A stretch of DNA of 64,000 nucleotides from an uncultured Lentimicrobiaceae bacterium (GTDB lineage Bacteria; Bacteroidota; Bacteroidia; Bacteroidales; F082). Location of the stretch: contig CAZJUQ010000054.1 in assembly GCA_964549335.1 (NCBI GenBank), forward strand, positions 53,663 through 117,662. The letters run 5' to 3'. A model generated the notes under the pieces. The model was not told where the DNA came from and did not search any database. It was given only the letters and a program-made list of their open reading frames with translations. Position numbers and translations under genes: made by a program. Positions 1 through 64,000 of this stretch are shown one piece after another. Numbering within the stretch: position 1 is the first letter of the stretch; each line of letters begins with the position of its first letter.

Positions 1-68
1 TGCAAATTAGATATTAATTATCAAATTAATTGATTTATAATTTTTTAACAAAACATATACAACAAATC

Positions 69-389
69 ATGAAAGTATTAATAGCAGCAAAAGGAGAGGG
101 ATGGGATGCCCGTGTAAGCGACCGCTTCGGCAGAGCACCCGGATTTTCGTTGTACGACAGCGATACCGGCGAGTTAAAATGGTATTCCAACGAAGAGAAC
201 CTTAATGCCGAGCACGGCGTAGGTATTCAAGCGGCACAAACAGCGGTGAGTTTAAAAGCCGGCATGGTAATCACGGGAGGCAATTTCGGTCCGAAAGCAA
301 GCGAAGTACTCCAGCGGACAGGTGCCAAAATGATAGATTATGCAGGCGACATTACCGTAAAACAAGCCGTTGAAAAATACGTGAAATAA
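69..389 (+). CDS. NifB/NifX-family (FeMo-cofactor-biosynthesis-like) small stand-alone domain protein
   Basis: ORF 30..389; first ATG at 69 gives MKVLIAAKGEGWDARVSDRFGRAPGF...MVITGGNFGPKA. This is the ~105-aa NifX/NifB-C-terminal-like fold common in anaerobes. A hairpin follows at 410..441. Confidence 0.75.
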   Translation: MKVLIAAKGEGWDARVSDRFGRAPGFSLYDSDTGELKWYSNEENLNAEHGVGIQAAQTAVSLKAGMVITGGNFGPKASEVLQRTGAKMIDYAGDITVKQAVEKYVK

Positions 390-409
390 CAAAATGAGTT
401 TACAGGAAT

Positions 410-441
410 CAAAACAGCGGGGTCTTTACTCCGCTGTTTTG
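410..441. terminator. bidirectional hairpin between convergent genes
   Basis: CAAAACAGCGG (410-420) pairs with CCGCTGTTTTG (431-441): 11-bp perfect stem, 10-nt loop, T-rich 3' flank on both strands. The right arm overlaps the last codons of the minus-strand radical SAM gene. Confidence 0.6.
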
Positions 442-1370
442 TTTAACGAATAAAATATTCCCCTTGTTTCGCGCGTTGAAACAATTTTCTTTTCGTTTTC
501 GAGAACGTCAAGGTATTTGTTTATTTCGTTAATGTGCAAACCGAGGATTTTATTCAAATCGCTCAAGGTACAGGGACGCCTTTTTATGGTTTCCAAAATG
601 GCGTTTTCGGTATCGCTACGGTACGAAACAATGTTTTTCCTGTCGGGTGCGGCGGAAATTATTTTCACATAGGGCAAGTTCCAATAAGCGGCAATATGTT
701 TTAGTTCGGCACGGGTGGCAGCTCGAATGTTTTTACTTGTCCCCGGACGGTCGAGAGTGTTTAACTGAACCTCATCGGGGTTGATGGACAAAAAGGCTCT
801 TTTCAAAGCATCCAAATTACTCTCATTGTCGTTTACGCCGGGAAGAATAAGAACCTCAAGCCAAATTTTGCCTTTGAATTCCCTTCTGAAATCGACTATA
901 CCTTGTATGTACCTGTCAATATCAAGTTTACGGTGGGGACGGTTAATCTTTCTGAACGCATAATCTTCGGCAGCATCAAGCGAAGGCAAAACCACATCGG
1001 CATTTATCAACTGGCTTCTCACCTCCTTATCGTAAAGCAAAGTCCCGTTTGTTAAAACGGCAACAGGAATGTCGGAGGTTTTGTCTTTGATAAAATTCAG
1101 CACATCACCTATTCTGCTGTTCAATGTCGGCTCGCCCGATCCCGAAAATGTAATAAAATCGGGAGCGGGATTGTTTTTTAAATAGTGCTCTATCTCAGCG
1201 GTAACCTCATCGTAAGGAATATACTCCTTGCGGTTGAGAGTAAGCAGTGTTGTACGTCCGCATTCGCAATAGGAACAATTAAGCGAACATACCTTATGGG
1301 GCACCAAATCGACTCCCAACGACATTCCCAACCTTCGCGACGGTACCGGGCCAAACAGATATTTATACAT
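426..1370 (-). CDS. radical SAM protein with C-terminal winged-helix-like tail
   Basis: N-terminus GPVPSRRLGMSLGVDLVPHKVCSLNCSYCECG carries the CxxxCxxC 4Fe-4S/SAM motif. The last ~60 aa (TIKRRPCTLSDLNKILGLHINEINKYLDVLENEKKIV) read like a wHTH. Confidence 0.85.
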   Translation of the reverse strand: MYKYLFGPVPSRRLGMSLGVDLVPHKVCSLNCSYCECGRTTLLTLNRKEYIPYDEVTAEIEHYLKNNPAPDFITFSGSGEPTLNSRIGDVLNFIKDKTSDIPVAVLTNGTLLYDKEVRSQLINADVVLPSLDAAEDYAFRKINRPHRKLDIDRYIQGIVDFRREFKGKIWLEVLILPGVNDNESNLDALKRAFLSINPDEVQLNTLDRPGTSKNIRAATRAELKHIAAYWNLPYVKIISAAPDRKNIVSYRSDTENAILETIKRRPCTLSDLNKILGLHINEINKYLDVLENEKKIVSTRETRGIFYSLNKTAE

Positions 1371-1463
1371 AGTTGAAAATTTTAATCATTATCCATTTCT
1401 ATTGTTTTGCCGTTTAATACAGCGGTTATTAATACGTAATTGCCGTTAGCATTAAATACATCT

Positions 1464-2312
1464 CTATATTTTGTGCTCTTTTAACACTATACCGCCCTCT
1501 TTAACCGAAAGGTGGTCAGAGATAACTTTGCATTTTGCTTTCAACAGGAAAAACACTTGACGGTTACATGTTGACAAACCTTCGTAATTTCCTTGTCCTT
1601 TGCTTATTACAAGTCCGGCATTATCAAAAAGTTTGCGAAATCCGGCGTTACACATATCAAGTATAGTCCCCGGGGCTTCGCTGCCCGAGTCCACAATTTC
1701 AGCCACTTGGTCTATCCCCGAAGCTATTGCATCATCTTTTGTAACGTCATTTATAACAGGTTTGCTCCTGACGGCGTAATAAACAGGTTTATTTAACTGT
1801 TGTATTAAAATCTTATCAAAAACCGATTCGCCTGCGTTATCGGCAAGATACAATACATATTTGGCTTTGGCAAGCTGATTTTTAAAACCGTCGTAATCGA
1901 AAACGGCAAACTCTTTGGTCAATATCTCTTTTACATCACTAACAATATCAAACGATTTGTTTATACCCAAATCGATAACATTTCCGGCAATGGCAATGCG
2001 TATTGCGGTAAGCAATTTATCTTCCGAACGGTTTACTATTTCAACAAGTTCGGGAAAAATGGCTTTCGCCTCTTCAATGTGCCGTGCTTTTATTGCGGCA
2101 TAAGGGTCGTAAACTCCCGTATGTTTTTTTACAATATTGTAAACAAGCATTCCCGTTTCGGCAGGAGTATTTTGCATGGGAATATTCTTAATCAAATCTC
2201 CGGTTTCGTCCAATACCGCTTTTATGATTTTTTCGTCGTTTGTCGCCATTCTGCCGGCACGCAACGCCTGATTCATAAAACAAGGAATACACTCAAGGTA
2301 GGTTTTCATCAA
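1464..2312 (-). CDS. DUF89 / ARMT1-like damage-control phosphatase family protein
   Basis: MKTYLECIPCFMNQALRAGR... N-terminus and ~280-aa length are typical of DUF89. 4-nt ATGA overlap with the upstream VOC gene. Confidence 0.8.
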   Translation of the reverse strand: MMKTYLECIPCFMNQALRAGRMATNDEKIIKAVLDETGDLIKNIPMQNTPAETGMLVYNIVKKHTGVYDPYAAIKARHIEEAKAIFPELVEIVNRSEDKLLTAIRIAIAGNVIDLGINKSFDIVSDVKEILTKEFAVFDYDGFKNQLAKAKYVLYLADNAGESVFDKILIQQLNKPVYYAVRSKPVINDVTKDDAIASGIDQVAEIVDSGSEAPGTILDMCNAGFRKLFDNAGLVISKGQGNYEGLSTCNRQVFFLLKAKCKVISDHLSVKEGGIVLKEHKI

Positions 2313-2689
2313 CGTTTCTCTTTTAATTCAAAAATGTTTCCCGATTTGTCCTTCACAAAAATCAAATCGGGTTTGCCGGCACGCTCCTTTACCACTGTTT
2401 CGTAACCCGATTTGGCACATTGCCCGGCTATCTCATGCCTGTTATCAATCTCAATACATACATGGTTATAACCGCACTTAGCGGAGTTTTCATAAACAAA
2501 AAGTTCCAAAACCAAATCTTCATTCTTCAACAAAACAGATTTTACCGGCTTATTTATTCCGAAAATTTCGCCCGACAGCGAATTATTCAATTCAAAATCG
2601 TACTCTTTGACAAATCCCAATATACCAGTATAAAATGTATCAATCTCATTTTCAGATACAACATTTAGCCCTATATGATTAAGCATCAT
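2309..2689 (-). CDS. VOC (glyoxalase/bleomycin-resistance/dioxygenase) family protein
   Basis: MLNHIGLNVV...GYNHVCIEIDN...FVKDKSGNIFEL is a VOC-fold pattern. The ORF track starts at a TTG (2719); the first ATG is at 2689. Confidence 0.8.
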   Translation of the reverse strand: MMLNHIGLNVVSENEIDTFYTGILGFVKEYDFELNNSLSGEIFGINKPVKSVLLKNEDLVLELFVYENSAKCGYNHVCIEIDNRHEIAGQCAKSGYETVVKERAGKPDLIFVKDKSGNIFELKEKR

Positions 2690-2716
2690 CTTTCTTTTTG
2701 TAAAATTAGTTTTGCC

Positions 2717-2724
2717 CAAAAATA
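2717..2724 (-). promoter_or_regulatory. candidate Bacteroidota -7 box (TAnnTTTG)
   Basis: Minus strand reads TATTTTTG, 27 nt upstream of ATG 2689 and directly after the terminator T-run of the upstream gene. Confidence 0.45.
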
Positions 2725-2729
2725 TACAT

Positions 2730-2774
2730 TAAAAGAGAAAAAAGCCTGCAATAAATTATAATTGTTGCAGGCTT
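2730..2774 (-). terminator. rho-independent terminator of the DUF5320 gene
   Basis: AAGCCTGCAA (2742-2751) pairs with TTGCAGGCTT (2765-2774): 10-bp perfect stem. On the minus strand it is followed by TTTTTCTCTTTT and starts 5 nt after the stop codon. Confidence 0.7.
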
Positions 2775-2778
2775 AATG

Positions 2779-3000
2779 TCATTTTTTCAACAATTCTTCC
2801 CTGATCATTGTGTGTCCGCATTCGGGACATTTCAGGGTGGTGCACTTAACACCTTGCCGGTGCGGAACCTTTGCGCCGCATTTTGCACAAACACAATAGC
2901 CACCCACACCGAAACCTCCTCCTTTGTTTCTGCCGCGGCCTCCTCCCAGGCCAAGACCTTTGCCCTGACCGGTTCCGCTGTTTCTTCCAAAATTTACCAT
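2779..3000 (-). CDS. DUF5320-like small protein (Gly/Arg-rich N-terminus plus four-Cys ribbon)
   Basis: GRNSGTGQGKGLGLGGGRGRNKGGGFGVGG followed by CVCAKCG-x17-CPECGH. Has its own -7 box and terminator. Confidence 0.7.
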   Translation of the reverse strand: MVNFGRNSGTGQGKGLGLGGGRGRNKGGGFGVGGYCVCAKCGAKVPHRQGVKCTTLKCPECGHTMIREELLKK

Positions 3001-3024
3001 AACAACAATTTTTTAATTATTTTA

Positions 3025-3032
3025 CAAAAATA
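3025..3032 (-). promoter_or_regulatory. candidate -7 box (TAnnTTTG)
   Basis: Minus strand TATTTTTG, 24 nt upstream of ATG 3000. Confidence 0.45.
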
Positions 3033-3147
3033 GACATTATGAACATATGTTCGTTTAAATTTTAATATTTTTTTGTAACATTTTGCAACGCAAAAACGTC
3101 ATACCGGCAAACGAAACGAGAAGAGATAAAATTAAAAACAAAAAATC

Positions 3148-4734
3148 ATGAAAAAAATTTCGATAGTATTACTGCTTGGTGCCGCCATGATGTGGCAACC
3201 CGTCATTGCGCAGCGCAACATTAAAGGCAGCGGAAACATAACCGTTGAAGAGCGGAAAACAAGCGGTTTTTCGGGCATTAACGCCAACAGTGCCGATGAT
3301 GTGTCAATTTACATAAAGCCGGGGACCTATTCGGTAAAAGTTGAAACCGACGATAATTTGCAGGATAAGGTTTCGGTAAAGGTAAAAAACAGGGTTTTGG
3401 ATTTTTCATATTCCGGCATCACCCCCAGTAGATTACGGTTTTATGTTACGGCACCAGATATCAACATGATAAAAGCCTCGGGAGCATCTTCCGTAAAAAC
3501 CGCCGGTATCATAAGAACCTCAAAAATGAAAATAGATGGCAGCGGTGCCGCCGATATAAAGGTGGATATTATTGCCGAAGAACTTAACATTGACGGTAGC
3601 GGTGCCGCCGATATTAAAATAAACGGAAAAACAAAATTGATGCATATAGATGCAAGCGGTGCCGCCGATGTAAAAGCCGGAAATTGTATGGCCGATTCCA
3701 TTATTGCAAAAGCAAGCGGAGCAGCAACCGTAAGGGTAAATCCCATTAACTATTTAAAGAAAAATGTTAGCGGTGCCGCCGAAATAAAAATCAGGGAATC
3801 TACAACCAGCAACAGTTTGGAAATTAGTAACGGTGACAAATCAAATCAAATAGTAATTAATTCAAACGTAGGAATTCCATATGCCGATGCCGATACCACG
3901 GATATCAAGATTGGCTCGATAGAGGTTACGGTTATTGAGGGCGACACAACAAAAATAAAGGTGGGCAACCATGTATTGATAGTTGACGATGATGGTGACG
4001 TAAATATAAAAAGGTGCAAGCCTTCGCGTTTTAACGGGCACTGGGGAGGAGTTGAATTGGGTATAAACGGATATTTGACACCCGATTTCGATGCCAATTT
4101 CGGAAAAAAATACGACTACTTGACTTTGCGCTACGAAAAATCAATCGCCGTAAATCTTAACCTTTGGGAACAAGATTTTTCGTTAAACAGGGCAAAAACC
4201 ATAGGTTTTATCACCGGTTTGGGATTTTCGTTTAATAATTACAGATTTACGCAGCCCACATATTTGTCGCCCGACAGTTTAAATCTTTCGGGTTTTTATA
4301 TGTCGGGAGTATCCGTTCGTAAAACGAAACTCACATCCATGTACCTGTCCATGCCCCTCATATTCGAGATACAGACAAATAATCCGCGCCAAAGCAAACG
4401 TTTACACTTTGCCGTGGGTGCCATATTAAACGCACGCCTCCGTACTCACACCAAGATATATTTTAACGAAGCCAACAAAAAATACAGGCTTGAAGATCCC
4501 GAGACGGGAATACCGAGTTTCAATTACTACACAACCCCGAATAACAACAACAGAAATATCGTTAAAAGTTTCGACAGTTTCAGTTTACAACCGTTCAGAG
4601 TTGATGCCACGGTTAGAATGGGATTCGGTCCCATCAACATTTTTGCCAATTACGGATTAACACGCATGTTTCAAAAAGGACGAGGTCCCGAACTTAATAA
4701 TTGGGAAGTCGGGATTTCGCTTGCGGGATGGTAA
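3148..4734 (+). CDS. DUF2807 (adhesin head GIN domain) protein fused to a C-terminal putative outer-membrane beta-barrel
   Basis: Signal peptide MKKISIVLLLGAAMMWQPVIAQ. Repeated rungs IKASGASSVKT / IDGSGAADIKV / IDGSGAADIKI / IDASGAADVKA / AKASGAATVRV / VSGAAEIKI. The C-terminal ~230 aa has alternating aromatic/Gly beta-strand patterns and ends in W. Confidence 0.75.
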   Translation: MKKISIVLLLGAAMMWQPVIAQRNIKGSGNITVEERKTSGFSGINANSADDVSIYIKPGTYSVKVETDDNLQDKVSVKVKNRVLDFSYSGITPSRLRFYVTAPDINMIKASGASSVKTAGIIRTSKMKIDGSGAADIKVDIIAEELNIDGSGAADIKINGKTKLMHIDASGAADVKAGNCMADSIIAKASGAATVRVNPINYLKKNVSGAAEIKIRESTTSNSLEISNGDKSNQIVINSNVGIPYADADTTDIKIGSIEVTVIEGDTTKIKVGNHVLIVDDDGDVNIKRCKPSRFNGHWGGVELGINGYLTPDFDANFGKKYDYLTLRYEKSIAVNLNLWEQDFSLNRAKTIGFITGLGFSFNNYRFTQPTYLSPDSLNLSGFYMSGVSVRKTKLTSMYLSMPLIFEIQTNNPRQSKRLHFAVGAILNARLRTHTKIYFNEANKKYRLEDPETGIPSFNYYTTPNNNNRNIVKSFDSFSLQPFRVDATVRMGFGPINIFANYGLTRMFQKGRGPELNNWEVGISLAGW

Positions 4735-4743
4735 ATTTTCCGG

Positions 4744-6645
4744 TTATAAAATTGTTTTGCTAACCTTTCTCCTTGTATCTTCAATGGCGGTATCGGTACC
4801 GAAAACGTGTAAAATATCGCCGAGTTGAAAAACAGTTTCGCCGTGAGGGATGTAATATGTCTCACGGCGTTTTATCATCATCAGTATGGCATCTTGATGA
4901 AAATGAATATCTTTTACGTGCAAACCGTCAATTTTTACATTTTCCACAGGAATCTCTTCAACACTGAAATTTTCGAACGACTCGATAAGCTGGTGGTATG
5001 TTGTGGGACGGTAAATAAGATTTTCGTAGGTGGTTGCCAAAATACGCCTTACATCCACCGTTTCGACATTAAGTATTTTCAGACGCTTTTCAATTTTTAA
5101 CGAATCGGCACGCGAAATGATATTTTCATGCCCCAAACCGTTTCGCAAAAGTTTGCTTATTGCAATGTTTTGTTCGTCGTTTCCTGTATCCACCACAACA
5201 TATTCGCGGGGTTTCAGGTTTAATTTTTTATAAACGGAGGCATCAAGTCCGTCGCCCAATACACAAACGATACCCTTTTTCAATATCTCTTTGTAACGTT
5301 TTTCGTCTTTTTCGAGAATAACAGCCCTCTTCCCGTGCAAATTCAATTTGCGTACAAGCAACACTCCCGTACTACTCCCTCCTATTATCAATGTTTTCAC
5401 CCCTTTTATTTTATCATCGGGAAAAACGGCATTGAAAATAACGGGCGACAAAAAACAGGTTATTATGGCCATAATGATAAAAGAGGAATTTATTCCCGGG
5501 GTAATCACTCCGAGGTCGAGACCAATGGCAGAGGCGGCAATTATCAAACTTAACCTCGACGACATGAGGAACCCTGCGGCAAGCGATTTTTTTGTGCCGA
5601 ATTTTCTTTTCCAGAAAAACGAAGGAGCAATCTTTATCAAAAACATAAAAACAAGCAATAGCAATAAAAACAACAGCAACGAGTTGTCGAACTCAAGTAA
5701 TGCTCCCGGGTCGAACTCAACGCCCACCATTATGAAAAACACGGGAATAAAAAAGCCGTATCCCATGCCGTCAAGTTTTATCATTAATGCCGACCGTTCT
5801 TTATGCAACAGGGTCGACATTATCAAGCCGCTTAAAAATGCACCGAGCAATATTACCTCTTCGCCTATATACTGCGATATAACCACAAAAATCAAAATAA
5901 GAACTATAACCCCCCGTATTCTTATTTGCGAAACGGCATGCGAAAGTTGAAATGCAAATTTTTTAAAAAGAGGTATTCTCTTTATCCTGTTTCCGGCATT
6001 GTAAAAAAGAAGAAAAACCAAAAACAATCCTATTATGTATAACAGTTCCCACTTAAATCCGAATTTGATGGTGTATGCCGTGAAAGTAAACAAAAGAATA
6101 CTGAAAATATCGGCAATTGCCGCCGCCAAAATAATGGCTTGCCCGAAACGTGTCGACAACTCGCCCCTGCTTTTCAAAATGGGCAATACAATACCTACCG
6201 ATGTGGTTACCATTATCAACGAAAAATACCACAAATGGGGAATATCGATAATAAATGATAACAAAAGCGTTGAGACATATGATATTAACAACGCAAATAC
6301 AAAATGCAATATGCCCGTTACCAGTGAATTGTCGAGCAATTTTACCTTCCCTCTGTTCCGCTTGGGAAACGATGAAACTATTTGGTCAACATCAATCTCC
6401 AAACCGCTTAAAAACATAAGGAATACAAAACCCGACAAAGCCAAAAATTCAAGTATATGAAAACTGTCGGTATTGTGCGACTTGAAAAAAAGAACACCTA
6501 TAAGGTAACCTGAAATTATTTCAACAATTACCGAAGGTATTTTGCGTAAATTGAATACAGACAATAGCAACGGAACTGTCCACGCTACCAGCATAACTAT
6601 CAACAAGGGCAAAAAATCGAAATGAAAAGAGATATTTATCAACAT
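4744..6645 (-). CDS. cation:proton antiporter (Kef/CPA2-like) with TrkA-N and TrkA-C regulatory domains
   Basis: ~400 aa of multi-pass membrane sequence, then a Rossmann segment TLIIGGSSTGVLLVRKLNLHGKRAVILEKD and a C-terminal TrkA-C-like segment. The ORF track starts at a TTG (6684); the first ATG is at 6645. Confidence 0.85.
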   Translation of the reverse strand: MLINISFHFDFLPLLIVMLVAWTVPLLLSVFNLRKIPSVIVEIISGYLIGVLFFKSHNTDSFHILEFLALSGFVFLMFLSGLEIDVDQIVSSFPKRNRGKVKLLDNSLVTGILHFVFALLISYVSTLLLSFIIDIPHLWYFSLIMVTTSVGIVLPILKSRGELSTRFGQAIILAAAIADIFSILLFTFTAYTIKFGFKWELLYIIGLFLVFLLFYNAGNRIKRIPLFKKFAFQLSHAVSQIRIRGVIVLILIFVVISQYIGEEVILLGAFLSGLIMSTLLHKERSALMIKLDGMGYGFFIPVFFIMVGVEFDPGALLEFDNSLLLFLLLLLVFMFLIKIAPSFFWKRKFGTKKSLAAGFLMSSRLSLIIAASAIGLDLGVITPGINSSFIIMAIITCFLSPVIFNAVFPDDKIKGVKTLIIGGSSTGVLLVRKLNLHGKRAVILEKDEKRYKEILKKGIVCVLGDGLDASVYKKLNLKPREYVVVDTGNDEQNIAISKLLRNGLGHENIISRADSLKIEKRLKILNVETVDVRRILATTYENLIYRPTTYHQLIESFENFSVEEIPVENVKIDGLHVKDIHFHQDAILMMIKRRETYYIPHGETVFQLGDILHVFGTDTAIEDTRRKVSKTIL

Positions 6646-6772
6646 ATACAGTACTGTTTTTCCGTTAGTACAAAGAAACAACAAATAACATTACATTCGT
6701 GATACCGTTTACCGCTTCCCCATTTTTCAAGGCAATTCGCTCATATTGTGTTGTATCCATTAATTAATTATT

Positions 6773-6780
6773 TATCTTTG
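6773..6780 (+). promoter_or_regulatory. candidate -7 box (TAnnTTTG)
   Basis: TATCTTTG, 46 nt upstream of ATG 6827. Confidence 0.45.
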
Positions 6781-6826
6781 TAACAAAAAAAGAAGAATTT
6801 TTTAATTAATTAAATCACAATGCGTT

Positions 6827-7111
6827 ATGGATAAAAACAACAAACTTTTGAAGTGGACACTTATTTTGCTGACCATCGGAGTATGGATATTGGTTTTTCA
6901 AAATGCCGGCATTTTTCCCAGAATGTCACCCCAAATTGTTGCCGTTGACAGTGCTTTATTGATAAAAGGCGAAGTGGACGTTAACAATACGGTTTTTGTC
7001 AAAGGTTCTGTTGACGCCAATATCGAAAGCATAAACGGATACAGTAAATTTTACAAAGACCCGAGAACAGGAGAATTTTACGTTTTACCCGTAACCGACC
7101 CTTATCAATAA
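6827..7111 (+). CDS. hypothetical small membrane-anchored protein
   Basis: One N-terminal TM helix (WTLILLTIGVWILVFQNAGIF). -7 box upstream; 22 nt before the TPR/LuxR gene. No family recognised. Confidence 0.55.
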   Translation: MDKNNKLLKWTLILLTIGVWILVFQNAGIFPRMSPQIVAVDSALLIKGEVDVNNTVFVKGSVDANIESINGYSKFYKDPRTGEFYVLPVTDPYQ

Positions 7112-7133
7112 ATCAAAACAAGAATAACCGGCG

Positions 7134-8906
7134 ATGAGAGTTTATTTCTGGGGACTTATATTATTGTTTTTCATTATCCGAAATGTAACATTTTCTCAAA
7201 CCGCTGTTATCACAACTTCTATAAGCGACACTACCGGACAAAACAGTGCCGAAATTTTATATAAAAAAGCCGTCTCGTTCTTTCCGTACGATATAGAACG
7301 TACTTTGCATTTTAACAAGCTCGCCCTCAAAATGGTTAACCCCAAAACCGAACCATTGCTTAATGCCAACATTAACAAGTTAATGGGCGACATATTCGAA
7401 AAGAAAAACAGCATTCAACCGGCAATAAATTATTATCTTATCAGTGCCAAAATATTCAAAAGGATTAACAATGCCGGCAATTTGTGCCGTGTTTATGAAC
7501 GGCTCGGCAAAATGTATTACCGCGACAACTACAATTTGAAAAACGCACTCGATTACTACTACAAAGCCCTGGAAATTGCCACCTCGTTAAACGATAACTC
7601 TTTGATTGCCGAAATATACAACAACATAGGAGGTATTCTGTTTAACCAAAACAACATAGACGAAGCATACGAATATTTTAAAAAAGCTCTTAAACTGTGG
7701 AAAAACGAAAACAACATCATGGGAACGGCAAGGGCATTCAATAACATCGGCGAAATTTTCAGAAAACGTAAAATGTTCGACAAAGCGGAAGAGTATTACA
7801 ACAAAAGCCTTTCGATAAACAAAAAACATAACAACATCACATTTATGGCCGTCAATTTTCAAAATCTCGGAATTTTAAAATCGGAGACGGGAAAACATGA
7901 CGAAGCACTTAACTATTTTTTGAAAAGCATTGAGCTGTACAAAAACCAAAGCGATGAAAATAACGTGCTTAAAGTAATGTTGTTGTTGGGCAAAGAGTAC
8001 GATATTCTTAAAAACCACAAAAAAGCTTATGAAATTTTAAACAACGTTTATCAAATTGCCAAAAAAAACAACAATTGGGATTTAATAGCCTCGTCGGCCA
8101 AAGGATTAAGCAACGTTTTGGAGCATTGGGGCAATTCGGGCAAAGCATTGAAATATTATAAAATCTACTCGGAATTTAACGATTCGATAAATTTTAAAAA
8201 ACAAAACAAACTGCTCGAAGACCTGCAGATGCGTTTTATTAACGACATCAAAGAGAAAGAGCTGTCGTTAAAAGACAAAGAGATAGCACTTCTGAAAAGC
8301 GACAAGAAAGTCCGCCAATTGCAAAATTCAATACTTATTGCCGGATTTTTTGTTCTTATTATAATTTCGGTACTGCTTATTTCGCGTTACAAATCGCAAT
8401 TTCAAAAAGAGCGTCTGTTAAGTATTAAAAACGCTGAACTGCATAAAGCCCAACAAGAACTTATGGAACTGGAAATAAAAAGCAAAAACAACGATTTGGC
8501 AAATTTCGCACTGCATATTGTTGAAAAAAATAACTTTTTGCGCGAAATACGCAAACAGCTGAAAGAGCTTAACAAATATCCCGAAAATGTCAAGGACAAA
8601 AAAATTAACGAGCTAATAATAACCGTACAACAAAATTTACAAATACAGGAAGAGTTAAAGGAGTTCCGTTATAAAGTGGACCAAACATATCAAGGATTTT
8701 TCGAACGGTTAAAAACAAAACTCCCCACAATAACAAAAAACGAAGAACGGTTATGTGCCCTTTTGCGCCTTAACCTTTCGTCGAAAGAGATTGCGGCTTT
8801 GAACAACACATCGGTAAAAGCCGTTGAAATGAGCCGTTACCGGTTGCGTAAAAAATGTAAAATAGCAAACGACGAAAACCTGTGCGATTATCTTGAAAAA
8901 ATTTAA
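7134..8906 (+). CDS. membrane-anchored TPR-repeat regulator with C-terminal LuxR-type HTH
   Basis: Signal/anchor N-terminus; multiple TPR-like repeats (AxxYYxKAL...); internal TM (ILIAGFFVLIIISVLLISRY); coiled coil. C-terminus LTKNEERLCALLRLNLSSKEIAALNNTSVKAVEMSRYRLRKK is a LuxR/GerE HTH. Confidence 0.8.
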   Translation: MRVYFWGLILLFFIIRNVTFSQTAVITTSISDTTGQNSAEILYKKAVSFFPYDIERTLHFNKLALKMVNPKTEPLLNANINKLMGDIFEKKNSIQPAINYYLISAKIFKRINNAGNLCRVYERLGKMYYRDNYNLKNALDYYYKALEIATSLNDNSLIAEIYNNIGGILFNQNNIDEAYEYFKKALKLWKNENNIMGTARAFNNIGEIFRKRKMFDKAEEYYNKSLSINKKHNNITFMAVNFQNLGILKSETGKHDEALNYFLKSIELYKNQSDENNVLKVMLLLGKEYDILKNHKKAYEILNNVYQIAKKNNNWDLIASSAKGLSNVLEHWGNSGKALKYYKIYSEFNDSINFKKQNKLLEDLQMRFINDIKEKELSLKDKEIALLKSDKKVRQLQNSILIAGFFVLIIISVLLISRYKSQFQKERLLSIKNAELHKAQQELMELEIKSKNNDLANFALHIVEKNNFLREIRKQLKELNKYPENVKDKKINELIITVQQNLQIQEELKEFRYKVDQTYQGFFERLKTKLPTITKNEERLCALLRLNLSSKEIAALNNTSVKAVEMSRYRLRKKCKIANDENLCDYLEKI

Positions 8907-8915
8907 TACGCTTTT

Positions 8916-9030
8916 TGTAGAATGACAACACACGCTATTTGCCTGTCCGGCAAGTTTTTATATTTTTTTGTGTAGAAGTGCGTTTCCGGTTTTGAGGGCA
9001 ACCAAAAAGGGTTGTAGAAAGCGTGTAGAG
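8916..9030 (+). repeat. four direct TGTAGA(A/G) copies in the regulator/sigma-factor intergenic region
   Basis: TGTAGAA at 8916, 8971 and 9013; TGTAGAG at 9024. The last two are 11 nt apart. Confidence 0.5.
8938..8970 (+). terminator. weak hairpin plus T-tract after the TPR/LuxR gene
   Basis: TTGCC-TGTCC-GGCAA (5-bp stem) followed by GTTTTTATATTTTTTT. Confidence 0.4.
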
Positions 9031-9062
9031 GTATTTTTTACACTTTTATCGTTTCATAACAT

Positions 9063-9070
9063 TACTTTTG
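9063..9070 (+). promoter_or_regulatory. candidate -7 box (TAnnTTTG)
   Basis: TACTTTTG, 44 nt upstream of ATG 9115. Confidence 0.45.
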
Positions 9071-9114
9071 AACCGTCGAATGATTAATATTTCATTTTTC
9101 ATAAAATTAAAAAA

Positions 9115-9696
9115 ATGAAAAGCAATTCCACGGAAGAGAAAGAAATAATATCCCGATGTATCAGCGGGGAACGGAAAGCACAATTTGAACTTTACCGTAT
9201 ATACTCCCCGAAAATGTATGGAATTTGCATGCGATACGCAAAAAACAAAACCGATGCCGAAGACATTTTACAAGAAGGATTCATTAAAGTTTTCAGATAT
9301 TTGAAAGATTACCGTGGCGAAGGTGCATTCGAAGGCTGGATACGCAGAATAATGATTACCACATCGCTCAACTTCTATAAAAAGAAAAACCTCGTTAATA
9401 AAGATGTGGACCCGGAAACCATAAGACTCCGGGGACTGTCGCATCCCGACGCAGTATCAAAAATGGCTCACGAAGAGTTGCTTTCATTAATTCAGGAGTT
9501 GCCTAACGGTTACAGGACGGTATTTAACCTGAACACCATCGAAGGATATTCGCATAAAGAGATTAGCGAAATACTCCAAATTTCGATAAACACATCAAAA
9601 TCACAACTATCGCGTGCCAAGTCGTCGTTAAAAGATAAAATTTCCAAAATGTTTTTACTGGAAAATGACGAGGTTAAACTTGCCTCGGTATTTTAA
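9115..9696 (+). CDS. ECF-type RNA polymerase sigma-70 family factor
   Basis: Region 2 (FELYRIYSPKMYGICMRYAKNKTDAEDILQEGFIKVF) and region 4 (GYSHKEISEILQISINTSKSQLSRAK) signatures; 193 aa. Confidence 0.9.
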   Translation: MKSNSTEEKEIISRCISGERKAQFELYRIYSPKMYGICMRYAKNKTDAEDILQEGFIKVFRYLKDYRGEGAFEGWIRRIMITTSLNFYKKKNLVNKDVDPETIRLRGLSHPDAVSKMAHEELLSLIQELPNGYRTVFNLNTIEGYSHKEISEILQISINTSKSQLSRAKSSLKDKISKMFLLENDEVKLASVF

Positions 9697-9761
9697 ATAT
9701 TACCCGGCGCATATTACATTCATTATTTATTTTAAATTTGTGGCTTTTTAAACCGTTAAGT

Positions 9762-11030
9762 ATGGAAAATTCTGTATCGAACAAAAAGAGTGATTATCTA
9801 ATGCCGATAATTATTATTGGGGTTTTGTTTTTTATATTCGGGTTTGTTACATGGCTTAATGCAACACTGATACCCTATTTAAAGACTGCCTGTGAACTAA
9901 CGACGTTTGAATCGTATCTTGTAACTTTTGCATTTTACATCTCATATTTTGTAATGTCGCTTCCTTCATCGAAAGTTTTGGAAAAGACAGGTTTTAAAAA
10001 CGGCATGGCGCTCGGGCTTGTGGTAATGGCAATAGGAGCGTTAATATTTATTCCCGCGGCATTAACCCGTACGTACTCGTGGTTTTTGGGCGGTTTGTTC
10101 GTACAGGGAACCGGATTGGCGCTTTTACAAACGGCGTCAAACCCTTACGTAACGATATTGGGACCAATCGAGAGTGCCGCAAAACGTATCAGCATTATGG
10201 GAGTTGCCAACAAGTTTGCCGGCATTCTAAGTCCTATTATTCTCGGTTCCATTGTATTGTCGGGCATTAACGAACTAAAAGAGAAACTTCCCGGAATGAC
10301 CGATGCCGCCCGCGAAGCTGCACTCGGTCAACTTTCACAAAAGGTTATCCTTCCCTATGTTGTTATGGCAATTGTTTTGGTACTTATGGCCGTTGCCGTC
10401 AGGTTTTCGACACTGCCCGAGGTGGAAGCCGAAGAAGAAGAGGGTAATGACGAGCCTGCCAAATCAAGCATTTTCGGTTTTCCATATTTTTGGTTGGGGG
10501 TTATCACACTATTCTTTTACCTTGGCGCCGAAGTTGTTTCCGTTGACACATTAATTAATTACGGGCTTTCGCTCGGGTTCGACATCAATCATGCTAAGTT
10601 TTTCTCCTCGTTTACCCTTATTGCAATGATTGTGGGGTATTTGGTAGGGATAATCACCATACCCAAATACATATCGCAACAAAATGCACTTAAATATTTT
10701 GCGGTTTTGGGATTTCTGTTTACGGCCGTTGCAGTTTTCACAACAGGTTATACATCGGTACTCTTTATTGCCGCACTCGGATTTGCCAACTCCATTATGT
10801 GGCCTGCCATATGGCCTTTGGCAATAGGAGGATTGGGAAAACATACCAAACTGGGCTCCGCATTTATGATTATGGCCATTGCGGGAGGAGCCACCATTCC
10901 ACTGTTGTACGGATATCTGGCCGATTTACCCTCTATAGGAAGCACAATGGCATATGCCATACTTCTGCCTTGCTATCTGATAATATTCTTTTTTGCCACC
11001 AAGGGTTATAAAGTGGGGAGAAAAATTTAA
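9762..11030 (+). CDS. MFS sugar transporter, FucP/GluP (fucose or glucose/galactose:H+ symporter) family
   Basis: FFIFGFVTWLNATLIPYLKTACELT...YFVMSLPSSKVLEKTGFKNGM matches the FHS-family N-terminus; 12 TM-like segments. The ORF track starts at a TTG (9738); the first ATG is at 9762. Confidence 0.85.
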   Translation: MENSVSNKKSDYLMPIIIIGVLFFIFGFVTWLNATLIPYLKTACELTTFESYLVTFAFYISYFVMSLPSSKVLEKTGFKNGMALGLVVMAIGALIFIPAALTRTYSWFLGGLFVQGTGLALLQTASNPYVTILGPIESAAKRISIMGVANKFAGILSPIILGSIVLSGINELKEKLPGMTDAAREAALGQLSQKVILPYVVMAIVLVLMAVAVRFSTLPEVEAEEEEGNDEPAKSSIFGFPYFWLGVITLFFYLGAEVVSVDTLINYGLSLGFDINHAKFFSSFTLIAMIVGYLVGIITIPKYISQQNALKYFAVLGFLFTAVAVFTTGYTSVLFIAALGFANSIMWPAIWPLAIGGLGKHTKLGSAFMIMAIAGGATIPLLYGYLADLPSIGSTMAYAILLPCYLIIFFFATKGYKVGRKI

Positions 11031-12406
11031 AACGCTTTACCTGTTAACTCTTCGGGATTAAAAGGAACGAAATTCATGATGTCTTCGTGCAAGTCGTCCG
11101 CCATGCCACTGTACGAAACATTGGTTGACAGCGCCCATGTTGCTGCCTCCGTATTTTTGGTAGCCCGCAAAGTTTCAATAAATTTCCGCATTATCGTCTT
11201 TTTCCCGTACAAAACTTTCCACGTTTCCAACATCTCTTGATATAGTTCTTTTCGTGTCATTTTTGCCGGTTTAAAAGTAACATCCTCAACACTGTAATAT
11301 TCCCAGTCAGCCGGATAGTCGTTTTTTATTATCCTGTTTGCCTCCTTAAACTCTTCGAATATTTTTGTTCCGGGCATAGGAGTTAATATTCCCAATTGAT
11401 AGGCATCGATATTACTGTTCAGGATATACTCCCTCCTGTCGATGATATCCTGTTTCGTATCGGTATCCAAGCCGAAAATAAAGGAGCCGAGAACAGCTAT
11501 TCCGGCTTTATGAATTTTATCAAAAGCCTCACGGTAATAATCGGTGCCAAGGTTTGCATTTAGTCTTTTGTTAATACTTTTAAGGGCATTTATTTTTTCC
11601 GACTCTATGCCTATAAAAACCAATTTACAACCACTTTGAGCGGCAAGCGACAACAGTTCTTCGTCGTCGGCAAAGTTTATCGAAGCCTGGCTCCACCACG
11701 ATTTTTTTATCCCCCTGTCAATCATTCCTCTAAAAATTGCCTTTGCATGTTCCTTTGATTGCTTGGAATAACCGATAATATTGTCGTCTATAAAAAAGAG
11801 TTTTTTTTGCGGCACCATTTCAATATTGTCCAAAACCGCTTCCACGGGACGCATGCGGTATCTCTTTCCGTTAAATATCGTTACCGTACAAAAATCGCAA
11901 TTAAAAGGGCAACCGCGCGTGGTAAAAACCGAACCCACTTCGTAATTGTCATTAAAAATATCGTATCTCGGCAACGGCATACGGTCAAGAGGTAATTTTT
12001 CGCCGTAATATATATGTTTCAGATTTCCGTTTTCAAAATCTTTCAAAAGTGAGGGCCAAACGCTTTCGCCTTCGCCAACAACCACCGTATCAACATATTT
12101 CAATGCTTCTTGCGGCAACATTGAGGCATGAATCCCTCCCATAACAACGGGAATCTTCTTTTTACGGTATTCGCCCGCAATTTTGTAAGCACGGTTTGCC
12201 GATGATGTATATGCCGTAATACCTACCAAATCGGCTTCTCTAAAACTGAAATCGTCGAAATTTTCATCAACAAGTTCAATTTCATAACTGCCGGGGGTTA
12301 AAGCCGACAAAATACCGTAAACCAAAGGTACATATTTGGTGTTTTTATTTCTGACAAAACCTTTTCGCAGTTTGGAAACGGGATTGATAAATACTATTTT
12401 TTTCAT
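11027..12406 (-). CDS. B12-binding-domain radical SAM protein (paralog 3 of 3)
   Basis: N-terminal B12-binding-like Rossmann segment (VGITAYTSSANRAYKIAGEYRKKKIPVVMGGIHAS), then TTRGCPFNCDFCTV (CxxxCxxC). ATGA overlap with paralog 2. Confidence 0.85.
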   Translation of the reverse strand: MKKIVFINPVSKLRKGFVRNKNTKYVPLVYGILSALTPGSYEIELVDENFDDFSFREADLVGITAYTSSANRAYKIAGEYRKKKIPVVMGGIHASMLPQEALKYVDTVVVGEGESVWPSLLKDFENGNLKHIYYGEKLPLDRMPLPRYDIFNDNYEVGSVFTTRGCPFNCDFCTVTIFNGKRYRMRPVEAVLDNIEMVPQKKLFFIDDNIIGYSKQSKEHAKAIFRGMIDRGIKKSWWSQASINFADDEELLSLAAQSGCKLVFIGIESEKINALKSINKRLNANLGTDYYREAFDKIHKAGIAVLGSFIFGLDTDTKQDIIDRREYILNSNIDAYQLGILTPMPGTKIFEEFKEANRIIKNDYPADWEYYSVEDVTFKPAKMTRKELYQEMLETWKVLYGKKTIMRKFIETLRATKNTEAATWALSTNVSYSGMADDLHEDIMNFVPFNPEELTGKAF

Positions 12407-13797
12407 GCTAACTTTTTGTCAAAGACACCGCCGAAAGGTACGGTAGTTGCAATGATTTCGGGGTCGAAAAAATATCCGGTACCTTCAAAAATGGTATTAG
12501 CATAATTTGCATTCGTATAAAGTGTCCACATTGCCGTTCTGGCATCTTTTGTCTCTTTGAGGGTCATTTTAAACTTTTGCAAAAGGTTTTTGGGGTCGTA
12601 AATTCTACCCCAAGCCGTTCTTAATTCCTCGGTCAACTCTTCGTGGGTCATTTTTGCAGGTTTAATAACGTTTTCAAAAAACCTGAAACGTTGCCAATCT
12701 TTGGGAAAATCGGTATAATGGATACGGTTTTCTTTTAAAAACTTGTAATAGGTGCCTGTCCCCGGAAAAGGGGTTAACACCGTGGTTTGAAAAGCATCCA
12801 CATTTGAATTGATAATAAAATCGGCGCGGTTTTGCAAATCCTGTTTACTGTCGGTATCAAGACCGAAAATAAAGGTGCCGAGAACAGCTATTCCGTAATC
12901 GTGAATTTTACGGAAAATGTCGTTATAGTTTTGCACACCCACTTTCTGATTAAGGTCTTTTTTTGTCTCTTCGAGGGCTTCAATTTTTTCCGACTCGACA
13001 CCTATCAACACCATTTTACATCCTGTTTCGTGCGCCAGTTCCAGTATTTCGTCATTATCGGCAAAATTTATTGATGCCTGGGTAAACCACTCCTTTTTTA
13101 TTCCTCTCTCTTTCATTCCTCTTAACAACTCTATTGTTCTTTGCATGGAACGTTTACTGTAACCAATCAAATTATCGTCAACAAAAAAGAGATTCGGTTT
13201 GGTGGTTTTTTCCAACTCGTCAAGGATATCGTTTACGGGACGTTGACGGTATGCCGTACCGTTAAAGGCATGCACGGTACAAAAATCGCAACGCCAAGGA
13301 CATCCCCTTGTGGTTTGAATGGTATCGAAGGCATATTTCGGGTGAAAAAGGTCGTGACGGGCATGAACCAACTTGTCAGCTTTTAATCTTACCCCGTTAT
13401 ATCTTTTTTTAAGATTATTGTTTTCGAAATCCTTTAATACGGTTTGCCAAACACTTTCGGCTTCACCGGCAACAACCACGTCAACATATTTTTCAGCCTC
13501 TTCGGGAATCATCGAAGCATGAATGCCACCCATAACCACCGGCACATTTTGTTTGCGGTAAATTTCGGCTATCTGATATGCACGGTAAGCATTTCCCGTA
13601 AAAGCTGTCAGCCCAACAAAATCGGCTTCTTTATATTCAAAATCGTCAAAGTTTTCATCAAAAATCTCAACTTCCCAATTGTCGGGTGTCAATGTCGCCA
13701 AAATACCGAGACCAAGCGGCGGGTAATTGGAAAACTCGTAGTTCAGCAAACCTGTTTTTAAATAGTTGCGAGGATTAATTAACAGTAACTTTTTCAT
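12403..13797 (-). CDS. B12-binding-domain radical SAM protein (paralog 2 of 3)
   Basis: VGLTAFTGNAYRAYQIAEIYRKQNVPVVMGGIHAS and TTRGCPWRCDFCTV. Collinear with both neighbours along the full length. Confidence 0.85.
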   Translation of the reverse strand: MKKLLLINPRNYLKTGLLNYEFSNYPPLGLGILATLTPDNWEVEIFDENFDDFEYKEADFVGLTAFTGNAYRAYQIAEIYRKQNVPVVMGGIHASMIPEEAEKYVDVVVAGEAESVWQTVLKDFENNNLKKRYNGVRLKADKLVHARHDLFHPKYAFDTIQTTRGCPWRCDFCTVHAFNGTAYRQRPVNDILDELEKTTKPNLFFVDDNLIGYSKRSMQRTIELLRGMKERGIKKEWFTQASINFADNDEILELAHETGCKMVLIGVESEKIEALEETKKDLNQKVGVQNYNDIFRKIHDYGIAVLGTFIFGLDTDSKQDLQNRADFIINSNVDAFQTTVLTPFPGTGTYYKFLKENRIHYTDFPKDWQRFRFFENVIKPAKMTHEELTEELRTAWGRIYDPKNLLQKFKMTLKETKDARTAMWTLYTNANYANTIFEGTGYFFDPEIIATTVPFGGVFDKKLA

Positions 13798-13804
13798 TTG
13801 CTAT

Positions 13805-15178
13805 CTATATTGATTTTTTAAATACTTCATCCAATTTTATATGCTTTTTCAGGTCTGTTTCGAAAGCCATATTATGGTAATGGACATTTGCCGAAAAAGC
13901 CCACAATGCCGTTTTAGGGTCTTTTGTAACCTTCAATGTACGTAACATCAACTGCATAAGCCTTTTGCTGTCGTATATCTTTTCCGCCGCTTCGGTAACA
14001 ACCTCTTTCAGTTTCCGGGCAGTCATGTTCTTAGGTTTAATAACGATATCGCCACCCCAGTAGTTTTCCCAGTCGGCGGGATAACCGGTTGCGGTAAGCC
14101 TCCCCTCTTTTAGAAAATCGTCATAAGTTTTTGTGCCGGGGAAAGGTGTTAATATGGATATTTGAACCGCATCGATATTTGAGTTTAAAATATATTCCGT
14201 ACGGTTTTTAATATCTTGAACGGTATCGGTATCGAGCCCCATAATAAAGGTACCCAAAACACTGATTCCGTGTTTTTGAATAACAGAAAATATTTTTTGA
14301 TAATTATCAACTCCTGCTTTTAAATTCGAACGTTTGTTCATACTTTGCAAGGCGTCGGTTTTTTCCGATTCGACACCGATAAGTACCAAACGGCAACCGG
14401 CTTTGTAAGCCAAATCGAGCAACTCCTCATCTTCGCCGAAATTTATGGAAGCCTGACAAAACCACTCCTTGTTTATCCCCATATCTATCATTCCTTTAAA
14501 AATAGCCTTTGCATGGTCTCTTGCCGGCTTGTTGTATCCCACAATATTGTCGTCGACAAAGAAAAAACGTTCGGCATTCATAACTTTCAATTCATAAAGG
14601 ACATCATCAACCGGACGCATGCGGTACGCCTTGCCGTTAAACACGGGAACCGAACAAAATTCGCAGTTCATCGGACAACCGCGTGTGGTTTGTATTGAGT
14701 CTATTACATACTCTTTGTTGAAAAGGTCGTGGCGGGCAACGGGCATCTTATCCAAAGATATTAATCCGCCGGAATAGCGTTTTTTCAATATTCCCGACTC
14801 AAAATCGGAGATTATATTTTTCCATGTGGCTTCGGCTTCGCCAATGGCAACAACATCCACATATTTTTCGGCTTCGTCGGGCAGCATCGATGCATGGATA
14901 CCGCCCATCACCACGGGAATTTTTTTATCGCGATATGCCAATGCTATTTCGTATGCCCTCTTTGCCGTTGATGTAAAAGCGGTTATCCCTACAATATCGG
15001 CATCTTCGTAAACAAAATCCTCAAAATTCTCATCAATGAGTTTTACCTCCCAATCATCCGGTGTTAACGCGGCTACTATTCCAAGACCGAGAGGCGGATA
15101 CCTCGACTCCTTATCAATAAGAAAACCAATGCGATGACGACTACGCGGATTTATTAACAAAAGTTTTTTCTTAGACAT
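13805..15178 (-). CDS. B12-binding-domain radical SAM protein (paralog 1 of 3)
   Basis: VGITAFTSTAKRAYEIALAYRDKKIPVVMGGIHAS and TTRGCPMNCEFCSV. The ORF track starts at a TTG (15202); ATG 15178 gives MSKKKLLLINPR, matching the paralog N-termini. Confidence 0.85.
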   Translation of the reverse strand: MSKKKLLLINPRSRHRIGFLIDKESRYPPLGLGIVAALTPDDWEVKLIDENFEDFVYEDADIVGITAFTSTAKRAYEIALAYRDKKIPVVMGGIHASMLPDEAEKYVDVVAIGEAEATWKNIISDFESGILKKRYSGGLISLDKMPVARHDLFNKEYVIDSIQTTRGCPMNCEFCSVPVFNGKAYRMRPVDDVLYELKVMNAERFFFVDDNIVGYNKPARDHAKAIFKGMIDMGINKEWFCQASINFGEDEELLDLAYKAGCRLVLIGVESEKTDALQSMNKRSNLKAGVDNYQKIFSVIQKHGISVLGTFIMGLDTDTVQDIKNRTEYILNSNIDAVQISILTPFPGTKTYDDFLKEGRLTATGYPADWENYWGGDIVIKPKNMTARKLKEVVTEAAEKIYDSKRLMQLMLRTLKVTKDPKTALWAFSANVHYHNMAFETDLKKHIKLDEVFKKSI

Positions 15179-15252
15179 ACAACCCTTTTCCAAAGGCTGC
15201 AAAGATATTAATATATGTTAAAAGGTTAAATGTTTTGTGAAAATTATCAATT

Positions 15253-15260
15253 CAAACATA
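15253..15260 (-). promoter_or_regulatory. candidate -7 box (TAnnTTTG) for the triple radical SAM operon
   Basis: Minus strand TATGTTTG, 74 nt upstream of ATG 15178. Confidence 0.4.
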
Positions 15261-15363
15261 TTAAAACACGAAAAACCTTTAACGTCATACTAAAGCCGTA
15301 ACAATAAGTGCCGTTTTCCCGCATTATCTCCGTTTCAAATTAAGAGCGAACTGAAAAATAGAT

Positions 15364-15371
15364 TAGTTTTG
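15364..15371 (+). promoter_or_regulatory. candidate -7 box (TAnnTTTG) for the ACP-GT2-GNAT operon
   Basis: TAGTTTTG, 18 nt upstream of ATG 15390. Confidence 0.45.
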
Positions 15372-15389
15372 TGCTCAAAAAAATCAGAG

Positions 15390-15650
15390 ATGAATATTGA
15401 AGAATTTATTAAAAAGATAGAAGCCGAATTTCCCGATTTGCAAAAAGGAGTCCTGAAACCTGAAACAAGGTTTCGCGACGAAGTCGAGTGGGATTCGATA
15501 AATGCACTGGTTATTATTGCCATGATAAACATAGAATACGATGTAACCATTACGGCCGAAGAGCTTATTAACGCCGAAACCGTTCAGGATGTTTACGATA
15601 TTGTTGAAAAGAAGGTTCTGGAAAACAAGGAAAAAGAAACTGACGCATAA
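15390..15650 (+). CDS. acyl/peptidyl carrier protein-like (phosphopantetheine attachment) protein
   Basis: 86 aa. EVEWDSINALVIIAMI contains the DS(L/I) Ser attachment motif in the expected helix-2 position. The ORF track starts at a TTG (15369). Confidence 0.7.
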   Translation: MNIEEFIKKIEAEFPDLQKGVLKPETRFRDEVEWDSINALVIIAMINIEYDVTITAEELINAETVQDVYDIVEKKVLENKEKETDA

Positions 15651-15664
15651 AAAAACATACCGTC

Positions 15665-16582
15665 GTGGTCGATTATTCAGTTGTAATACCGGTTTTTAAC
15701 AGCGAAAACACCTTGGAGGAAATCCATGAAAGGACATTAAAGGTTTTTGAGCAACTGGACAAAAGTGTGCAATTTGTTTTTGTTGACGACGGCAGTCTCG
15801 ACACAAGTTGGGATGTACTTTTAAAGATAAAAGATAAAAATCGGGACAACGTAACAATAATCAGGTTAAACAAAAATTACGGTCAGCACAATGCAACATT
15901 TTGCGGCATACAGCACGCAAAAGGCGAAACCATTATTACCATGGACGACGATTTGCAACATCCTCCCGAAGAGATAACAAAGTTGATAGCACGAAGAGAG
16001 GAGCGGAAAAGCGAACTCGTTTACGGTTTTTTCAACAAAAAAAAGCATTCGATGTACCGCAATTTGGGCAGCCGATTGGTAAGAAAAACGGCGGAACGGT
16101 TTCTCGACCGTCCCGAGCAGGTTTCATCGTTCAGGCTTATCAGCAGAACCGTTACCGAAAAAATTTTGCAGCATAACAGAAATTTTATCTTTATTGACGA
16201 ACTTCTGTGGTGGTACACCGACGAAATTGACTTTGCCTACGTTGAACATCACAAAAGAAAATACAAAAAATCGGGTTACACTTACGGCGCACTTTGGAAG
16301 TTTATGACCAATATGATGATATATTATACCAACTTCCCGTTGCGTCTTATGGTATATACCGGACTTCTTTTCTCGGTTTTCTTTTTTGCCGTTACAATAT
16401 ATTATCTGCTTGCCAAAATATTTTATGATGTGCCGCTCGGTTATACCTCAATAATAGTAAGCATATTGTTTTCGACCAGTTTGATACTTTTCAGCCTCGG
16501 TGTCATTGGCGAATATATCAGCAGACTATACACTTTTCAAAACCAAAAACCCCCCTTTATCATCAAAGAGATTAAAGAATGA
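15665..16582 (+). CDS. family 2 glycosyltransferase, GtrB/ArnC-like polyprenyl-phosphate glycosyltransferase
   Basis: YSVVIPVFNSE...FVFVDDGSLDTS...NYGQHNATFCGIQHAKGETIITMDDDLQHPPEE plus two C-terminal TM helices. GTG start. Confidence 0.85.
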   Translation: MVDYSVVIPVFNSENTLEEIHERTLKVFEQLDKSVQFVFVDDGSLDTSWDVLLKIKDKNRDNVTIIRLNKNYGQHNATFCGIQHAKGETIITMDDDLQHPPEEITKLIARREERKSELVYGFFNKKKHSMYRNLGSRLVRKTAERFLDRPEQVSSFRLISRTVTEKILQHNRNFIFIDELLWWYTDEIDFAYVEHHKRKYKKSGYTYGALWKFMTNMMIYYTNFPLRLMVYTGLLFSVFFFAVTIYYLLAKIFYDVPLGYTSIIVSILFSTSLILFSLGVIGEYISRLYTFQNQKPPFIIKEIKE

Positions 16583-17256
16583 AGGTAGAAACAAACGGTA
16601 TAATGATAGAGCGCCTCCAAGAAAAAGATATTGAACTGGTAAGAGAATGGCGCAATTCGGATTACATTCGCAATTTTATGAACTTCAGGGAATATATTAC
16701 TCCCGAAATGCAAAAAAAATGGTTCGAAAGCATAAACAACTTTAACAATTTTTATTTTATCATCCACTACAAGGGTAAAAAAGTAGGTTTGGGAAACATT
16801 AAAAACGTTAATTGGGAAGAGCGTTCGGGCGAAGCAGGTGTGTTTGTCGTCGACAAAAACTTACTGGGATCGTTTTTACCCGTTGTGGGAGCATTAACCA
16901 TGAGTTCTCTCGTCTTCGATATCTTCGATTTCCATAAACTGTATGCCCAAATCAGAGTGGATAATAAACGGGCAAAAAAGTTCAACCGTGTATTCGGCTA
17001 CAAAATGTTGCCCGGCGAAGAGAATAAAGAGAGTCAAATGCACATTTTATCAAAAGAGGATTTTTACAAAAGCACGAAAAAGTTCTTTATTTTGATGAAG
17101 ACAATGGGGTTCAGCACAAAAAACCTTAAAATAGTAATAGAACCCGTCGATTTTGAAACCGATTTTGCAGAACGCATTATTAAACTCATAGAACAATCGC
17201 CCTTACTTTTCGACGTAAAAAGAACGGGAAACGAGATTATTTACACCGAGGTATAA
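16579..17256 (+). CDS. GNAT family N-acetyltransferase, PseH-like
   Basis: IERLQEKDIELVREWRNSDYIRNFM resembles the WRN motif of PseH-type amino-sugar acetyltransferases. ATGA overlap with the GT2 stop. Confidence 0.7.
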   Translation: MKVETNGIMIERLQEKDIELVREWRNSDYIRNFMNFREYITPEMQKKWFESINNFNNFYFIIHYKGKKVGLGNIKNVNWEERSGEAGVFVVDKNLLGSFLPVVGALTMSSLVFDIFDFHKLYAQIRVDNKRAKKFNRVFGYKMLPGEENKESQMHILSKEDFYKSTKKFFILMKTMGFSTKNLKIVIEPVDFETDFAERIIKLIEQSPLLFDVKRTGNEIIYTEV

Positions 17257-17260
17257 ACCG

Positions 17261-18073
17261 TTACCATACCAATCCGCTCATGTAACCCACAACCCTGCCC
17301 GTGTCGTTTGAAACATCGGCGCTTGTGCGATAGTCAAGCAATGCGGTATTATAGCCATTGTCCGATGCCACCTTTGTAAGGGCTTTTAATCCCGTTATAC
17401 CGCAAGCCTCACAACCTTCGCCGTACATCTTCACATCCTTTTTTTCAAACGCCTTTATGCATATGGCATCCAACCACCGGGCGGTAGCCTCTGTATGAAA
17501 ATGACTCAAATCGCTGCTTATTACCACCGCACAATTATCATTACGTAACACCTCCGAAATTATTTCCGCAACCAGATTCATGCCGGCATCACCGTATATC
17601 AACTCTACAATGCGGGCTTGCCCGTTATAATGCGCAATAAAGGGCATTTGAGTTTCGGTACTGTGCTCTTTGTAATGCGCCTCCTTATTAAAAACAAATG
17701 CAAACTTCCCGTGTAATGTTTCCAGCATATCGGTAGCGGTTTTAAGTATCCCTTGCGGTGTCTCGTAATATTCGGTAAATGCTGCACTTACCCCCTTAAA
17801 ATAGACATGGTGACTGGGACCTATTACGACGATACACTGCGGTTTTGAGTTTGCTAATGCTTTGTGTGCCGCATTTGCCGTAAATCCGCTGTAAACATAT
17901 CCTGCATGAGGCGAAATTACGGCACGCGGTTTCTTGTTCATGTAAGAGTATCCTTTTACCAAGGGCAAATTTTTATTAAAAACCTCTATAAGCCTGTCAA
18001 TTTCGACACGCGATGACGGATAAAACATGCCGCTGTTTCCGGCTTTACGGTATTTTTCAAATATCAGTTCCAT
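17261..18073 (-). CDS. AmmeMemoRadiSam system protein B (MEMO1 family)
   Basis: AGNSGMFYPSS and ISPHAGYVYSG motifs typical of MEMO. Start chosen at the second ATG (MELIFEKY), leaving a 10-nt overlap with the radical SAM gene. Confidence 0.85.
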   Translation of the reverse strand: MELIFEKYRKAGNSGMFYPSSRVEIDRLIEVFNKNLPLVKGYSYMNKKPRAVISPHAGYVYSGFTANAAHKALANSKPQCIVVIGPSHHVYFKGVSAAFTEYYETPQGILKTATDMLETLHGKFAFVFNKEAHYKEHSTETQMPFIAHYNGQARIVELIYGDAGMNLVAEIISEVLRNDNCAVVISSDLSHFHTEATARWLDAICIKAFEKKDVKMYGEGCEACGITGLKALTKVASDNGYNTALLDYRTSADVSNDTGRVVGYMSGLVW

Positions 18074-19050
18074 ACTCCGTCGATTTTTGTACCACAATAT
18101 TTGCATTTTCCGTCAACCAAACTGTTTTTCGAGATATAATATCCCCTTCTGACTATCAACTCTTTTCCGCAACCCGGACAAGTTGTTATTGCCGGCTCTG
18201 AAACATTTCCTTTATAAACATATTTCAACCCCCTTTTCTTACCGGTTTCGTAAGCTCTTTGTAAAGATTGCAAACTCGTATGGTTTTTATCCGTCATTTT
18301 GTAATGGGGATAAAAAGCCGAAATATGCCAAGGGGTACTATTTCCAAGCTCGCCGGCAATAAATCCGGCAATGTCGTCCAACTGCGAACCGCCATCGTTT
18401 TCGCCTGGCACAACAAGTGTTGTAACCTCTATCCAGAAACCGTTTTTTCTCAACAATTTCAAAGTGTCAAGCACCCCTTCAAGAGTTCCTTTCAAGGTTT
18501 TTTTATAATATGCGGCATCAAAACTTTTCAGGTCAACATTAAAAGCGTCTATTATCCCCATCATGTCATTAATAACCTCTTCTGACTCCATTCCGTTGGT
18601 AACAAAGACGTTTTTTATCCCTTTTGATTTTGCCAATAGAGCCGTATCGCGGGCAAAAGGATAAAACACCGAGGGCTCGTTATAAGTATATGCTATTGTT
18701 TTACAGTTGTTTTTTAGGGCAAGAGCAACAATTTGTGCGGGAGTAACCTCTTGGGAGAAAGAGAGGTCGCCGGTTTGCGAAATTTGCCAGTTTTGACAAA
18801 ACGGACATTGCAAATTACATCCCACAGTACCAATGGAGAGTGCGGTGGAACCGGGCAAAAAATGGTACAACGGCTTTTTTTCCACAGGATCGATATTCAG
18901 GGCTGCCACTTTACCGTAAACCAAATTCTCAAGTGCGCCCTTTTCGTTTTTATTAACACCGCAAATGCCGGTTTGCCCCTCCTTCAAATTGCAATAATGG
19001 CGGCAAAGCAGACACCTTATCCCTTTTGATGTTTGTTGATAATATGTCAT
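18064..19050 (-). CDS. AmmeMemoRadiSam system radical SAM enzyme
   Basis: N-terminal Cys cluster (CLLCRHYCNL...CGV) then GCNLQCPFCQNWQIS, and C-terminal CPGCG...CKYCG. Sits between the AMMECR1 and MEMO genes. Confidence 0.9.
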   Translation of the reverse strand: MTYYQQTSKGIRCLLCRHYCNLKEGQTGICGVNKNEKGALENLVYGKVAALNIDPVEKKPLYHFLPGSTALSIGTVGCNLQCPFCQNWQISQTGDLSFSQEVTPAQIVALALKNNCKTIAYTYNEPSVFYPFARDTALLAKSKGIKNVFVTNGMESEEVINDMMGIIDAFNVDLKSFDAAYYKKTLKGTLEGVLDTLKLLRKNGFWIEVTTLVVPGENDGGSQLDDIAGFIAGELGNSTPWHISAFYPHYKMTDKNHTSLQSLQRAYETGKKRGLKYVYKGNVSEPAITTCPGCGKELIVRRGYYISKNSLVDGKCKYCGTKIDGVWN

Positions 19051-19610
19051 CTCTCCTCCTCAAAAATTTCAACTTCGAAACGGTAAATACCGGGGTGACT
19101 GTATATGCAGTCGCCCTCAAGTCCCGCTTTAAGACAAAGATGATAAAAGAACACATCGAAAGAGGGTAACTTGTCCCAAACCTGAGGCAAAAACACTGCC
19201 CTTCTGAATCCTTTCGATAGTATTATGCCGTCTTTCCCGGGGACAAGAAGACCTTTAAGTTCGTCAACACTGCTATAAATAACCTCTTCCGGTTTCGACA
19301 AAAGCGAAATTTCTATGGAGATATCCTCCATTTCATCCGGTTCCACCGGTTGGAACCTGCTGTCGCTGAATGCCGCCGCACGGGCATTGTGAATTATATC
19401 GTCCAACAACATGCGGTGTGCTTCAATACTTCCTATACAGCCGCGCAATTGTCCCTCTTTGTTGAGGGTAACAAAAACGGCACCGGGTTCGGCAAGACGT
19501 GGATATCGCCCTGTCAAATACTCCTTGTCTATCAGTTTTGCGCCTGTCAGCTTTTCCATTATCGCCTTCCGCGCAACATCAAGCATCGCTTTTTTTAACG
19601 AATCTTCCAT
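19047..19610 (-). CDS. AmmeMemoRadiSam system protein A (AMMECR1 family)
   Basis: GAVFVTLNKEGQLRGCIGS motif. ATGA overlap with the radical SAM gene. The ORF track starts at a TTG (19646); the first ATG is at 19610. Confidence 0.85.
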   Translation of the reverse strand: MEDSLKKAMLDVARKAIMEKLTGAKLIDKEYLTGRYPRLAEPGAVFVTLNKEGQLRGCIGSIEAHRMLLDDIIHNARAAAFSDSRFQPVEPDEMEDISIEISLLSKPEEVIYSSVDELKGLLVPGKDGIILSKGFRRAVFLPQVWDKLPSFDVFFYHLCLKAGLEGDCIYSHPGIYRFEVEIFEEER

Positions 19611-19658
19611 CGATTTTCCCCTCTTTTTTAAAAAGGCAAACTTCAAATTTTATACCAA

Positions 19659-19666
19659 CAAAGATA
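19659..19666 (-). promoter_or_regulatory. candidate -7 box (TAnnTTTG) for the AmmeMemoRadiSam operon
   Basis: Minus strand TATCTTTG, 48 nt upstream of ATG 19610. Confidence 0.45.
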
Positions 19667-19702
19667 ATAAAAACGATAGGTTAACAGAATATTACAGGCA
19701 AT

Positions 19703-19736
19703 AAAAAAAGCAAAACCCCTTCCGGAATTTTGCTTT
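19703..19736 (-). terminator. rho-independent terminator
   Basis: AAAGCAAAA (19707-19715) pairs with TTTTGCTTT (19728-19736). On the minus strand it is followed by a T-run. Lies 24 nt after the stop of the 19760..20776 gene. Confidence 0.6.
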
Positions 19737-19759
19737 TCTCATCTTTCCATTCAAGTCTT

Positions 19760-20776
19760 TCACTGAATGTCAACGGCAATTTTTCTAAAGTCGTTCAAAA
19801 GTTTAGTCACTTTGTTTTCAACGCTTTTTATATCTCCCTGTTTTGAAAGTTCATTCAATTGTTGTTCAATGGCCTCTTCCTTTTTTATGCCTGATTCCAA
19901 AGCGGTTTTATCAAATTTAAGGTATTGGAACTTTCCGGAGCGTTCCAAGAACTTTTTACCCGAGCGGATATCACTGTGAACAAGAGCTGCGGCTTCAGGC
20001 AAAATATTTGCGGCTTTATCATACATACCTTTATTGATAAATGCTTTAAAATCGTTCGAGAGTGAGGCGGCTTTTTTATTCCGGTTGCTGCGTAATTTGT
20101 TAAACGATTCCAACTGGCGGTTTTCCATTCTTCTGAAATAGGAAGGAGGCAAATTGTTTTTTGCCGGTTTGGCAGGCTGGTTATGTACCATATGAACCAT
20201 ATGACCGCCGCCGTAATTATTATGGTTTTTCAAAGAGGATGTACCGCTATTTCCGTGAGCTTGCGGCTCAATTTTATCGTATTTTCTCAAGTTGGTTTTC
20301 ATGAGGTTTAAAAATTCGGACAAATTTCCTCTTATCCCGCTCAACTTTCGCTGATTCGTCATATTTATTTCGGGATTGAAGTCCTTCAGTTTGTTAAAAA
20401 GATATTTTTCCCTGTTCAACCTGTCGGTAAGTGTTTGTATTTCCAATCTCTTGTTAAAAGCGGCACCCGTATTGGGATTGTGTGTCAATTTTCCGGTTTT
20501 AATGTCGTAAAGATTTTTTTCGGACCTGCCTATTTCGTTTGTCGCCAAAGTTATCAACTTTGAACGCTCTTCAAGTACTTTTGCTTTATTTCCTGAACGG
20601 TAAGCCGTTTCCAAAATGCTTTTTGCCGTTTCAAAAGCCTTTATGTCGTTTTGACGGCTACCCTGAATTTGTGTGGCTGTACCCGTTTGTCCGTTTTTTG
20701 AAACCAACTGAGCGTAAATATCGGTCACCGAAAAGGTTACCGCTAAAACCAATAAATAAACAATTCTTTTTTTCAT
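19760..20776 (-). CDS. hypothetical secreted alpha-helical protein
   Basis: ATG 20776 gives MKKRIVYLLVLAVTFSVTDIYAQ (signal peptide). Helical, K/E/N-rich, with a central GGGHMVHMVHNQ His patch. No family recognised. Confidence 0.6.
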   Translation of the reverse strand: MKKRIVYLLVLAVTFSVTDIYAQLVSKNGQTGTATQIQGSRQNDIKAFETAKSILETAYRSGNKAKVLEERSKLITLATNEIGRSEKNLYDIKTGKLTHNPNTGAAFNKRLEIQTLTDRLNREKYLFNKLKDFNPEINMTNQRKLSGIRGNLSEFLNLMKTNLRKYDKIEPQAHGNSGTSSLKNHNNYGGGHMVHMVHNQPAKPAKNNLPPSYFRRMENRQLESFNKLRSNRNKKAASLSNDFKAFINKGMYDKAANILPEAAALVHSDIRSGKKFLERSGKFQYLKFDKTALESGIKKEEAIEQQLNELSKQGDIKSVENKVTKLLNDFRKIAVDIQ

Positions 20777-20824
20777 AGTCGTGCTTTTTGTTTTACTAAG
20801 GTCTATTAAATAACTTTTGTTTTT

Positions 20825-20832
20825 CAAAAATA
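20825..20832 (-). promoter_or_regulatory. candidate -7 box (TAnnTTTG)
   Basis: Minus strand TATTTTTG, 48 nt upstream of ATG 20776. Confidence 0.45.
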
Positions 20833-20834
20833 AT

Positions 20835-20863
20835 CAAAAAAGTATGCCAAAAAGAGTTGGCAT
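20835..20863 (-). terminator. rho-independent terminator after the rbfA-methyltransferase pair
   Basis: ATGCCAA (20844-20850) pairs with TTGGCAT (20857-20863). On the minus strand it is followed by ACTTTTTTG. Confidence 0.55.
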
Positions 20864-20865
20864 CT

Positions 20866-21681
20866 TTATTTCCAGGCTTTGGCTATCAATCCCGTGCCGG
20901 TTTTATGAACCATTTTCACATCCAAATAATTAAGCACGAGAGAAATAGGAAAAGTAACCAGATAATAGAATGGTAAAATAATAAAAAACAGATAAGAAGA
21001 ATTAAGCATGATAATGGGGTATTTCATACTTAATTTCCAGGAAATTTTCCCGGGAGTTCCATATTGGTAATAAGCTTCCGTTTTTGAAAAACCGGCTTTT
21101 TTCATCTTTTCCTCTATTTCGGCAATGCCGTATCCGTCTCTTACATGTTCGTCGATAAACGATTCGGTGCCGTCGTGGTCATGGTCGTGCACGTCGCTAC
21201 CGCCTTGATCCGAAGGAGTTGACACAAGTAACATACCGCCCTTTTTCATCGATTTGTAATAATTCTTCAAAACTTTAACATCCTCTTCAATATGTTCCAT
21301 AACGTCAACGCAAAGAATAAGGTCGTACTTATCAGGTTCCGAAAACCGGGTAAGGTCTGCCACTTCAAAACCGACATTGTTTAAACCGGTACGGCTGAAA
21401 AAATTGTTACAATCGTCTATCTGCTCTTGCTTTACGTCAACACCTTTTATTTTCCAATTCTTGTTTCGGTTGGCCAAATAGAAATCATACTGTCCGAAAC
21501 CCGAACCTGCATCCAGGATATTGCGCTCGCCCCGGTTTTCTTTTTCCCACTGTCTCAGAGCTTTACGAATATGCCACGAACGCAACAGCAGCATATCGAG
21601 GAGTCTGTAAAACAGTTTTCTTAAAAAGGGTCTTTTGTTAAATACCGCCCCGAGTTTTCTTTTTACCGGATCGTATTGCAT
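20866..21681 (-). CDS. class I SAM-dependent methyltransferase with C-terminal membrane segment
   Basis: ILDAGSGFGQYDF (motif I) and LILCVDVMEHIEED. Hydrophobic C-terminal ~60 aa. Lies 10 nt downstream of rbfA. Confidence 0.8.
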   Translation of the reverse strand: MQYDPVKRKLGAVFNKRPFLRKLFYRLLDMLLLRSWHIRKALRQWEKENRGERNILDAGSGFGQYDFYLANRNKNWKIKGVDVKQEQIDDCNNFFSRTGLNNVGFEVADLTRFSEPDKYDLILCVDVMEHIEEDVKVLKNYYKSMKKGGMLLVSTPSDQGGSDVHDHDHDGTESFIDEHVRDGYGIAEIEEKMKKAGFSKTEAYYQYGTPGKISWKLSMKYPIIMLNSSYLFFIILPFYYLVTFPISLVLNYLDVKMVHKTGTGLIAKAWK

Positions 21682-21691
21682 ACATTTAAGG

Positions 21692-22033
21692 TTAGTCGTT
21701 TTTCAAAAGATTTTCTATTTTTTCGATATAATCGAGCGAATCGTCAATATAAAAGCGCAATTCAGGTACCGAACGCAACTGGTGCCTGATACGCATTCCG
21801 AGCTTACCCCTTATCTCCGGAGTGTGTTTTCGGATATCCTCCATCAATGCCGCCTGATTTTTTGTGGCAAACAGACTCAAATAGACTTTTGCCAAAGTTA
21901 AATCGGGGGTAACCCTCACCTTTGTCACCGTAACCATACTATGCCCCGTAACATGTCCCAACTCGCGCTGGAATATCTCTCCCAAATCGCGCATTAACAA
22001 TTTATTTATCCTTTCTTGCCGTTTTGTTTCCAT
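21692..22033 (-). CDS. rbfA: ribosome-binding factor A
   Basis: RQERINKLLMRDLGEIFQREL...VTVTKVRVTPDLTLAKVYLS...ELRFYIDDSLDY is typical RbfA; 113 aa. Confidence 0.9.
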   Translation of the reverse strand: METKRQERINKLLMRDLGEIFQRELGHVTGHSMVTVTKVRVTPDLTLAKVYLSLFATKNQAALMEDIRKHTPEIRGKLGMRIRHQLRSVPELRFYIDDSLDYIEKIENLLKND

Positions 22034-22108
22034 GCTGCAAAAGTATTATTTTTAACCGAACAGGTTAACACAAAACAAAATGTTCCCACCGTTTAATAAT
22101 ATATTTTT

Positions 22109-23275
22109 TCAAGCCAACATCACGGGAGCCACATATTTGTCAATGTCCTCCTTATCTATGGTATCACCCGACAAAATAAGTAAGCGTTCCACCACATTGT
22201 GCAGTTCGCGTACATTTCCCGACCAATTGAATTCCTGAAGACGTTTCAAAGCCTCTTCCGTTATTTTTCTCGGAGGTTTTCCTTGAACCGCCGACAATTC
22301 ATCAATAAAATGTTCAACAAGCAAAGGAATATCCTCTTTGCGTTGGCGTAAGGCGGGAACATGAAGCACTATCACGCTTAAACGGTGATATAAATCTTCC
22401 CTGAAATTTCCTTTTTTTATCTCTTCTTTCAGGTCTTTGTTTGTAGCGGCTATTACACGAACATCCACCGGAATATCTTTTTCGCCGCCTACTCTTACTA
22501 TTTTATTCTCTTGCAAAGCCCGCAACACTTTTGCTTGTGCCGCCAAACTCATATCACCTATTTCGTCCAAAAACAGCGTCCCGCCGCTGGCAAGTTCAAA
22601 ATCGCCCTTTCTCTGTTTAATTGCCGAAGTAAAAGAGCCCTTTTCATGTCCGAAAAGTTGACTCTCTATCAACTCGGAAGGTATGGCGGCACAGTTAACC
22701 TCAATAAATGGTGATTTTGCCCTGTTGCTCTGTTCGTGAATTTGCCTTGCCACGAGTTCCTTGCCCGTGCCGTTTTCTCCCGAAATAAGAACACGTGCCG
22801 ACGTGGGTGCTATTTTCATAATCATCTCCTTCAAATCCGTAATTGCCTTTGATTTTCCCACAATCTCATACCTTTTCTGAACCTCGCGTTTTAACTTTTT
22901 CGTCTCAACAACCAAATCTTTTTTATCAATGGCATTCCGTACCGTTACCAATAAACGGTTCAAATCGGGAGGCTTTACTATAAAATCGTATGCACCTTTC
23001 TTTATGGCATCCACGGCGGTTTCAATGGTTCCGTGCCCCGAAATCATTATTACGGGACTTTCGCTGAACTTTTGAAGCTTTTGCAATACCTCTATCCCGT
23101 CCATTTCAGGCATCTTTATGTCGAGCAATATGGCATCGTATGCCGTTTCTTGTGCCATCTCCAAAGCATTGGAACCTTTAGCCGCCAAATCAACCTCATA
23201 TTTCTCAAATTCCAATATCTCTTTTAACGTCCGTCTTATGCTGCTCTCATCGTCAACAACCAAAATTTTAGCCAT
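22109..23275 (-). CDS. sigma-54-dependent response regulator (REC + AAA+), no C-terminal DNA-binding domain
   Basis: REC (ILVVDDE...ILLDIKMPEMDG); Walker A GENGTGKE; GAFTGA-variant GSFTSA; NVRELHN sensor II. The protein ends ~25 aa later without a Fis-type HTH. Confidence 0.88.
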   Translation of the reverse strand: MAKILVVDDESSIRRTLKEILEFEKYEVDLAAKGSNALEMAQETAYDAILLDIKMPEMDGIEVLQKLQKFSESPVIMISGHGTIETAVDAIKKGAYDFIVKPPDLNRLLVTVRNAIDKKDLVVETKKLKREVQKRYEIVGKSKAITDLKEMIMKIAPTSARVLISGENGTGKELVARQIHEQSNRAKSPFIEVNCAAIPSELIESQLFGHEKGSFTSAIKQRKGDFELASGGTLFLDEIGDMSLAAQAKVLRALQENKIVRVGGEKDIPVDVRVIAATNKDLKEEIKKGNFREDLYHRLSVIVLHVPALRQRKEDIPLLVEHFIDELSAVQGKPPRKITEEALKRLQEFNWSGNVRELHNVVERLLILSGDTIDKEDIDKYVAPVMLA

Positions 23276-23376
23276 ATCGTTTATTGTTTAATTCTCCGCG
23301 AAAATAACCAACTTATTGCAATTATCACCACCTAACCCGCTATTTTGACGCTGTACTTTCAAACCGTAAAAATCAA

Positions 23377-23384
23377 TAACTTTG
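23377..23384 (+). promoter_or_regulatory. candidate -7 box (TAnnTTTG)
   Basis: TAACTTTG, 19 nt upstream of ATG 23404. Confidence 0.45.
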
Positions 23385-23403
23385 TAAAAATTTATCGTGA
23401 ACA

Positions 23404-25620
23404 ATGAAAATAGTTTTTATTGCATTAATACCGTTGCTTTTGAGCTTATCAAACCAAAATTCCACGGCACAAACCATAAAAAAATTCCCCTGGGCAGGAG
23501 GACTGAACTCGGCACAATTCGGCGAAATTGATATCAATAACGACGGTATTCCCGATTTGGTGGTGTTCGACAGGCAAGGAGACAGACTCCTGTGTTTTGT
23601 TAACGGAGGCACAACGGGAACAATAGACTATACTTATGCACCCCAATACCAAAAACTGTTTCCGCAACTTTACCACTGGGCGGAATTTAAGGATTATAAC
23701 GGTGACGGCAAAACAGACATTTTCACCTACTCGCCGGGTTGGGCGGGAATTATTGTTTATAAAAATATCACTACGGACAATCTGAAATTCAAAAGAGTAG
23801 TATATCCTTATCTCACATCTTTTCAAGGAGGAGGATATACTAACATATTTGTTACATACGCCGATTACCCCGCCATTTGCGATATTGACAATGACGGCGA
23901 CCTCGATATTTTAAGCTTTTGGGGATTGGGCTCTTTTGTCGAAATGCACAAAAATCTCTCAATGGAGAAATACGGAAATGCCGATTCGCTCGATTACGAG
24001 AAAACAGAGTATTGTTGGGGGCATTTTGCCGAAAGCGATGAATCGAATATGCTTTTTCTCGATACTTGTATCGGCAACAGAGATACAGGCATGCTTTTGA
24101 ACAACAGACATACGGGCTCAACTTTCCTTATGATAGATATCAATGCCGACGGTGTAAAAGACCTTTTGCTCGGCGATGTGGACTATCCTGGTCTGTTCCT
24201 GCTTACCAACGACGGCACCCTCCAAAATGCACACATATCGGCATTCGACACACTTTTTCCCTCATACGACACAACGGTAAAGCTTTTTTCAATGCCGGTA
24301 GCATCATATATCGATGTTAATAACGACGGCATTAAAGATTTACTGGTATCCCCTTTCGACCCCAATCCCTTCGTTACTCAAAACAGAAAGTCGGTATGGC
24401 TTTACATTAATGAGGGCGAAAACAATAATCCCGTATTCAAACTCGAAAACAAAAGCTTTTTGCAAGATAACATGATAGATGCCGGCTCGGGTGCTTATCC
24501 CCTTTTTGTTGATTGGGACGGCGACGGACTTACCGATATTTTGCTGGGAAATTATGGATTCTATGTCAATTCGTGGTACGATAACAACTTCTTTTTACAT
24601 TCGTTTTACAACTCACACTTGCAATTTTATAAAAATACAGGCACAGCTTCAAATCCCCAATTTCAACTTTACGATAACAATTTGGCTCATCTCGATTTCG
24701 AATTTCTTTTGGGAATTTATCCCGCTGCCGGCGACCTGGATAATGACGGGGATATGGACCTTTTGGTGGGTAACTCGGAAGGTAATATCATTTTTATCGA
24801 AAACCAAAACGGCGATTTGGTAATAGCGGATAAAAACTACGGCAATATCGATGTGGGGGAATACAGCACTCCACAGCTTTTCGATTTGGATAACGACGGA
24901 CTTACCGACCTTATTATTGGCGAAAAGGGAGGAAATTTGAATTATTATCACAATGAGGGAACTCCCCAATCGCCCGACTTCGTATTTGTTACCGACAGTT
25001 TAGGTAAAGTTAACGTCACCGATATCAACCTATCCTATTACGGATACAGCACCCCCTGTTTCTTCCGCACCGGCAACGGAAAAACGGTGTTGGCGGTTGG
25101 GTCGGAACAAGGTAAAATATTTTACTTCACCGATATAGACAACAACCTGGATGGTGAATTTTATGAAGAAGACGACGAAGGCTTAAATTCGCTCCTCGAT
25201 ACAAACGGGGTGAACTACGACAGGGGCATGCGTACGGCAGTCTCAATATCCGATTTGAATAACGACGGAAAACCGGAAATGGTTGCAGGAAACTTTTCGG
25301 GCGGACTCGAATTTTTTAAGAAAAATCCCGATGTTTTACCATATGTGAATGAAATTAACATTAATAAAACCTTATCTTTTAAACTATTTCCTAATCCTGC
25401 CGAAAACACTTTTTTAATAAAACTATCCGAAAAACAATCGGTCAATATAGGTTTTAACATATTAAACATTCAGGGAAAAATACTGAAATCGGGAACTATA
25501 ACGGCCGGAAACAACAAGAAAGAGGTAAATATTCAAGATATTCCGCATGGGGTATATTTGGTTGAAATTCACAGCAAAAGAATAATTTTTCAAACTAAAA
25601 AACTTTTGATAATCAAATAA
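23404..25620 (+). CDS. FG-GAP/VCBS-repeat protein with T9SS C-terminal sorting domain
   Basis: Signal peptide. Nine DxNxDGxxD-type Ca-binding repeats (DINNDGIPDLVV, DIDNDGDLDIL, DLDNDGDMDLLV and others). C-terminus FKLFPNPAENTFLIKL...GVYLVEIHS is a type A T9SS sorting-domain pattern. Confidence 0.85.
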   Translation: MKIVFIALIPLLLSLSNQNSTAQTIKKFPWAGGLNSAQFGEIDINNDGIPDLVVFDRQGDRLLCFVNGGTTGTIDYTYAPQYQKLFPQLYHWAEFKDYNGDGKTDIFTYSPGWAGIIVYKNITTDNLKFKRVVYPYLTSFQGGGYTNIFVTYADYPAICDIDNDGDLDILSFWGLGSFVEMHKNLSMEKYGNADSLDYEKTEYCWGHFAESDESNMLFLDTCIGNRDTGMLLNNRHTGSTFLMIDINADGVKDLLLGDVDYPGLFLLTNDGTLQNAHISAFDTLFPSYDTTVKLFSMPVASYIDVNNDGIKDLLVSPFDPNPFVTQNRKSVWLYINEGENNNPVFKLENKSFLQDNMIDAGSGAYPLFVDWDGDGLTDILLGNYGFYVNSWYDNNFFLHSFYNSHLQFYKNTGTASNPQFQLYDNNLAHLDFEFLLGIYPAAGDLDNDGDMDLLVGNSEGNIIFIENQNGDLVIADKNYGNIDVGEYSTPQLFDLDNDGLTDLIIGEKGGNLNYYHNEGTPQSPDFVFVTDSLGKVNVTDINLSYYGYSTPCFFRTGNGKTVLAVGSEQGKIFYFTDIDNNLDGEFYEEDDEGLNSLLDTNGVNYDRGMRTAVSISDLNNDGKPEMVAGNFSGGLEFFKKNPDVLPYVNEININKTLSFKLFPNPAENTFLIKLSEKQSVNIGFNILNIQGKILKSGTITAGNNKKEVNIQDIPHGVYLVEIHSKRIIFQTKKLLIIK

Positions 25621-25671
25621 AAAATTGTAAAAGAGAACAAAACTTCTTTAATGTAAATAAAGTTTTCCGCC

Positions 25672-28026
25672 GTGAAAAACCGTATTCTCAAATATTTAGT
25701 TCCTTTTCTCGCCGTTTTTCTGCTCTGGCCTGTTTGGGGGTCACTGTTTTTACCGGAACATCTTTTCAACGAACCGTATTCCACAATTGTTTACGACCGT
25801 AACGGCGAATTAATGGGAGCACATATTTCGCAAGACGGACAATGGCGGTTTCCTCCTCCGGATGAGATACCGGAAAAATACAAACAGGCACTTATTTTGT
25901 TCGAAGACAAAAATTTTTACATACACCCGGGTTTCGACATATTTTCGCTGGCAAAAGCATTAATAACCAATATAAAAGCCGGCAAAACGGTTCGAGGCGG
26001 CAGTACAATTACAATGCAACTTGTCCGATTAATGCGAAAACATAAAAAGCGTACCGTTAAAGAAAAATTAATAGAGATAGCTCTTGCCACAGCCGTCGAA
26101 TTCCGGTATTCGAAAAAGGAAATACTAAATATGTATGCCGCCCATGCACCTTTCGGAGGTAACGTGGTTGGCATTGAAGCCGCATGCTGGCGCTGGTTCG
26201 GACATGCCCCCAGGAAAATAACCTGGGCGCAAGCTGCAACACTGGCGGTTTTACCCAACTCCCCTTCACTGATAAATCCGGGAAGAAACCCCAACCTTTT
26301 AGTACAAAAACGCAATAAACTTCTTAAAAGACTTCTCGATAACAATATCATTAACAAATTGACATACGACTTGTCAATTATTGAAAAAATCCCGCAAAAA
26401 CCTAAAAAACTACCCGGCAGCGCTCCTCACCTTACGGCATATTTTCAAAAACATCACAGAGGCGGAAAAATTATTTCAACCGTTGACAAAAACCTGCAAG
26501 TTACCGTAAACCGTATTGTTTCGGAATACCACCTAAAATATATCGCCAACGAAATAAGAAACATTGCGGTATTGGTTTTAAAAACAGAAACCAAAGAGGT
26601 GTTAGCATACACGGCTAATGTTACCGGCAAAAACACAAACGGTTATGCCGTTGACATGATTAAAGCCCACCGGAGCACCGGAAGTATCCTGAAACCCTTG
26701 TTATATGCCGCTGCCATCGACGACGGACAAATTTTAATTAACAGCCTGATACCCGACATACCCAGCTATTTCAAAAATTACCACCCGCAAAACTACGATT
26801 ACACATTCGAGGGAGCGGTTCCCGCCGCCGATGCCCTCTCCCGCTCGCGAAACGTGCCCGCCATATACCTTCTGCGCGATTTCGGTGTTACAAGATTCTT
26901 GGATTTACTGCACAAAACAGGTTTCCACTCTTTCGACAAAAAAGCTGATTATTACGGATTATCACTGATACTCGGCGGCGGCGAAGCAAACCTGTGGGAA
27001 ATAACAAGCATGTACGCCGGTATGTCGCAAACTCTGATTCATTACGACAGGTTTTACGGAAAATACAACGGACACGAATTCGACAGCCCAGTTTTAATAC
27101 TGAAAAATGCAAAAAAATATAAGGAACCCCCTGTTTCGCAACCCGTACCTGTTCACGCCGGTGCAGTTTGGCAAACTTGGCAAGCTCTTTACAATGTTCA
27201 CCGACCCCTGCAACAAAACGGCTGGCAATATTTTCAAAACAACTTGAAAATAGCATGGAAAACAGGCACGAGTTACGGCTTCCGCGATGCTTGGGCAGTG
27301 GGTACCACGGCAGATTACACCGTTGGTGTATGGGTAGGCAATGCCAACGGCGAAGGCAGAAACGGACTTACCGGCGCAGGAAGTGCTGCTCCCATAATGT
27401 TCGATGTTTTCGACAATCTGAACCCACAAAACACTTTCCACCGCCCCGAAGACGAATTGATAAAAATTGCCGTATGCACAAAAAGCGGATACCGCGCCTC
27501 CGCAGCTTGTCCTAACATCGATACCATCCTGGCTTATAAAAAAGGTGTTCTTGTAAAACAGTGCAATTATCACAGGAAAATCTTTACCGGCAAAAACCGG
27601 AAATTCCGCCTGTTCAAAGGATGTGCCCACGACACCGCCATTGTCCCCGTTTCATGGTTTGTCCTTCCTCCGGTTCAGGAATGGTATTACAGAAAATCAC
27701 ACCCCTCGTACAAACCTCTCCCCCCTTTGCGCAACGATTGCAAAGCCGCCGGAGACAAAATCATGCAATTCGTCTATCCTCAAAACAACGAAAAACTGTT
27801 TGTCGTTAAAGATTTCGACGGTAAACCCAAACCCGTGGTATTCCAAATAACACATCACAACCCCGACGCTAAAATATTTTGGCATATCGACAAAAAATAT
27901 TTGGGCGTCACGCAAAACACCCACAAATTCCCCTTTGTCCCTCCGGCCGGACAACACACCATTACCGTAATCGACGGGGACGGAAACAGCTTGTCAATAA
28001 AGTTTTCCGTCGAAAGAGCCGACTGA
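25672..28026 (+). CDS. pbpC: penicillin-binding protein 1C (bifunctional glycosyltransferase/transpeptidase)
   Basis: GT51 motifs EDKNFYIHPGFD and RGGSTITMQL; transpeptidase STGSILKP (SxxK); C-terminal PBP1C-type domain. GTG start. Confidence 0.9.
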   Translation: MKNRILKYLVPFLAVFLLWPVWGSLFLPEHLFNEPYSTIVYDRNGELMGAHISQDGQWRFPPPDEIPEKYKQALILFEDKNFYIHPGFDIFSLAKALITNIKAGKTVRGGSTITMQLVRLMRKHKKRTVKEKLIEIALATAVEFRYSKKEILNMYAAHAPFGGNVVGIEAACWRWFGHAPRKITWAQAATLAVLPNSPSLINPGRNPNLLVQKRNKLLKRLLDNNIINKLTYDLSIIEKIPQKPKKLPGSAPHLTAYFQKHHRGGKIISTVDKNLQVTVNRIVSEYHLKYIANEIRNIAVLVLKTETKEVLAYTANVTGKNTNGYAVDMIKAHRSTGSILKPLLYAAAIDDGQILINSLIPDIPSYFKNYHPQNYDYTFEGAVPAADALSRSRNVPAIYLLRDFGVTRFLDLLHKTGFHSFDKKADYYGLSLILGGGEANLWEITSMYAGMSQTLIHYDRFYGKYNGHEFDSPVLILKNAKKYKEPPVSQPVPVHAGAVWQTWQALYNVHRPLQQNGWQYFQNNLKIAWKTGTSYGFRDAWAVGTTADYTVGVWVGNANGEGRNGLTGAGSAAPIMFDVFDNLNPQNTFHRPEDELIKIAVCTKSGYRASAACPNIDTILAYKKGVLVKQCNYHRKIFTGKNRKFRLFKGCAHDTAIVPVSWFVLPPVQEWYYRKSHPSYKPLPPLRNDCKAAGDKIMQFVYPQNNEKLFVVKDFDGKPKPVVFQITHHNPDAKIFWHIDKKYLGVTQNTHKFPFVPPAGQHTITVIDGDGNSLSIKFSVERAD

Positions 28027-28373
28027 CAAAAACATGTCAAAACCCTGTGCAATAACACACATCTTTATGTTTCCGTGGTTTTTTATCTTATCTGTTTTAT
28101 TAAGGGCGGCAAACGGGCTGTCCGCTAATAGTCCTCGGCGGCGGCGCTGTTCGGCAACGGCGTTTTCAGGGGCTTCCTCACGTCAGCCCTGCCTCCGCCT
28201 GCCTCACTACCGCCGCCGCCTCCGGGCTGCCGCTCCCATCCCTGCCGCAGCATACCCCTGTGCCTTACTTTACCGTCTGTATCCCTCCGTCACTCATCCG
28301 TAAATATCCGTGCAACCGCAATTTCACATAAATCCCGCTTAAAACCTCTCATTCACATCAAACTTACCGTACT

Positions 28374-29651
28374 CTACTCCCTACGGGTAAGCAGATAATG
28401 TCCTATGGCACATTCAAGGCAGCGTCTCCTGTCGCAATACTCGGTTTTCAATTGTAACAAAGCTTGCGAATGCATGGCACTTTCCGCATTAATGCCAAAT
28501 GAGGAATAAAGGCGCGTATAGGTGTTGTTCTCCGCTTTTATCTCCCCGAGCCACCCTGCGGCTCTCTCTTTCAGCAAAGGTTTGCTCTCAATTGTACCGT
28601 ATGCAAAAACAAATGGCACCACCGCATTTATCAACAATATGTCTATTGACGTGTTCCCGAAAACTTTAGCCCTTTTGTTTCCCGCCCTGACATCAAAACG
28701 GTAATGATCTTCCCAATAGTCCGACGCCTTTACCGAAAAAAACGTTTTTAGGTTAGCAAGGTTCTCTTCGTTAAAAATTTTATGAAGAAGCCCCGACGAC
28801 CTGTATATAAGATTTGCAAATTGCGAAATTCTTACCGTAGGAAAATTTGCAGGTCGCATACGCATAAAACGCCATATATGCTTATCAACGGGTGTCAAAC
28901 CGTATTTGGAGGCCAAAAAAGTGTACTCCTTTAATAACATTACCGGATAGCTGTCGCGATATTCACTCGATAGCAGTCCCGCTTGCCCGAACAACAAAGC
29001 CTCCAACTGCATCAAGTTCTCATTATGAATTGACAAAATCTTCAAAGGCAACGACTTCGCAAGCAATTCAAAAGCGTCGCTGTTGGCTTTTAACCCGAAA
29101 TAACGCGCAACTTTCTGATAAAATATCTCATAAAAATCATATTTCAATATCTTGCTTACTCTTATTATTTCCCCCGCTTTCCGCTCCAACCGTTCAAACG
29201 TTAAACGCTCAAGCCAATTCAAAACGGTAAAATAATCGGCTTTGTCAATATCGCGCTCACAAGGTATTTTTCTCAAACTTTTAATGTAATCTTCGTACCT
29301 TTTTAAAATCCCTATATCGAAATTGTTCTTTGCCTCCAAAACGGGTAGAGGCTCTCCGCCCTTTCCAAAAACATCTTTATCATGTTCATACACAACGTGC
29401 AAAATCACATTATCATAAGTTCTCTCCTTATGGTGTCCGTGCTTGTACCATTCCGACGATTTAACATGCATCTCAACATTTCCCGCCCAGGTCGTCTCCC
29501 CTATTTTTATCAATGCATTAAAAAAATCGGGGCCGCTGTCGCTATTTTGTGTGCCCGTCCTCAGGATTGTTATTTTTTCACCCGATTTTAACCTCAAATT
29601 TGTGTTGAAAAGTTTAAATTTCCACAAGTACCAAAGAAATTCCTCTTTCAT
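28374..29651 (-). CDS. DUF2851 family protein
   Basis: MKEEFLWYLWKFKLF...NSDSGPDFFNALIKIGETTWAGNVEMHVKSSEWYKHGH...NVILHVVYEHD matches my recollection of the DUF2851 N-terminal signature. Confidence 0.75.
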   Translation of the reverse strand: MKEEFLWYLWKFKLFNTNLRLKSGEKITILRTGTQNSDSGPDFFNALIKIGETTWAGNVEMHVKSSEWYKHGHHKERTYDNVILHVVYEHDKDVFGKGGEPLPVLEAKNNFDIGILKRYEDYIKSLRKIPCERDIDKADYFTVLNWLERLTFERLERKAGEIIRVSKILKYDFYEIFYQKVARYFGLKANSDAFELLAKSLPLKILSIHNENLMQLEALLFGQAGLLSSEYRDSYPVMLLKEYTFLASKYGLTPVDKHIWRFMRMRPANFPTVRISQFANLIYRSSGLLHKIFNEENLANLKTFFSVKASDYWEDHYRFDVRAGNKRAKVFGNTSIDILLINAVVPFVFAYGTIESKPLLKERAAGWLGEIKAENNTYTRLYSSFGINAESAMHSQALLQLKTEYCDRRRCLECAIGHYLLTRRE

Positions 29652-29690
29652 TTATTTGTTGATTTTCCGTTCTTTAAACCAAATACCTTT

Positions 29691-29698
29691 CAAAAATA
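29691..29698 (-). promoter_or_regulatory. candidate -7 box (TAnnTTTG)
   Basis: Minus strand TATTTTTG, 39 nt upstream of ATG 29651. Confidence 0.45.
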
Positions 29699-29730
29699 AC
29701 CATATCTTGACAATTAGTGCAATTTTTATG

Positions 29731-29738
29731 TATTTTTG
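29731..29738 (+). promoter_or_regulatory. candidate -7 box (TAnnTTTG)
   Basis: TATTTTTG, 23 nt upstream of ATG 29762. A TTG lies about 21 nt further upstream (29707). Confidence 0.45.
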
Positions 29739-29761
29739 TGCAATGTATAATCTGTTTTAAG

Positions 29762-30049
29762 ATGTCGAATGAAGCATTGTTGATTTCCGGAATAAGTTAC
29801 AAAGTAAGGAAATTGATAGAATTGAAAAACAATCTTCTCGACGAAAACAAACGGATAAATCATGAGCTTGAAAAGGCTCGCGTTCTTATAGAACAGTTGC
29901 AAAACGAATTGGAAAACAAGCGTATTAAATTAGTTGAAATATCGCTTGCAAGTGCGCTAAATGACAGAAAAGGTGTTGAGAATAGTATCGAATTCATCGA
30001 CCGGTTGGTCGATGAAATTGATAAGGGTATTGATGTTTTGAGTGACTGA
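29762..30049 (+). CDS. hypothetical coiled-coil protein upstream of zapA
   Basis: 95 aa, heptad-rich (KLIELKNNLLDENKRINHELEKARVLIEQLQNELENKRIKL). First ATG within ORF 29717..30049. Lies 18 nt before zapA. Confidence 0.6.
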   Translation: MSNEALLISGISYKVRKLIELKNNLLDENKRINHELEKARVLIEQLQNELENKRIKLVEISLASALNDRKGVENSIEFIDRLVDEIDKGIDVLSD

Positions 30050-30067
30050 TAATAAAAGAAAGTTGTT

Positions 30068-30358
30068 TTGACAAACAAAAAATTAACAATAACGGTCGTG
30101 ATTGCCGGAAGACCATACAAGGTCGACATTTTAGCCGAACAAGAGGAAATTGTTCGTAAGGCTGCAAAAGAACTGAACGGGATGATTAAAGATTATGCTC
30201 ACCGGTATCAGTTCGATGACCAACAAGATTTGCTTGCCATGGTAGCTTTGCAATTTGCCCATACAGCCGTTGACCTTGAGTCGGAAAAAGACTTCAGGGA
30301 AAAAGAGATGGAGCAAAAACTCGCAGAGATTGATCAGTTGCTCGAAAGCAATATTTAA
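30068..30358 (+). CDS. zapA: cell division protein ZapA
   Basis: KLTITVVIAGRPYKVDILAEQEEIVRKAAKELNGMI...DQQDLLAMVALQFA is a ZapA pattern. Apparent TTG start; no in-frame ATG nearby. Confidence 0.75.
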   Translation: MTNKKLTITVVIAGRPYKVDILAEQEEIVRKAAKELNGMIKDYAHRYQFDDQQDLLAMVALQFAHTAVDLESEKDFREKEMEQKLAEIDQLLESNI

Positions 30359-30387
30359 AAAGAAAATACGTTCTTTTAACAAAATAC

Positions 30388-30575
30388 AGCCCACATAATC
30401 TAATGTTTGTAAACTCAACACTACAACATTTAGGGTTAAGCTCATAAGAGTTCTAGAACAGGCCTGATTACCTTCGTGGGATTTGCTTCGGCAGACACTG
30501 GACGTTCGAAAATTCTTGGCGACCCTATCCATGTTTTTCCGGAGTTTACTGTAACTCCATGATTGTGTGGGCTTC
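30388..30575 (+). ncRNA. ssrS: candidate 6S RNA
   Basis: ~188 nt. 13-bp closing helix AGCCCACAUAAUC (30388-30400) / GAUUGUGUGGGCU (30561-30573). Further collinear helices: GUAAACUC/GAGUUUAC, UAGGGU/ACCCUA, AAGAGUU/AAUUCUU. A T-rich tail follows. Located directly downstream of zapA, as ssrS is in E. coli. Confidence 0.55.
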
Positions 30576-30612
30576 TTTTCTTACCGCATTTGCAAGCACA
30601 AAACAGTGTGCT

Positions 30613-32154
30613 ATGAATATATTTTTAAATATCCTTGAAGTATTGGGCGCTTTCGGTTTGGGAATTCTGGTTACCATAACCGTTTTACGCAAATCAATGC
30701 TGAAAAAAAGCGAGGCGCTTCTTAACGAAGCAAAAGAGAAAGCCGAAGTAATTAAAAAAGATAAAATTCTTCAGGCAAAAGAGAAATTTCTCCAGCTCAA
30801 ATCGGAGCACGAGAAAATGATTAACGAACGCAACAGCAAAATACAGCAAGCCGAGTCGCGCATAAGAAAAAAAGAGCAAACCCTCTCGCAAAAATTGCAA
30901 GATGCTCAACGGAAACAAAGCGAACTCGACAAAATGAGAGCCAACCTTACAAACCAACTTCAAATTCTGGAGAAAAAACAGGAAGAGGTTGACAAGTTGC
31001 ACGACGAACAGGTAAAACAGTTGGAAACAATTAGCAACATGTCTGCCGACGAGGCTAAAAAACAAATTATCGAGTCGCTAAAAGGACAAGCCCAGGCAGA
31101 AGCCATGGTGCTTATCAGAGATATTACCGACGAGGCAAAACTTACAGCCGAACGTACCGCAAAAAAAATCGTTATCGAAACCATTCAACGTACAGCCTCG
31201 GAACATGCCATCGAAAACACAGTTACCGTTTTCAACATCGACAGCGACGAAGTAAAAGGACGGATAATCGGACGCGAAGGGCGGAACATTCGTGCCCTCG
31301 AAGCTCTAACCGGAATAGAAATAATTATCGACGACAGCCCCGATGCAATTATCCTCTCGGGATTTGACCCCATTCGACGCGAAATAGCTCGTTTGGCTCT
31401 CCAAAAACTTGTTACCGACGGACGTATCCACCCGGCACGTATTGAAGAGGTGGTGGCAAAAACAAAAAAAGAGGTGGAACAAGAGATCCTCGAAGTGGGA
31501 AAACGTACCGTCATCGATTTGGGAATACACAACATGCATCCCGAACTCATAAGATTAATAGGACGTATGAAATACCGTTCGTCGTACGGACAAAATCTGC
31601 TTGCGCACTCTATTGAAGTTGCCAACCTTAGCGCAACCATGGCCGCCGAATTGGGTCTTAACCCCAAAAAAGCAAAAAGAGCAGGACTTTTACACGATAT
31701 CGGAAAAATTGCCGAAAACGAAGCCGAACTGCCTCATGCAATCCTCGGCATGAAACTCGCCGAAAAGTACAAAGAGAAACCCGATGTATGTAACGCCATA
31801 GGAGCACACCACGATGAAGTAGAGATGGAAACACTCATCGCTCCCATTGTTCAAGTGTGTGATGCTATTTCGGGAGCTCGCCCCGGTGCTCGGCGCGAAG
31901 TAGTGGAAGCTTACATTCAGCGCCTTAAAAAACTCGAAGATATGGCTCTGACTTATCCGGGCGTGGTCAAAACTTATGCCATTCAAGCCGGTAGAGAATT
32001 ACGGGTAATTGTTGGTGCTGATAAAGTATCCGATAAAGAGGCCGACACCATCTCGTACGAACTCTCCAGAAAAATACAGGAAGAAATGACATATCCCGGA
32101 CAAATTAAAATTACGGTTATCAGAGAAACAAGAGCAATAAATTATGCCAAATAA
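30613..32154 (+). CDS. rny: ribonuclease Y
   Basis: N-terminal TM; long K/E/Q coiled coil; KH ([15 protein letters not shown]); HD domain (LLHDIGK...GAHH). ATG 30613 chosen; the upstream ORF extension overlaps the 6S candidate. Confidence 0.95.
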
Positions 32155-32193
32155 TTTTTATTATTGTAAATTATTAACTAAACTCATTTAATT

Positions 32194-32718
32194 ATGAAAA
32201 AATTCTTATTCTTAACACTTTTAGGGTTCATCGCTTTCTCTTTGAATGCCCAACACGTGTTTAACAACAACGACAAAATGTTTAACGCGGGTATAGGACT
32301 GCTTTCGTCAGACGGCCCCATACCTTCAATTAACGGAAGTTTCGAAATCGGAGCCATTCCTACGGGTGACGCAGGTCTTATCTCTTTCGGCGGTATTACG
32401 GCTTTCCAGTTGGGAAGTTACTATCTTACAGGTTATACCGACACATACTTTGTTTTTCATGTTGGACCCAGAGCCACATGGCACCTGCATGTTTTCGAAA
32501 GCGACAAGTGGGACGCATATGCCGGCATCGGTTTCGGCCTGAGATTCAGATCGGGTTATGACGACTATTGGGGATACCATTACGACGGATACGTTGGAGG
32601 CTACGGCGAAGGTTTCATCGGAGGACGCATGATGCTAAAAGAAAATTTCGGACTGTTTGCCGAAATGGGATACGGTACTTTGTCGGCATTCAAATTCGGT
32701 ATCACAATGGGACTATAA
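32194..32718 (+). CDS. hypothetical secreted Gly/aromatic-rich small beta-barrel-like protein
   Basis: Signal peptide MKKFLFLTLLGFIAFSLNAQ. Alternating Gly/aromatic strands; C-terminal FKFGITMGL. Confidence 0.6.
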   Translation: MKKFLFLTLLGFIAFSLNAQHVFNNNDKMFNAGIGLLSSDGPIPSINGSFEIGAIPTGDAGLISFGGITAFQLGSYYLTGYTDTYFVFHVGPRATWHLHVFESDKWDAYAGIGFGLRFRSGYDDYWGYHYDGYVGGYGEGFIGGRMMLKENFGLFAEMGYGTLSAFKFGITMGL

Positions 32719-32747
32719 TTTATCATAACATCTTATTATACAAAATT

Positions 32748-32791
32748 ATAAGACAAAGGGTTTAACCGTGCGGTTAAACCCTTTGTCTTAT
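32748..32791 (+). terminator. long perfect hairpin (terminator-like, no U-tract)
   Basis: ATAAGACAAAGGGTTTAACCG (32748-32768) pairs with CGGTTAAACCCTTTGTCTTAT (32771-32791): 21-bp perfect stem, 2-nt loop, 30 nt after the stop at 32718. Confidence 0.5.
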
Positions 32792-33051
32792 CCTGAAATC
32801 ACATCCCTGTATTCCTCCTGAATCCCCATTAACTGTAATTTTCACCTTTACGCCATTGGTACTCACACCGTTGCTTTCCTTTTCAGCGGCATTTACAAAA
32901 CACCTACAAACAACACAACCCTTTTCTTAACTTATTCCCGTTAAAAATTATATTCATACCGAGTTAAAATCAATGTTAATTTATGAACAATAAGCATAAA
33001 AAAACATACCTTTGCCCCCTGTTATTATAAATGTTTATTTATTAGAAAAAA

Positions 33052-35943
33052 ATGGTTAACAACGGTTTTACAAAGCGTCATATAGGACCTTCGGAAGCAG
33101 ATATCAAAGTAATGCTGCAACGTATGGGTTTAAGCTCTGCGGATGAATTGATAGACGAGACCATTCCCCCTAAAATACGCCTTAAAAACGAATTGGATTT
33201 GGAAGAGGGCATGGACGAATATCAATATTTACAACACATTAAACGTATTGCTGCCGGCAACAAGATATTCAAGTCGTACATAGGCTTGGGCTACTACAAC
33301 ACCATAGTGCCGCCGGTAATTCTGCGCAATGTATTTGAAAATCCGGGCTGGTACACCTCATATACACCATATCAGGCCGAAATATCGCAAGGACGTCTTG
33401 AAGCCCTGCTCAATTTCCAGACAATGGTATCCGGTCTAACGGGTTTACCTCTTGCCAACTCCTCGTTACTTGACGAAGGTACCGCCGCCGCCGAAGCCAT
33501 GTTGATGTTTTACAATTCGCGCTCCCGTGCCAAAGTAAAAGCAGAAGCCAACGTTTTTTTGGTGTCAAAAGATATGTTCCCCCAAACGTTGGAAGTTTTA
33601 AAAACCCGTGCCGGAAGCCGGGGTATAAAACTCGTTATAAAAGAGCATACAGACTTTGAAACGGACAACGGAAAAATATTCGGATGCATGGTTCAATACC
33701 CCGACCAAAAGGGAGAGATTAACGACTTTTCGGGATTGATTTCGCAAATGAAAGAGGCGGATATCCCCGTTGCCGTTGCCGCCGACCTGATGAGCCTCGT
33801 ATTGCTCACCCCTCCCGGCGAGTGGGGTGCCGATGTTGTATTCGGTTCGTCGCAACGTTTCGGCGTGCCATTGGGATACGGCGGTCCTCATGCCGCCTAT
33901 TTCGCCGCTTCCGAAAAATATAAACGGCAAATACCGGGACGTATTATAGGTATTTCGAAAGACAGTAACGGAAAACCGGCTCTGAGAATGGCACTGCAAA
34001 CCCGCGAACAGCACATAAAACGCGAAAAAGCAACATCCAACATTTGTACCGCTCAAGCCCTCCTCGCCATTATGGCCGGATTTTATGCGGTATATCACGG
34101 CAAAGAGGGACTGGTAAAAATAGCATCTTCCATTCATAAAAATACAGCTATTCTTGCCGGCAACCTGGAAAAATCGGGATTCGAAATTCTAAACAAACAC
34201 TTCTTCGATACTTTGACCATAAAACTGCCTAACTCAATAAACTCAAATACAATAAGGGAAAATGCCCAAAAACAGGAGATAAATTTCCGCTATTTCGACA
34301 ATACTCACATCGGTATAAGCATCGACGAAACCACTACCCTCGAAGATGTAAAAACCATTGTAAAAATATTTAATGATGCTGCAAATACCGGCAACACTTT
34401 TGACGACAGTTACAACAACAGCGCAATACCCGTAAAATTAAAACGCACATCTACGTTTCTGGAACATGAAGTATTTAAAAAACACCGTTCCGAAACTTCC
34501 ATGATGAGATATTTAAAAGCCCTGGAAAACAAAGACCTGGCTCTAAACCGCAGCATGATACCTTTGGGAAGTTGCACCATGAAACTGAATGCCGTTACCG
34601 AAATGATGCCAATCAGCTGGACGGAATTTACCGACATTCATCCCTTTGTACCTAAAGAGCAGGCAAAAGGTTATCATTATGTAATTAAAGAGATGGAGCA
34701 CATTTTGTGCGAAATCACAGGTTTTTCTGCAATGTCGTTTATGCCCAACTCGGGAGCGGCAGGCGAATATACCGGCTTGATGGTGATACGTGCCTATCTC
34801 AAAAACCGTGGCGAGGACAACCGCAATGTTTGTCTTATTCCTTCGTCGGCACACGGCACAAACCCGGCAAGCTCGGTAATGGCCGGCTTTAAGGTGGTGG
34901 TTGTTAAAAGCGATGAAAACGGCAACATAGATATTGACGATTTGCGCGAAAAAGCGGAACTTCACAAAGACGATTTGGCTGTACTTATGGTTACTTATCC
35001 CTCCACTCACGGCGTTTTCGAAGAGGGTATCACCGAAATTGTTGACATCATTCATTCGCACGGCGGACTTGTTTATATGGACGGGGCCAACATGAATGCC
35101 CAGGTAGGATATACAAATCCCGGTTTTATTGGCGCCGACGTATGCCACCTTAACCTGCACAAAACATTCGGAATACCTCACGGAGGAGGAGGCCCCGGTG
35201 TAGGCCCAATAGGTGTTGCCGAACACCTAAAACCGTTCCTTCCCTCCCATATTTTCGTCGAAACAGGAGGCGAGCAAGGAATAGGCGCAGTATCGTCAGC
35301 ACCATTCGGTAGCGCTTTGGTACTTCTCATCTCATACGGTTATTTGAAACTCCTGGGAAAATCGGGATTGAAAGAGGCTACAAAAATGGCTATCTTCAAC
35401 GCCAATTATCTTACTCATCAACTTAAAGATAGTTATCCCATTCTCTATACCGGCAAAAACGGTCGCGTTGGACATGAAATGATACTCGACTGTAACGCTT
35501 TTGCAAAAACGGCGGGAATACAGGTAATAGACATTGCCAAAAGGTTAATGGATTTCGGCTTTCATGCTCCTACGGTGGCATTTCCCGTGCACGGAACATT
35601 AATGGTGGAACCCACCGAAAGTGAACCTCTCGAAGAACTCGATAAATTTGTGGAGGCAATGAAAACCATTCGCGATGAAATTGCGGAAGTGGAAAACGGT
35701 ACCGTCGAAATGCACAACAATGTAGTATGCAACGCTCCACATACCGCCGAAATGGTAATATCGGATGAATTTCCTTTTCCCTATACACGCCAAAAAGCGG
35801 CTTTCCCGTTGGAATGGGTAAAAGAGAACAAATATTTTACACCCGTGGCAAAGATAGACGACGCTTTCGGCGACCGTAACCTTTGCCCGTGTCTGCCTGT
35901 GGAAGAGTACGACAAACCGGTGGTGGATGTAAAAAGCATTTAG
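33052..35943 (+). CDS. gcvP: glycine dehydrogenase (decarboxylating), single-chain P protein
   Basis: 963 aa. FTKRHIGPSEADIKVML..., YTPYQAEISQGRLEALLNFQTM, PLGSCTMKLNA, NLHKTFGIPHGGGGPG (PLP Lys). Confidence 0.97.
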   Translation: MVNNGFTKRHIGPSEADIKVMLQRMGLSSADELIDETIPPKIRLKNELDLEEGMDEYQYLQHIKRIAAGNKIFKSYIGLGYYNTIVPPVILRNVFENPGWYTSYTPYQAEISQGRLEALLNFQTMVSGLTGLPLANSSLLDEGTAAAEAMLMFYNSRSRAKVKAEANVFLVSKDMFPQTLEVLKTRAGSRGIKLVIKEHTDFETDNGKIFGCMVQYPDQKGEINDFSGLISQMKEADIPVAVAADLMSLVLLTPPGEWGADVVFGSSQRFGVPLGYGGPHAAYFAASEKYKRQIPGRIIGISKDSNGKPALRMALQTREQHIKREKATSNICTAQALLAIMAGFYAVYHGKEGLVKIASSIHKNTAILAGNLEKSGFEILNKHFFDTLTIKLPNSINSNTIRENAQKQEINFRYFDNTHIGISIDETTTLEDVKTIVKIFNDAANTGNTFDDSYNNSAIPVKLKRTSTFLEHEVFKKHRSETSMMRYLKALENKDLALNRSMIPLGSCTMKLNAVTEMMPISWTEFTDIHPFVPKEQAKGYHYVIKEMEHILCEITGFSAMSFMPNSGAAGEYTGLMVIRAYLKNRGEDNRNVCLIPSSAHGTNPASSVMAGFKVVVVKSDENGNIDIDDLREKAELHKDDLAVLMVTYPSTHGVFEEGITEIVDIIHSHGGLVYMDGANMNAQVGYTNPGFIGADVCHLNLHKTFGIPHGGGGPGVGPIGVAEHLKPFLPSHIFVETGGEQGIGAVSSAPFGSALVLLISYGYLKLLGKSGLKEATKMAIFNANYLTHQLKDSYPILYTGKNGRVGHEMILDCNAFAKTAGIQVIDIAKRLMDFGFHAPTVAFPVHGTLMVEPTESEPLEELDKFVEAMKTIRDEIAEVENGTVEMHNNVVCNAPHTAEMVISDEFPFPYTRQKAAFPLEWVKENKYFTPVAKIDDAFGDRNLCPCLPVEEYDKPVVDVKSI

Positions 35944-35967
35944 TTAACATCAATAAAAATCTTTTGT

Positions 35968-38025
35968 ATGATAACAAAACAGTTGACACACCCCCACAGC
36001 ATTGTTGTTGTCGGCGGTTCGAACGACATTCATAAACCCGGCGGAAAAGTTCTTAAAAACTTAATAGACGGTGGTTTTCAAGGCGATTTGTATGTAATGA
36101 ACCCCAAAGAGGATGAAGTACAGGGAATAAAAAGCTATAAAAACCCGGATGAAATGCCGGATGTTGACTTGGCAATATTGGCAATAGCAGCCAAATATAC
36201 CCCCGACACGGTCGAATATTTATCGAAAAACAAAAACACACGGGCTTTCATTGTCCTTTCGGCGGGTTTCAGCGAAGAGAGCAGCGAAGGCAAGGTGCTC
36301 GAAGATAAACTTGTGGAAATTGTCAACGGCGTAAACGGATCGTTAATAGGTCCCAACTGTATCGGTGTTTTGACGCCACAATATCATGGCGTTTTTACAA
36401 TGCCCATTCCCGAACTCGACCCCAAAGGGTGCGATTTTATCAGCGGATCGGGAGCAACGGCATGCTTTATCATGGAAGCAGGAATCCCCAAAGGACTACG
36501 TTTTAACAACGTCTATTCGGTGGGCAACTCAGCACAAATGGGAGTTGAAGAGGTATTGAAACATATGGATGAGAATTTCGACCCCGTAACCGACTCGCAT
36601 GTAAAACTACTCTATCTCGAAAAAATCGACAAACCTGATTTACTTCTCAAACATGCATCGTCGCTGATAAGAAAAGGGTGCAGAATAGCAGCCGTAAAAG
36701 CAGGCTCGTCGGAAGCCGGAAGCCGTGCTGCAAGTTCGCATACCGGAGCTTTGGCAAGCAGCGATGCCGCCGTGGATGCCCTCTTCAGAAAAGCGGGAAT
36801 AGTACGCTGTTACGGTCGCGAAGATTTGATAAGCGTAGCTTCGGTATTCATGCACCCCGAACTCAAAGGGAAAAACATAGCAGTAATAACTCATGCCGGA
36901 GGACCGGCTGTAATGCTTACCGACACACTATCGGAGGGCGGACTTGCGGTACCGGCAATAAAAGGTGCCGCCGCCGTCGAACTTAAAGAGAAGTTGTTCC
37001 CCGGCTCGTCGGTGGCAAACCCGATAGATTTCCTCGCCACGGGAACAGCTGAACAACTTGGAATAATAATAGATACGGTAAATGAAAAATTCGACAACAT
37101 CGATGCAATGGTTGTCATTTTCGGCACACCGGGACTGTTCGAAATTTTCGATGTTTACGAACTGCTCGACAATAAGATGAAATCGAGTAAAAAACCCATA
37201 TTTCCCGTCTTACCTTCAATTTTAACGGCAAAAAGAGAGGTTGAATATTTTGTAAACAAAGGCCGTGTTTATTTCCCCGACGAAGTACTGCTTGGCAAAG
37301 CATTGGCAAGAGTTTACAACACCCCAGCACCGGCACCATTAAATCCGGCATTGCCCGAAACGGATAAAAATAAAATAAGAGAGATAATCGAAAAGGCAGA
37401 AAACGGATATCTTAACCCCGCAACAGTAGGACAACTGCTTGACGCAGCGGGAATAAACCGCGTGAAAGAGTTTGTGGCGGCGGATGAAACAGAATTGACA
37501 AAAGCGGCACGGAATACAGGATACCCCTTGGTAATGAAAGTTGTAGGACCCGTTCACAAATCGGATGTGGGAGGTGTTGTGTTGAATATTGATAACGACG
37601 ACACCTTATTAAAAGAGTTCAAAAGGATGATGAAAATAAAGGGGGCTACCGGTGTGCTTTTACAACCTATGCTTAGCGGAATTGAACTTTTTGCGGGATT
37701 GAAACGCGAAGACAAATTCGGACATATGATACTTTTCGGACTGGGAGGAATATTTATAGAAGTGTTAAAAGATGTCAGAACCATGTTGGTACCCGTTACC
37801 AAAGAGGATGTTCTGGAACAGCTTCCCAAACTGAAAAGTTATAAAATATTGGAGGGAGTCAGAGGACAAAAAGGCATTGACAAAAACAAATTTGCAGATA
37901 TTGTAAGCAGACTTTCGGCACTGGCAGCGGCATGTCCCGAAATTGCGGAAGCCGATTTGAATCCGCTTCTCGGAAACGAAAAAGGTATTACCGTGGTGGA
38001 TGCAAGAATAAGAATTGAAAAATAA
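35968..38025 (+). CDS. ADP-forming acetyl-CoA synthetase family protein (CoA-binding + succinyl-CoA-ligase-like + ATP-grasp)
   Basis: PHSIVVVGGSNDIHKPGGKV (CoA-binding), GPNCIGV, HTGALASSD (phospho-His loop), and a C-terminal ATP-grasp segment (YPLVMKVVGPVHKSDVGGV). Confidence 0.88.
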   Translation: MITKQLTHPHSIVVVGGSNDIHKPGGKVLKNLIDGGFQGDLYVMNPKEDEVQGIKSYKNPDEMPDVDLAILAIAAKYTPDTVEYLSKNKNTRAFIVLSAGFSEESSEGKVLEDKLVEIVNGVNGSLIGPNCIGVLTPQYHGVFTMPIPELDPKGCDFISGSGATACFIMEAGIPKGLRFNNVYSVGNSAQMGVEEVLKHMDENFDPVTDSHVKLLYLEKIDKPDLLLKHASSLIRKGCRIAAVKAGSSEAGSRAASSHTGALASSDAAVDALFRKAGIVRCYGREDLISVASVFMHPELKGKNIAVITHAGGPAVMLTDTLSEGGLAVPAIKGAAAVELKEKLFPGSSVANPIDFLATGTAEQLGIIIDTVNEKFDNIDAMVVIFGTPGLFEIFDVYELLDNKMKSSKKPIFPVLPSILTAKREVEYFVNKGRVYFPDEVLLGKALARVYNTPAPAPLNPALPETDKNKIREIIEKAENGYLNPATVGQLLDAAGINRVKEFVAADETELTKAARNTGYPLVMKVVGPVHKSDVGGVVLNIDNDDTLLKEFKRMMKIKGATGVLLQPMLSGIELFAGLKREDKFGHMILFGLGGIFIEVLKDVRTMLVPVTKEDVLEQLPKLKSYKILEGVRGQKGIDKNKFADIVSRLSALAAACPEIAEADLNPLLGNEKGITVVDARIRIEK

Positions 38026-38089
38026 ATCTCTTGAAGGCAATATGCCGGTTTCTCTTTTCAAAGGCTGATAGTGTCCGTTGTAAAAATAT

Positions 38090-38668
38090 TCAGAGCGGCG
38101 AATTATCCTGAAACAGTATCTTTAAAAAAGCCGCAATCTCCCGGAGATTGAGTATTTTGTGCGGCCTGACAAGTTTTATTGCCGATGAAGGCATAGCCGC
38201 ACTTTCCGCTTCGTCGGGGTTTTGTACTATGGTAAACCCTCCCCTATCTTTTATTGTTTTCAAACCTTGTGCGCCGTCGGAATTGGCTCCCGTTAACACG
38301 ATACCCACAAGTTGCTTTCCATAAGCAAGCGCCGCAGTTTCGAAAGTAACATCGATACTCGGACGCGAATAGTTGACCTTTTCTTCCACCGACAACGACA
38401 GAGTAAAATCCTCCTCTATCAACAAATGATAATTGGGCGGGGCAACATATGCCACTCCCGGTTTAATTACCTCTTTTTCGTCGGCCTCTTTTACCCTTAT
38501 GCCGGAAATATTATCCAAAAATTTAGCCATATAGCTTTCGGACGAAGGACTTATATGCTGAATAATAAAAACAGCGGCAGGAAAATCTGCCGGCAATTGC
38601 GGAAGTATTGTTTTCAGAGCATTGATTCCTCCCGCCGACGAGCCTATTGCCACTGCTTTGTACGGCAT
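38090..38668 (-). CDS. cheB: CheB-type protein-glutamate methylesterase, catalytic domain only (no receiver)
   Basis: 192 aa. AIGSSAGGINAL (Ser), FIIQHISPS (His) and TGANSDGAQG (Asp) correspond to the CheB catalytic triad regions. Starts 1 nt after the cheR stop. Confidence 0.88.
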   Translation of the reverse strand: MPYKAVAIGSSAGGINALKTILPQLPADFPAAVFIIQHISPSSESYMAKFLDNISGIRVKEADEKEVIKPGVAYVAPPNYHLLIEEDFTLSLSVEEKVNYSRPSIDVTFETAALAYGKQLVGIVLTGANSDGAQGLKTIKDRGGFTIVQNPDEAESAAMPSSAIKLVRPHKILNLREIAAFLKILFQDNSPL

Positions 38669-38669
38669 T

Positions 38670-39506
38670 TTACTTTATTCTCTTTTTGTAAATCTTTTGT
38701 TTTTCGCTGATGCTTTCGTAATTGGAGCCAATATCCGAAAACATAATTGTCTCTTTGCTTCCCAGCCCCAAAAATCCGCCTTTAACAAGACTTTCGTCGA
38801 AAAGTTTCAAAACCTTGTTTTGTAATTTACGATTAAAATATATTAAGACATTACGGCAAATAATCATGTTAACCTCTGCAAACACACTGTCGGAAACCAA
38901 ATTGTGTTCGGCAAAAACAATATTCGACTTTAATGATTGATCAAGGATTACCGAGTCGTATTTTGCCATGTAATAATCCGAAAACGAGTTTTTACCTCCG
39001 GCCTTTTGATAATTTACCGTATAGTTTTTGATATTTTCAATAGGATATATTCCCTTTTTAGCCGTTTCGATAACGCTACGGTTAAAATCGGTAGCATAAA
39101 TCTGGGTACGGTCGTAAAGTCCTTCTTCTTTAAGCATTACGGCAAAAGAGTAAACCTCTTCGCCGGTGGAACAACCGGCATGCCATATCTTAATGTAGGG
39201 ATATGTTTTCAGCACGGGAATAACTTCGGTGCGCACGGTTTTGTAAAAATCGGGGTCGCGGAACATCTCCGTAACGTTAATGGAGAGGTCTTTTATAAGT
39301 TTTTCGAAACACTTTTTATCGTACAATATTCTCCCCTGGATTTCCGACACCGAACCGGCTCCCGAATCCACAAGACGGTGCAAAATACGGCGTTTTACGT
39401 GTGCCCTGCTGTAATCGCGGAAATCGTATCCGTATTTCCTGTAAATAGCTTCCAAAAGAAGCTCTATCTCAATATTTTGTGTATCGTTATCGTCGTACGC
39501 TATCAT
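38670..39506 (-). CDS. cheR: CheR-type protein-glutamate O-methyltransferase
   Basis: N-terminal helical domain ([26 protein letters not shown]), [32 protein letters not shown]-binding motif. ATGA overlap with the upstream kinase. Confidence 0.9.
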
Positions 39507-41119
39507 TGTTTTATACTTTGTTCCTTGTTAGAAATATCCCCGAACAGTTTTTTCAAATCGTCCGATTTGAAAGGTTTGCTGACATAATAATCCATACCTG
39601 CGGCAAAACAGCGTTCGCGGTCCTCCTTGAAGGCATTTGCCGTTACGGCAACAATAACGGGTTCTTTTCCGGTTTTGTTATTTTCGTAATACTTCCGTAA
39701 TTTCCTTGTTGCTTCCAGCCCGTCCATTTCGGGCATATGAACATCCATCAAAATTACATCATAATTATTTTTAAGTTGCATTTCCACTGCTATTTTGCCG
39801 TTTTCGGCAATGTCGGTATCAATACCGAAAGATTTCAAAACCATTTTACCCACCTTTTGATTTATGGTATTATCTTCGGCAAGCAGCACTTTGAATTTTG
39901 TAAAATCGTAAAACGGTTTCCCGCTCTCCTGTTTTTTGGAGGTACCAACGGGTTCCGACTCCAAGGCTTTTATTGTAAACCAAAAATCGGAGCCCTTACC
40001 GGGTTTGCTTTCAACACCTATTTCGCCGCCGAGCATTTTCGACAATTTTTTGCTTATTGCCAAACCCAATCCCGTTCCGCCGTATTTTCGCGTAGTAGAT
40101 ATATCGGCCTGGGTAAACTCTTTAAATATATTTTCCTGTTTATCTTCGGGTATTCCTATACCCGTATCTATAACCTCAAATTTTATTACATGTCTGTTTT
40201 GTTGTTTTTGTACCGACCTCACCCTTATTGTTACCCCGCCGTTTTCAGTAAACTTTATAGCATTGTTGGTAAGGTTTATTAATATCTGATTTATTCTGAG
40301 CGAATCGCTGACAATAAATTCGGGAACATTTTCGTCTATTTCGGTTTTTAGATAAATACCTTTGTTTTCGGCTTTGAATTTCAACAAATTATAAACGGTA
40401 TCAAGTTGTTGATATAAATTAAAAGGTAATTCTTCAATTTCAATCTGTCCCGCTTCAATTTTCGAAAAATCAAGAATATCATTAATTATGGAAAGTAAAT
40501 TTTCGCCCGAAACACGGATAATTTCAAGGTTTTTTCTTTGGTCTTCGGTCAGGTCCGACTGTTCCAGCACTTCTGTCATTCCTATAATTCCGTTTAACGG
40601 GGTTCTTATTTCGTGACTCATATTTGCAAGAAACATCGATTTGGTATATGTAGCATATTCGGCTTTCTCTTTTGCTTCGCGCAACTCTTTATTCATTTTT
40701 TCTTTTTCGTCAAGCAGTTGTCTCAGCTGTTCCGACTGATTGTACAGGTCGAGAAAGACTTTAACTTTTCCTTGTAATATTTCGGGTTTTATAGGTTTCG
40801 AAATAAAATCGACGGCACCGCTTTCGATTCCTTTGACGACATAAAATTCGTCGGAATATATTGCCGACACAAATATTACGGGAAGATATTTTGTTTTGTC
40901 GTACATACGAAGCAACTCCACCGTCTCGTATCCGTCCATATCGGGCATTTGGACATCAATAATCGCCAGGGCAAAATCGTGGTGCAAAGTTTGCTTCAGA
41001 GCTTCGTTTCCCGAAAGCGCCCTCACAAATTCCACATCGAAATCTTGCAGCACCTTTTCCAAACTGATAAGATTCTCAAGGCGGTCGTCAACAATAAGTA
41101 TTTTGGGTTTTGTATTCAT
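39503..41119 (-). CDS. hybrid histidine kinase: REC - coiled coil - HisKA - HATPase - REC
   Basis: [13 protein letters not shown]; H-box [10 protein letters not shown]; [12 protein letters not shown]; C-terminal [16 protein letters not shown]. The ORF track starts at a TTG (41146); ATG 41119 gives [12 protein letters not shown]. Confidence 0.9.
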
Positions 41120-41130
41120 ACTGTTATTTG

Positions 41131-44100
41131 TTATTTGTATAACCAAACACGAATAAGCGAAATCATTTTATCAACATCGACGGGTTTTGTAAGATAATCA
41201 CTGGCACCCGACTTTAAAGCTTTTTCTTTATCTTCTTTCATAGCTTTGGCGGTAAGTATTATTACGGGCAAGTCTTTGTGTTTTTCGCTTTGACGGATTT
41301 TTTGCGTGGCGGTATATCCATCCATTTCGGGCATCATCACATCCATAAGCACCAGGTCTATATCTTCCACCTCTTCAAGCCGTTGGAGCGCCGTAACACC
41401 GTTATCGGCTTGTACCACCTCAAAACCGTGTTCCGATAAAATATGCGTCAGGGCAAATACATTTCGCATATCGTCATCAACCAAAAGGATTTTTTTGTCT
41501 TTAAAAAGTGTGTCTCCGTCGTGCAGGTCTTTTATCATTTTTTTCTTTTCGTCATCCATTTTATCCACCACTTGATGCAAAAAGAGTGCGGTTTCGTCAA
41601 GGAGCCGTTCGTCGGATTTTTCGCCTTTAATAATTACCGTACTTACATATTTTTCCAACTCTTGCGTCTCTTCTTTCGACAAGCTTCGGCCGGTATAAAC
41701 AATAACGGGAGGGATTTTTTTGTCGGTAAGGTTCTCGCGGTGAAGTTTTTTTATCAATTCGAATCCCGAAATATCGTTAATTCCAAGATCGAGGATAACA
41801 CAATCGAAATTTTTACTAAGTATTAGGTCGTAAGCATTGTTACCCGAAGTGGTTGTCGATATTTCAACACCGGGCGACTCCAATATTTTTTCAAGGGCTT
41901 TTGTTGTATTTGCATCGTCCTCGACAATAAGCAACTCTTTTACCTCTTTGTTAATGTAACTTTTAATATTTTTCATCACACCGTCAAGCTGTTCGTTAGT
42001 TACGGGTTTGCTTAAAATTCCGAATATGCATTTTTCGTTATGAAAGTCCGAAATATCGGTAGCGGACAAAACTTGAACCGGAATATGGCGCAACGAGGGG
42101 TTTTCCTTGATTATTTTAAGGAATTTATTGCCGTTCATTCCCGGCAGGTTCAAATCGAGTGTAATGGCATCGGGTTTATATTTTTCGGCCAAAATCAACC
42201 CCTGCTCGGCGGTTTGCGACACAATTCCTTTAAAATTGTACTTATGACTTTCGTTTAACAAAATTTTTGCAAACTGGGGGTCGTCTTCAATTATCAATAG
42301 CACATTGTCGAGGTCTGAAATATTGTCTCTGTCGTCGGGAATAAAGGGAGGTATCGAATCGGTCGATTCAGGTTCCGTGGCCGGTTTTGTTCCGGCGGGA
42401 GCGGCTGTAACGGTTTCGGATTGTTTTTCAACTTGCTTTTCACCGGGTTGCGACTGTTTAGGAGCGGTCTGTTTTGATTTCTCTTGGTTGTTTGATATGG
42501 AGACAGGGATACAAACGGTAAATGTCGAGCCCTTTCCGTATTCGCTTTTCAGGCTGATGCTTCCTCCCAGTTTACCTGCCAACTGTTTTGATATGGAGAG
42601 ACCCAATCCCGTGCCTCCGAATTTACGAGAAATACTGCCGTCGGCTTGTTGAAAAGCTTCGAAAATTGCCTGCTGTTTCTCTTCGGGGATACCTATTCCC
42701 GTATCCACCACATCTATGCAAATCGAATCGCCGGTGTACCCCTTAACCTTTGCAGGGTCGTTATTTTTGCGAAAACGGACGGTAACGCCTCCTTTTTGGG
42801 TAAATTTCAAAGCATTTGAGACAAGGTTTTTAAGAATTTGGTCGAGGCGTTGCCTGTCGGTAAAAAGGTTGTCGGACAGTTGGCCGTCAATTTCGGTTTT
42901 AAAATAGATACCTTTCTCACCGGCTACTTTTTCAAAAATATTTTTCAAACCCGACACAATAGCGGAAATACCGGTTTTGTCGGGATTAATCTGCATTTTT
43001 CCCGATTCTATTTTCGAGAGGTCGAGGATGTCGTTTATCAAATTGAGCAAATCTTTACCTGCATTGTAAATTATTTTTGCCGATTCTATCTGCTCGGCAG
43101 TAAGGTTACCTTTTTTGTTGTTGGTTAAATCTCTTGAGAGGATAAGCATTGAATTCAGCGGAGTTCTAAGCTCGTGTGACATATTTGCAAGAAATTCCGA
43201 TTTGTATTTACTTGCCTGTTCAAGTTCGCGGGCTTTTTGTTCCAGCTCTTTTTGCATTTTTTGCAACACGGCATTTTTCTCCATTATCTCTTTGCGTTGC
43301 ATTTCGAGGTCGTGTGTACGCTCTTCAAGTTCTTCGTTTGATACTTTAAGTTCTTCTTGCTGTTCCTGCAGCCGTTTTTCGTTTTCGCGCAACATTTCGG
43401 TTTGTTCTTCGAGTTCGGCATTGGCGGCGCGGAGTTCTTCCTGCTGTGTTTCGAGTTCTTCGGCTTGCTGCTGTGTTCGTTGCAAAAGGAGTGCTATTTT
43501 TTGGCGCGAGTCGGCAATTTGCAAGGCAGTGGCAAGCGGGGTGGATACCTGATTAAGCAACTCAACAAAAACTTTATCCACATCGTTTTGGGTGGCAATT
43601 TCCAAAATACCTACAGGCTCTTTATCGCCGGCAAACAGAGGCATAATAACGGCGGTTTTCGTAAAAAACTCTCCCGATGCCGAAAAAACCTTAAAGCCCT
43701 TTTCGGAAGCTTGCGAAACAATGGAGATTTTTTTATCAGCCCAAACCTGTCCTGTGAGCCCGTCACCTTTTTTTATTTCGGAGGGAATCAGATTTTCGTT
43801 AAGACCGTTTTTTGCAATCAGTTTCATTCTGTCGTTTTCTCTATAGAAAATGGCTCCTGCAAGGCTTCCCGTATATTCAATCAAAAACGAAAGAGCCTTG
43901 TTTCCCATCTGTCCGGGGTCTAAATCGCTGTTGAGGATTTTGTTGATTCTTGCCAACCCGTCGCGCAACCAGTTGTCGGTTTTTATCTTTTTTTCGTTCT
44001 TTTCGAGACTCTCGGCCATTTTGTTAAGAGCAACGGAGATTTCATCTTTTTCAGAACGCGGTTGTATCCTTGCCGAGTAATTTCCCGAAGCTATCGCTTG

Positions 44101-44964
44101 TGCATGTTTTAAAAAGCCTTGGAGATTTTTTTGTATGCTGTTGAACGACCTGATAAGCATTCCTATTTCATCTTTCGAATGGGGTTTTATGTCAATATTC
44201 AGATTGCCAAGCTCTATCTCTTTGAAATTTTTAACAAGTTTGGAAACCGGTTTTGAAATTGTGTTTGAAATTTTCAGTACAATGAAGTAGTTTATGATTA
44301 TCAAACTCAAAATAATAAAAAGGTTAAAGTAGCTTAGAATTTTTGTAATGAAATTGTTGATGTCGTTTATTTGAGATGCCAGACTATTGTAAAACAGCAT
44401 GATTTCACCGGAAGTATTTTGTATCTCTTCAAGTATTTCCTCATTTCCCGTCCGTTTATACATTTTTATTTTCGACAAAACATTTTCGCCCGTAACTAAT
44501 CCCGACTTGGTAATGTTAAACATTTTTTCAATACGGCTGAAGTGAAATTTGTAGAGATAATATATCCGGTTTGTTATCAGTTCTATTCTGCTTTGGTTGT
44601 ATTGTTTTCCGTAATACCGGGCAAACAGATTCAACATTGTGGTTTTATTATGATTTTTCACAATGCTGTCAACAATTGTCAAAGGATACAATGCCTTGTT
44701 TGCTTTTTCTATTTCGTTTACCGATTTTTCGTAAAACGAATCTTTATCGGTATTCAAATAAATTTGAAAATATTCCAATCCCCGGTTATAGTGCAAAGTA
44801 TGATAGCGTTCTATATCAATGATTGTATTAAACACCCCGATGGTACGGTAAATGAAATTTGAGACGAAAAGCAACAGCAACAGGTTGAAAATGACGGTAA
44901 GTTCGGCTACAATAAGTTTGTTTTTTATACCCAAATTATAGAACCAATTTTTGATTTTTCTCAT
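41131..44964 (-). CDS. large hybrid sensor kinase: TM - helical sensor - TM - HAMP x2 - GAF - 102-aa E/Q coiled coil - HisKA - HATPase - REC x3
   Basis: Two TM segments flank ~190 aa. HAMP-like [19 protein letters not shown]... and [26 protein letters not shown]-like ...[10 protein letters not shown]-box [10 protein letters not shown]; [12 protein letters not shown]. RECs: [37 protein letters not shown]. Confidence 0.9.
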
Positions 44965-45077
44965 AACAATATTTTTTTTGCAATTTCATTTTGCAAAACG
45001 CAAACGGCATTACTAAAATACTCTTACGTAAAAAAGGCAAATTGGTTTCTGAAATAAAAAAAAACGGGATAAAATCA

Positions 45078-48000
45078 TCAACTGTAAAGCCAAACTCTCA
45101 GCAAAGAGATAAGTTTTTCTTTTTCAACAGGTTTTGACAAATACTCGTTGGCACCGGCGGCGATACATTTTTCGCGGTCTTCTTTCATGGCTTTGGCAGT
45201 AAGGGCGATAATCGGCAAGTTTTTATATTTTTTCTCTTTTCTGATAAGACGCATCGCCTCGTAGCCGTCCATTTCGGGCATCATAATATCCATCAATATC
45301 AAATCGATATTATCGTTTTTGTGGAGTTTGTCGATAGCCTCTTTTCCGTTTTTTGCCACCACAACATTGGCATTGTATTCTTCGAGCAGACTTGTAAGGG
45401 CAAAGACATTCCGCATGTCGTCATCGACAATAAGAATGGTTTTCCCCTCAACAATATTTTCTTTTCCATGTGCTCCCTCCATCATTTTCTTTTTCTTTTC
45501 GGGGAAGTCGTCATCAATTTGATGCAAAAAGAGTGTTGTTTCGGCAAGCAGGCGTTCAAATGATTTTGCCCCTTTCAATATTATGCTTTGTGCATATTTT
45601 CTAAGCTTTTCGTTCTCTTCCTGAGAGAGGTCTTTGCTTGTGTAAATAACCACGGGTATGTTTTTCTGTTTTTCGTCGGCATTCATCTTTTCGAGCACTT
45701 CGTAACCGCTCATACCTTTCAATCCGAGGTCGAGGATAACACAATCGAAGTTACCGGAATTGAGTTTTTCAACAGCCTCTTCGCCGCTCTCAACCGATAC
45801 TATCTCTATTGACGAGTTTGCCATAAGTTCTTCAATGCTTTTTCTTGTAAGGGGCTCATCTTCGACTATCAGAAGTTTTTTTACCGGTTTATCGATAAAA
45901 TTTTCTATTTTATCAAATACCTCGTCCAATTGCGATTTGCTGACGGGTTTTGTTAAATATCCAATGGCTCCGTCTTTAAGGGCACTTATATCAAAGTCGC
46001 TCGACGAGATAATGTGAACCGGAATATTACGTGTTTTAGGGTTCTGCTTTAATACCGACAACACCTTTTTTCCGTCTATTCCGGGCAGTCTCATATCCAA
46101 AATTATCGCATTTGGTTTGTAATAATCGGCATGGTAAAGCCCAACTTCACCGGTATTTGCGATAATGCCTTTAAAACCGTGTTCGTGTGCAAGGTTCAAC
46201 AAAACTTTGGCAAAATTCAAATCGTCTTCGATAATGAGTATTGTTTTGTCTCCTTTTTTTATGGAATTGCGGTCGTCGGAAACGGGTTGGAGGTCTTTCT
46301 CTTCACCGTCATCAACTTTTTCAGAAGCATCTTTCAAGGTTTGATATGAGACACCTTCATTCTTAATTTTTTCCCTTGCTTCGGCTTTAGCCGTTTCGTT
46401 TTCAGCAGGTTTGTTTTCATCTGAATTACTTTCGCCGGTTTTCAGTTCGAACGGCAGGTATAGAATAAATTCGGAACCTTTACCCTCTTCGCTTTTCAAC
46501 CGCATAAATCCTCCGAGGAGTTCCGAAAAGTTTTTGGAAATACTCAATCCCAAGCCGGTGCCTCCATACTTACGGCTTGTGGTACCGTCGGCTTGTTTGA
46601 AAGCCTCGAAAATAAGGTCTTGTTTGTCTTTTGGGATGCCTATGCCGGTATCTATCACCGAAATTGCCACCATGGGCTTTTTGGTTTTTTCGTCGAAATC
46701 CTTTTTGATTTTAAAAGTTATGCTTCCCTTTTGGGTAAATTTTATGGCATTTGAGATAAGATTTTTTACTATTTGCTGAACGCGTTGAACATCGGTAATG
46801 AAGTATTCGGGGAGTTCAGGGTCTTTTTCAACTTTAAGTTCCAGTCCTTTTTCGTTTATTAAGGGTTCGAAGGTTCCTTTGATAAAATCGATAAGGTGGT
46901 CGAAATAGAGGCGTTCGGGAATAAGTTCAATGGCACCCGATTCTATTTTGGAGAGGTCGAGGATATCATTAATCAAATCGAGCAAATCGAGACCCGAAGA
47001 ATTAATGGTCTTGGCAAATTCCTGTTCTTTTTTGTCGAGGTGGTTTTTTTTGTTTTCGTTAAGCAATTGCGAAAGCACAATAATACTGTTGAGGGGTGTA
47101 CGTAGTTCGTGCGACATATTGGCAAGAAACTCCGATTTATAAAGGCTTGCAATTTCAAGGTCGCGAGCTTTTTGTTCTATCTCTTTACGTGCTATTTCCA
47201 GTTCCCGGTTTTTCTTACGTATGGCGTCGCGCTGAATTTCAAGGGCTTTTGTTCTCTCTTCAAGTTCTTCGTTAGTAACTTTAAGCTCTTCCTGCTGTTC
47301 TTGCAAATTTCTTTCCGACTGGCGCAGAGCTTCGGTCTGTTCTTGCAACTCTTCGTTAGCCTGCCTCAGTTCTTCTTGTTGTACTTCGAGTTCTTTTGCC
47401 TGCTGTTGCGTGCGCTCGAGCAACTCTTTTACCTTAATATGTGATTGCAGGGTTATGATTGCAAGGGCAATATCCTGAATTGCCAAATCGAGGAAATAGA
47501 GTTGGAGTTCGCTAAATCCGGTAACCGTAGCAAGCTCCATAACTCCCACCACTTCGTCTTTGTACGAAAATGGTACCACTGCAATCTGCTTGGGCAATTT
47601 CTTTTCCATGCCGAGGTCCAATACCAAGTCGTTATCTTCCGACGCCTTGATAATTATTCTTTTTTTATCTTTAAAGGCTTGTCCTATAATTCCTTGACCC
47701 GGCAAAACCTTTTTCGACAAACCTTTATGGTTTTTCGGAATTGCATATGTTGAGGTAAGTTTCAGGTGGTCGTCGTTGAAAAGGTAAAGCAAACCTGCCT
47801 GAGCTTCTATATAACGGGCAAAAAACGAGATAATTCCGTCGGCAAGTTCATCGATATTGAGTTTTCCTTTAAGCACTTTGTCAAGTTCGTTAAGACCGCT
47901 TTTAATCCAATCTTGTTTTTTAAACTCATTACTGTTTTTCCTCAGCGTTTCGGTCATTTTGTATAGTGCCTTACCGAGCGAGTCGTTTTCGCTGCGCGGT

Positions 48001-49463
48001 TTTATTATGGTATCGTAATCGCCTTCGGCAATACTGTTCGCCTGTTTTACAACACTGCGAAAACTTTCCACCATTTGGTTTATCGATTTTGCCAGCACGT
48101 CGTCTTTGCTTCGTTCGGTAACCTTTTCGGAGAAATCGCCCTTAGCCACAAGTCTTGCTATGTCGGCATAACGTTTGAGTGCGTTAACCAAATTGGTAAA
48201 GGTATCGCGCATCTCTCCTATTTCGTTTTTGGGAGCTTTTACACTTTTTACAACCAATTTTCCGGTGGTAATCTGTTTTGCCCACGACGACAGTTGCTTA
48301 ATGGGGTTAACAAACCAACGCGTAACAAGTATGGATATTAAGAAGACTACAATTATTGTAATGATAAAAGAAACCTTAACCATATTTGAGAGGCGGCGGG
48401 CATATGCAAAAGCTTCGGAGTGTTCAATCTCTTCAATAAGAGCCCAATGCAATCCGTATTTTTCAAGTTCGTTAAGATTCCGGTAAATACCGAGGACATA
48501 TTTCGATTTGTTATCGGCGTTGTAGGTTGTAACACGTTCGATATCCAGTTCGTTACGTTTGAGGTAGAGTTTATCGTTCCGGTGGTGTAGGAAATCGCGC
48601 CAAGCTAAAGTTTTATCGTTTTTGATTTGCCGTTTCAAGATTTCCGACTCGTTGCCAAACCTTGTAGCGGAACGCAGGTAGAGGTCGTCGCCAATAATAA
48701 AGGCATCACCGGTTTTCCCGTATCCGGCTTCCTGTTGTATCATTTCGTTGATAATGTTCATCGTTACCTGCAGGGCAAGCAATCCCGTAACTTTCCCTTC
48801 ATTATTGATAATAGGTTTGATAAAGAATCCCGAAATGATGTTGTAGCTCGGTTTGTAATGTTCCAAATCGGAGAACAGTATCTTTTTTTCTTCGGCGGCT
48901 TTACGTGCCGTTTTTGCAAATTTTGTTGCGTTAATTTCACTTTTGTAGATATTATATCCCAAATCCTCATCTTTTTTTGTGCGGAAAAGAATATTTCCTC
49001 CGGCATCGATGTAAAGGATATCGTAGAAATCTTGCAATTTCAATGAGTAGGTAAACTCTTTTTTCAGTTTTTTGGCAATTGAATCGTATTGTGCCGTTTT
49101 TACAAATTCACCTGCAGGGAGGCCGCTTTTTTTAAAAGCCTGTTCCAAACTATAGAATTGTTTAAGTTTTTGGGGCGAGTTGGCATTTATTTCAAGGAAA
49201 TTGGAAGCCTCGTCGAAGAAAGTGTATATATACCTCATACGCAGTTGCGAAGATGCGTTAAGCGATTTTTCGGCAACAATTGTCAAACCCTGATAAGCAT
49301 TTAAAAAGTTGATAAAACTAACAATGGCAAGAGGCACGAACGAAATGGCGAGAAACCATATCAACAATGATTTTCCCACACCAATGTATCTCCACGAACG
49401 CAATGAATATTTAAGTCGTTCCCATTTTGTGGCTTCGTTATAGTCGAGGTAATCTTTTTCCAT
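45078..49463 (-). CDS. large hybrid sensor kinase: TM - Cache-like sensor - TM - HAMP-like repeats - GAF - 102-aa E/Q coiled coil - HisKA - HATPase - REC x3
   Basis: TM at ~30-55 and ~365-385 flank a ~300-aa extracytoplasmic region. HAMP-like repeats (GDFSEKVTERSKDDVLAKSINQM; GDYDTIIKPRSENDSLGKALYKM). GAF-like ...VVGVMELAT. H-box [10 protein letters not shown]; [12 protein letters not shown]. RECs: IILDMRLPGIDG, VILDLGLKGMSG, LILMDIMMPEMDG. Confidence 0.9.
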   Translation of the reverse strand: MEKDYLDYNEATKWERLKYSLRSWRYIGVGKSLLIWFLAISFVPLAIVSFINFLNAYQGLTIVAEKSLNASSQLRMRYIYTFFDEASNFLEINANSPQKLKQFYSLEQAFKKSGLPAGEFVKTAQYDSIAKKLKKEFTYSLKLQDFYDILYIDAGGNILFRTKKDEDLGYNIYKSEINATKFAKTARKAAEEKKILFSDLEHYKPSYNIISGFFIKPIINNEGKVTGLLALQVTMNIINEMIQQEAGYGKTGDAFIIGDDLYLRSATRFGNESEILKRQIKNDKTLAWRDFLHHRNDKLYLKRNELDIERVTTYNADNKSKYVLGIYRNLNELEKYGLHWALIEEIEHSEAFAYARRLSNMVKVSFIITIIVVFLISILVTRWFVNPIKQLSSWAKQITTGKLVVKSVKAPKNEIGEMRDTFTNLVNALKRYADIARLVAKGDFSEKVTERSKDDVLAKSINQMVESFRSVVKQANSIAEGDYDTIIKPRSENDSLGKALYKMTETLRKNSNEFKKQDWIKSGLNELDKVLKGKLNIDELADGIISFFARYIEAQAGLLYLFNDDHLKLTSTYAIPKNHKGLSKKVLPGQGIIGQAFKDKKRIIIKASEDNDLVLDLGMEKKLPKQIAVVPFSYKDEVVGVMELATVTGFSELQLYFLDLAIQDIALAIITLQSHIKVKELLERTQQQAKELEVQQEELRQANEELQEQTEALRQSERNLQEQQEELKVTNEELEERTKALEIQRDAIRKKNRELEIARKEIEQKARDLEIASLYKSEFLANMSHELRTPLNSIIVLSQLLNENKKNHLDKKEQEFAKTINSSGLDLLDLINDILDLSKIESGAIELIPERLYFDHLIDFIKGTFEPLINEKGLELKVEKDPELPEYFITDVQRVQQIVKNLISNAIKFTQKGSITFKIKKDFDEKTKKPMVAISVIDTGIGIPKDKQDLIFEAFKQADGTTSRKYGGTGLGLSISKNFSELLGGFMRLKSEEGKGSEFILYLPFELKTGESNSDENKPAENETAKAEAREKIKNEGVSYQTLKDASEKVDDGEEKDLQPVSDDRNSIKKGDKTILIIEDDLNFAKVLLNLAHEHGFKGIIANTGEVGLYHADYYKPNAIILDMRLPGIDGKKVLSVLKQNPKTRNIPVHIISSSDFDISALKDGAIGYLTKPVSKSQLDEVFDKIENFIDKPVKKLLIVEDEPLTRKSIEELMANSSIEIVSVESGEEAVEKLNSGNFDCVILDLGLKGMSGYEVLEKMNADEKQKNIPVVIYTSKDLSQEENEKLRKYAQSIILKGAKSFERLLAETTLFLHQIDDDFPEKKKKMMEGAHGKENIVEGKTILIVDDDMRNVFALTSLLEEYNANVVVAKNGKEAIDKLHKNDNIDLILMDIMMPEMDGYEAMRLIRKEKKYKNLPIIALTAKAMKEDREKCIAAGANEYLSKPVEKEKLISLLRVWLYS

Positions 49464-49479
49464 GTTAAGAAGTCTGTTC

Positions 49480-51525
49480 TTAATTAATGTGTTCTTCTAT
49501 CATTTGATACAGGATATTTGGGTTTACCGGTTTGGAGATATAATAATCCATACCGGCGGCAAGGCACTTTTCCTTATCGCCTTTCATGGCATGTGCAGTC
49601 ATGGCAATAATCGGTATGTGTAAGCCCTTCTCTTTTTCAAATTCTCTTATCTTTTCTGTTGCTTCAAAACCGTCCATTTCAGGCATTTGCACATCCATAA
49701 GTATTAACGAGTAAGCTTCGGGATTTTCTTGTACCGCTTGGAGCGCCAACTTACCGTTTTCGACGGCTTTAGCGTCGTAACCCTTTTTTGCAAGCAGTTG
49801 CATTACTATTTTGCGGTTTATAATTTGATCTTCCGCCACCAGTATTTGCTTTCCGTTTCCCGCTTTCGATTTTCCTGTTTTTGTCTCTTTTCCCTGTTTT
49901 TTCTTCGGAGTTCCGGCAATTTGAGCATCTTCGTGAAAACCCTGAAGGCTGTCCGATTCGAGAAGGTTGCGCAATGTATTTTGCAAAACCGGTTTCATCA
50001 TAAAACCGAAATTAGCTTGCTTTCGTATTTTATCCAGTTCGACACTGGCTTTTACATGTGTAAGGAAAACGATGTTGTCGAGCGACTCTTTTTTTACCTT
50101 TTTTATTTTTTCGATAATGTTGTTTACAGGTAAATTGTTTAACGAAAAATCTATAAACATTATATCGTAATTCTCTTTTTCCAGCTTACCGATAAGTTCA
50201 TCTATTCCGGAAACCGCAACGGCATTAATATTCCAAAAATCAAAAAGTTTCAACATAATATTTCGCGGCTCTTCAAGGTCGTCGGCGACAAGAACTTTAA
50301 ATTCGCTTGCAGGTTTTTTCAGGTCGATTTTTTTCAAATCGGACTTTTGGTCGCCTGTAATCATGTTCAAGCTGAAAAAGAATTTGCTTCCCTTACCGGG
50401 CTGGCTTTCCACCTCTATTTTACCGCCCATAAGTTTAACGAGCATTTGTGCAATGTTAAGTCCGAGTCCGGTACCTCCGTGTTTGCGTGTTGTGTTCGAA
50501 TTAGCCTGAGTGTATTTTTCAAAGAGCTTCGGTATTTCGTCTTTTGGAATACCTATTCCGGTATCTTCAACGGCAAAAAATATTCTAACCTGCTCCTCCA
50601 CAAAGTCTTTCATCTCCACAACAAGTTTCACCACGCCTTTATCGGTAAATTTCACAGCATTGCTCAACAGGTTTGTCAATATTTGCCTTAATCTTAGCGG
50701 GTCGCCGATTATTACGTCGGGGATATCCGGCGACATATCTACAATCAATTCAATATCTTTCTGTTGTGCATGAACCGAGATAATCTTAAATACTTTTTCG
50801 ATAACATCCCTGATACTAAATTCAACCTCTTCAAGGTCGAGTTTTTCGGCTTCAATTTTCGAAATATCCAAAATGTCGTTAATAATTTCGAGGAGGGTAT
50901 AACCCGAGTTTTTAATGTCTTCGAGTCTTTCGCGCTGCATGGGGGTAAGGTCTTCATCCATTAAGCCCAAATCGGCCATACCGATAATTCCGTTGAGGGG
51001 TGTACGTATTTCGTGACTCATTGATGCCAGAAAGGCACTTTTGGCGCGTGTGGCTTCTTCGGCCATCATTTTTGCAGCATGCAACTCCTCCACGGTACGT
51101 TGCAGTTTTTCGGTGGTTTTTTGGAGTTCCTCCTTGTGTTTGAAAAGTTCGAGATAGGCGTTTATTTTGCTTTTTAAAATTTCCAGATCAAGGGGTTTGT
51201 AGAGGTAGTCAACGGCACCCGATTCGTATCCTTTGAAAATATGTTGGCGCTGTTTGCTTATAGCGGTCACAAAAATTATGGGGATATGTTTTGTACGTTC
51301 GCTGCTTCGCATTATTTGTGCGGTTTCGAAACCGTCCATTCCCGGCATCTGTACATCCATAAGCACAAGAGCCACATCGTGCTCAAGCAACAATCCCAAG
51401 GCTTCATTTCCCGAGTTGGCTTTTATAATGTTCATTTCGGGGCTCTCCAAAATTCCTTCAAGAGTTAAAAGGTTTTCGGGACGGTCGTCCACTATAAGAA
51501 TGTTATACTTTTTTTTATCGCTCAT
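49480..51525 (-). CDS. hybrid histidine kinase: REC - coiled coil - HisKA - HATPase - receiver-like - REC
   Basis: [13 protein letters not shown]; H-box [10 protein letters not shown]; [12 protein letters not shown]; degenerate receiver (VLVADD...IMFIDFS); C-terminal [19 protein letters not shown] 51525 gives [14 protein letters not shown]; the track start at 51612 is a TTG. Confidence 0.9.
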
Positions 51526-51599
51526 CGTATTTTGAAATTTCAAATATTTATGAACTATCGTTCGTTCGTTTCCGTAATAAAAAATTAAAAAGGTATAAG

Positions 51600-51607
51600 C
51601 AAAAATA
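51600..51607 (-). promoter_or_regulatory. candidate -7 box (TAnnTTTG) for the kinase/CheR/CheB operon
   Basis: Minus strand TATTTTTG, 74 nt upstream of ATG 51525. Confidence 0.4.
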
Positions 51608-51716
51608 AACAAAAATTTTGTTTTTGGAAATTTACAAAAAATTATCGGGTTTAAATTTCAACCGGCATGTCAAAAGGCAACAAGCCAGACAATTAACAAA
51701 AACCCGCAACATACGT

Positions 51717-51739
51717 AAAAAGAAAACGGCATATTGCCG
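51717..51739 (-). terminator. small hairpin plus T-tract after the redoxin gene
   Basis: CGGCA-TAT-TGCCG (51727-51739). On the minus strand it is followed by TTTTCTTTTT. Confidence 0.5.
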
Positions 51740-51770
51740 GATATGGGGCGGAGAGAATAAAAAGCTCCTG

Positions 51771-53153
51771 TTAACGCTTGTAATGGTCGAGAAAATCGTT
51801 AATATGTTTTGCCGACAACTGCTTGGCAATTATTATTTTGTTTTTGTCGAGCAGGTAAATAACAGGAGTACCGTGGATATCGTACAGTTTATTGAAATTA
51901 CCTTTTGCACTCCGGGTGCCGTTTACGTTTATCCAAGGCAGGTTTCTGTCTTTAACGGCTTTTTTCCAATTATCCAAATCGGGATTTATATTTACGGCAT
52001 AAATTTCAACATCATATTTCGGATTTTTGTAGTACTTTTTCAGTTGATTAATTTCGCGTTTGCAGATACCGCATTTATAGTCCCAAAACAGCAACAACGT
52101 ATATTCATTGGGAATTGATTTAAACCCCACGTAGTTTCCCGAAGTATCCATTAAAATAAGTTCGGGGGCGGGCTTGCCTATAAGCAAGGGGCGTAATTTA
52201 TCAGCCCGTTCGGTCAAAAGTTTTTTTATTGATTCGGTAGTATTCTCAATATCCTCGTTTTTGAAATATTTATCCACAAGATGAACAAACACCTTATCGA
52301 AGCCCATATATTTGGGGTTTTGATATTCGGCCACAAAATGCCAAACAAGCCAGCTGACATTCTGCATCGAAGGACGTGCTTTTGCAATGATACCGTCAAT
52401 TTCTTTTATAACGGAATCGGGGTCCAAAGGGACAAGTTGTTTAAAATAGTTGGTAACCTTTTTGCTGTAAAGCGGAGTATGCAACAGGCGGGGGTCGCTA
52501 AGGTCAAAATTATCCCAGTAATGTTTTTTCAGATAGTGATATGCAAATAACGAATCGTTCGTAATGGTATCTTCCGGCACCTCAATCTCACGCATTCCGT
52601 TTAATATTCTCGAAACAAACAAGCCGGGATATTTGTTAATAACACTTATTTTATAATTGATACTCTCTTTGTTTACCGAATCGAAACGCGCTTTTACAGT
52701 TTTGTATTCTTCGCTATCCTTGTTCAGGGTATCGAGCGATTTTCCCAATTTTTTTACCAAGGCAAACTGTTTTTCGTTGTATTTGAGATAATCGTAAAAG
52801 AGAGTGTTTTCAGGACTGTTTTTTACTTTTACCGAATTTGTGTAATCGGTTGTATCCGCAGTAATTGTAAATTGTTGGTTTTTGTTTACAATAAATTCCA
52901 GCAATTTGACTTTTTTTGTTGAAACCACCATGTAAATACCACCTGTCAATGGTTTGTCGCCCGCAAAGACAAATTTCTCTTTTGATTTTGAAAAAGCCGT
53001 ATCTACAAGCCGTATCTTATCGCCATAATAGGTAGCGAGCAACAGACTCGAATCTTGAAAATGATTTATCTTTACAGTAATATTATAGCCCTCTTGCGAA
53101 AAAAGCTGATAAGAAAACAATGTAAAAAGGATTAAAACCAACTTCTTTTTCAT
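51771..53153 (-). CDS. TlpA/thioredoxin-like redoxin with N-terminal accessory domains
   Basis: Signal peptide. C-terminal thioredoxin fold with TLLLFWDYKCGICKRE (CxxC = CGIC) and ...GTPVIYLLD. The track start at 53159 is a TTG; ATG at 53153. Confidence 0.75.
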   Translation of the reverse strand: MKKKLVLILFTLFSYQLFSQEGYNITVKINHFQDSSLLLATYYGDKIRLVDTAFSKSKEKFVFAGDKPLTGGIYMVVSTKKVKLLEFIVNKNQQFTITADTTDYTNSVKVKNSPENTLFYDYLKYNEKQFALVKKLGKSLDTLNKDSEEYKTVKARFDSVNKESINYKISVINKYPGLFVSRILNGMREIEVPEDTITNDSLFAYHYLKKHYWDNFDLSDPRLLHTPLYSKKVTNYFKQLVPLDPDSVIKEIDGIIAKARPSMQNVSWLVWHFVAEYQNPKYMGFDKVFVHLVDKYFKNEDIENTTESIKKLLTERADKLRPLLIGKPAPELILMDTSGNYVGFKSIPNEYTLLLFWDYKCGICKREINQLKKYYKNPKYDVEIYAVNINPDLDNWKKAVKDRNLPWINVNGTRSAKGNFNKLYDIHGTPVIYLLDKNKIIIAKQLSAKHINDFLDHYKR

Positions 53154-53172
53154 ATGCAAAATATTTTACCTG

Positions 53173-53180
53173 CAAAGGTA
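53173..53180 (-). promoter_or_regulatory. candidate -7 box (TAnnTTTG)
   Basis: Minus strand TACCTTTG, 19 nt upstream of ATG 53153. Confidence 0.4.
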
Positions 53181-53263
53181 ACCAAATGAGGACAATCTCA
53201 TAAAGCATTATTAGTTAAAATATAAAAAATTATTTGTCCCGGTTAATTTTTCCCGAATTAATA

Positions 53264-53271
53264 TATTTTTG
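53264..53271 (+). promoter_or_regulatory. candidate -7 box (TAnnTTTG)
   Basis: TATTTTTG, 21 nt upstream of ATG 53293. Confidence 0.45.
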
Positions 53272-53292
53272 TAAATTAAATAACCGGCCGTA

Positions 53293-53964
53293 ATGAAAAA
53301 ATTTTTGACGCTTCTGTTTGCTATTATTTCGTTAACCGGATTTGCACAACACAAAGCCGTTCAATCGGGTTTCCGGGGCGGAACCGGTGCGGTGTGGTTT
53401 ACCGGCGATATGAAAGAGGTAAAAAAAAACGGCATGAGTATCGGCGGCTCGTGGGGATTTGTCGTCGATATTTTTTTAATGGAAGGCTATTGGCTAAACA
53501 CCGGTTTCAACATACTGTATCTAAACGGTAAATTATCCGCCGAAGGCGATGCCGTACTGCCCGACAGCACAGTTGTTTCAGGCAACTACGATATTAAGTT
53601 ACGCGCAAAATACGCCGAAATTCCTGTTGTTTTAAGCATGAAAACCAAAAACATAAACGGTTTTTTCAGAATATACGGACAAATCGGATTCGGTTTTGCA
53701 TATCTGTTGAAAAGTGACGGCAGTCAAACATTCGGAAGCGACGACGGGTCTTACTCGTTTGAAAATGATTTGCCGGACGGTAAAGCCTCTCTTCGCTCCA
53801 CAAGGGAGTCGCTGTTGCTTGGTGCCGGAATGGAGTTTCCGGTGGCGGGCTCCACATACATAAGAACGGGATTGCGTTTCGACAATGCTTTTATCCCTGT
53901 TTTTCACAATGACAACAAGGGAAAAAATCAAATTTTAGAGGTAAATGTTGCGGTAATTTTTTAA
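53293..53964 (+). CDS. outer-membrane beta-barrel (porin-family/PorT-like) protein
   Basis: Signal peptide MKKFLTLLFAIISLTGFAQ. Alternating beta-strand pattern; C-terminal ...LEVNVAVIF. Confidence 0.7.
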   Translation: MKKFLTLLFAIISLTGFAQHKAVQSGFRGGTGAVWFTGDMKEVKKNGMSIGGSWGFVVDIFLMEGYWLNTGFNILYLNGKLSAEGDAVLPDSTVVSGNYDIKLRAKYAEIPVVLSMKTKNINGFFRIYGQIGFGFAYLLKSDGSQTFGSDDGSYSFENDLPDGKASLRSTRESLLLGAGMEFPVAGSTYIRTGLRFDNAFIPVFHNDNKGKNQILEVNVAVIF

Positions 53965-53979
53965 TAAAAACGGATTGTT

Positions 53980-55617
53980 GTGAAGATAGCACTTGCACAA
54001 ATTAATTATCATATCGGAAATTTCGAAAACAACGGAAAAAAGATAATCGACGCCATAAAAAAAGCGGAGAAACAGGGAGCCGATTTGGCTGTTTTTGCCG
54101 AACTTGCAATTCCCGGATATCCTCCCCGCGATTTCCTGGAATTTAAAGACTTTGTTAATGAGTGTAACAACACATTGCAAAATATCGCCTCACATTGTCG
54201 CAACATAGCCGCCATAGTGGGGCTTCCCACTTTTAATCCCAACACAAAGGGCAAACCGCTGTACAATTCGGCGGCATTTGTTTACAATGGGAAAATAAAA
54301 CAATTGGTACACAAAACCTTATTGCCCAATTACGATATTTTTGACGAATACCGCTATTTTGAACCCAATACCAAATTCGATATCATTGAGTTCAAAGGAA
54401 AAAAAATTGCCCTTACGGTTTGCGAAGATTTGTGGAACGTACAAGACAATCCGCTTTATACCGTCAACCCCATGGACAAATTAACCGGTTTTGAGCCCGA
54501 TTTCATCGTAAACATAGCAGCATCTCCTTTCAATTACAAGCAAGCCTATTTGAGAAAAGAGGTTTTGAGAAACAATGCCTTGAAATACAGGCTGCCGCTC
54601 TATTACGTTAACCATGTCGGCGCACAAACCGAACTGCTTTTCGACGGCGGGTCGCTTGCCATGAACAGTAAAGGTGAAGTGGTGAAAGAGCTCGCCTATT
54701 TCGAAGAAGATTTTGCCCTATTCGACACCGGAGAGGTGGAAACGTCAAAAGTAACGGGTACAGTAACCGAACATAACGAAACGGAACTTATTCACGACGC
54801 ATTGGTAATGGGCATTAAAAATTATTTTCAGAAACTGGGATTTGAGAAGGCCATTCTCGGACTTTCGGGCGGAATAGACTCGGCGGTAACGGCGGTATTG
54901 GCTGCAAAGGCATTGGGTAATCAAAATGTTTACAATATCATGCTGCCTTCGCAATATTCGTCGGAGCATTCGGTAACTGATTCGGTAAAACTTGCCGAAA
55001 ACCTCAATATGCCGTACGACATCATAAGTATTGAAAAGGCGTACAACACATTCGGCGAAATTCTCGAACCCTTTTTTAAAGGTTTGCCCTTTAATGTGGC
55101 AGAAGAGAATCTGCAAGCCAGAATTAGAGGGGTTATATTAATGGCCCTTTCGAATAAGTTCGGACATATATTGTTAAACACAAGCAACAAAAGTGAAGCT
55201 GCAGTGGGTTACGGAACGCTATACGGCGATATGAACGGCGGACTTTCGGTACTGGGCGACGTTTACAAAACACAGGTATATCAACTTGCAAGGTATATTA
55301 ACCGCCACAAAGAGGTTATTCCCGAAAATATAATAACCAAACCTCCGTCAGCCGAATTGCGTCCGGGACAAAAAGACAGCGACTCGCTCCCCGATTACGA
55401 AATTCTTGACAAAATTCTTTACGAATACATAGAAAACCGTCAGGGTCCCAAGGAGATTATAGCCATGGGATACGACGAAAAACTTGTACGCAGAATTTTA
55501 AAACTTGTAAATACAAACGAATATAAAAGATATCAAACTCCGCCAATGTTACGTGTTTCGCAAAAAGCTTTCGGCATGGGACGGCGTATGCCCATAGTCG
55601 CCAAATATTTATCGTAA
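53980..55617 (+). CDS. nadE: glutamine-dependent NAD+ synthetase
   Basis: N-terminal nitrilase/CN-hydrolase domain (MKIALAQINY...FAELAIPGYPPRD...LTVCEDLW), then a synthetase domain with LGLSGGIDSAV (SGGxDS PP-loop). GTG start. Confidence 0.95.
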   Translation: MKIALAQINYHIGNFENNGKKIIDAIKKAEKQGADLAVFAELAIPGYPPRDFLEFKDFVNECNNTLQNIASHCRNIAAIVGLPTFNPNTKGKPLYNSAAFVYNGKIKQLVHKTLLPNYDIFDEYRYFEPNTKFDIIEFKGKKIALTVCEDLWNVQDNPLYTVNPMDKLTGFEPDFIVNIAASPFNYKQAYLRKEVLRNNALKYRLPLYYVNHVGAQTELLFDGGSLAMNSKGEVVKELAYFEEDFALFDTGEVETSKVTGTVTEHNETELIHDALVMGIKNYFQKLGFEKAILGLSGGIDSAVTAVLAAKALGNQNVYNIMLPSQYSSEHSVTDSVKLAENLNMPYDIISIEKAYNTFGEILEPFFKGLPFNVAEENLQARIRGVILMALSNKFGHILLNTSNKSEAAVGYGTLYGDMNGGLSVLGDVYKTQVYQLARYINRHKEVIPENIITKPPSAELRPGQKDSDSLPDYEILDKILYEYIENRQGPKEIIAMGYDEKLVRRILKLVNTNEYKRYQTPPMLRVSQKAFGMGRRMPIVAKYLS

Positions 55618-55623
55618 TATCTT

Positions 55624-56697
55624 TTACTGTCTGGATGTCGTATTTCTAAGGAGGTGGTCGGCCAAAACAAGAGCCGCCATAGCTTCCACAACGGGAACGG
55701 CACGCGGCACCACACAAACATCATGACGTCCTTTGTTTATCAATATTGTTTCGTTACCCTCGCGGTCAACTGTTTTTTGCGGTTTCATTATTGTAGGTAC
55801 CGGTTTGAAAGCCACTCTGAAAAAAATATCTTCACCGTTGGAAATTCCGCCTTGAATACCTCCCGAATGGTTGGTTTCCGTTCTTATTTTACCGTTTTTA
55901 TTTATAAACAAATCATTGACTTCACTACCTTTTTTCATTGCCATACCAAAACCGTCGCCTGTTTCAAAACCTTTAACGGCATTGATGCTCATCATGGCTT
56001 TGGACAGTTCGGCATTCAATTTGTCGAATACGGGTTCGCCCAACGAAGGAGGCACCCCTTTTATCAGGCAGCTTACCGTGCCGCCGAGAGTATCGCCATC
56101 TTTTTCAGTCTCTTCCAACAGCTTAATCATCTTTTCCGAAGCCTCTTCATCGGGACAGCGGACAGGCGACTTCTCAATATCACTTGCATCAAAGCCGGCA
56201 ATACCGGTGCTAACGGTTCCTATACCGCTTGTCCAAGCCGTTATTTTTATTCCGTGCTTATCAAGCAACAACATAGCAAAAGCACCTGCGGCAACCCTTG
56301 CCGCCGTTTCGCGGGCCGAAGCCCTGCCTCCACCTCTGTAATCGCGAATACCATACTTTTTCTCGTATGTATAATCGGCATGCGATGGCCTGTACACCAT
56401 TTTAACATGTTCGTAATCTTCAGGTCTTACATCCTTGTTCCTAATTAAAAAAGCTATTGGCGTACCCAACGATTTATTTTCAAACACCCCCGACAATATC
56501 TCTATTTTATCGGACTCGTCGCGCCGGGTTGTTAACCTCGATTGCCCGGGACGTCTCGCATTCAAACGCTGTTGAATAAAATCGGCATCTATGTCAATAC
56601 CTGCGGGAAAACCGTCGAGCACACCGCCTACGGCTATTCCGTGCGATTCGCCGAAAGTTATTAACGTTAATGCTTTGCCAAAAATATTTCCACCCAT
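55624..56697 (-). CDS. aroC: chorismate synthase
   Basis: GNIFGKALTLITFGESHG..., RRPGQSRLTTRRDESD, GGGRASARETAARVAAGA, HDVCVVPRAVPVVEAM. Start taken at the ATG giving MGGNIFG. Confidence 0.95.
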   Translation of the reverse strand: MGGNIFGKALTLITFGESHGIAVGGVLDGFPAGIDIDADFIQQRLNARRPGQSRLTTRRDESDKIEILSGVFENKSLGTPIAFLIRNKDVRPEDYEHVKMVYRPSHADYTYEKKYGIRDYRGGGRASARETAARVAAGAFAMLLLDKHGIKITAWTSGIGTVSTGIAGFDASDIEKSPVRCPDEEASEKMIKLLEETEKDGDTLGGTVSCLIKGVPPSLGEPVFDKLNAELSKAMMSINAVKGFETGDGFGMAMKKGSEVNDLFINKNGKIRTETNHSGGIQGGISNGEDIFFRVAFKPVPTIMKPQKTVDREGNETILINKGRHDVCVVPRAVPVVEAMAALVLADHLLRNTTSRQ

Positions 56698-56773
56698 ATT
56701 GTTCCGTTTATAACGGTAAAAGTACATAAAAAATAAAATTTCTTAAAACTTAACTTGCATTTGGTAAATTAAC

Positions 56774-56781
56774 TATTTTTG
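56774..56781 (+). promoter_or_regulatory. candidate -7 box (TAnnTTTG)
   Basis: TATTTTTG, 58 nt upstream of ATG 56840. Confidence 0.4.
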
Positions 56782-56839
56782 GTAAAAAATCATATTAAAC
56801 CGATTTTATTGTTAATCAGGTTACTAAAACAGTATAGTT

Positions 56840-57529
56840 ATGAAAAACATTATAGTTTCTTTGTTTGTAATAATTTTGTTTTCATTGGCAGGATGCGACG
56901 ACAACACACCGGCGCCATCTCCCAATCCCGAACCCGAAGTCCCCGATTTCAGTTACAACGATATGGCAAAAATGTATTTGAGTTTCAAACCCGAGAGCAA
57001 ATGGATTTTCCAAGACGACTCCACTTTGACATTGGATACGCTTGTTCTCTATTCGACTCAAGACGAAATAAGGAAACAAAATCCTGGTACAACGGCAGAA
57101 TACACCTATCTTGCAACATGGAAATATTTTTCCAACAACAATATCGGGCTTTTAAAAGGAGAGAGCTTTGCCATGAATACGGCAGTTCCCAATAATGTTT
57201 CCAATTCGGCGGAACGAATCTATTTTGCCGAAGATTCCTATAAAATAGCCTTTGGTCCCATGTACCCTTTCGGAAACAGAATAACTTTCGGAGGCGAAGA
57301 GGGAACCTTTATTAACAAAGAAAAAATAGCCTCCATGGAACTCAACGGCAAAACATACACCGATGTTTATCACTCAATATCCGAAGATTACAACGACTAT
57401 CCCGGCGATACGGTATTTTATCATTTTTATTATGCCAAAAATTTCGGTTTGATAAAATTCAGTTACAACCACAAAGGGTCAGGGCACAGTTACAGTCTGG
57501 TTGACGCATCGTTGATTACAGGAGATTAA
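56840..57529 (+). CDS. hypothetical lipoprotein
   Basis: MKNIIVSLFVIILFSLAGCDD has a lipobox Cys. No family recognised. Confidence 0.6.
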   Translation: MKNIIVSLFVIILFSLAGCDDNTPAPSPNPEPEVPDFSYNDMAKMYLSFKPESKWIFQDDSTLTLDTLVLYSTQDEIRKQNPGTTAEYTYLATWKYFSNNNIGLLKGESFAMNTAVPNNVSNSAERIYFAEDSYKIAFGPMYPFGNRITFGGEEGTFINKEKIASMELNGKTYTDVYHSISEDYNDYPGDTVFYHFYYAKNFGLIKFSYNHKGSGHSYSLVDASLITGD

Positions 57530-57692
57530 AAGGGTGAGAGTTCTGTTTCAGGTTTTTATTTTATACTGCCTGCCGCCTGAAGGCATTTTTCACATTTGTC
57601 CTGACAGGTTCTTCCGTTGTGCTATAACATGAAAACAAAAACGGCAACAGGCAATTATTAATTAAACGGCACAACAACCTGCCGGTTCAAAA

Positions 57693-59168
57693 CTAAATAG
57701 TTCCGAACCACTTTTCCACCAAGGCGGTTTTACTGAATTTCTCTTCATCCTTGTGATAAAACTCATTGGTTTTTGAGTTGTATGAATACTCCTTGCTCCA
57801 TTCATCGACATTAAATACGATTTGCTTAACCGCATCCACAACATAGTCCAGTTCCGTATCCGTCATTGTCGGATGAAGCGACACCCTTACAAAACCGGGT
57901 TTTTCCGAGTTATCGCCCCTGCTTATTTTCTCGGTAATTCTGTGCGATTCATCAGGGTCTATATTGAGCAAATAGTGTCCGTAAGTACCGGCACATGCAC
58001 AACCGCCGCGCACCTGGATACCGAAACGGTCGTTAAGCATTTTTACTATCAGATTGTAATGGATATTATCGACATAAAAGGAGAATATTCCCAGTCTATC
58101 CTTAATATTATCGGCAAGGATATGTAATCCGGGGATTTTCGAAAAACCTTCGAAAGCCTTGTTTACCAATTGCTCTTCGCGCCGTTTAATAAGCGAAGTG
58201 TCCATTTGTTCTTTCAACTCTATGGCAAGAGCTGTACGCATGGCTTGCAAGAAGCCGGGGGTACCACCGTCCTCCCGTAACTCAATGTCGTCGTAATACA
58301 TATGTTCACCCCAAGGGTTTGTCCATTCCACAGTACCGCCACCCGGATGATCGGGCACTTTTCTGTTATACATTTTTTTATTGAATATCAACACTCCCGA
58401 ACTTCCCGGACCTCCGAGGAACTTATGAGGCGAAAAAAACACGGCATCGAGATACTCATCTTTTTCAGCGGGGTGCATATCAATATCGACATATGGAGCC
58501 GAACCCGCAAAATCAACAAAAGCCAACCCACCGTACCGGTGCATTAAGGCGGCAAGTTTATGATAAGGTGGTTGAACGCCGGTAACATTGGAACAGGCGG
58601 AAAAAGAACCGACTTTAATTTTACGTTCTTTGTACTTTTCCAGTTGACGCTGCAACTCTTCCGGGTCAACCCTGTTTTCGGCATCAGGCTGCAACACCAC
58701 CACCTCGGCAATGGTTTCGAGCCAGGAAGTTTGATTTGAATGGTGTTCCATATGTGTTACAAATACCACGGGGCGCTCCTTTTTGGGAATACATTCGCCC
58801 TTTTCGTAAACGGCACAATTCTTAAAACCCAAAATACGTTGCAATTTATTAACCACGGCAGTCATTCCGAAGCCGGCGGTAATAATAACGTCGTCGGGAC
58901 CGGCATTGACGTGTCTTTTTATCTTTTCGTGTGCAAAATGATATGCTTTTGTCATTAAAGTTCCCGTTTCGGAAGTTTCGGTATGTGTATTACCCACAAA
59001 CGGACCAATCTCTTCAGCCATTTTCTTTTCAATGGGAGCATATAATCTTCCGCTTGCCACCCAGTCGGCATATAACAAATTCATGGTTCCGTACGGTGTA
59101 CGGAATTTTGCATCAATACCTATTATGTTTTTTCTGAAACGTTCGAAATGCTTTTCCAAGTCTGTCAT
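57693..59168 (-). CDS. aminotransferase class V-fold PLP-dependent enzyme (cysteine-desulfurase-like)
   Basis: ~490 aa. ...HMEHHSNQTSW..., FFSPHKFLGGPGSSGVL (SxHK PLP-Lys motif), GGCACAGTYGH. Confidence 0.8.
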   Translation of the reverse strand: MTDLEKHFERFRKNIIGIDAKFRTPYGTMNLLYADWVASGRLYAPIEKKMAEEIGPFVGNTHTETSETGTLMTKAYHFAHEKIKRHVNAGPDDVIITAGFGMTAVVNKLQRILGFKNCAVYEKGECIPKKERPVVFVTHMEHHSNQTSWLETIAEVVVLQPDAENRVDPEELQRQLEKYKERKIKVGSFSACSNVTGVQPPYHKLAALMHRYGGLAFVDFAGSAPYVDIDMHPAEKDEYLDAVFFSPHKFLGGPGSSGVLIFNKKMYNRKVPDHPGGGTVEWTNPWGEHMYYDDIELREDGGTPGFLQAMRTALAIELKEQMDTSLIKRREEQLVNKAFEGFSKIPGLHILADNIKDRLGIFSFYVDNIHYNLIVKMLNDRFGIQVRGGCACAGTYGHYLLNIDPDESHRITEKISRGDNSEKPGFVRVSLHPTMTDTELDYVVDAVKQIVFNVDEWSKEYSYNSKTNEFYHKDEEKFSKTALVEKWFGTI

Positions 59169-59241
59169 AAGAAATATCCTTTTATCATGTTTTAGACAAC
59201 ATCAATCGAAAAAAGTATGGAAACGAATAAAAACTTGTTAG

Positions 59242-59249
59242 CAAATTTA
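59242..59249 (-). promoter_or_regulatory. candidate -7 box (TAnnTTTG)
   Basis: Minus strand TAAATTTG, 73 nt upstream of ATG 59168 and directly after the secDF terminator. Confidence 0.4.
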
Positions 59250-59285
59250 AAAAAAATCCCGGTTAAACACTCAACCGGGATTTTT
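59246..59285 (-). terminator. rho-independent terminator of secDF
   Basis: AAATCCCGGTT (59254-59264) pairs with AACCGGGATTT (59273-59283): 11-bp stem, 8-nt loop. An A-run/T-run flanks it, giving a U-tract on the minus strand. Confidence 0.75.
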
Positions 59286-59308
59286 CACAAATAAATTAAC
59301 TTGAAAAG

Positions 59309-62300
59309 TTATTTTTTCTTGGACTTCTTTTTTCTTTTACGTTCGGCCTCTTCGTTTTTTGCCTCTATCGCTTTATCGTTTTTATCGCCTTTCAACAGGT
59401 CGTAAGCAATGGGGCTTGCCGTAAATACCGAAGAGTATGTACCTATTAAAATACCTATTAACAAAGCGAATACAAATCCGCGAATAACTTCGCCGCCGAA
59501 CAGGAATATCATAAGAAGCACAACAAGAGTTGTACCCGAGGTATTCATGGTACGCGCCAAAGTTGCGTTCAAACCTTCGTTCATATTCCGCTTAAGCGTA
59601 TGTTTAGGGAATAAAGTGGTATTTTCACGAATACGGTCGAAAATAATCACGGTATCGTTTATGGAGTATCCGATAATGGTAAGGATAGCGGCAATAAACG
59701 ATTGGTCAACCTCCATATTAAAGGGCATAATGCCGTAAAAGAGGGAGAACATGCCCATGGTAATTATCGTATCGTGGAAAAGTGCCAAAACACCTCCGAC
59801 ACCGTATTGCCACTTTTTAAACCTGAGTGCTATATAAACGAAAATGATAATCAAGGCAAAGAATATGGCAAAATAGGCTTTTTCGCGAATATCGTAAGCA
59901 ATTGTAGGACCTATTTTTTGCGAACTTAAAATTCCCAGCAACTTGTTTTCACCCTCTGTATCCGAAGTAAAATCTTTATATTTCAAAGGTGTTTTATAAA
60001 AGGCTTTCAGACCGTCGTAAAGTTTACGCTGAATGATTGAATCGGCATTAATACTTTCGTCGGCATCAATTAAATATTTTGTGGTAACCTTTATTTGGCT
60101 GGAAGGGCCGAAAGTTTTCACTTCGGGAGCTATGTTTTCAAACTCTTTGGTTAAAACTTTTCTGATAGCTTCGGTATTAACGTCCTTATCGAAACGGATA
60201 ACATAAGTACGTCCACCCGTAAAATCGACACCGAAGTTCAAACCGCGAGTAAATAGCGAAACCAAACTGATGGTTATTAATAGCCCTGAAAAAATATAGG
60301 CTTTTTTACGCCAGCCAATAAAATCGAAATTGGTATTTGAAAGTGTGTTTGCCGTAAATTTGTTTGAGAAAGATATCTTTTTGTTTTTCTCAAGCATATT
60401 TGTAAATAACAATCTCGATATAAAGATAGCCGTAAAGAGCGACGAAAGCAGACCTATGATAAGAGTTGTTGCAAAACCTTGCACCGGACCTGTACCGAAA
60501 ACGTAGAGCACAATACCGGTCAGCAATGTTGTAACGTTTCCGTCGATAATAGCCGAATAAGCGTTTTTGTAACCGTCGGCTATGGCAAGTCTGATACCTT
60601 TACCTGCCCGCACCTCCTCTTTAATACGTTCGTAAATAATCACGTTGGCGTCAACAGCCATACCGAGTGTCAGTACGATACCTGCAATACCCGGCAGAGT
60701 AAGAACCGCACCCAACGAGGCCAATACTCCGAACAAGAAAAACACGTTGACGATAAGAGCGAAACTTGCCACCCAGCCTGCTTTGTTATAATAAGCAATC
60801 ATGTAAGCCAAAACAAGTATGAAAGCGAGGATAAAACTGTTCATTCCCGCTTTCACGGCTTCGCGGCCGAGCGAAGGACCTACCACAGCCTCTTCGACAA
60901 TATGTGCTGATGCGGGGAGTTTACCCGCTTTAAGTATATTGGCAAGGTCTTTAGCCTCTTCAACGGTCATGCCACCGCCAGAAATTGAGGAGCGTCCGTT
61001 GGGGATTTCACCGTTAACAACGGGAAAAGAGTAAACATAACCGTCGAGAACAATAGCAATTTGCCGTCCTATATTATCGGCCGTAAGACGTTTCCAGATT
61101 TTGGCGCCCTGGCTGTTCATTTGAAGATCAACGGAGACTTTTCCGTTTTGGTCGAAATCTTTACGGGCATCAACAATAACGTCGCCGCCGAGGGCAGCAC
61201 TTCCGTCGCGTGTACTTGCTTTAAGAGCAATAAGCTCCAATACGTCGGGAGTTCTCGGGTCGGGTTTTACGGCCCAGGCAAAACGCAAATCCCTCGGGAA
61301 AATATCTTTTACTTTTCTCAACATGTTATTTATGCGTGCCGTATCCTTTATGGCGGCAACACCAACCCTTGCCGATTGTGCCGGAGCAAACTTGCCGTTC
61401 TCGGTTTGATAATAAGAAGGACGCAAATAGGCATACAAGGGGTTCTTTTTGGCATACTCTTCAAAAGATTGCTCTTTTTTGGCAATGTTCGAAGTATCTT
61501 TTTCTATCTGTTCGAGCAGTTTGTTTTTTGTGGTATCGCTACTTTTTGCGGTAACGGCGGTATCTTGTCCGGCTGAAACCGAAGCCGGTTTTTCACCTTT
61601 CACTGATTTCTCTTCACCTGCATTGGTATTTGCATCCGTGTTTTTACCGTTTTCTTCTTCATTCAATTGCTCAACTTCCGCCAGTTTTTTGTTTGCCTGG
61701 TCGAAATATTGAAATATTTCGGAGAAATTATAGGTTTCCCAAAATTCAAGTTTTGCCGTACCTTGAAGAAGTTTACGGACACGCTCGGGGTCTTTTATAC
61801 CGGGGAGTTCGATAAGTATTCGTCCGCTGGTGGCAAGTTTTTGGATGTTGGGTTGCGAAACACCGAAGCGGTCGATACGTGTTCTTAATATTTGGAACGA
61901 CCTGTCGATTGCTCCGTCGGCTTCTTTTTTAATTACCTTTAAAACTTCGTCGTTTGTTGAAGTTGTTGTAATTCCTTTGTCTTTAAATTCATATAAAAAT
62001 ATTGAAGCAAGACGTGCGTTGGGATCGATTTTTTGAAATGCCTCGCCAAACAGAGTTACAAAATCTTTGTTGCTGTTTTTTTGCATCTCTTTGGCCATTT
62101 TCATGGCTTTTCTGAAAGTGGGGTCCTCGCTGTGTCCCGACAAGGCGTCAATAATGTCGCTAACCGACACTTCCAGGACAACGTTCATACCGCCTTTGAG
62201 GTCGAGTCCCAGATTTATTTCACGTTCTTTACACTCTTTGTAGGTATAACTGTCAATACCTATGTTGTAAACAACTTCGTTGGCAATACTGTCGAGATAA

Positions 62301-62518
62301 TAACTTTCTCTTGCCTTTTCAATCGAATCGAGCAAATACTGTTCTCTTGCTTCGTTTCCCCCTGCAAGTTTTTTTGCTTGTTGCAAAGCCACGTTGCTTG
62401 CGGCATATTCTTTGGCTTTCTTTTCCACCCTTGAAGTTACCACGGTGAAACTCAACTGATAAAGACATACCAACGCAAACGAAATGGCAAAAAACTTGAT
62501 AGCTCCTTTGTTTTGCAT
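59309..62518 (-). CDS. secDF: protein translocase subunit SecDF (fused)
   Basis: 1069 aa. LGLDLKGGMNVVLEV, a large periplasmic domain, two six-TM blocks with GIAGIVLTLGMAVDANVIIYERIKEE and IGYSINDTVIIFDRIREN. Confidence 0.95.
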   Translation of the reverse strand: MQNKGAIKFFAISFALVCLYQLSFTVVTSRVEKKAKEYAASNVALQQAKKLAGGNEAREQYLLDSIEKARESYYLDSIANEVVYNIGIDSYTYKECKEREINLGLDLKGGMNVVLEVSVSDIIDALSGHSEDPTFRKAMKMAKEMQKNSNKDFVTLFGEAFQKIDPNARLASIFLYEFKDKGITTTSTNDEVLKVIKKEADGAIDRSFQILRTRIDRFGVSQPNIQKLATSGRILIELPGIKDPERVRKLLQGTAKLEFWETYNFSEIFQYFDQANKKLAEVEQLNEEENGKNTDANTNAGEEKSVKGEKPASVSAGQDTAVTAKSSDTTKNKLLEQIEKDTSNIAKKEQSFEEYAKKNPLYAYLRPSYYQTENGKFAPAQSARVGVAAIKDTARINNMLRKVKDIFPRDLRFAWAVKPDPRTPDVLELIALKASTRDGSAALGGDVIVDARKDFDQNGKVSVDLQMNSQGAKIWKRLTADNIGRQIAIVLDGYVYSFPVVNGEIPNGRSSISGGGMTVEEAKDLANILKAGKLPASAHIVEEAVVGPSLGREAVKAGMNSFILAFILVLAYMIAYYNKAGWVASFALIVNVFFLFGVLASLGAVLTLPGIAGIVLTLGMAVDANVIIYERIKEEVRAGKGIRLAIADGYKNAYSAIIDGNVTTLLTGIVLYVFGTGPVQGFATTLIIGLLSSLFTAIFISRLLFTNMLEKNKKISFSNKFTANTLSNTNFDFIGWRKKAYIFSGLLITISLVSLFTRGLNFGVDFTGGRTYVIRFDKDVNTEAIRKVLTKEFENIAPEVKTFGPSSQIKVTTKYLIDADESINADSIIQRKLYDGLKAFYKTPLKYKDFTSDTEGENKLLGILSSQKIGPTIAYDIREKAYFAIFFALIIIFVYIALRFKKWQYGVGGVLALFHDTIITMGMFSLFYGIMPFNMEVDQSFIAAILTIIGYSINDTVIIFDRIRENTTLFPKHTLKRNMNEGLNATLARTMNTSGTTLVVLLMIFLFGGEVIRGFVFALLIGILIGTYSSVFTASPIAYDLLKGDKNDKAIEAKNEEAERKRKKKSKKK

Positions 62519-62562
62519 TTGAAATTAGATATTTATGATTTTACTTAAATTTTTTAAGGGTG

Positions 62563-62570
62563 CAAAAATA
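62563..62570 (-). promoter_or_regulatory. candidate -7 box (TAnnTTTG)
   Basis: Minus strand TATTTTTG, 44 nt upstream of ATG 62518. Confidence 0.45.
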
Positions 62571-62605
62571 GAATAATATTTTATATAAACAATGTACAAT
62601 ACAAT

Positions 62606-64000
62606 TTATCTTACTGTTTTCCTATCGTTTTTTATTATGGAAATAAATTCCTTAATGTTTAACAGTTTTAAAGCAAATGCCGTTAAGGTTCCGAAAGTTA
62701 AAAATATCATTATGTTTTTATGCCAGCTTAATGCGGAAAAGGTGTTTATTAAATAACCCGAAAAGAAGATTAAGAGAACGGCGGCAAAAAATTTCAGTAT
62801 CCACATTTTAGAAAAATCGAGTTTAAAATATTTAAATGCAAGGGACATTTGCAATACTGCCGTTATTGTTTGTGCCCCGAGGCTTGCATATGCCGAACCT
62901 ATGGCATGATAACCGGGGATTAAAATAAAATTCAACAACAGATTTGTAACAAGACCCGTCAGAGCAATCAGGTTCAGGGCTTTCAAATTGTTGTTTGCCG
63001 TAAGCAAGGTGCCGAAAATATAATTGGACGATACGGCGACAAAACTGAACATCAATATTTTAAAAATATGTTGCGATTGCATGATGCGGTTAGCGAAACC
63101 GATTAAAGTTTCGCCTTGGTGTCGGGTGTACATAAGCTCCATGATGTTTTTTCCGAAAAAGGTTGCCGTTGCTGCAATCAAAAGGGCACCCGTAATAATG
63201 ATTGAGAAAGATATCCGTACCAATTTACCAACGGGCATATGCTCTTTTATCATTTTCGAAAACAGGGGAAGCAGCAAAACGGCAAAAAGGTAAGCAAAGT
63301 TTTGTCCGGCATCAAGGAGCCTGTATGCAAGGGCATAAACGCCCGACTGCTCGGCACCGAGTGGCGAAGGCAAAAGACGTTCGAGCAAAACGGTATCAAT
63401 GCGATTGTAAAAACTCATTATCAAAACCAAAAGAGCAAAAGGGATACTCTTTTTTATTATCATCAAAAAAAATGCGGTATTCCAGTTTAATTTCAACTTA
63501 CCCGATTTGTTAAGAACTGCCGTCAAAGCTATCAGTACGGTTATTCCGTATGCCAATGTTTGCGAATATACATACCACTCTATTTTGAAACTTGCGGGAA
63601 ACCAGCCGCTCCATAAAATAGCTCCCACAAAAAGTATCATTAATATTCTGTCGAGTATTGACAGAAAACTGTCGGTCTTAAAAAGTAAAAGTCCCGAAAT
63701 ATTGGAACGTAAATACAAAATAAACGAAAGCAAAAACTGATTGAAACCCACCCAAGCCAAAATGTAAAGTTGGCGTCCTCTGTAGCCTATAAGTATTCCG
63801 ACGGCAAAAATTATGAAGGCATAAACTAATCCGAGCAGAAGCTTCAAACTTGCAATACCCGCCAGATGCTTGTTTAAAAGCTGGTTGTTTTGCGCTATGT
63901 TTCTATTGTTGAAATTGGTAATTCCCAAATCGAGGAAAATAAAAAAGAGGAAGGAGAAGTTGAATATGGAGAAATAGAAACCGTACTCGTCGGTACCCAC
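62606..64000 (-). CDS. polysaccharide/oligosaccharide flippase (Wzx/MOP superfamily), N-terminus outside the window
   Basis: All-membrane ~460 aa with a MOP-flippase pattern (many TM helices; RLLDAGQNFAYLFAVLLLPLFSKM). The ORF runs off the right edge, so the 5' end is missing. Confidence 0.75.
   Translation of the reverse strand: MGTDEYGFYFSIFNFSFLFFIFLDLGITNFNNRNIAQNNQLLNKHLAGIASLKLLLGLVYAFIIFAVGILIGYRGRQLYILAWVGFNQFLLSFILYLRSNISGLLLFKTDSFLSILDRILMILFVGAILWSGWFPASFKIEWYVYSQTLAYGITVLIALTAVLNKSGKLKLNWNTAFFLMIIKKSIPFALLVLIMSFYNRIDTVLLERLLPSPLGAEQSGVYALAYRLLDAGQNFAYLFAVLLLPLFSKMIKEHMPVGKLVRISFSIIITGALLIAATATFFGKNIMELMYTRHQGETLIGFANRIMQSQHIFKILMFSFVAVSSNYIFGTLLTANNNLKALNLIALTGLVTNLLLNFILIPGYHAIGSAYASLGAQTITAVLQMSLAFKYFKLDFSKMWILKFFAAVLLIFFSGYLINTFSALSWHKNIMIFLTFGTLTAFALKLLNIKEFISIIKNDRKTVR

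Follow-up and report, generated by a model that had tools for sequence, protein, structure and literature searches.

A glutamate-pair coiled coil in hybrid histidine kinases as a candidate substrate of operon-encoded CheR and receiver-less CheB

CheR and CheB are the textbook enzymes of chemoreceptor modification, and many genomes encode pairs of them without a known substrate. Their usual substrate is an antiparallel four-helix bundle: in E. coli and Salmonella methyl-accepting chemotaxis proteins (MCPs), the methyl acceptor is the second glutamate of a Glu-Glu/Gln pair, and glutamines are deamidated by CheB. Another described type of signalling helix is the S-helix, a coiled coil of about 40-50 residues that runs from sensor to output domains and conserves a central ERT-like motif; the ERT signature was reportedly defined by Anantharaman et al. 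in 2006. To our knowledge, linkage to CheR/CheB genes is not an S-helix feature.

In Pseudomonas, clusters of the CfcA/BmsA type control c-di-GMP, biofilm formation and motility (PMC4951495, PMC6849547, PMC8175716). In the cfcABCDE cluster of P. putida, a chemotaxis role for the CheR/CheB pair 'has been ruled out' (PMC4951495); the mechanisms of the BmsA cluster of P. alkylphenolica 'have yet to be elucidated' (PMC8175716). Kinases in which both enzymes are part of the same polypeptide have been described as well, and one such CheB-CheR fusion was called a 'putative methyltransferase-methylesterase fusion' (PMC6829392).

Here we report on a kinase coiled coil found in the window, by which we mean the whole analysed stretch of 64,000 nucleotides: how its helix is built, which enzyme genes accompany it and with what catalytic residues, how it is coupled to them in genomes, and how conserved its individual sites are. 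The features concerned are the following, with domains from Pfam and segments from translation.

49480..51612, minus strand: first gene of the cluster, a REC-HisKA-HATPase-REC-REC kinase listed at 710 aa, without the E/Q coiled coil
45078..49463, minus strand: hybrid histidine kinase of 1461 aa with dCache_1, HAMP, GAF, coiled coil, HisKA, HATPase and three REC domains
47118..47423, minus strand: E/Q-rich coiled coil of the 1461-aa kinase, 102 residues (aa 681-782), between GAF and H-box
47265..47375, minus strand: four conserved glutamate pairs of the 1461-aa kinase, E697-E698 (47370-47375), E704-E705 (47349-47354), E725-E726 (47286-47291) and E732-E733 (47265-47270)
47109-47111, minus strand: phospho-accepting His785 of the 1461-aa kinase
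41131..44964, minus strand: hybrid histidine kinase of 1277 aa with HAMP, GAF, coiled coil, HisKA, HATPase and three REC domains
43183..43488, minus strand: paralogous E/Q coiled coil of the 1277-aa kinase, 102 residues (aa 493-594)
43330..43461, minus strand: glutamate pairs of the 1277-aa kinase, E502-E503, E509-E510, A516-E517, E537-E538 and E544-E545
43174-43176, minus strand: phospho-accepting His597 of the 1277-aa kinase
39503..41146, minus strand: REC-HisKA-HATPase-REC kinase listed at 547 aa, without the E/Q coiled coil
38670..39506, minus strand: CheR-type glutamate O-methyltransferase of 278 aa, CheR_N and CheR (E=1.2e-42)
38090..38668, minus strand: CheB methylesterase/deamidase of 192 aa, catalytic domain only (E=6e-60), without a receiver domain

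All of these genes lie in one operon, with CheR and the receiver-less CheB after the kinases on the same strand. The 710-aa kinase probably starts at an internal MSDKKK, and the 547-aa kinase may start at a later Met; the latter is the counterpart of the REC-kinase gene of a conserved cassette, similar genes being present in the cassettes of other organisms. The N-terminus of the 1277-aa kinase is a hydrophobic region without a Pfam sensor match. With cassette CheRs of other phyla and of plasmids, the window CheR shares 45-78% identity; against the E. coli-type CheR model it reaches only 85 bits, the cut-off of that model being 435. In the window CheB, Ser11, His38 and the Asp of ANSDG align to Ser164, His190 and Asp286 of Salmonella CheB (PDB 1a2o); judged from this alignment, the Ser-His-Asp catalytic triad is intact. 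Neither large kinase has a Pfam match to MCPsignal (PF00015), a tblastn search with the Tsr signalling domain gave no hit in either the window or genome loci L001-L079, and no CheA, CheW or MCPsignal genes were seen in the window or the genome loci. A conserved RVWLY C-terminus was considered as a CheR/CheB-binding pentapeptide and rejected: its spacing does not fit xWxxF, and it forms the end of the last REC helix.

A sequence-only reading of this DNA had singled out two 102-residue segments in the large kinases. Both of the peptides it quoted are reproduced exactly from the minus strand, while the plus strand translates to nonsense. Described there as near-identical, the segments share 73 of 102 residues (72%) in a gapless alignment, compared with 46% identity over the aligned regions of the whole 1461-aa and 1277-aa kinases. 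Their position between the GAF domain and the H-box was likewise recovered by a Pfam scan, with GAF_2 at 535-669 and 348-482 and HisKA starting at 776 and 588 in the larger and smaller protein, respectively. Equal length is not peculiar to this pair, 102 residues being the modal length of the family (84 of 139 representatives). Glutamate and glutamine make up 37% and 40% of the two segments against 13% protein-wide, and 13 consecutive heptads carry Leu or Ile at the same heptad position; with an L+I frequency of 0.20 in both kinases, such a run is not a matter of chance. The E-E pairs that had been noticed at heptad spacing occupy segment positions 17-18, 24-25, 45-46 and 52-53, the 1277-aa kinase having A-E at 24-25 and an additional pair at 10-11. 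The two smaller kinases lack the segment, as had been proposed: the family profile scores 125.7 bits on the segment of the 1461-aa kinase, 8.7 bits on the 710-aa protein, and finds no match at E<=10 on the 547-aa protein.

Long coiled coils are rich in E, Q and L, and the resemblance to methylation regions could be compositional, with the motif and its link to CheR/CheB owing to chance plus shared operon ancestry. The segment's Pfam matches, all sub-threshold and to generic coiled-coil families, and its PDB matches, designed helical proteins at E ~0.1, are what such an origin would give. Neither a curated model nor a solved structure for the coil was found in NCBIfam, Pfam or PDB; PF28019, an accession in precomputed lists that proved to be 'HmpF', matched weakly and was taken as generic coiled-coil similarity. 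A word-index homologue search with the 76-aa coil alone returned 2 proteins only, such an index handling low-complexity queries poorly, and homologues were gathered instead by genome, plasmid and exhaustive profile searches. Against a compositional origin, the pattern EE[LIVM]x4EE[LIVM] occurs in 89 of 90 family ORFs and in 4 of ~2350 other ORFs (1.36 Mb, including many other kinases with coiled-coil linkers). Similarly, a bias-corrected profile gives 24-126 bits for family and fusion coils and at most 10.5 bits for everything else, and 1556 cluster representatives match the profile at E<=0.001 among 1.84 billion proteins. Together with the site conservation described below, pattern counts and profile separation largely refute this explanation, which we now find barely credible.

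Site statistics were derived from 69 sequences that had not been selected by motif and whose segments share less than 80% identity. At the first three sites, E occupies the second position of the pair in 67, 65 and 65 sequences; at the last, this position is E (34) or Q (29), with D and K absent. The first residue is looser and tolerates A, S, V or D, with E in 59, 52, 33 (A in 22) and 33 sequences (A in 14, V in 7, S in 6). Equivalent positions in the remaining heptads are variable, whereas Asn23 and Asn51 of the segment are invariant, and the segment belongs to the best-conserved stretches of these 1300-aa proteins. Its length varies by whole heptads only, mostly through added 14- or 28-residue QQEEL/NEEL units that bear E-E pairs. 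The methyl acceptors of the 1461-aa kinase are accordingly predicted to be the second residues of its four glutamate pairs.

The check proposed with the original observation, whether the motif occurs near CheR/CheB genes, was run on 60 genomic loci in which the sequence downstream of the motif extends for 4 kb or more. CheR was present on the same strand in 59 and CheB in 56, and CheR followed the kinase directly or after one intervening REC-kinase gene in 57 of 59 loci. These loci span at least 10 phyla, among them Bacteroidota, Chlorobiota, Planctomycetota, Desulfobacterota, Myxococcota, Firmicutes and Cyanobacteriota. In about 38 plasmid records CheR lies 2.2-2.9 kb downstream of the motif; alphaproteobacterial plasmids carry the same kinase-CheR-CheB cassette, and the gene order of the window recurs on Rhizorhabdus and Agrobacterium plasmids and on one metagenome contig. 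The 79 genome loci were found with peptide patterns covering segment positions 4-19, and conservation at these positions is therefore inflated in that set; set A3 and the plasmid set are free of this bias. Some cassettes have CheR and no CheB, and among these few the presence of Gln at the last site followed no pattern. One Anaerolineales locus with full flank (L076) has neither enzyme and keeps the motif. Decay of the motif in the absence of the enzymes was considered from this single case and set aside, since the L076 motif is no more degenerate than that of alphaproteobacterial cassettes with both.

The sensors of the family kinases are MCP-type modules, namely dCache_1, 4HB_MCP_1, TarH and HBM, combined with HAMP. 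Among 36 representatives dCache_1 was found in 14 and CHASE3 in 1, showing that the sensor varies within the family. On sequence grounds, the family takes in Pseudomonas CHASE3/GAF kinases of the CfcA/BmsA type. Kinases of this architecture from P. syringae and P. fragi, the two species covered by the comparison, share 40-42% identity with the query region, contain the motif and have their His at about residue 503. An N-E-Q-L site is present in the Pseudomonas kinases.

Since a helix with glutamate pairs is almost always encoded beside a dedicated CheR and CheB, the kinases are probably their substrates, in place of chemoreceptors. The association is, however, a trait of the whole kinase family, so that the enzymes could instead act on a different region of the kinase or on a partner protein. 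The suggestion of the sequence-only reading that CheB-CheR fusion kinases contain NEEL-repeat linkers proved right, as a profile built from kinases only matches two of them significantly. An Agrobacterium protein (CheB, CheR, PAS_10 and HWE_HK) and a Burkholderia protein (CheB, CheR, PAS and HisKA) both carry NEEL/EEL heptads and match at E=1.5e-8 (32 bits) and 5.6e-6 (24 bits), respectively; of 2611 ORFs, the highest-scoring unrelated one reaches 10.5 bits. The alignment is gapless over about 74 residues with the E-E pairs in register. No CheR or CheB domain was found in the same polypeptide among the best 150 family representatives, the enzymes being encoded by separate genes in the window, and the best 120 matches listed in a CheR homologue search were all stand-alone close relatives, with no fusions.

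The genomic coupling is also what one would expect if the E/Q coil served as a docking platform or tether that recruits CheR and CheB, or the REC-kinase partner, rather than carrying methylation sites. Conserved exposed residues suit any protein-protein interface, and in the fusions coil and enzymes share one polypeptide. A docking surface need not repeat or expand in 14- and 28-residue units, though, and alternation of E and Q at one site, without D or K, is the prediction of a modifiable site. We regard docking as an improbable account of the coil.

Structure prediction places the segment within a single helix. In an AlphaFold2 monomer model of the 1277-aa kinase, an uninterrupted helix of 152 residues (aa 464-615, query residues 125-276) runs from the GAF domain through the segment and past the H-box His into DHp helix 1, with a block-mean pLDDT of at least 90 from the helix start to about aa 579 (query ~240) and of 75-84 beyond. 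Because this modelled helix leads directly into HisKA, a parallel dimer would be expected.

This anatomy suits a further explanation, in which the segment is only a conserved, S-helix-like signalling coil between GAF and DHp, its polar core and acidic surface tuned for helix dynamics, while CheR and CheB modify a receiver domain, the REC-kinase or an unlinked protein. Both the modelled continuity from GAF to H-box and length changes that preserve register agree with it, and at positions 55-58 an 'EERT'-like stretch is reminiscent of the ERT signature; conservation of 'E-[RKQ]-[TAS]' at positions 56-58 is only moderate. Each large kinase offers three REC domains as possible targets, and methylation of a response regulator by CheR has a precedent, that of PhoP in Salmonella (PMC8546571). 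The mismatch to the MCP site consensus, pointed out in the sequence-only reading, points the same way: none of 83 family segments fits [ASTG]2-x2-[EQ]2-x2-[ASTG]2. What a plain signalling coil leaves unexplained are exposed invariant glutamates next to equivalent positions that vary freely, a site occupied almost only by E or Q, and the same E-E heptads in GAF-less fusions with a distantly related CheR. We consider this explanation unlikely on the whole, while more plausible than docking.

The reading that we prefer, with a confidence slightly better than even, is that the 102-residue segment constitutes the adaptation module of a 'methyl-accepting histidine kinase' and is modified by the CheR and CheB of its cassette. 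As a candidate CheR/CheB substrate, the role first suggested for it, the segment is supported by the genomic coupling and by the fusion coils. Several observations speak against it. The expected two-helix parallel coil differs from the antiparallel four-helix bundle, the segment does not fit the MCP consensus and MCPsignal is absent, some cassettes have no CheB, and L076 keeps the motif without enzymes. In P. putida, furthermore, the crinkly-colony phenotype is retained in mutants of the other cfc genes (PMC4951495). A literature search found no paper showing methylation or deamidation of such kinases.

Methyl transfer, the accepting residues and the effect on the kinase are what we infer. In the proposed adaptation mechanism, a long, parallel and weakly packed coiled coil, with Leu at d and Asn, Gln or Thr at a positions, would make up a single helix that reaches from GAF into the phospho-accepting DHp helix and displays four or five glutamate pairs, arranged in units of 14 and 28 residues. 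In each pair, the second glutamate would be methylated by the operon's own CheR and demethylated by the receiver-less CheB, which would also deamidate sites encoded as Gln. Neutralisation of charge may then alter helix packing or register and thereby reset kinase output, as methylation of chemoreceptors does. The kinase would be covalently attached to the modified helix, with no MCP, CheA or CheW involved, and a single CheR/CheB pair would be common to both large kinases.

Extended to the family, we see an even chance that these proteins represent a widespread class of 'methyl-accepting histidine kinases', comprising at least 1556 sequence clusters from many phyla and including organisms not known for chemotaxis, in which a dedicated CheR and a receiver-less CheB carry out the reversible methylation of a modular array of glutamate pairs, in 14-/28-residue units, along the GAF-to-DHp helix. 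If true, two-component signalling would gain the sensory adaptation and memory that so far only MCP-CheA arrays are known to have, with a dynamic range set by how many units are present. The orphan CheR3/CheB3-type pair of Pseudomonas would then be explained, as would the CheB-CheR fusion kinases, and there would be consequences for how biofilm and c-di-GMP decisions (CfcA, BmsA) respond to changes in a stimulus instead of its absolute level. The four or five second-position glutamates on one kinase helix offer a specific, short and mutable candidate target, which makes the question of what non-chemotaxis CheR and CheB do directly testable.

Among known systems, the S-helix is likewise a coiled-coil connector from GAF, PAS or HAMP to HisKA in which polar residues are conserved, and the segment has an ERT-like stretch, conserved to a moderate degree only. 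The segment differs in being, at 102 residues, about twice as long, in consisting of repeated E-E units and in its linkage to CheR/CheB genes. The CfcA/BmsA clusters share the gene content: a GAF hybrid kinase with REC domains comes first, then CheR and a REC-less CheB, and finally a REC-kinase (PMC4951495, PMC8175716). In contrast to them, the window kinases combine HAMP with dCache_1 or an unclassified membrane sensor and have no CHASE3, two tandem coil-bearing kinases are accompanied by two REC-kinases, the host is Bacteroidales-like, and no diguanylate cyclase partner is visible within the window. The CheB-CheR fusions of the R. sphaeroides 'CheBRA' type likewise have a coil of x-x-[NK]-E-E-L-x heptads, which stands directly upstream of a signalling module and is joined physically to CheB and CheR. 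Their enzymes are fused, whereas those of the window cassette are encoded separately; their coil has E-E in all six heptads, a GAF domain is absent, and their CheR domain reaches only about 30% identity with the CheR of the window.

The adaptation helices of MCPs are a further comparison. The kinases have neither the MCPsignal domain nor its hairpin, their segments do not fit the small-residue consensus, the coil is predicted from the monomer model to continue into HisKA with a parallel dimer expected, and the window CheB has no receiver domain; methylation, established for MCPs, is for the kinases our proposal. Shared by both are heptad-spaced Glu-Glu/Glu-Gln pairs on a coiled coil that lies downstream of sensor and HAMP, a second residue that is strictly E or Q next to a looser first one, heptad and site numbers that vary in whole units, the same kinds of N-terminal sensor (dCache, 4HB_MCP, TarH, HBM), and linkage to CheR and CheB genes.

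Both large hybrid kinases of the gene cluster carry a 102-residue coil, flanked in the Pfam scan by GAF_2 directly before and HisKA directly after, which is best supported as a methyl-accepting adaptation module within a histidine kinase. Translation, alignment and Pfam boundaries confirmed the two segments described in the sequence-only reading; its coordinate ranges and peptides are exact on the minus strand, whereas the plus-strand translation is meaningless.

The six genes of the cluster and the two coils (window coordinates)
Gene 1, 49480-51612, minus strand: REC-HisKA-HATPase-REC-REC kinase, 710 aa as listed
Gene 2, 49463..45078, minus strand: dCache_1-HAMP-GAF-coil-HisKA-HATPase-RECx3 kinase, 1461 aa; coil at residues 681-782 (47118..47423)
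Gene 3, 44964..41131, minus strand: HAMP-GAF-coil-HisKA-HATPase-RECx3 kinase, 1277 aa; coil at residues 493-594 (43183..43488)
Gene 4, 39503-41146, minus strand: REC-HisKA-HATPase-REC kinase, 547 aa
Gene 5, minus strand: CheR, 278 aa
Gene 6, minus strand: CheB catalytic domain without receiver, 192 aa

In a gapless alignment the two segments are identical at 73 of 102 positions, compared with 46% identity where the full-length proteins align, and their E+Q content is 37-40% versus 13% across the proteins. In both, one heptad position is Leu or Ile through 13 consecutive heptads. E-E pairs occupy segment positions 17-18, 24-25, 45-46 and 52-53 (sites 1-4); in the 1277-aa kinase, 24-25 is A-E and an additional E-E pair stands at 10-11. 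AlphaFold2, run on residues 340-700 of this kinase (116 aligned sequences, mean pLDDT 89.6), predicts one helix over query residues 125-276, comprising the last GAF helix, the entire segment and the H-box helix, with block-mean pLDDT of at least 90 to about query residue 240. If Leu is assigned to d, positions a read Ala/Gln/Asn/Thr/Glu/Gln/Asn/Thr, which puts the E-E pairs at b and c; an alternative register with Leu at a may also be compatible with the monomer model. Asn23 and Asn51 of the segment are invariant.

All six genes lie on the minus strand, with tight or overlapping junctions. The TTG starts listed for the 710-aa and 547-aa kinases probably lie too far upstream, internal starts at [14 protein letters not shown] and [12 protein letters not shown], respectively, being plausible, and the choice alters whether adjoining genes overlap. 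CheB retains residues aligned with Ser164, His190 and Asp286 of Salmonella CheB. CheR gives a nearly full-length Pfam match; with the E. coli-type CheR model it reaches only 85 bits (cut-off 435). This is the single CheR/CheB pair in the 64-kb window, where no MCP signalling domain was found. For CheB residues 2-34 (window 38570-38665), phmmer matched PDB entries of TAL-effector repeats, with whole-sequence E from ~1e-6 down to 1e-12; no individual stretch is significant, and we regard the similarity as compositional and due to chance.

Across genomes, the coil is coupled almost obligately to the two enzymes, in independent data sets. A scan with both segments yielded at least 251 confirmed places, from which 79 loci were taken, spanning Bacteroidota, Chlorobiota, Planctomycetota, Desulfobacterota, Myxococcota, Clostridiaceae, Cyanobacteriota, Chloroflexota and others. 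The proposed comparison of coil occurrence with adjoining CheR and CheB genes turned out positive: among loci with 4 kb or more of sequence downstream of the coil, CheR is present in 59/60 and CheB in 56/60. Where downstream, CheR starts either immediately behind the kinase, ~2.0-2.4 kb past the coil, or at 3.6-4.2 kb, a distance that a REC-kinase gene in between accounts for in the window; in two loci it lies upstream. Loci lacking CheR end soon past the match, except one from Anaerolineales (L076, 7772-13626), in which the kinase is followed directly by a REC-kinase, CheR and CheB are absent, and the coil is kept, A-Q and S-E pairs included. No MCP signalling domain was found in any of the genome loci searched. 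Independently, tblastn against 72,556 plasmids placed the coil in 59 records, ~38 of which have CheR 2.2-2.9 kb downstream according to a separate CheR search; annotated examples are ordered hybrid kinase, CheR, CheB, REC-kinase. Some cassettes, in Deinococcus, Ketogulonicigenium and Sphingobium, have CheR without CheB, and their kinases keep the E-E heptads. Such variants include the plasmid examples L084 (2065-9537), L085 (3882-9656) and L086 (3843-9665), where a REC-PAS-kinase, HWE-like in two of the three, comes next after CheR, and the genome loci L051, L055 and L071. If methylation happens there, a dedicated esterase is not nearby.

Since the genome loci were gathered by peptide patterns over segment positions 4-19, conservation was not judged from them alone. 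The whole GAF-coil-HisKA region served as a second query, and the sequences obtained were thinned to 69 that are <80% identical within the segment.

Residues at the four pair sites (n=69)
Site 1, positions 17-18: first residue E59, D7; second E67
Site 2, positions 24-25: first residue E52, A8; second E65
Site 3, positions 45-46: first residue E33, A22; second E65
Site 4, positions 52-53: first residue E33, A14, V7, S6; second E34, Q29

Conservation of E, or of E/Q at site 4, is thus site-specific: none of the 69 sequences has Asp or Lys at the second position of site 4, and equivalent positions in intervening heptads vary freely. At positions 10-11, an additional pair shows E61/E64. The coil ranks among the best-conserved stretches of the entire protein, and EE[LIVM]x4EE[LIVM] occurs in 89/90 family ORFs and 4/~2350 other ORFs (>=100 aa, across 1.36 Mb). 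Pfam, NCBIfam and PDB contain no entry that spans the coil. The main rival reading is a purely structural signalling helix, with CheR and CheB acting elsewhere, for example on receiver domains; PMC8546571 offers a precedent in PhoP, methylated by CheR. All rival readings together have a chance a little short of even. That the segment is an adaptation module served by the cassette CheR and CheB we consider somewhat more probable than an even bet, and the cautious proposal of a candidate CheR/CheB substrate survives the checks run. We infer that methyl groups would be transferred to the coil, that the second residues of the pairs would accept them and that the kinase would be affected.

An exhaustive profile search over 1.84 billion cluster representatives gave 1556 matches at E<=0.001 and 464 at E<=1e-10. 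In the best 150 of the 1556, fusions to a CheR or CheB domain are absent, and an H-box follows the coil in 139. Coil start and His are 104 residues apart in 84/139, 132 in 23/139 and 97, 111, 118, 125 or 146 in nine more, spacings that always differ by multiples of seven; the remaining 23/139 (181-714 residues, mostly not multiples of seven) probably have additional sequence between coil and HisKA. In longer coils the unit QQEEL-x2-NEEL-EEQT-x-AL-K-x-SE-x2-L, or its first half, recurs in extra copies; the coil acts as an expandable array of repeats. Family kinases P0123, P0124, P0128, P0145 and P0180 have one or more added 28-residue double E-E units or 14-residue QQEEL/NEEL halves, P0180 with at least four near-identical 28-residue repeats.

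Many database 'proteins' of the family are fragments like those at L087 (8070-11574, a long ENA contig), where a family kinase is annotated as short CHASE3, GAF-coil-HisKA, REC and REC genes, probably through assembly frameshifts. On a cyanobacterial contig (L063, 116-1130), a short HisKA-HATPase ORF just upstream of a family kinase has three consecutive E-E heptads ahead of its H-box and may be a truncated or second member. The C-terminal end (window 45078-45100 and 41131-41153 in the two large kinases) is highly conserved as L-[LM]-R-V-W-L-Y-[KRSNQ] in the window and L001-L086, and reads R-V-W-M-P-R in alphaproteobacteria. A tether of the MCP-pentapeptide type was rejected: the stretch is likewise aromatic, yet departs from xWxxF and ends the last REC helix.

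The same kind of coil occurs in CheB-CheR fusion kinases. The suggestion of NEEL-type linkers there was borne out: a NEEL-repeat peptide matched 87 plasmid records, and every annotated feature under the listed matches is a 'CheR family methyltransferase'. Two examples read CheB_methylest+CheR+coil+PAS_10+HWE_HK and CheB+CheR+coil+PAS_10+PAS+HisKA+HATPase+REC. A profile of kinase coils only matched them at 32 bits (E=1.5e-8) and 24 bits (E=5.6e-6). The alignment is free of gaps from model position 4 to 77 and keeps the E-E pairs in register; among 2611 unrelated ORFs, many other kinase linkers included, the highest score was 10.5 bits. Identity to the window CheR is only ~30% for the fusion CheR domains and 45-78% for cassette CheRs; two separate lineages of CheR are therefore each linked to this kind of coil. 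The R. sphaeroides CheBRA protein has been named only as a putative fusion (PMC6829392).

Related clusters are known from Pseudomonas. [quoted passage not shown] Gene order is identical in the P. alkylphenolica BmsA cluster, for which the mechanisms 'have yet to be elucidated' (PMC8175716). CHASE3/GAF kinases of P. syringae and P. fragi, which share the CfcA/BmsA architecture, carry the coil motif, with the His at about residue 503. A full-text search of limited reach returned no report of kinase methylation.

Methylation sites of E. coli and Salmonella MCPs have a strictly E/Q second residue and a looser first. The coil pairs appear to match this pattern. No family segment matches the MCP site consensus, a mismatch already noted for the two window segments. 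All 36 scanned representatives contain GAF, HisKA, HATPase and REC, 32 also HAMP, and their N-terminal sensors are dCache_1 (14), 4HB_MCP_1 (7), MCP-like PDC (3), TarH, HBM and CHASE3 (one each). These periplasmic sensor modules, followed here by HAMP, belong typically to chemoreceptors, and the family kinase resembles the N-terminal half of an MCP attached to a GAF-coil-kinase. The cassette is already known genetically, and the enzymes and methylation-based adaptation are textbook knowledge; the novelty lies in a concrete and conserved candidate acceptor site that belongs to a kinase rather than a chemoreceptor.
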